From: a virus
Taxonomy: Duplodnaviria; Caudoviricetes
DNA length: 24,259 nucleotides
IMG/VR virus record: IMGVR_UViG_3300037048_000239
Location: 1-24,259 of that record
Direction: 5' to 3' (one strand)
In this document: piece by piece, positions 1 through 24,259 of the stretch
How positions within the stretch are numbered: the stretch's first letter is position 1
Layout: each line of letters opens with the position of its first letter
Made by a program: the position numbers and the translations under genes
The notes under the pieces: model-generated
What the model saw: only the letters and a program-made list of their open reading frames with translations
What the model was told of the DNA's origin: nothing
Databases searched by the model: none

Positions 1-202
1 CGGCCGTGTTCCAGATCTGAACCACAACGTCGCGCGTGCCGAGGCCGTGGACGATCTCGACGGAGCCGATTGCATTCGTGATGTCTTGCGCATGCCGGTT
101 GGCGATGCCCAGTGCAGCGTTCAGGACGGCGAAGTTGGCGTTGAGGACGGCGACCGTGTCGTAGCCCGTGTCGTCGAGCGAGATGACGGTGATGTTGGCC
201 AT
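1..202 (-). CDS. Small virion/tail-fibre-associated protein, 3' end outside the window (absent from the ORF track)
   Basis: ATG at 202, 6 nt after the stop of ORF 209-568. Open to the window edge: MANITVISLDDTGYDTVAVLNANFAVLNAALGIANRHAQDITNAIGSVEIVHGLGTRDVVVQIWNTA. The H(G/N)LGxxDVxVQ motif is typical of small beta modules in phage tail/fibre proteins. Confidence 0.7.
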   Translation of the reverse strand, partial: MANITVISLDDTGYDTVAVLNANFAVLNAALGIANRHAQDITNAIGSVEIVHGLGTRDVVVQIWNTA

Positions 203-208
203 CGCCGC

Positions 209-568
209 CTACTCGGCGATCAGCGGGCTGAGCGTCATCAGGTCTTCGGCAGACAGGACATCGACGCCAGCCAGCGCTGAGAGGGGGATCGGATCGGCGT
301 GGACGTCGACAGGTGCTTCGAGAAGGGGTTCCATCGCGGTCCGCAGGGCGGCCATCTTTTCCGGCAGGACGTGCACCATACCGCTTTCATCCTCTGTGCC
401 GTGATCCCTGTAGACCCTGAGCCGCGTCTCTGAAGCGGCGGTCATGTGCGGCATCAGCAGTTTCACAAGCAGGCCGACCTTGAAGGCGGCGCGTGCTTCC
501 ATGCGCGCCTTCGCGAGCCGCTGGAGCGGTTCCTGAATGGCGATGAGTTGGGCAAATGTGAGTGTCAT
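209..568 (-). CDS. Hypothetical phage protein, helical, resembling DUF1617-like proteins found after tail-fibre genes
   Basis: 119-aa ORF with GAGGA upstream of the ATG, co-oriented and tightly packed in the operon. Family resemblance judged by eye only. Confidence 0.6.
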   Translation of the reverse strand: MTLTFAQLIAIQEPLQRLAKARMEARAAFKVGLLVKLLMPHMTAASETRLRVYRDHGTEDESGMVHVLPEKMAALRTAMEPLLEAPVDVHADPIPLSALAGVDVLSAEDLMTLSPLIAE

Positions 569-585
569 AGAAGGAATCCTCGAAG

Positions 586-1104
586 TCAGGGTGCCAGCCG
601 TGCCCGCGTCAGGCTCTGCCGGGTCGGCGGGAGATGGACTGTCCTGAGGCTGCCGGCCGCCGCGGAGGCTTCCGCAACTAGGGCGGAGGCGACCGAAGCC
701 GCAAGTGCACCCGAGGGCTTCCCAACGGCGGCCGAGAGTTCGATCGGGACGTCAATCTGGCCGCGCAGGGATGCGCCCGGCGCGCCGATGACGGCTGCCA
801 CTGGAATTGCACCTTCGCAGGCGCCACGCAAAAGCTCAGCCGGATACGCGGTAGCATCGAGATTCACCCCGCCCGTCGCCGAGGCCTGCCAGGCCTTGCT
901 GGCCGTGGCCGCCGCATCCGGCACCGGGACGACCGCAGCGATCGCCGACTCAATCGCACGACCGCCCGTCACTGCACTTGAAGGCGCCGGAATGGCCGAC
1001 TCTGCCCACACCGCATCCGGATCCCGCCACGTCCAATTCGCCGTGGCCCAGGTCCAGTTGGCCTGTGCCCAGCACCAATGGACAATCGAGGCTGGCCGGA
1101 GCAT
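586..1104 (-). CDS. Hypothetical Ala-rich virion protein with an N-terminal Trp repeat
   Basis: 172 aa. TGATG stop/start overlap with the upstream gene at 1104. Motif WCWAQANWTWATANWTW. Confidence 0.6.
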   Translation of the reverse strand: MLRPASIVHWCWAQANWTWATANWTWRDPDAVWAESAIPAPSSAVTGGRAIESAIAAVVPVPDAAATASKAWQASATGGVNLDATAYPAELLRGACEGAIPVAAVIGAPGASLRGQIDVPIELSAAVGKPSGALAASVASALVAEASAAAGSLRTVHLPPTRQSLTRARLAP

Positions 1105-1451
1105 CAGCTGACCAGATGGGCGACGTTGTCGGCCGAGAAGTACAGGCCGTCGCCGGCGAGCACCGTGCGCGTGGCACTCAGCGCCGCGCCTTGGCAGAAC
1201 TGGCCGTTCTTCCAGAAGCCCGCATGCGTGATGGTCGCTGCGGGCAGATTCGTGAAGGTCGCTGTGGCGATGTTCTTGATCTGGCCGGCTGAGGCGCTGC
1301 CGTAGGAAACCTGCTGGCGGGCGTAGGAGCCGCCTGTCACTTCGTTCGCACCGGTCGTACCAGGGTCAGCGGTGTGCAGGCTCATCATGACGGCGCCGAC
1401 GCCGAAGAAGGCGTCGAGTACGGCGTTCTTCATGTAGGTGGATACTGCCAT
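1104..1451 (-). CDS. Small phage minor tail protein
   Basis: 115 aa, MAVSTYMKNAVLD...SLHTADPGTTGANEVTGGSYARQ...ITHAGFW. This motif set is widespread in small siphovirus minor tail proteins. GGAG upstream. Confidence 0.75.
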   Translation of the reverse strand: MAVSTYMKNAVLDAFFGVGAVMMSLHTADPGTTGANEVTGGSYARQQVSYGSASAGQIKNIATATFTNLPAATITHAGFWKNGQFCQGAALSATRTVLAGDGLYFSADNVAHLVS

Positions 1452-1454
1452 GGA

Positions 1455-1724
1455 TTACATCTCCCTCATCGCCCGCGCCGCGCGGCGGCGATCCTGGATC
1501 ATCTTCTGCTGGATGCTGGCGGCCATCCCGCCGAGGGCGCGCGTGACGATCTCATCGAACACGTCGATGAGTTTGCGCTCCGCGCCGCCGGGCCCGTCCA
1601 CGGGATCTCCGACGAATGCTCCAAGCAGGGCGGCATCATCCGGCGACAGTTCGGTGAGGGCGAACGTTCTCTTGCCGCCCGGCGCTTCGATTGTGATGTT
1701 GATCGTGACTCTGTTCAGTTCCAT
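1455..1724 (-). CDS. Hypothetical protein (89 aa) directly after the large tail protein
   Basis: ATG abuts the TAA of the 2043-aa gene (TAAATG); stop lies 3 nt before the next start. Confidence 0.65.
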   Translation of the reverse strand: MELNRVTINITIEAPGGKRTFALTELSPDDAALLGAFVGDPVDGPGGAERKLIDVFDEIVTRALGGMAASIQQKMIQDRRRAARAMREM

Positions 1725-4700
1725 TTAGTTCACCGTGACACTCGATACCCAGACGTCCGTGACGACCTCGTACCAGTTGCTATTCAGATCCTGGATCCAG
1801 GATTTGTTCATGCCGAGGCTCACCTGGACCGTGTGCGTGTGGCTGGCCGCCGCATAGTTGTGCGAGTGCACATCGGGTGGAAAGACCGACGGTTTCCCTG
1901 TCACATCAGCCCAGGCCACTGGACTCGCCGCCGCACCGATGGCGCTGCGGAACGCCGACGGACTGTCGATGTAGATCCCACTGCCGGTGATGTGCAGCCC
2001 CGCGCCGCGCAGCGTCCCATTGGTTGCGACGACATTGCCGGTGTCGGAATAGATCGAGCCCACCGCCGTGACAGAGCCTGACGTCCAGACGCTTGAGAAC
2101 GGGATCGACTGGCTGATGACAACAATGTTCGCGTTCACCGAGCCGATCTGGTTGGCGATGATCGTGCCGGTGATCGAATTCGCATTGATCGATCCGATCT
2201 GGCTGGCCGAGATCGTGCCGGTGATCTTTGAGGCCGCAATCGAGGCAATCTGATCAGACGAGATCGACCCGGTGATCTTCGTCGCCACGACTGATTCAAT
2301 TTGCGTGCTCGTGATCGAGCCGCTGATCTTTGAAGCCGCGATGGATTCGATCTGGTTGCTCGAAATCGAGCCGCTGATTTTGGTCGCCGCAATCGAGGCG
2401 ATCTGATCTGAGGCAATCGAACCTGTGATCTGCGTGGCGGCAATCGACTGGATCTGAGCCGCTGTGACGAGGCCGACCAGCGTTGACGCGTTCACCGAAA
2501 CGATGTCGGCGGAGGCGATCTTGCCTGTGACTGACTCGGACGCTGACTTTGCCGCCCACGCCCCGACCACGTTTTCCCACAGGGTCTTGTCCGACGTGCG
2601 AAGGACGAGCGTACCCACCGGATAGTCGGCATTGGGCAGCGTCGGTAGTGATGCCACATAGACCGGCAGCCCGAGGTTGGCGCCCAGCAGCCGAGCTGTG
2701 TTCAGGATGCTGTCGGCGAGTTGCTGGGTAACGATGACCCCAGTGATCTGCGATGCCGTGAGAGAAGCAATCTGGTTGGCTTGGATCGATCCGGTGATCT
2801 GCGTGGCCACAAGCGAGGCAATCTGATTCGCCTGAATCGTCCCGCTGATCTTTGTCGCTGCGATGGAGTCGATCTGGCTCGACTGGATCGTGCCGCTGAT
2901 CTTCGACGCGGCGATGGATCCAATCTGGTCGCTCGAGATTGTACCCGAGATCTTGTTGGCCGCGATCGAACCGATCTGGCTCGATTGGATCAAGCCGTTC
3001 AGCTTCTGCACGCTGAGCGAGTCGATGTGATCTGAGAGAATCGCTCCGTTGATGATTGTGGCTTTGCCGTTCAGATCAATGGAGATCGGCCCACCGACGG
3101 CGGATCCATCCAGCCGCGACGCCTTCACGCCGCTCGTGGCTGCCAGGATGGTCAGGAAGCAGGTCGGCGGATCCACCTCGTTGCGCTCATATAGATCGTT
3201 GACGGCGACCGCTTTGAAGATCCAGTGCTCCTCGGCCGGAATCGCCCAGGAGCCGTCCTGCCGGCCCGGCGACTGGAGGCTGCACACTGGATCGACACCC
3301 CAGTCGCCAATTGGGGTGCCGTTCTGGTCTGCTGGACGCCGGAAGAAGTCGACACAGAAGAAGTCAGGGTCAGTTGGGACGGTGAAGTTGAAGATGAACC
3401 AGCCCTGAGGGACATCCTGCGACTCGTCGCGGCCCACGGTGACCGAGAAGTTGGTGACCTGGTCCGAGGGCCCGCGCGGTTGGATCGTGACGCTCGCCAC
3501 GGGCAAGGGATCCGACACATAGTCGGCGGGCGTGAGCCAGACTCCGCCATCGCGATCCGAAACGACCAGCGCGTACCAGATGGTGACCGGTTCATTTTCC
3601 GGCACAGGCACCCACATCGTGCCCGAGCCGGTGACGAAGTTGGCATCGGTCGCGGTCCACAGAGATGGCGACGGCGGAGGGTCGTCTCCGCGGTACTCCC
3701 AGATCCCATACACGTAGCGGTTTCCCGAAAGCGGCGTGAACGCGACGTTGAGCTTGGCCATCACCACGCCGTTGCCGTCGGAGTGATAGCCATCCAGGGT
3801 GACGCTGAAGTTATGTTCGTGGCCCGTGTCGTCGCGGGCGTCGTCCTTGGGGAGAGCAATTGTGACCGGGCCGTACACCGCGGACCAGAGCGGGTTGTCG
3901 CCGCCGGTTTCATAGGCCACGGCGCGCAACTGGGCCGCCACGTTGGTCCCGGCGATGATCGGATGCCAGTCAGAGTAGACGGTCAGCGATGGGTCGCCCC
4001 TCATGTGGAGGGCGACATGGCGCAATTCGAGCCAGCCCTCAGGCGTGGCTGGGAGAGGATCCTCCGGGTCGCGGTAGTAGACCTTTGAGGCTTCGTAGTT
4101 CGGGTGGTTAGAAAACGTCCCCGCAAGAGTAATGGCGAGGCGGTACTTCCAGCCTTCGCCGGGGACGTTCTTCGTCTCAACCACGACGCCTGCGATCACC
4201 GGAGCCGAGAATGCCAGCGCCTCTTCGGTGACGGTGACCACGGCGCCCCAGCCCGAAGGAACACCAACCGGATCGCCCTCGCTCCAGCCGATGCGCTGGG
4301 GCATGCGCCGGGTTTCGGTGTCAAACGACGGCAGCTGGATGACGACCTTGGCCGGCAGCGTCTCAGGCTTCTCGATCACCAGCGCCGCATGACCGATGGC
4401 GTCGGTGGCCGTCGGATCCTGGTTGCCCTCGTAAATGAAGTCTCCGTGCGACTTCGTCAGCGCCCCGTCAAGCACGGTGTGGCCGGCGACGCCCTTGAAT
4501 GATCCGATGTTCGGCGAGAGGCCGCCGACGTTTGGGGGCTTGTAGGCCGCCTCGATCGTGACACCGCCGTTCGGCGCGGGCCCGACCAGCGTCTCAAGGA
4601 CTGTGACGTCCCCCAGCGGGTCAGCCAGCTCAAGCAGGAGGTTCGTGAAATCGAGGGTGAGCGAGAACGCCGCCGTGTGGCCCTCGGGCGCCATCGGCTC

Positions 4701-7700
4701 GATGGCGGTGAGGCGTGTGAACCGGTTCGCGTAGCCGTAGGCCCGCGACAGGAAGTAGATGACGACCCTCAGCTGGCCGTCGGGCAGGTTCTGGAGGTAT
4801 TCGACGGGCGGCAGCGGCAGAGTGACGACGCCCGCAAGCGCAGCGCCGCTTTCGGCAAACCACCAGCCCTTGTAGCTCAGCTGCCCAGGCAGCGTCGGAT
4901 GCGCGGGATCCGGGTCCGCGGCCTTCGGCAATTCGGCGAACACCTCGCAACCGGCGAAATGCTCATCGGTGGGGCACGCTGCCGCGACATCAATGACAAT
5001 CCCCTCGTCCACGCTGATCGCCGCCGTGGCGCTGATTTCGGAGACCTCCCCGATGGCGGGCTCGTTGAGCGAGACGCTGCGTTCGGCGACTAGGGTGTCG
5101 AGGTATACGGCGCCGGAGAGAAGTTCCCCAAACCACGGGAAGATGCCCATGTACTTGGCTCCCGCCGGAGCAGTGGCGGAAAGCAGGAAGTCATCCCAGT
5201 CCGACTTCGCCGGATCGAGGTCAGTCGCGCCGGCGTCGATGTAGCCGCCGGTCGCGTCATAGAAAGCGATCCTCGCCTGTGCGGTGACCACCGCCGATCC
5301 GGCGTCGAAGCGGTACCGGCCACGAAACAGGAAGGCTTCGCCTTCGTCGCACGGCAGTACGTCGCCCTCGCCGTCGGCAAAGCCCGTGGGCTGGTGGATC
5401 TCGGTCGCGCCCGTGGCGGCAATCCGAAGACAACTCATGCCGGTATCGGGATCGGTTTGGACGATCGTGATTCCCGGCGTTGGGATCGAGCCGTGCCAAT
5501 TGGTCAGACCGCGCTCGAAGCCCATGTTGCGCAGCAGGTTCTGGCCGACGGTGCCGCCGACATCGACCGGATAGGTCTGGCGCTCAGGCAGCGGGTCGGG
5601 GGTGACGTCCGCCGGCTTATCGCCGATGGTGAGGTCGTACATCGCATCGCAGGTCGTCTCCCCTGCGACGTCGATCGACCAGTCGGGGTTCAACCGCCAA
5701 CTCGTCACACGGAATTCGCCGGTTCCCCCCGGCATGTCCGCAGCGGTCATGGAGCAGACCATGCCCGGCTCGACATTCAGCGCCAGGATCGTCGTCCGGA
5801 ACTCCACGCGCCGTGCAGCGCGCTGCTCGGCCTGGGTGAGGCCGCCCAACTCCTCCCTCAGCTTCACAGTGGTGATGCGGGCGGCCTGGCTCTTGCTCGT
5901 GACGCCGAGCAGGTTGACGTTGGCTTTGAGCGGCGTGCCGGTGGAGGCGATGTGATCGGCGTCTCTCAGGTTGACGGTGTTCTGCTGATAGCCGTAATCG
6001 ACGTCCGAGAAGGCGACGGTCAGATCATTGAAGCGCGGCGACCGGCTCGCGAGCTGAAGGCTATTAAACAGAATGTTGCCGGCGGTGAATGCTTCGACGG
6101 CAGAGGAGTTCGACCGGATGCCGACCTTGAGCTTTCCGACAGCCAGCGTGGCGTAACCAAGGCAGGACGAGAGGATTTCCTGGATCCAGTCGCGCAGCGG
6201 CTTTTCTTCGCCGATGATCCCCTGGAAGGTGAATTGGCGTTCAGTGCCCGTCCCGATGACCGGATCCACGTAGGCGTCGCAGAGTGCCGCCCCTGCGATG
6301 GCCGCGCCCACATCGAAGCGGGCTTGTTGCTCGGCGGCGGTGGCCCACAGCAGGCCAAGCCCGTTCAGATACGTGTTGATGGCGATCCAAATGGGATTCG
6401 TCAGGCTCGCTTGCCACGCCCGGGTGTAGGGTCCAGTGCCGGACCAGGTCCAGCCGCCCAGACCGGCGGTGACATAGGCCGTCATCCGGCGCTCTTCGGC
6501 GCGCACCGCTTGGATGCTCTTTTCGTCGGTCCGGCGAATCTGAAGAAACGCCACGCCATCGAGCGGGTTCGCTGGCAGCGGCGCGCCGACAGCATCGAGG
6601 GCAAACGAATCACTCCCCTGATCGGGCTGCAGGTTGGCGGCGGTCTCATCGCCAGTTGCCGGCATCCCGCCATATGCAAGGCGCAGGCCCAGGTTGCCGG
6701 GCCCGTGATGGGGCTGGCCATCGAGGGTGTGGCCCGTGCCGTAGCCGCTCATTGGTCCGCGGCCGACGACACCAAGCGCGGCGTAGAACTCGCTCTCGTC
6801 GCGGCCCGCAATGACGTCACATTCGACCGGCAATGCCGTGGCGGAATTGACCCAGACGTCTTTGACCGGGCGTCCGTAGGCGGTGTCATTGGCGACCGAG
6901 ACACTGGTGATCCGGCTGATCCCCTTCTTGCCGCCGACATTGACCGGCTGGTTCGGGATCGCAAATGCGCGGCGGGGATCCTCGTCCTGGCGGACGATCT
7001 TGCGCGCCGGATAGCCCAGCCGCAGGGCGTAGAGCCCGTCGTGGGCTTCGACGCGGAACTCCGGCCCGCCGTCAAACGACCACGAGCCGACGAATCCTTT
7101 CCAGATGTCGAGCTTCACGCCCGTGCCAACATGGAAGGCCGAAAACTCGATCTCGGCCTTGAACAGGTCGACCTGATTGACCAGCGAAGTGAAGACCCGG
7201 TCGCCGTTGCCGAAGACGAAACTGGCCTGGTCGGCCTCCTCGCCCATCGTCTGGCTAATCCCGCCCCAACTCATCAGGCGCGGCTGATAGAGATTGCTGC
7301 CGACAATGACGCGTCTGTCGGAAAGATGGAGGGTATGCTCGCCGGCAACGACGCGGACCAACGGAATCACGGCCTGGGTCTGCGAAAGCAGTGCGGCCTT
7401 GAGTGCCGCGCCAGGGAAGCGAGTTTCAGTGGAGGTGATCGCGTGGGAGGGCGCCGTGGTTGGGACTTCGACGAGTTCGACCGACCCACGCCAGGATCCG
7501 TCGGCTGAGGCTTCAAGCTGTAGGGTGGGCTCGGCGAAACGGGCGGTGTAGGTGGCGACGGAGCTGTCCGGCTCGGCGACGTTGAGGGTGAAGGGCTGGT
7601 AACTGCCCTTCCGGGCTTCGAAGAAATCGACCAGCGCCGCGCGCCGCGCCGGTGTCAACCGCGCCATCTGCACCTGAAACCTGCGCACACCGGGCCCGTC

Positions 7701-7856
7701 GTAAAGCCGCTGCTCGACCTTTGCGTCAAGCGTGCCGAAGCTGTGGACGATGACGCGAGGCTCCCGCACTTCGACGCTCGAGTAATCAAGCGTGACGGGA
7801 AACACTCCGGCGGTCCCCGGCTCGGGGATCGTAACTGGACCGATCAATTCGGGCAT
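1725..7856 (-). CDS. Large multi-domain tail-tip/host-specificity protein: Dit/gpM-like, gpL-like, gpJ-like hub, CBM-like, Ig/FN3-like, 17-aa repeat shaft and HxH tail-repeat tip
   Basis: 2043 aa, two genes after the tape measure. gpJ-like motifs TNPIW...AALCD...FTFQGII...FNDLTVAFSD..YGYQ...GVTSKSQAAR...EFRV. NLLRNMGFE...YLD carbohydrate-binding-like module. C-terminal WADVTGKPSVFPPDVHSH. Confidence 0.9.
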   Translation of the reverse strand: MPELIGPVTIPEPGTAGVFPVTLDYSSVEVREPRVIVHSFGTLDAKVEQRLYDGPGVRRFQVQMARLTPARRAALVDFFEARKGSYQPFTLNVAEPDSSVATYTARFAEPTLQLEASADGSWRGSVELVEVPTTAPSHAITSTETRFPGAALKAALLSQTQAVIPLVRVVAGEHTLHLSDRRVIVGSNLYQPRLMSWGGISQTMGEEADQASFVFGNGDRVFTSLVNQVDLFKAEIEFSAFHVGTGVKLDIWKGFVGSWSFDGGPEFRVEAHDGLYALRLGYPARKIVRQDEDPRRAFAIPNQPVNVGGKKGISRITSVSVANDTAYGRPVKDVWVNSATALPVECDVIAGRDESEFYAALGVVGRGPMSGYGTGHTLDGQPHHGPGNLGLRLAYGGMPATGDETAANLQPDQGSDSFALDAVGAPLPANPLDGVAFLQIRRTDEKSIQAVRAEERRMTAYVTAGLGGWTWSGTGPYTRAWQASLTNPIWIAINTYLNGLGLLWATAAEQQARFDVGAAIAGAALCDAYVDPVIGTGTERQFTFQGIIGEEKPLRDWIQEILSSCLGYATLAVGKLKVGIRSNSSAVEAFTAGNILFNSLQLASRSPRFNDLTVAFSDVDYGYQQNTVNLRDADHIASTGTPLKANVNLLGVTSKSQAARITTVKLREELGGLTQAEQRAARRVEFRTTILALNVEPGMVCSMTAADMPGGTGEFRVTSWRLNPDWSIDVAGETTCDAMYDLTIGDKPADVTPDPLPERQTYPVDVGGTVGQNLLRNMGFERGLTNWHGSIPTPGITIVQTDPDTGMSCLRIAATGATEIHQPTGFADGEGDVLPCDEGEAFLFRGRYRFDAGSAVVTAQARIAFYDATGGYIDAGATDLDPAKSDWDDFLLSATAPAGAKYMGIFPWFGELLSGAVYLDTLVAERSVSLNEPAIGEVSEISATAAISVDEGIVIDVAAACPTDEHFAGCEVFAELPKAADPDPAHPTLPGQLSYKGWWFAESGAALAGVVTLPLPPVEYLQNLPDGQLRVVIYFLSRAYGYANRFTRLTAIEPMAPEGHTAAFSLTLDFTNLLLELADPLGDVTVLETLVGPAPNGGVTIEAAYKPPNVGGLSPNIGSFKGVAGHTVLDGALTKSHGDFIYEGNQDPTATDAIGHAALVIEKPETLPAKVVIQLPSFDTETRRMPQRIGWSEGDPVGVPSGWGAVVTVTEEALAFSAPVIAGVVVETKNVPGEGWKYRLAITLAGTFSNHPNYEASKVYYRDPEDPLPATPEGWLELRHVALHMRGDPSLTVYSDWHPIIAGTNVAAQLRAVAYETGGDNPLWSAVYGPVTIALPKDDARDDTGHEHNFSVTLDGYHSDGNGVVMAKLNVAFTPLSGNRYVYGIWEYRGDDPPPSPSLWTATDANFVTGSGTMWVPVPENEPVTIWYALVVSDRDGGVWLTPADYVSDPLPVASVTIQPRGPSDQVTNFSVTVGRDESQDVPQGWFIFNFTVPTDPDFFCVDFFRRPADQNGTPIGDWGVDPVCSLQSPGRQDGSWAIPAEEHWIFKAVAVNDLYERNEVDPPTCFLTILAATSGVKASRLDGSAVGGPISIDLNGKATIINGAILSDHIDSLSVQKLNGLIQSSQIGSIAANKISGTISSDQIGSIAASKISGTIQSSQIDSIAATKISGTIQANQIASLVATQITGSIQANQIASLTASQITGVIVTQQLADSILNTARLLGANLGLPVYVASLPTLPNADYPVGTLVLRTSDKTLWENVVGAWAAKSASESVTGKIASADIVSVNASTLVGLVTAAQIQSIAATQITGSIASDQIASIAATKISGSISSNQIESIAASKISGSITSTQIESVVATKITGSISSDQIASIAASKITGTISASQIGSINANSITGTIIANQIGSVNANIVVISQSIPFSSVWTSGSVTAVGSIYSDTGNVVATNGTLRGAGLHITGSGIYIDSPSAFRSAIGAAASPVAWADVTGKPSVFPPDVHSHNYAAASHTHTVQVSLGMNKSWIQDLNSNWYEVVTDVWVSSVTVN
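2127..3041 (-). repeat. Degenerate 51-bp (17-aa) coding tandem repeat, about 14 units in two blocks
   Basis: Consensus IxxxQIxSIxAxKI(S/T)G(S/T), e.g. ISSDQIGSIAASKISGT, IASDQIASIAATKISGS, ISSDQIASIAASKITGT. Blocks about 3041-2710 and 2519-2127. Confidence 0.9.
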
Positions 7857-7859
7857 CGG

Positions 7860-8249
7860 CTAATCGATTTCAATGAGGCGGAGGCCAGCCTCTTGGCGGC
7901 CCAGACGGTAGGTGCGGCTCAGCGCACCGTCGAAGCGGACCAGATATCGGCCCGTCGTGTAGGATCCGGTAGGATCGTAGTCGGCAACGTTTGGATACCA
8001 GAAGAACGGCTTCTGTGCCCCATTGCAGGCTTCGAAAAACGTGTCCAGAGCCAGCCACTGCGCGAAGGTCAGCAGTTTGCCGATCTTCCACGCCTTCCGG
8101 CTCGTCTCCGCCTGGACTTCGGCTTGGTAACGGCCATCGGCGTAGCTGCCCGACTCGCGCACCGGCCACGCCCGGGCTTCGCGAAACACCGAGCAGAGGC
8201 TGCTTGGCATCACCGCCGTGGCCACGGCTGCCGCAACGTTTCCGGGCAT
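7860..8249 (-). CDS. Distal tail protein (gpM/Dit-like)
   Basis: 129 aa immediately after the tape measure (TGATG overlap at 8249). Motif L..FFEA..G...PF.W...VRF is typical of gpM/DUF2460-like proteins. Confidence 0.75.
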   Translation of the reverse strand: MPGNVAAAVATAVMPSSLCSVFREARAWPVRESGSYADGRYQAEVQAETSRKAWKIGKLLTFAQWLALDTFFEACNGAQKPFFWYPNVADYDPTGSYTTGRYLVRFDGALSRTYRLGRQEAGLRLIEID

Positions 8250-11200
8250 CAGATCTTCACCGCCAATGGATCGTTGATCGCAGCGGCTGCCGTTGTCCGG
8301 CCGAGGCTTTTCGACATGCCGGAGTTGAACGAAGACGTCACCGCGCCTTCGTTGTTGCGGACAAACTTCACGGTCTTGCCCTCGAGGAAGCGCTCAGTCG
8401 ACTCCCCGTCGGCCTGGATCGTCACATGGACAACCTGCTGCTGAGGCTGCTGCTGTGGGGTCCGGAGATTACCCAGGCCCGGCAGACTTGACGCATAACC
8501 GTATTGCTGGCCGTTCATGCTGAAGCCCGACTGGTAAAGCGAGCCACCCTGCTGGGTCATCCAGACGCCACGCGGCTTGTTGTCTGCGAGCCCGGCGTTT
8601 TGGCCCGTCGCCATGGCGTATTCAAACACCATGTCGCGCACCTGCGCCGACCGGATCGCTGCTTCGAGATTGCCGCCGAAACTCGATTTCGCCATCTCGA
8701 CCACCGACCGGGCGAAGCCTTTGTCCACGGTGACCTTATAGATATCGCGGATCTTATCGATCGTCTTCTGATCTGAACCCTTCATGAAGAGCCGCACGAA
8801 ACCGGCGGCCGCACCCGCCGCGGCGCCGATCGCCGCGCCCAGCGGGCCTCCGTATTTGAAACCGATCAGCGCGCCGCCCGCAGTGGTTTCCGCCAGGCCC
8901 GTCCAGCCGCCACGCCGAAGGCCGTCCATCGCGAGCATCCCGCCACCAAGTAGCGCCGCGTTCGAGCGGCCCAGAGCTGAGAGCTTCTGCGTCATGCTGG
9001 CCGCCTGCCCGGTCGTGGCGGCACCAGGCGCATACTGGACGCCCCCGCTGAAACCCAGGAACTCCTTCAGACCTGCCAGGCTGCCCATCCCACGTGATGC
9101 CATCGCCCCAGCAGACGCCTGTGTCGCCGGATTCAGCATGGAAACGCTGGCGGGCAGAAACGGCGGAGTCACCGCCGCGCCGGCGCTCCCGCCGAAGACA
9201 GGCGCCGCGCCGATGCCGAGCAAGCCGCCCAGTCCGCCCAGCATCCCTGCGCCGCCGGAGGTTGCCGGACGCAATGAGGCTGTCGTGCCCGTAAACATCT
9301 GCATCAGCATCGCCGCCACGCGCGAGGTGACCACATCCTTGATGGCGGTGAGCAGCGCCGTTTTAAGCGAATTCCCGATCGCCGACCAAACCGACTGCGA
9401 TTTCGTCAGTAGGGCATCAAAGACGCCCTCGGCCTGGCGCTTGAACGAGTCGAAGATCCCTCGGTTGTGGTCCCGGACCATCTCGGCGGTCCGGATGGCG
9501 GCGTTCTGGCGCGCGGCGTCGACGGCGGCCGAGGGTTCTTCCTGGTTCGCCCGCTTGATCTCGTCCCGCTGGGCGCTCAACTCCGCGATCCGTGCCCGGA
9601 TTTCCTCGGCCCTGTAGCCGAGCCGCACCATTGCCGCTTCCTCTTCGATGAGCATCGTCGAGGTTTCAAGCTCGAACATCCGCATCCGGATGCCGTGGAC
9701 CCGCTCGATGTGATCGATCTCAATTTGAGCCCGCTGCGCCTCGACGGCCGCCTTCTGCTCGATGGTCTGAGCATCCACAACCTCAAGCGCTCGAAGCCGG
9801 GCGTCGCGAGCAAGCGTCGAGCGCTGATCTTCAATACCCATCGTGCGGTCGAGGTGATCGAGGTTCCGGCGGGCGATCTCCTCGCCGTATTCGAGCCGCT
9901 TCTGATGGAGAGAGGCCTCGACGGCCAGCCGCCGCAGCGCAGCCTCTTGCTCGGCTTGAACGTGTTCTGCCAACTGCGCGCGGGTGTCGCGCTGGAACTT
10001 CTCCCGGAACGCCGCCCAGCGCAAGGACAACTCTTCGATCACGTTCTGCCAGGCGCGTTTGGTGAGTCCCGCTTGGTGCTCGACGCCCTTGTCGTCGGTG
10101 AACGTGGCCCATTTCTTCGCCTGATCGCCCACCTGGGCCATCTCACGGGCGAAGCCTGTCAGATTCCCACGCCTGGCATCGGCGACAGCTTGCGCGGATT
10201 CGCGCTCGGCCTGGATCTGGTGTTTTCCAATGTCCTTGGCAAGCGTCTCGGCCTCGGCCTTCCGGCGCCGCGCCTCCTCAGCATCGACTCCGGCCTGATT
10301 CAGGTCCCGCATCCGCTTTCGAAACTCGTCGTTGTCGAATGCGTCGAAGAACTCCTTCGCCCCCTGCTTGCCGCCGAACATCGCTACACGCACCTGATCG
10401 AGGCTGAAACCCATCTTCTTGAGATCCTCGATGGACTTGCCGGCGTTGATAGCTTCGTTGATGCGCTTCAGGTCGTCTGCGGCCCGCTGCATGGCCACAA
10501 ACTCCTCATTGGCCTCGAGGGTGCGTTGGTTCATCTCGTAGATGGCCGTTCCAGCCACCGCCGCCCCCACAGCAATCGCCGTGAACGGATTCCGGGTCAT
10601 GGCCAGGGTGAGAGCATCCACTGCGCGCTTGGCCCCCGCAATCCAGCCGATAAATTGCGCCACTGCCGCGCCGATCACCGCCGCCGCAATCGCCTTCGCA
10701 AACAGCCCGAGGGCGTCGGAGTTTCGGTTCACCCATTTGGCGAGATCAGTGAGGCCTTCGATCATCCGCCGCATTTCGGGCAGGAACTCCGCGCCGATCG
10801 CCGCCTTCGCCTCTTCGACATACCGGCTCAAAGAGCCCATCTGCTTGCCGACCGTGCCGAGAGAAGCCTCATACGCTCCGGCGATCTTCGGCCCCTCGGC
10901 CAACACGACATTGAGCGCGGTATTGCGCCGCTCGATCTCGGTCATATCCCGGCCCAGTCGCCGCCGAGCCTCAGAGAACGCACGCTCGAACTGAATGTTG
11001 ATGCCATAGGTGCGCAGCACTTCGATCTGCTGCGTAGTGATGCCGCTCATGATGCCCTGCAGGGCGGCGGAAGAATCCTGGCCGGCGACGACGGCTGCAT
11101 CCTGGGCCAGCCGCGCGAGGTCAGTGGCCTTCGACAGATCCAGCTGCGACGCGATCATCTTGTTGACGATGTCGCGCGAGGCCTGCGTGGTGATGCCCAG

Positions 11201-11557
11201 ATCCTTGATCCTGCTTACCAGCCGCTCGATCGAGCCCTCGTTGTACCCATTTGCTCGGGCGAGTTGCGCGTTCACGACGGCCAGGGTTTCGTTCCGCGCC
11301 GCCAGGCGGCTGGTCTCCTCAATCTGGGTTTTCACCCAGCCGACCACTCGCTCAAACGCCGAAGCCAGCACACCGGCGGCCGCGGCACCCTTGGCGACAG
11401 AGACGGTCAGCCCGTCGATGCCGGATGAGGCTCCGCGCGCGGCCTTCACTGCTGTGGCTTCCATCGACGACAGGCCGGCGTTGACGCTCTTGATCGAAGC
11501 GTTGGCCCGGTTGACGTCAACTTCAACGACGAGTTCGAGTTTGTTGTCAGCGGGCAT
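8249..11557 (-). CDS. Tail tape measure protein
   Basis: 1102 aa, Ala/Gly-rich helical and coiled-coil sequence with hydrophobic segments. N-terminus MPADNKLELVVEVD. Lies between the tail chaperones and the Dit-like gene. Confidence 0.92.
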   Translation of the reverse strand: MPADNKLELVVEVDVNRANASIKSVNAGLSSMEATAVKAARGASSGIDGLTVSVAKGAAAAGVLASAFERVVGWVKTQIEETSRLAARNETLAVVNAQLARANGYNEGSIERLVSRIKDLGITTQASRDIVNKMIASQLDLSKATDLARLAQDAAVVAGQDSSAALQGIMSGITTQQIEVLRTYGINIQFERAFSEARRRLGRDMTEIERRNTALNVVLAEGPKIAGAYEASLGTVGKQMGSLSRYVEEAKAAIGAEFLPEMRRMIEGLTDLAKWVNRNSDALGLFAKAIAAAVIGAAVAQFIGWIAGAKRAVDALTLAMTRNPFTAIAVGAAVAGTAIYEMNQRTLEANEEFVAMQRAADDLKRINEAINAGKSIEDLKKMGFSLDQVRVAMFGGKQGAKEFFDAFDNDEFRKRMRDLNQAGVDAEEARRRKAEAETLAKDIGKHQIQAERESAQAVADARRGNLTGFAREMAQVGDQAKKWATFTDDKGVEHQAGLTKRAWQNVIEELSLRWAAFREKFQRDTRAQLAEHVQAEQEAALRRLAVEASLHQKRLEYGEEIARRNLDHLDRTMGIEDQRSTLARDARLRALEVVDAQTIEQKAAVEAQRAQIEIDHIERVHGIRMRMFELETSTMLIEEEAAMVRLGYRAEEIRARIAELSAQRDEIKRANQEEPSAAVDAARQNAAIRTAEMVRDHNRGIFDSFKRQAEGVFDALLTKSQSVWSAIGNSLKTALLTAIKDVVTSRVAAMLMQMFTGTTASLRPATSGGAGMLGGLGGLLGIGAAPVFGGSAGAAVTPPFLPASVSMLNPATQASAGAMASRGMGSLAGLKEFLGFSGGVQYAPGAATTGQAASMTQKLSALGRSNAALLGGGMLAMDGLRRGGWTGLAETTAGGALIGFKYGGPLGAAIGAAAGAAAGFVRLFMKGSDQKTIDKIRDIYKVTVDKGFARSVVEMAKSSFGGNLEAAIRSAQVRDMVFEYAMATGQNAGLADNKPRGVWMTQQGGSLYQSGFSMNGQQYGYASSLPGLGNLRTPQQQPQQQVVHVTIQADGESTERFLEGKTVKFVRNNEGAVTSSFNSGMSKSLGRTTAAAAINDPLAVKI

Positions 11558-11648
11558 TCAGATGGGGCCAAAGTAGCGTGAGGACTCAAGGAAGAAGCCA
11601 AAGCCGCGCCCTGTTCTCGTAGGGTTTATCAGTCTACCCGCTGGCTTT

Positions 11649-11657
11649 TGGTAACGT
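11649..11657 (+). promoter_or_regulatory. Possible extended -10 promoter element (TGgTAACGT) for the MBL gene
   Basis: TGn plus a 4/6 match to TATAAT with the key T, A and final T kept, about 80 nt upstream of ATG 11740. No convincing -35. Confidence 0.2.
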
Positions 11658-11739
11658 GAGGGTGGCTACAGCCTCTCCGCGGCCATCGGGGGGCAATAAC
11701 AGCTTCCTGCTCCGGGCCGCGCGGGATGAGAACAGTGCG

Positions 11740-12978
11740 ATGAGGGTCTGCATACACCGCGGAACGAAGGAGATCGGGGGCACCTGCGTTGAGATTGAAT
11801 CGAGGAGCGCACGCATCGTCTTGGATGTCGGATTGCCGTTAGATGCCGCTACTCCGGATGAGGTGCCGCTGCATTCAGTTCCCGGTTTCGAAAAACCAGA
11901 TGCGTCGCTGCTTGGTGTTGTTATTTCGCACCCACACCAAGATCACTACGGGCTCGCATACCGCTTGCCGGATCAGACGCGGTTTCTCATCGGCAAAGCC
12001 GCCCAGTCCATTTTGGCGGCAGCGGACTTGTTTACACCAGCCGGGGCCACATTCGAGAATGTAATTTATCTGGAGGACCGGAAGCCCATCGTGCTCGGTC
12101 CATTCACTATTCTTCCCTTCCTCGTGGATCACTCCGCGTACGACTCTTATGCGTTGCTGGTTGAAGCAGATGGCAAGCGACTTTTCTATTCGGGTGACCT
12201 GCGGGCTCACGGTCGCAAAGGAGCGCTCTTCGAAAAACTGGTTAGACAACCTCCCGACCGGGTGGATGTACTGCTGATGGAGGGGACAACCGTTGGTCGA
12301 GACGACCAGGAGTTCCCCTCAGAGACTGCCCTGGAACAACGTTTCGTTGAGTTGTTTCAGCAGACGGAGGGGATGCCACTGGTTTGGTGTTCCGGCCAGA
12401 ACATCGACAGGCTCGTGACCATATTCCGGGCGTGTGTCAATGCAGGACGGCAGTTCATCATCGACATGTACACCGCGCATGTCTTGAGGGCGACCGACAA
12501 CGAACGGCTGCCACAGGCCGGTTGGGATCACATCAAAGTATTTCTACCTGGCACGCAACGACGGCAGATCGTCCGGCGCGGCGAGTTCGCCATCGCCAAC
12601 AGCTACCGACCTTGGCGTATCTTCCCCGAACAGCTTGCTCAAGCCGCGGCAACATCCGTAATGCTGTTCAGGCCGAGCATGATCAATGACGTCGAGCAAG
12701 CCTCCTGCCTGCCAGGGGCCAGGCTCATCTTCTCCCTCTGGTCAGGCTACTTGAAAGATCCCACCAAAAAGCCATTTCTTGAATGGCTCCATCGGAACGG
12801 TATTCCTCTGAGCGAGTGCCACACGTCAGGACACGCTTCGGTTGAGGACTTGAGGAGTCTGCGGCGGGCCTTTCCAAACGCCGCAGTAGTGCCCGTTCAT
12901 ACCGCCAACGCGGATCGCTTCGAGCAACTGTTTGGGAATGTGGAGCGCCGGAATGATGGTGAGTGGTGGACTGTCTGA
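11740..12978 (+). CDS. MBL-fold metallo-hydrolase, beta-CASP/RNase J-like nuclease
   Basis: 412 aa from ATG 11740 (MRVCIHRGTKEIGGTC). Motifs LDVG, HPHQDH, DHS and SGD, then beta-CASP motifs A (LLMEGT), B (HTSGH) and C (PVH). Lacks the C-terminal domain of housekeeping RNase J. Confidence 0.9.
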   Translation: MRVCIHRGTKEIGGTCVEIESRSARIVLDVGLPLDAATPDEVPLHSVPGFEKPDASLLGVVISHPHQDHYGLAYRLPDQTRFLIGKAAQSILAAADLFTPAGATFENVIYLEDRKPIVLGPFTILPFLVDHSAYDSYALLVEADGKRLFYSGDLRAHGRKGALFEKLVRQPPDRVDVLLMEGTTVGRDDQEFPSETALEQRFVELFQQTEGMPLVWCSGQNIDRLVTIFRACVNAGRQFIIDMYTAHVLRATDNERLPQAGWDHIKVFLPGTQRRQIVRRGEFAIANSYRPWRIFPEQLAQAAATSVMLFRPSMINDVEQASCLPGARLIFSLWSGYLKDPTKKPFLEWLHRNGIPLSECHTSGHASVEDLRSLRRAFPNAAVVPVHTANADRFEQLFGNVERRNDGEWWTV

Positions 12979-13008
12979 AATCCAGCGAGCCATCTCGCCT
13001 CTCTCCAA

Positions 13009-13830
13009 CTACTGCCCCGAATCTGACCGGAGGTCAAGTACCCGTGCACCGGTTATTGTCGGCAAGCCCACATCGTTCCAGATGCCCTCAACAGCAACAA
13101 AATGGATGTCGAACCATCGTCCCAGAGCATCGACCAGTTGCCAGAAGGGCGGCCAAGCCTCGGCGGGAAAAGCTCCAGCCTTGGTTGTGGGCCACCGTCC
13201 CAGAGATCTTGACCAGTATTCCTCCGGCGCGACACCGATCAAAGTTAACCTGTCCAAGCTTTCGGGAAACTGTGAGGACTGCGCGCCACCCGAACCCAGC
13301 GCTCTGGCCCAATGGTCCTTGAGTGCTGGCCAGGCCTTTCGGATTGCGAATCCGTATGCGGCTACTTCCACCAACATCCGAAGGGGACTTTCGTTGGTCT
13401 TGCGTCTCTTCAGTTCGTTTGGCACCGGGAGCAGGTCCGTCCCGATGCCGAGAAGGTCGACGGCGCCCCAGCGACTATTTGCACGAGAGGCCCGCAGAGG
13501 ATATTGGTAGGTCTGAATGTGCTTACAGACCGGAGTATATTCGCTCGAACTTCCGGGTCCCCACTTCCCGTGCATTGCCCGTTCCCACTTATCCTCCTCA
13601 TGTGTCAGAGGGGGGTCCGTCTTGCGATCTAAGCAGAAGTCCGTCTTGCGATGCGGGGCCTTGTCGATTGTATTTTCGACAAGTTCATCGAGGTTCAACA
13701 GAATGTCCTCTATCTGTTGCTTCGCATACTGGAGTTGGAAGCTGAACGAACCGCGCCCCTCTCCCGGTTTGGAAATTTCCTGCAGCCCCAACTTGAGGAT
13801 GGGATCAATCTTGCGAATATTGCTCGGCAT
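13009..13830 (-). CDS. Putative PD-(D/E)xK-superfamily nuclease
   Basis: 273 aa from ATG 13830 with GGAGG upstream; the ORF-track start at 14022 overlaps gpGT and is unlikely. Motif order EEDKWE...YQYPL...GAVDLLG...PNELK...PLRMLVEVAAY fits E...D...ExK plus a (Q/E)xxxY helix. Confidence 0.65.
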   Translation of the reverse strand: MPSNIRKIDPILKLGLQEISKPGEGRGSFSFQLQYAKQQIEDILLNLDELVENTIDKAPHRKTDFCLDRKTDPPLTHEEDKWERAMHGKWGPGSSSEYTPVCKHIQTYQYPLRASRANSRWGAVDLLGIGTDLLPVPNELKRRKTNESPLRMLVEVAAYGFAIRKAWPALKDHWARALGSGGAQSSQFPESLDRLTLIGVAPEEYWSRSLGRWPTTKAGAFPAEAWPPFWQLVDALGRWFDIHFVAVEGIWNDVGLPTITGARVLDLRSDSGQ

Positions 13831-13921
13831 CGATGCATCGCCTCCGTGAACAGACGGCTCAGGCCAAGTACTTGAATAGCAGAAGTGGTGCATCCAGGTA
13901 CGTGCAGAAACGCCGGCCACA

Positions 13922-13985
13922 GGAAAGAAGACCGCACGCGGCGACTTGGGTAGCCCACCCTTCAAGGTCAGGTCGCGCGGCGATC
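13922..13985 (-). terminator. Possible structured RNA or terminator-like hairpin after the gpGT stop
   Basis: Minus-strand GATCGCCGCGCGAC...GTCGCCGCGTGCGGTC can form about 14 bp with two single-base bulges, followed by TTCTTTCC. Confidence 0.3.
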
Positions 13986-13990
13986 CGCTA

Positions 13991-14317
13991 TCACTCTGGA
14001 TTCTCGCGGCCCAGTCGATCACGCTCTCCCTCGAGAGTCAGCATCGCAGCAAACTCATCCGCGCCAATCTCATCGAGGCCAATCCGGATGCCCAGCTTCA
14101 ACGCACCCTGAAGTTCAACCGCGCGCCTCAGCATCAGCCCAGCTTCGGTAGACTGCGCGGCATCGAGTCGGTCCAGCGGGCAGTGGTCACATCGCCCTCC
14201 GTCGTCTGGCGCATCGTGGCAAAGTCCAGGATCGCAGAGTTCATCCCGGCGCAGTGACCAGTGAATCAGAAATCGCAGGGAGGGCTGATCGGGCCACTCC
14301 CCGCTCGTCAGTTTGGG
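13991..14317 (-). CDS. Tail assembly chaperone gpGT extension (T frame), reached by a -1 frameshift
   Basis: Open -1 frame after the slippery site: PKLTSGEWPDQPSLRFLIHWSLRRDELCDPGLC...CDHCPLDRLD...RENPE. No in-frame ATG near its 5' end. Confidence 0.8.
   Translation of the reverse strand, partial: PKLTSGEWPDQPSLRFLIHWSLRRDELCDPGLCHDAPDDGGRCDHCPLDRLDAAQSTEAGLMLRRAVELQGALKLGIRIGLDEIGADEFAAMLTLEGERDRLGRENPE
14274..14317 (-). promoter_or_regulatory. Programmed -1 ribosomal frameshift signal: slippery heptamer plus stimulatory hairpin
   Basis: C CCA AAC (14317-14311) is a perfect X XXY YYZ directly before the TGA. A 6-nt spacer follows, then stem GCGGGGAG-T-GGC / GCC-CTCCCTGC. Confidence 0.85.
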
Positions 14318-14928
14318 TCCACGGTCTCCTGGAACGAAGCTTCGAGGGCATCGATGGCCGCCTTCACCGCCACGGCCTGGTGGATGATCGGCACATCGCC
14401 GGCGTAGCCATCGGCGGCCAGCACCAACCGCTTGTACAGGGCGCCCGCCGGTGCGAGGTTGATGATCAATTCCTGGCGGTTGTAGGGCAGGTCGAGCACC
14501 CGGGCGAAGCCGCGGCGGTATTCGAAGACATCCTTCGCCGAGGGCATGCGCAGGGAGTGCGTAACTGTGCCTCCGAGCACCCGGAGCGTCACTTCGAAGC
14601 CTTCGCCCACCTGGGTCACGTCGTCGACTTCGGCCTGACCCAACTGCTCGATGACGCGGCTGGCCTCGAAGGGGTCTACCTCGGGGGCATCCGGCTCCGG
14701 CACGCGGATCTTGGCCAGCAATGCCGCGTCGGCGTCCTCGGAGTTGGGAATGGTGGTTTCGGAGATCCCGCGCCCCAGTTGTTTCACGATCACCTTGCGG
14801 CGGCGCTGGCGCTCGATCCACTCCTCGTTGGTCGGGAAGCGCACGCGGACGGTCTTCACGCCTGCGGGCGTCCGTAGGTTCAGCGCGACGGGGCGCGCAG
14901 CATCAAATACGCTCTGAGTCTGTTCCAT
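14308..14928 (-). CDS. Tail assembly chaperone (gpG-like)
   Basis: 206 aa from ATG 14928 (MEQTQSVF) with GAGGAG upstream. Follows the tail tube and ends in a slippery heptamer. Confidence 0.8.
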   Translation of the reverse strand: MEQTQSVFDAARPVALNLRTPAGVKTVRVRFPTNEEWIERQRRRKVIVKQLGRGISETTIPNSEDADAALLAKIRVPEPDAPEVDPFEASRVIEQLGQAEVDDVTQVGEGFEVTLRVLGGTVTHSLRMPSAKDVFEYRRGFARVLDLPYNRQELIINLAPAGALYKRLVLAADGYAGDVPIIHQAVAVKAAIDALEASFQETVDPN

Positions 14929-14947
14929 GAAGAAGTCTCCTCTGATG

Positions 14948-14971
14948 ACTTCAGGTAAATATTCCTGAAGT
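14948..14971. repeat. Intergenic inverted repeat between the tail tube and chaperone genes
   Basis: ACTTCAGG-taaatatt-CCTGAAGT: perfect 8-bp arms with an 8-nt AT loop. Confidence 0.7.
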
Positions 14972-14975
14972 TGTC

Positions 14976-16016
14976 CTACTGGCCAATGCTGTCCACGCCG
15001 CACTTGGCGACGGCGGAGACGATTCCATTGGTTGCGTCATACATCGGCAGGCACTCGACCGCCACGGTGACAATGCCGTCGGTCTCGCCGATCTCGACGG
15101 TCGCAAACGACACTTTGTGCCAGGTGAGCTCGAGCGAATTGTTGGCGTCGTAGGCGAGCGAGATGACCGCCGTGCCCGTGGTCTGGCTTTTCAGCTTCGT
15201 CAACTCCGTGGATCCGTTCTCAAACCGGGCGACGAACTTCAACGTCCCTTGCCGCTTGCCGAATTCGAGCCGCCCGCGGATGGCGCCGCTGGTGGCATCG
15301 CCTGCAGTCTGGAAGCCCGAGCCCGGATAGAAGCCTGCATCGAGCAGAATGTTGTTCTTCCAGGAGGTCTCCAACGACACGATGTTCTTGTTCGAGACGT
15401 AATTGACCCCGTTGATCGACAGCGCCAGCGAGGCCGACGGCAGCAGCTTCTCGAGCGTCGCCGCCGGAACGACGATGCCCGACGGGTCGGTCAGCTTGCC
15501 GGAGCCCACAAACTCGACATTGATCTTCGAGTTGGCGCGGCCCGGCCCGCTGCCAATCGAGATCGTCCAGCCTTCGATGGCGCAGCCCACGGCCATCCGG
15601 TCCAGGACCACGCCAGCGCCCGGGCGGATTTGTTCGACGAAGCTGAAGTAGGGCAGCTCCGCCGCGTCGCCGTTGGCCGGGAACAGTGGCGCGCAAGTGT
15701 AAGTGTAATTGGGCGCTGTGCCGGACTTCACAACTTTGCCGAGTGAGAACGACATCGCCCAGGCAGCGATCTCGGCGCTCAGGTACTTTTCCAGGGTGCT
15801 GCCCGCGTCCCAGGAGGTCTGGAACGACTGCGAGGCAAACTCGTGGCCCTTGCCGTACTCGTCGGCGTCGTTCTCGGTGTTGAGCTTCGGGTTGGCAAGC
15901 TGGGCGTTCAGCTTCCGCAATTGCCACATCTGGCCGGCCGTGTTGGCCGTCGCGATGTCGGTCTGCTTCTGCTTGCCGAAGCAGATGAGCACTTCCTGGA
16001 GCCTAGCTGTCGACAT
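14976..16016 (-). CDS. Major tail (tube) protein
   Basis: 346 aa, beta-rich and Thr/Ser/Gly-rich, directly upstream of the frameshifted chaperone. GGAGG upstream. No sheath gene in the operon. Confidence 0.8.
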   Translation of the reverse strand: MSTARLQEVLICFGKQKQTDIATANTAGQMWQLRKLNAQLANPKLNTENDADEYGKGHEFASQSFQTSWDAGSTLEKYLSAEIAAWAMSFSLGKVVKSGTAPNYTYTCAPLFPANGDAAELPYFSFVEQIRPGAGVVLDRMAVGCAIEGWTISIGSGPGRANSKINVEFVGSGKLTDPSGIVVPAATLEKLLPSASLALSINGVNYVSNKNIVSLETSWKNNILLDAGFYPGSGFQTAGDATSGAIRGRLEFGKRQGTLKFVARFENGSTELTKLKSQTTGTAVISLAYDANNSLELTWHKVSFATVEIGETDGIVTVAVECLPMYDATNGIVSAVAKCGVDSIGQ

Positions 16017-16173
16017 CGGGCTTCACCTCCTGTTTGTCCTTTTTCGGCGGCGGCGCGCACTGGGCCCAGCCAGCGACTAAACGGGGCACCAGCACCTGCG
16101 GCGTCGCTTCCACTTCTTCCGGCTCGCCCTGGCCATGGGGTGGCATTAACCATACGGTCTGCGGCTTACTCAT
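16003..16173 (-). CDS. Small hypothetical protein (56 aa)
   Basis: ATG 16173 overlaps the end of the upstream gene; its stop overlaps the tube gene start. MSKPQTVWLMPPHGQGEPEEVEATPQVLVPRLVAGWAQC. Fills the gap exactly. Confidence 0.65.
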   Translation of the reverse strand: MSKPQTVWLMPPHGQGEPEEVEATPQVLVPRLVAGWAQCAPPPKKDKQEVKPDVDS

Positions 16174-16639
16174 CACCGGCCTCCACAAATGCCAGTTGCA
16201 CTTCGAAGTAGTCGAGACCCTCGGCGTCGGTCGCCCGCTGAATCGACGGGACATCCATGGGGTAGCAGGAGGGATGCACGGTCACGTTCAGCATCGGCAC
16301 ACCTGCCGACTCCGGGACGCCCTTGGTGATGAGCCGGAATAGCTTGTAATAAGCCGTCGGTGGATCTCCATCGAGAATCTCCCGCGAGCGCAGGTACAGC
16401 GTGACCTGATGCTTCCAGACGTCATTGCCGCCGAAGCTGCCGGGCATTGTCCCCTGCCAGGCGGCCATGATCGATGGCACCGGCATCTGATGGATGGCTA
16501 GGGTCAGGCTCGACCGCTTCGGATACTGGTCGTGATAGGCGTAGATCCGGCCCGCGTCGCCGCCCATCTCCGTAACCAGACCTGGAATGTCGCGCAGCTG
16601 CGCAACAAGGGAATCGACAAGTTCATAGGTGTCAATCAT
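16166..16639 (-). CDS. Probable tail terminator/completion protein (gpU position)
   Basis: 157 aa, acidic, N-terminal helix followed by beta strands, located just before the tail tube. Call is by synteny. Confidence 0.6.
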   Translation of the reverse strand: MIDTYELVDSLVAQLRDIPGLVTEMGGDAGRIYAYHDQYPKRSSLTLAIHQMPVPSIMAAWQGTMPGSFGGNDVWKHQVTLYLRSREILDGDPPTAYYKLFRLITKGVPESAGVPMLNVTVHPSCYPMDVPSIQRATDAEGLDYFEVQLAFVEAGDE

Positions 16640-16681
16640 AGGGGTGAGGGAGAGAGCCGCAATTGCGGCGAAGTTGGACGG

Positions 16682-17137
16682 TTACCGCTGCCGGCCGCCG
16701 AGGCTCCGCTGCATAATCAGCCGTTGCTTCATCTCGTCGAAGATTCGCCGCGCCGCCTCTGTCACGGCGGCCTTGTTCTTGGGCGAAAACACAAGCCACG
16801 CCTGGATCTTCTGATTCGCCCAGGCCTTCAGGCGGTCCTTCCGGGTGGAGAGGCCAGCTTTGGCCCGGTTCTCACTCACCGTCCGGACCGCCAGGTTCTG
16901 GAGCATGTTGCCGGTGAACGACAGGTTGCGCCGGTTGCCGAGGCCAAGCCTCGACTTCCGGATCGCGTACTTCTTTGTCAGCGGCTTCGCCGGCGTATCT
17001 TCGGGACCCTGCGCAGCCCGCAAGCGGTTTTTCACCACACCAGCGCCGACGTTTCCGAGCATGAACATCTGGCGCTGGGTGAAGTTGAGCCGGTCCAGCC
17101 GCAGTTGTTTCTTCTGCCAGACGCGAACCGATGCCAT
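16682..17137 (-). CDS. Probable tail completion/neck protein (gpZ position)
   Basis: 151 aa, highly basic, from ATG 17137 (MASVRVWQKK) with GAGG upstream. Motif PLTKKYAIRK...NLSFTGNMLQNL resembles virion morphogenesis/neck proteins. Confidence 0.65.
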   Translation of the reverse strand: MASVRVWQKKQLRLDRLNFTQRQMFMLGNVGAGVVKNRLRAAQGPEDTPAKPLTKKYAIRKSRLGLGNRRNLSFTGNMLQNLAVRTVSENRAKAGLSTRKDRLKAWANQKIQAWLVFSPKNKAAVTEAARRIFDEMKQRLIMQRSLGGRQR

Positions 17138-17144
17138 TGTGACC

Positions 17145-17447
17145 TCACACTTGCCGAAGCCGAAGCACCGCCCCGCCGCCACCATCCGCCTCGATGTCGA
17201 ACACCTTGTAAGAAATGTCTTCGATCGCGACCATGTCACCGCGCTCCGGCGGCCGCGGCAGATCGCCCAGCCGCAGGAACAGCAGGGCGTAAACGCCAGG
17301 CGTAGCGTCCTCTGTCTCCCTCGCGGTTTCGATGATGGTTCGGATGGATGAAGGCGCGCCGGTTTGCGGTGAATAAACAACCTCCCTGCCGAAGGTACCG
17401 AGCACGGTCGCGTTCAGGCCGTTCAGCAGGGAGGTCCAGTCCGCCAT
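17145..17447 (-). CDS. Head-tail joining protein (gpFII-like)
   Basis: 100 aa after the capsid gene; FGREVVYSP...P.RGD.V.I....Y.V..IE.DGGG...LRL pattern of head-closure proteins. Confidence 0.75.
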   Translation of the reverse strand: MADWTSLLNGLNATVLGTFGREVVYSPQTGAPSSIRTIIETARETEDATPGVYALLFLRLGDLPRPPERGDMVAIEDISYKVFDIEADGGGGAVLRLRQV

Positions 17448-17450
17448 GGC

Positions 17451-18455
17451 TTACGCCTTGGTCCCCTTGACCAGGACTTCCGGCCGCAGGCAGATCGGCA
17501 GAGGGTTGGACTGGGTGTGCAGGTCCGTGCCCCGCTCGAACTTCCGCGGCGCCTGTTTGGCGTAGAGCGGCAGACCGAGCGTGTTGGCCGTTTCGTTGAA
17601 GTCCGCCGGCGCGAAGAAGGTTCGGAACGTCGAGGCCGTTCCCAACGGGAAGAAATGAGCCTCGTCGTCGGCGATAAACTTCCTCACCGTCCCGGTAATG
17701 TCGGTCGCCTGGCCACGGTACTCCTCGAACGTGATCCCGCCGAAGCTGAAGTTCGTGCGATTGTCGGTGAACAGGAGTTGGCCATTCTGCCAGCGCGAAT
17801 AGGCCTCCTTCACTTTGGGATGCGTGGTCAGCGCGTCAAAGAATCCCTGCGAGCAAAGGCACATAATGCCGCTCATGAACTCGCCCCGGAGGTTGTCCTC
17901 GATGTGACGTTTCACCTCGAGCACCTTGGTGAGCACCTCGGTCGTGTTGGTAGACAGGGCAAAGCCGACGGTCTTTGCCGTAATGCCGAACTCGGAATAG
18001 AGGTCATAGAGTGTCGAGCCGTCGGAGTCGAGGATCACGCCTTTCAGGGCTCCCATTCGGAGGTGCTCGAGGGTGATCGCGTGTTTGGCCCTCATGTACT
18101 GCAGTTTTCGGGCGATCAGGTTCGACAGCGCTTCGAGATCGTTCTCCGAGCCGAAGGCGCGCAGTCCCTGGACCTCCTCCGGCAGAACGACGTCGTCGTG
18201 AGGGATGTGCGGAATCACGAACGACCGCACCTTGCGCTTGCCCTGGGTGCCGAGCGAGGCCGGAGCTCCGACGGGCATGGTGGGCAGCAGGTTCAGCACG
18301 CCGCTCTGCTCCTCAATGAGGATCGTCCGGGTGCGGACGCCCTCAGTCGGCATGAGGCTCAGTTGCTCCAGGCGGCCGTAGTTGTTTGGGACCTTATTGA
18401 TAGCGGCCGTGAGGGCCACCATGTTGAAGGCGTCATTGGAAAAGGGATTCAGCAT
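17451..18455 (-). CDS. Major capsid protein (lambda gpE family)
   Basis: 334 aa; LTAAINKVP...IPHIPHDDVVLPEEVQG.R.FG...TLEHLRMGALKG...HTQSNPLP. AGGAG upstream. Confidence 0.95.
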   Translation of the reverse strand: MLNPFSNDAFNMVALTAAINKVPNNYGRLEQLSLMPTEGVRTRTILIEEQSGVLNLLPTMPVGAPASLGTQGKRKVRSFVIPHIPHDDVVLPEEVQGLRAFGSENDLEALSNLIARKLQYMRAKHAITLEHLRMGALKGVILDSDGSTLYDLYSEFGITAKTVGFALSTNTTEVLTKVLEVKRHIEDNLRGEFMSGIMCLCSQGFFDALTTHPKVKEAYSRWQNGQLLFTDNRTNFSFGGITFEEYRGQATDITGTVRKFIADDEAHFFPLGTASTFRTFFAPADFNETANTLGLPLYAKQAPRKFERGTDLHTQSNPLPICLRPEVLVKGTKA

Positions 18456-18458
18456 GAG

Positions 18459-19127
18459 TTAGGCTCCTTGGCGGACCAGGATGCCCAGGCTCTTGAGCTG
18501 GGCGATGGCCGCGTTCTTCTGATCTGTGGTGGCGCCGGCGGGCCAGGTGATCCCGTTGGCGGAGATGATCGCGTTGCGGACCACGCCCACCGCCGAGCGG
18601 TCAGTGCCGTCTGGGGCCGTGGTGTCCTCGGTCAGCAGGCCGCAGGCGGTGTCCGAGCCGTCGGTGGCGGAAAAGTCGATCTGCTTCACTTTGCCCGAGC
18701 CCGCCGCGACCGAGATGGTGAAGGCGTCTCCGGCGACAAAGTCAGTTGCGCCATCGGCGATGGTGAAGGTCAGATGTGCGGCGAACTCCGTACCCACGGC
18801 GGCAATGCCGACGAGAATGCCATCGGGATCCTCGACTGAGAACTTCCCACCATTGGTGGCGGGCTCGATGCAGACCGCACGGTAGACGCCCGGCTTGGCG
18901 GCCTGGCCGACCGTCGGTGCCGCGGTGATGGTTCCGTTGCCGGTGTTGCCCGCGACGGCTGCGCCAACTGACGAGCCTTTGGTGAGGCGACCCAGCACCA
19001 TGCCGGTGGTGAGCGCACGCTCCGATCCGCTGCCGGCCAGGATCGTCACGACATCCCGGCTGTACTGGTTGTCCGCTTCCCACTTGAGCCAGTCGCCCAA
19101 GCGCTTTGATTCAGTCTGAACGGGCAT
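18459..19127 (-). CDS. Head decoration protein (gpD-like) with an internal inserted domain
   Basis: GDWLKWE...YSRDVVTI...GMVLG and DGSDTACGLL...AIAQLKSLGILVR flank a ~93-aa insert. Lies between the protease and capsid genes. AGGAGG upstream. Confidence 0.88.
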   Translation of the reverse strand: MPVQTESKRLGDWLKWEADNQYSRDVVTILAGSGSERALTTGMVLGRLTKGSSVGAAVAGNTGNGTITAAPTVGQAAKPGVYRAVCIEPATNGGKFSVEDPDGILVGIAAVGTEFAAHLTFTIADGATDFVAGDAFTISVAAGSGKVKQIDFSATDGSDTACGLLTEDTTAPDGTDRSAVGVVRNAIISANGITWPAGATTDQKNAAIAQLKSLGILVRQGA

Positions 19128-19130
19128 AGG

Positions 19131-19487
19131 TTAGATTCCTCCTTTCCCGGCGACGGTCAGCCGTTCGACGGCCTTCAGCACGGGGTTGTTTTCGGGATTG
19201 CTGGTTGCACGGGTGCCCGAGTCAGGCATGACGTGCGAGTCGATTTCACGGTTGTCTTCGGCCGCCCGCGCCTCAATGAGCGCTTGGCGGGCTTCAGCCG
19301 GCGTGGCTTGGCGAGCCAGCAGCGCTGGTGCACGCCCCGGCATGCCGGCCAGCGCGCAGAGTTCGACGATCTCTCGTGCGTCCGCGTAGCCATGGCGCTG
19401 GGCCTCGGCGCGAATGTTTTCGATGTCGATGGTGGGCTCGGGCGTGGCGGCCTGGACCGCCTCCGCCTGCCCGGTTTCCTGTTGCAT
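19131..19487 (-). CDS. Nested capsid scaffolding protein (Nu3-like), in-frame internal start within the protease gene
   Basis: AGGAGG (19500-19495) lies 7 nt before in-frame ATG 19487. The product is a 118-aa helical protein starting MQQETGQAEAVQ. Confidence 0.7.
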   Translation of the reverse strand: MQQETGQAEAVQAATPEPTIDIENIRAEAQRHGYADAREIVELCALAGMPGRAPALLARQATPAEARQALIEARAAEDNREIDSHVMPDSGTRATSNPENNPVLKAVERLTVAGKGGI

Positions 19488-20315
19488 TGTTTTGCCTCCT
19501 GGGTGGATTGAGATGATGGGTGTCGCAATCGGCGCCGACTTCCGGGTTGCAGCGATCAAGCCGGCCAACGCATCGCGGAACGTTCCGGTCCGGTCGGCGA
19601 GGCCCGCTGCTACTGCCTCGGGACCATACTTGAGAGCTGCGCCGAGCTCACGGACAGCCCCCTCGGTGAGGCCCCGTCGGCGGGCGACAGCGCCCGCAAA
19701 CAGTCCGTAAAGTCGGGCCACCTCGGCGCTGAGGGCACTGCGCGCGGCATCCGACAGTGGCTCATTGGGGTTGCCGGCGGTCTTGCCTTCGCCCTCGGCG
19801 ATGTAGGTGACCTTCACGCCGAGTTTGTGGTTGTACTCGCTCCAGTCGACATGCTCGACATAGACGCCGACACTGCCGACGCCGCCGGTGAATTCGGGCA
19901 CGTAGATTTTCGCGGCGGCCGAGGCCAGCAGATAAGCCGCACTGAAGGCGCTGTTATCGGACACAGCCCAGATCGGTTTTTGCTCGGCGAGTCGGCTCAG
20001 CGCCGCCGCAGTCTCGAAAGCGTTGTCCGAATCGCCACCGGGGGAACTGATGCGCAGCAGAATCCCGCGCACCTCGGGATCCGCGATGGCCTGCTCGACT
20101 TCATCCAGGATCTGGCCGTAGGCCGTTGCGCCAAGGAAAAGGGACTCAAACAGAGACGGCTCGTTGGCGAGCACGCCGGCAATATCAACGATGGCGACAC
20201 CGTCCTCAAGGCCGTACGGCCGCCGGGCGGCATAAGCGGCGTCAAGCTTGGACGCCTCAAGCAGGAGAGGCCGTGCGCCAAACAAGCGCGGAAGTTCATT
20301 TCGCAAGGACGTCAT
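19131..20315 (-). CDS. S49-family capsid maturation protease (lambda gpC-like) with C-terminal scaffold
   Basis: 394 aa; ISSPGG, AFSAAYLLAS, VGSVGV, GEGK and GLAD motifs. ATGA overlap with the portal stop. Confidence 0.92.
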   Translation of the reverse strand: MTSLRNELPRLFGARPLLLEASKLDAAYAARRPYGLEDGVAIVDIAGVLANEPSLFESLFLGATAYGQILDEVEQAIADPEVRGILLRISSPGGDSDNAFETAAALSRLAEQKPIWAVSDNSAFSAAYLLASAAAKIYVPEFTGGVGSVGVYVEHVDWSEYNHKLGVKVTYIAEGEGKTAGNPNEPLSDAARSALSAEVARLYGLFAGAVARRRGLTEGAVRELGAALKYGPEAVAAGLADRTGTFRDALAGLIAATRKSAPIATPIISIHPGGKTMQQETGQAEAVQAATPEPTIDIENIRAEAQRHGYADAREIVELCALAGMPGRAPALLARQATPAEARQALIEARAAEDNREIDSHVMPDSGTRATSNPENNPVLKAVERLTVAGKGGI

Positions 20316-21757
20316 TGTTCACTCTCGTTTGTCGTCTGCGGCTCTTCAGGTCGCGGATCGGTGTCGTAGCTCAGGCCCAGTGCGTCGGCCCGTTGGTTGT
20401 CGGCGGCAATCTCGCGGTCGATCGCCTCAGCGTCATAGCCCTGCTCTGAAACAACCTCGGAGCGGCTCTTAAAGCCCGCGCGCACGGCCATCATCTGGGC
20501 CTTGATGTCTTTGAGCGGATCGACCCAGGCAAAACCGGGCGGGATCCACTTCACCTCGTAATAGACCGACAAATCCCCCACATTCGGCAGGGCACCAGAA
20601 AGCACCGCCGCCTGAATCCAACGCCGCCACACGGGCTGGCACAACTGGAAGGCCAGCACTTGGTGCTGGAACTGTTCACAGCGCCGGCGAAACTCGAGCA
20701 GGCCCGCACGGATGGACGAATAGTTCACGCCGGTCAGATCGCCGGTCAGCTGTTCGTAGGTGATCCCGATGCCGGCCGCGATCGAACGCAACTGCACGCG
20801 CATGAAGGTCTCGTAGCTGGCGCCGACATCAGCCGGGCTTGAAAACTTCACATCCTCGCCCGGCAATAGAACCTGCAGTGTTCCCGGCTCGAGGCCGGCC
20901 AGCGCGGTGCCGTTTGCGTCGGCCGCTCCCTCACCGAGCAATTGATCCTCAGGTGAGTTTTTCACGATGAAGCCGGCAAACATCGCCGCCGTCTTCTTTC
21001 GCACCAGTTCGGCGTCATCGTACTGATCGAGTTCGTGCAGCTTCACGAGCACCTGGGTGAGCCAAGGCTGCCCTCGGAGCTGACCTGGACGGATCGGCCG
21101 GAACAGGTGCAATACGGATTCTGCCGGCACACGAACCAGCTCTGTCGATGCCATCGGGTGCAGCGAGTCGCCCGGATACTGCCGGTAGAGGTGATAGGCG
21201 ACCCGTTTGCCGATGGCGTTGAACTCAATCCCGGCGCGAATGAAATTGCCGTTTTCCAGACGCCGGTTTTCGTTTGTCGGCAGATGCTCGCCTTCGAGAA
21301 GCTGCAACTGCAGCGGCACGCTGAGGCCGTCCTTGGCCAGACGCGGCCGGATCCGAATGAGGCATTCTCCACCCTCAGCCGTCGACCGGCAGGCCAGCGC
21401 CTGCAGCCCGTAGAAGTCGGTCAGCCCACTGGCATCAGCATCATCTGTCCACCGCAGCCAGAGTTTCTGGATGCGCTCCCTGACCGCCGCATCCGGGTAA
21501 AGCGACTGCGGCTTGATGCCTGTGCCCACGCAGTTGGCGACAAATGCATCCAGCGCGTTGGTCGCCCAGGGATTGCGCCGCACCATATCCCTCGAGCGGG
21601 ACCGCAACGTGTCCAGCCCTCCGAACACCAGCGTGTTGATGTCGCTCGAGGCCGCCAACCAGCCCAAAGTGCGGCGACTGCTGGCCGCCGCCTCATAGCC
21701 GGATGCCATCCGCGGGCGCCAGGGCAGTGAAGCCTTCAATCGAGCCAGCAGCGTCAT
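20312..21757 (-). CDS. Portal protein, lambda family
   Basis: 481 aa from ATG 21757; LRSRSRDMVRRNPWA, RPGQLRG.PW, YEQLTGDLTGVNYSSIRAGLLEFRR, WVDPLKD. Confidence 0.95.
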   Translation of the reverse strand: MTLLARLKASLPWRPRMASGYEAAASSRRTLGWLAASSDINTLVFGGLDTLRSRSRDMVRRNPWATNALDAFVANCVGTGIKPQSLYPDAAVRERIQKLWLRWTDDADASGLTDFYGLQALACRSTAEGGECLIRIRPRLAKDGLSVPLQLQLLEGEHLPTNENRRLENGNFIRAGIEFNAIGKRVAYHLYRQYPGDSLHPMASTELVRVPAESVLHLFRPIRPGQLRGQPWLTQVLVKLHELDQYDDAELVRKKTAAMFAGFIVKNSPEDQLLGEGAADANGTALAGLEPGTLQVLLPGEDVKFSSPADVGASYETFMRVQLRSIAAGIGITYEQLTGDLTGVNYSSIRAGLLEFRRRCEQFQHQVLAFQLCQPVWRRWIQAAVLSGALPNVGDLSVYYEVKWIPPGFAWVDPLKDIKAQMMAVRAGFKSRSEVVSEQGYDAEAIDREIAADNQRADALGLSYDTDPRPEEPQTTNESEQ

Positions 21758-21761
21758 CGAT

Positions 21762-21968
21762 TCAGAAGCCCTTCCCCGTGGAAACTCGGATCTGTCGCAC
21801 AAACGGCGTCCCGGCGCTCTTGGCCAGCTCCGCTTCAGCCGTGGCGATCGCCTGTTTCAGTTCGGCCACATCCCGAAACTCCATCTCGCGGTCGGCGAAC
21901 CGCACCTTGCGCACACCACTGGCTAGGGCGTCGCGGAGCGCCTGCAATTGCTGTTCGGTGTAAGGCAC
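21762..21968 (-). CDS. Head-tail joining protein gpW-like
   Basis: 68 aa between terminase and portal; YTEQQLQALRDALASGVRKVRFADREMEFR..AEL. Confidence 0.88.
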   Translation of the reverse strand: MPYTEQQLQALRDALASGVRKVRFADREMEFRDVAELKQAIATAEAELAKSAGTPFVRQIRVSTGKGF

Positions 21969-21970
21969 TT

Positions 21971-23908
21971 TCAGTTTTGAAGGAACCGACTTCGGATGAT
22001 CCGCCGGCCAGGAAGGCCGCGTTGTGCATTCCCATTTCCTGCTTCTGCCAGCGGAGCGTCCGCTGCGGAAGCAGTGGCAGACTCACGCGCCGACTCGAAC
22101 GGCGTTTCAAGTTCCCGCCAGTGCCGTTCCGCGAAACGGTCGATGCCGTAGATTGAGGCCGCTGCCCGCGAATACACTCTCGCGTCGAGGGCTTCATTCC
22201 TCGTGTTGGCGCCCAGGACCCAGTGGCCCTTGATGAAGCTCTCCGAGGTCAGCTGCCGGAAGTACTCTTCCTCGTAGCGCGGGAAGTGGCAATAGCCAGC
22301 CGGGAACGGCTCGCCACTCTCATCGGTTGGCGGCACGAGCCGCAATCTGCTGTACAACTCGGACTTCGCCACCGGAGTGCCCAGCATCCACAGCCTTGTC
22401 CCGCGCCTCTTGCTGGCATCGACTGGCGAGGCCCCCAGGATCAGCCGGTCCGTTCGGGCCGTGCCCTTCACAGCGACGGCCGTCTTCGGATGCGCTGCCC
22501 GCGCTCCCGCTGGACCCCACGATGCCTGCGGATGGCCGCGCACCCAGTCGTATGTGATGCGCGGGTTATAACCCGAATCGATGCAGAGCACCCGGATCGG
22601 CAGCCGCAGGCCACTGGCATGCGGGAACTCTTCATCCAACACGGCGTCAAGCTGCCGCCACACTTCGGGCCGGGCGGTGTCGCCCATCAGCACGCGGTAG
22701 TCGACCGACCAGGACTCCTTTGCGCGTCCCCAGGCGATCACTTCCACTTCGATGCGGTTCGGATGGACATCGGCGCCAGCGGTGAGAAACAATCCGCCCT
22801 TGGGCACCGTCCCAATCGGGTAATCCTCCCGCCGGTCGTAGAGTGGCTGCCAGTCGGGTGCGTCGCCGCGCTCCTGCCAGGATTCGCCTAACACCAGATT
22901 CACGAACGATTTCAACCTCTCGACGTCCTTCTGAGCCTTCTCCCAGTCATCTGCCGCGCGATCCCATCCGTACCAGCCCACTGGGCTGTACAGGCTCGAC
23001 AGGTGATAGCCGCGCGTGCGACCGTCGCCTGGCGCCTCCGGCCTCCAATCGCCTGCCGCAAGCATTCCGGCTTTGTGGTGGTTGAAGACTTGCCGCTCGC
23101 AGGCAATGCAGATGTAGGCGACTTTCTGTGGTTCGCCCTTGGGCCAGCGCAGCCGCTCAAACTTCAGCACCTGAAACTCGCCGCAATGAGGGCACGGCAC
23201 CCAGTAGCGCCGCTGGTCGCTCTCCGCGTACGCCGCCTCGATCCGGCTCAACCCCGTGATGAGCGGCGTTGAGACCATGAAGACCTTGCGCCGCGCGAAA
23301 GTCCGCGTGCGCGCGTAGGCTAGGTTGATGGGATCGCCCTCACCGTCGACATCGCCCGGGTAGGCGTCGATCTCATCCAGGAACAGATAGCGCACCGCCA
23401 TCGAACGCAGGCCCACGGCGGAGTTGGCGCCGGTCATCACCAGCACACCGCCCGGAAACTCCTTCGACAGGACGGTGTTGCCGGAGTCCCGCGACCGAGG
23501 GCTTTTGACCAACTCCCGGAGTGCGCTCGATTCCTCGATCAGCGGGTCGATGCGCTGCTTCGAGTTGCGCTTTGCCATCTCGACCGTTGGCTGGACGACC
23601 ATCATCGGCCCAGGCGACTTGTGGATAATGTAGCCGATCCAGTTGTTTCCGCACTCGGACCCTCCAATTTGTGAGCCCTTCATGAAGACCACACGCTCGA
23701 CTGGCGACAACGGCGACAGGCCGTCCATGATCTCGCGCAGATATGGAGTCCGGTCGGTTCGCCATGGTCCTGGCTCTGCGGCGGCCTTGCCGGAGAGCCG
23801 CCGGTGCTGGTCAGCCCACTCTGAGACCGTCAGCAGCGGATCCGGGCGCAAGCCCGCGCGGAAGGACTCGTCGTAAACTTCAGTCGCTGTTTGCGCCAGC
23901 GAGTTCAT
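21971..23908 (-). CDS. Terminase large subunit (lambda GpA family)
   Basis: RTPYLREIMD, Walker A-like KGSQIGGSE, Walker B YLFLDEID, STP, CPHC...CIAC, nuclease motifs TAGADV, IDSG and RNEALD. Confidence 0.96.
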   Translation of the reverse strand: MNSLAQTATEVYDESFRAGLRPDPLLTVSEWADQHRRLSGKAAAEPGPWRTDRTPYLREIMDGLSPLSPVERVVFMKGSQIGGSECGNNWIGYIIHKSPGPMMVVQPTVEMAKRNSKQRIDPLIEESSALRELVKSPRSRDSGNTVLSKEFPGGVLVMTGANSAVGLRSMAVRYLFLDEIDAYPGDVDGEGDPINLAYARTRTFARRKVFMVSTPLITGLSRIEAAYAESDQRRYWVPCPHCGEFQVLKFERLRWPKGEPQKVAYICIACERQVFNHHKAGMLAAGDWRPEAPGDGRTRGYHLSSLYSPVGWYGWDRAADDWEKAQKDVERLKSFVNLVLGESWQERGDAPDWQPLYDRREDYPIGTVPKGGLFLTAGADVHPNRIEVEVIAWGRAKESWSVDYRVLMGDTARPEVWRQLDAVLDEEFPHASGLRLPIRVLCIDSGYNPRITYDWVRGHPQASWGPAGARAAHPKTAVAVKGTARTDRLILGASPVDASKRRGTRLWMLGTPVAKSELYSRLRLVPPTDESGEPFPAGYCHFPRYEEEYFRQLTSESFIKGHWVLGANTRNEALDARVYSRAAASIYGIDRFAERHWRELETPFESARESATASAADAPLAEAGNGNAQRGLPGRRIIRSRFLQN

Positions 23909-24259
23909 CAAGTGCCTTTCGAATCTCCACAGTCAGCATCTGGTGGACTTTATCGGCCTCGGACTCGGCGGCCAGCGTCGCCGCCAGGCGGTCTGGAATG
24001 TTGAGCAGGCTGTCGCGCACCGTGCGCGCCTTCGTGAACGCCGCCACCTGCACCTCGTCACGGCTGATCAGCTTCGCCGTTTTCTCTTCGAACTCGATCT
24101 TCGCGAGCCGCGCCAGGTAGCTCTCGCGGATGGCACGGGCGCGGAAGTAATCGAGGCCGCCGGCACCACCCGGATCACTTCGTGGCGGCTCCACAAACGG
24201 AACCACCGGCGCCACAAGCGTCGGAGCCGGCGAACGCCGTTTCTGACCTGGTCGCGTCT
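23880..24259 (-). CDS. Probable terminase small subunit (Nu1 position), 5' end outside the window
   Basis: Frame stays open to the right edge. Helical ARAIRESYLARLAKIEFEE...LLNIPDRLA...EIRKALDEL. Overlaps the large terminase start. Confidence 0.8.
   Translation of the reverse strand, partial: TRPGQKRRSPAPTLVAPVVPFVEPPRSDPGGAGGLDYFRARAIRESYLARLAKIEFEEKTAKLISRDEVQVAAFTKARTVRDSLLNIPDRLAATLAAESEADKVHQMLTVEIRKALDELAGANSD

Follow-up and report, generated by a model that had tools for sequence, protein, structure and literature searches.

The window analysed here is the whole 24,259-nt stretch of the tailed-virus record IMGVR_UViG_3300037048_000239 (Duplodnaviria; Caudoviricetes), and the feature under study is an insert of two genes, A and B, lying between the tail assembly chaperone and tape measure genes (Table 1). 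The sequence-only reading had described two convergent open reading frames separated by 30 bp and differing in codon style from the structural genes, and both observations hold: the GC3 of A and B is 0.646 and 0.634, compared with 0.736-0.867 in nine structural genes, and their codon adaptation is 0.49 and 0.48, compared with 0.61-0.76. Both genes are under purifying selection, with dN/dS values of 0.11-0.17 for A and 0.24-0.27 for B in three comparisons. The start of A was placed at the ATG where the alignments of its homologues begin; the longer start at GTG 11656, given by the ORF finder, is not common to the homologues according to these alignments, and homologues of B likewise do not use its longer frame from GTG 14022. 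In the upstream flank, the slippery heptamer CCCAAAC (14317-14311) precedes the stop codon of chaperone G, and the G-T product is probably made by a frameshift at this site. No convincing repeats or attachment-like sites were found around the insert, and neither an integrase nor a repressor within the window.

Table 1. Positions of the insert, its genes and leaders, and the flanking tail genes in the window.
Feature	Coordinates	Strand	Description
Whole insert	11558..13990	.	Chaperone G-T / tape measure junction, from the chaperone G-T end (13991) to the tape measure start (11557); 2,433 bp, GC 0.57
Gene A	11740..12978	+	beta-CASP/RNase J-like, 412 aa
Gene B	13009..13830	-	Unclassified PD-(D/E)xK-fold protein, 273 aa, NucS-like core, late-operon strand
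Intergenic gap	12979..13008	.	30 bp separating the stop codons of A and B
Mobile unit	11632..13887	.	Common to non-tail Acidobacteriota loci (blastn); both 5' leaders included
TGG-TAAnnT block	11649..11657	+	About 85 nt upstream of A; in 6/8 aligned leaders
B leader	13841..13886	-	TGCTATTCAAGTA(C/T)TTGG-like block and ribosome-binding site GGAGG (13845-13841); six leaders aligned
Upstream flank	13991..14952	-	Tail assembly chaperone G and G-T extension
Downstream flank	8249..11557	-	Tape measure protein, 1102 aa; phrog_28 match weak

The TGG-TAAnnT block in the leader of A may be a promoter, as it resembles an extended -10 element; a consensus promoter scan did not pick it up and returned nothing upstream of A or B. 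No clear intrinsic terminator was found in the 30-bp gap. In a metatranscriptome, three contigs matching at 99% or more lie inside A (11687-11909, 12360-12510 and 12612-12762) at a depth of 3-4, which DNA carry-over could also produce, whereas B and about 2.5 kb of the flanking tail genes have no contigs at this identity.

By its motifs and its fold, A belongs to the beta-CASP family of the metallo-beta-lactamase (MBL) superfamily, as had been proposed from the sequence. It contains MBL motifs 1 to 4 (D29, H64/H66/D68/H69, H131 and D153) and motifs A, B and C of the beta-CASP family (E181, H365 and H387), all of them invariant across 53 aligned homologues, and the clamp domain is present, the fold matching EF2904, RNase J, TTHA0252 and CPSF73 over the full length. 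These motifs and this fold, including the His at motif C, are shared with the RNase J and CPSF73-type ribonucleases. According to the excerpted text of PMC3095777, a His at motif C goes with RNA and a Val with DNA, and because A has His at this position, its sequence points to RNA as the predicted substrate. The protein matches PF12706 and is not an orthologue of the housekeeping RNase J, to judge from its length and from a TIGR00649 match below the cut-off (56 against 400 bits); RNase J is about 550 aa long and carries a C-terminal domain, whereas A is about 140 aa shorter and, unlike RNase J, is patchy in its distribution, mobile and paired with a PD-(D/E)xK gene. The best match of A in the PDB, both by sequence (E = 3e-13) and by fold (Foldseek E = 1.8e-26, TM 0.77), is EF2904 of Enterococcus faecalis V583 (PDB 2az4), a beta-CASP protein without an assigned function that is of the same length class and also lacks the RNase J C-terminal domain, although the two share only about 20% identity. 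In a quick version of the A tree, of which well-supported clades alone were used, the A of the window nests in an Acidobacteriota-rich clade of 14 rows (SH-aLRT 99). Eleven homologues were found on plasmids and five in viral loci, two of the latter being this phage and its 90% relative, and none was found in 50,697 cultured-phage records. More distant homologues of A adjoin DnaE-like genes at four loci.

The PD-(D/E)xK fold suggested earlier for B stands as well, on the strength of an E..D..ExK signature on an alpha-beta-beta-beta-alpha-beta core (helix 78-90, strands 102-107, 126-130 and 135-140, helix 149-177 and strand 195-202 of the model). Residues E79, D125, E139 and K141 are invariant in 91/91 diverse homologues, E/Q155 and Y159 form an additional E/Q-x3-Y motif, and the top structural matches of the model are PD-(D/E)xK nucleases, the best being NucS with a Z of 7.3, a value within the range of common arrangements. 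B itself has no match in Pfam, PHROGs, NCBIfam or PADLOC; 7/91 homologues match PF12705, a PDB search with the B profile gave a motif-level NucS match alone (E = 0.08), and the nearest named Atlas cluster is NucS_C, at 13%. B is nevertheless not assigned to NucS/EndoMS, since it has no Pfam match and the alignment is limited to the nuclease domain (B 78-250, 2vld 126-233), leaving the NucS N-terminal domain unmatched. The same catalytic residues and E/Q-x3-Y motif occur in NucS/EndoMS, XisH, Shedu SduA, Hachiman HamA, Can2 and type II and IV restriction enzymes, but these align with B over the core only (Z 5-7), and B lacks a CARF domain and the N-terminal domain of NucS and comes with neither a helicase partner nor a methyltransferase. 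It does not form a type II restriction-modification (RM) system within the insert, which holds no cognate methyltransferase, and of 34 loci, just a few have methylase domains nearby, and these are not conserved. Without a methylase, B is compatible with type IV restriction; no reader domain was recognised in it. Some homologues of B are fused to an N-terminal domain of about 180 aa for which Pfam, PADLOC and Atlas gave no match, and no homologue of B was found on plasmids.

The claim that the two genes interrupt a conserved chaperone-tape measure junction could be examined in 66 related phage contigs holding both flanks. In 28 of them the junction is closed, with the G-T stop codon overlapping the tape measure start, and the remaining 38 carry 21 types of insert, which agrees with the view of A and B as accessory cargo at a tail-operon hotspot. 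The cargo includes HicB-like, Gp49(HigB-like)-HTH and DUF6883-DUF4926 pairs, and most of what is recognisable is toxin-antitoxin-like; non-defence cargo (an outer-membrane barrel, peptidases and an IS) is found as well. Several inserts have no annotation, and the hotspot is in itself a list of candidates. In a distant phage, this junction holds a homologue of B. The empty site in 28/66 relatives, together with the foreign GC3 and codon adaptation, is what is expected of a prophage moron, of which gp15 of HK97 is a late-operon example sited between tail genes. Tab/anti-Tab of Pseudomonas phage JBD26 are also accessory genes inside a morphogenetic operon. In the excerpted text of PMC10884400, Tab is an antisense moron of the late operon that has its own promoter and defends the lysogen, while its companion lies on the late strand, just as A is antisense and B on the late strand here; according to the same excerpt, however, Tab is a small assembly inhibitor, whereas A and B are two predicted nucleases. 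The convergent layout of A and B predates entry into the phage.

Outside tail operons, the convergent A-B unit of about 2.25 kb, including both leaders, was matched by blastn at five Acidobacteriota loci with 77-84% DNA identity, and the convergent pairs in these contexts have gaps of 18-47 bp. A is present in 61/80 metagenome loci of B and, after collapsing at 90%, lies near B in 24/37 non-redundant groups. Among 401 Acidobacteriota genomes, the A subfamily occurs in 8 and the B family in 6, and the two genes lie within 1.5 kb of each other in 4 (3/5 without the seed, P = 3e-5). The identities of A and B are correlated (Spearman 0.76 over 231 non-independent pairs). Their association is not obligate, because B occurs without A in 7/37 groups having more than 1 kb on both sides; A rarely occurs without a partner. 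The arrangement varies among loci (convergent, A>B and B>A) and is co-directional in distant relatives.

Across phyla, A homologues flank or are fused to several different PD-(D/E)xK families. Among the genes that follow A homologues downstream, or the tails fused to them, 42/59 have the D..ExK motif, compared with 27/307 other genes; in 5/72 genome loci, A and a D..ExK partner form a fusion. The partners belong to at least eight families, interleaved on the A tree. In the comparison of locus L088 with L014 and L035, identity is 89-92% across A and the first ~237 codons of the partner, followed by no match over about 800 bp, the catalytic part of the partner. By these alignments, the catalytic domain of the partner is exchanged between close relatives while the flanks are conserved. 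The pair is not confined to this phage but belongs to a widespread class in which the partner of A is exchangeable; the family of B, the setting among phage tail genes and the domain swap are what is new here. Co-occurrence, fusions and co-divergence together back the earlier proposal of a real functional pair.

No named system was recognised: neither A nor B has a match in PADLOC-DB 2.0.0 at E<=0.1, in line with what had been suspected, 30 relatives gave only four short motif-level matches to PDC-S11 and one to LmuA, and no description of the A-B pair was found in the literature searched. Enrichment near defence genes is modest. Using a category list drawn up for this analysis and controls from Acidobacteriota only, defence or conflict domains are found in 19/145 neighbouring genes compared with 3/120 controls, which is significant per gene; per locus the difference is not significant (13/34 vs 2/16, P = 0.10), and it vanishes when strict RM, CBASS and Abi genes are counted (4/34 vs 1/16). 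The neighbours include CBASS, type I RM with AbiJ and type IIG RM at one locus each, WYL and integrases at two loci each, HerA, and plasmid-type SSB/AEP-TOTE genes; on a Rhizobium plasmid, a locus of the class adjoins an Eco57I-type RM cluster. Many other loci lie among housekeeping genes. Cas14 of type VII CRISPR is reportedly a beta-CASP nuclease serving in defence. It shares the beta-CASP fold with A, but it is about 610 aa long and recruited by a Cascade, whereas A has 412 aa and a weak match to NF045584 (22 against 800 bits); neither cas genes nor a CRISPR array were found at the A-B locus, whose flanking genes are tail genes. A further parallel is found in the MBL nuclease-protease pairs (Hachiman, AVAST and others), in which an MBL-fold nuclease is a recurrent antiviral module (PMC12799240). 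In the excerpted text of that source these enzymes resemble DNA-uptake (ComEC-type) nucleases with a trypsin-like protease partner, unlike the PD-(D/E)xK partner of A, and neither beta-CASP nor RNase J is named in the excerpt.

Several other functions could be considered for such a pair. In a toxin-antitoxin or addiction module, one nuclease would be toxic and the other would neutralise it or break down its message. Such a module would stabilise the prophage or mobile element, with defence as a secondary effect. The prevailing type of recognisable hotspot cargo, the scarcity of A without a partner and the overlapping antisense 3' ends expected from convergent genes without a clear terminator between them are all in keeping with this; we nevertheless consider it unlikely, since A and B are both under purifying selection with their catalytic motifs complete, seven groups have B without A, distant relatives have a co-directional layout, and a conserved A with many unrelated catalytic domains as partners, some of them fused to it, does not behave as a cognate antitoxin. 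Somewhat less likely still is a mobile DNA-repair or recombination pair, in which a NucS/EndoMS-like endonuclease would cut at branches or mismatches in DNA, leaving ends for an SNM1-like beta-CASP enzyme to resect. The NucS matches of B and the DnaE-like neighbours of distant A homologues favour it, but the missing NucS N-terminal domain does not, a repair role does not readily explain why the genes occur so patchily (in 8 and 6 of 401 genomes) or why the catalytic domain is swapped repeatedly, and motif C of A is of the RNA type (His) instead of Val by the rule in the excerpt of PMC3095777.

That the nucleases serve the phage in its lytic cycle, degrading host DNA or RNA or countering host defences, is improbable: B lies on the late-operon strand, where read-through is possible, and has a homologue at the same junction in a distant phage (L043/L044), but A is on the opposite strand from the late operon, 28/66 relatives are empty at the site, and nearly all homologous loci are cellular, with only five viral A loci. 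The most improbable explanation is that A and B are unrelated, reached the hotspot separately and have no common function, which the sequence-only reading had allowed for. The convergent layout, the loci with B alone and the many kinds of cargo at the site gave it some room, but it is refuted by the existence of the same convergent unit, with its short gap and both leaders, in non-tail contexts, and it is further contradicted by the co-varying identities and by the fusions within the class.

On balance we favour the explanation that A and B form a two-nuclease unit that occurs on Acidobacteriota chromosomes and mobile elements as well, is carried by this phage as hotspot cargo and probably shields the host from other phages or plasmids, with B as the predicted variable DNA cutter and A as the predicted conserved downstream nuclease. 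A defensive role as such is rather probable, while the division of labour, with B cutting DNA and A acting afterwards, is a tentative part of the proposal. With its own leader, each gene could be expressed from a silent prophage. Because there is no conserved cognate methyltransferase, B would have to recognise foreign DNA by its modification or structure, in a type IV-like or NucS-like manner, or stay off until infection, and the swapping of its catalytic part would change recognition, as in other arms-race loci. Once the nucleic acid is cut, A would digest it from its 5' ends or, alternatively, break down RNA and so stall the infected cell. During the lytic cycle, the late transcript running antisense through A might silence it, which is speculative.

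A bolder version, which we regard as possible but doubtful, is that of a widespread undescribed immune system built on a constant EF2904-type beta-CASP platform and an interchangeable PD-(D/E)xK domain, the latter exchanged in frame when conserved flanks recombine. An RNase-like effector would in this way be coupled to changing DNA specificities, and phages would deploy the unit from a tail-operon hotspot. If true, this modular weapon would provide the first function for the EF2904 family. The class is broad, with thousands of A-like clusters and at least eight partner families, from Acidobacteriota to Proteobacteria and Desulfobacterota, and although the likely host of this phage is uncultured, the class is testable through homologous pairs that plasmids of cultured Burkholderia, Rhizobium, Ochrobactrum and Cereibacter carry. 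Should the class be defensive, it would represent a broadly distributed two-nuclease system missed by current detectors, would give an orphan family from structural genomics a role and would add a set of new PD-(D/E)xK specificities.

The 24,259-nt window is a complete virus record whose minus strand carries a lambda-like head and tail operon according to family scans, and no integrase or repressor was found within it. Between the end of the chaperone G-T gene and the start of the tape-measure gene lies an insert of 2,433 bp holding two convergent genes, A and B, separated by 30 bp. Their GC3 (0.646 and 0.634) and codon adaptation (0.49 and 0.48) fall below those of the structural genes (0.736-0.867 in nine genes, and 0.61-0.76, respectively), in agreement with the sequence-only reading, which had described two convergent genes of a different codon style at this junction. 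In three pairwise comparisons, dN/dS ranged over 0.11-0.17 in A and 0.24-0.27 in B. The chaperone slippery heptamer is kept in 72 of 73 relatives, and frame 0 lacks a subsequent stop in 14 of the 73. The host is likely a member of the Acidobacteriota, because the junction recurs, 90% identical in DNA, on a single 4.7-kb contig binned with an uncultured Candidatus Solibacter genome (L098; L-numbers denote the compared loci).

Coordinates of the features in the window and in the compared loci
Feature	Position	Strand	Details
Head and tail operon		-	terminases, portal, protease, decoration, major capsid, head closure, tail tube, chaperone, tape measure, tail tip; family matches
Gene A	11740-12978	+	412 aa
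Gene B	13009-13830	-	273 aa
Slippery heptamer CCCAAAC	14317-14311	-	directly 5' of the chaperone G stop; -1 frame extends to 13991
beta-CASP fusions to a different PD-(D/E)xK domain	L114, L117, L118, L119, L123 (e.g. L114:8001-10259)		650-760 aa
Unannotated hotspot gene	L164:10191-11816		541 aa
Unannotated hotspot gene	L235:10195-12096		633 aa
Unannotated hotspot gene	L182:5071-5679		202 aa
Unannotated hotspot gene	L172:10180-10761		193 aa
Unannotated hotspot gene	L170:10038-10607		189 aa

Gene A matches Lactamase_B_2, and RNase J-family models only below the cut-off. Its MBL and beta-CASP motif residues are complete (D29, H64-x-H66-x-D68-H69, H131, D153, E181, H365 and H387) and invariant across 53 homologues, and its predicted structure (pLDDT 91) has EF2904 (2az4) as top match, with RNase J next; the beta-CASP RNase fold previously proposed for it is thus upheld, with RNase activity as a prediction. 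Some His-type beta-CASP enzymes cut single-stranded DNA too. Gene A carries His at motif C, the residue given for RNA-acting members, with Val for DNA-acting ones (PMC3095777). RNase J proper is ruled out because A scores 56 against 400 bits and has no C-terminal domain. This is a large subfamily: of the 8,000 candidates that were scored, 6,799 passed, other MBL proteins among them, and the best 120 are 63-92% identical. More distant homologues (L148, L154, L281, L282, L099, L110, L150, L151), which adjoin calcineurin-like phosphoesterases, WYL regulators, agmatine-deiminase-like or DnaE-like genes, are perhaps other subtypes. In one groundwater RNA run, three short contigs match the window at 99% or more (11687-11909, 12360-12510, 12612-12762), in gene A only and at a depth of 3-4, an uncontrolled observation.

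Gene B has no family match in Pfam, PHROG, NCBIfam or PADLOC. Its close relatives number 93, and at 50% clustering 478 representatives were obtained; among 91 diverse members the catalytic E79, D125, E139 and K141 never vary, position 155 is always E or Q, Y159 is kept in 90, and PF12705 is matched by 7. The predicted structure (pLDDT 86) aligns with NucS (Z 7.3, rmsd 3.0, 108 residues) and, at Z 5-6, with XisH, HamA, Can2, PaqCI, SduA and FokI. Single Z values are modest, and the class of matches is uniform and concordant with the motif, so the model supports the PD-(D/E)xK fold that had been read from the sequence. A ~180-aa domain without a match in Pfam, PADLOC or Atlas is fused ahead of B in L013-L016, L021, L022, L028-L033 and L035-L037 (e.g. 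L014:5458-5997).

The two genes entered the phage as one unit. Window positions 11632-13887, which take in about 110 nt 5' of A and 55 nt 5' of B, align at 77-84% to loci without tail genes (L085, L086, L139, L009, L087), which contradicts the earlier suggestion of two independent acquisitions. The leader of A has a TGG-TAAnnT block in 6/8 sequences and that of B a conserved block with GGAGG; both are putative promoters, and a consensus promoter scan did not pick them up. The convergent layout recurs in non-tail loci with gaps of 18-47 bp; close relatives share it, and distant ones (30-35% identity in B) are mostly A>B operons, with two B>A. A quick tree groups A of the window with Acidobacteriota, the only named members of its 14-row clade (SH-aLRT 99). 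An A match, fragments counted, is present in 61 of the 80 metagenome loci retrieved with B. The co-occurrence expected of a cassette is seen: after collapsing at 90% identity, 24 of 37 B groups have A, 7 lack it although more than 1 kb is available on each side, and the other 6 are too short for a call. Among 401 Acidobacteriota genomes, the A subfamily occurs in 8 (E<=1e-40) and the B family in 6 (E<1e-17), with both within 1.5 kb in 4 (3/5 without the seed genome, P=3e-5); none of 19 further genomes with weak, motif-level B matches has A within that distance.

The chaperone-tape measure junction is a cargo hotspot. A related tail tube marked 174 viral contigs, and we surveyed the best 80; in the 66 partly redundant contigs with both flanks, the junction is empty in 28 and occupied in 38, by 21 insert types. 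The A-B pair is found in two, of which one duplicates this phage. The remaining inserts include HicB-like genes, Gp49(HigB-like)-HTH pairs, DUF6883-DUF4926 pairs, M48 and M15 peptidases, an outer-membrane barrel, a transposase and several unannotated genes, five of which have no Pfam match (three also no PADLOC match) and are candidate further defence genes. In L211, L212 and L222 (about 9970-13550), the tape-measure gene has its 5' end duplicated at the borders of the insert, which suggests recombination at the start of this gene as the route of entry for cargo. A B homologue of 48% identity also occupies this chaperone junction, encoded on the other strand, in a distant phage (tail tube 42-44%; L043:243-1055, L044:797-1609). 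This is a second, independent capture of the B family at a tail junction; A is absent from these short contigs.

B is one of several partners of A. Of 72 genome loci retrieved with A, 15 have a B-family neighbour, and in most of the rest another unannotated gene takes its place. A D..ExK motif occurs in 42/59 downstream neighbours or fused tails of A (200-480 aa), compared with 27/307 other genes of that size. These partners form at least eight families, some with profile similarity to B, interleaved on A's quick tree, and in five loci of Desulfobacterota and other deltaproteobacteria the D..ExK domain is fused to A. The clearest case of exchange is L088, which is 89-92% identical to L014 and L035 over A, the partner's leader and its first ~237 codons, with ~800 unrelated bp, holding the catalytic motif, between the matching stretches; the ~180-aa domain also precedes this swapped partner. 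The A genes of L111 and L091 are 84% identical at the DNA level and have different partners. On plasmids of Burkholderia sp. YI23, Rhizobium phaseoli, Ochrobactrum and Cereibacter, A homologues (38-44%) lie beside a hypothetical protein with a D..ExK-type motif; two other plasmids with an A homologue had no intact D..ExK neighbour.

The neighbourhood gives modest support to a defence role. From 195 non-redundant neighbours we scanned the nearest 145, from 34 loci, against 16 arbitrary Acidobacteriota stretches, with categories from our own list. They include CBASS (L062), type I RM with AbiJ (L106), type IIG RM (L060), a methylase (L016), WYL regulators (L064, L132), HerA (L079), caspase, Fic, PARG, PLD and AEP-TOTE domains, integrases and SSB, together with many housekeeping genes. 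The predicted proximity to defence genes appears per gene (19/145 against 3/120 controls, P=0.0015, genes not being independent) and weakens per locus (13/34 against 2/16, P=0.10) and for strict RM/CBASS/Abi categories (4/34 against 1/16).

The best reading is that A-B is a mobile anti-phage or anti-plasmid unit. A toxin-antitoxin module and a pair acting in repair are unlikely, and a lytic function even less likely. In the favoured reading, target recognition and cutting would depend on the variable PD-(D/E)xK domain, and the constant beta-CASP enzyme would follow it by degrading cut ends or RNA. No methyltransferase travels with the unit, so the target may be DNA that is modified or of unusual structure, or the PD-(D/E)xK enzyme may be inactive until infection. 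In the phage the unit would function as a moron (an accessory gene in a phage operon) like Tab, an antisense moron in a late operon (PMC10884400).

In line with the sequence-only reading, which did not recognise the pair as a named system, neither A nor B has a model in PADLOC, and 5/30 relatives have motif-level matches only. The literature consulted, which covers subscription papers thinly and whose large prediction screens may list the family in supplementary tables, has no description of the pair; the MBL or NucS-like effectors in PMC12799240, PMC11090510 and 10.64898/2026.10.19.760177 differ from it. A-B is a real, unnamed and widespread two-nuclease module of predicted function, which would belong to known kinds, the nuclease defence modules and the late-operon morons.
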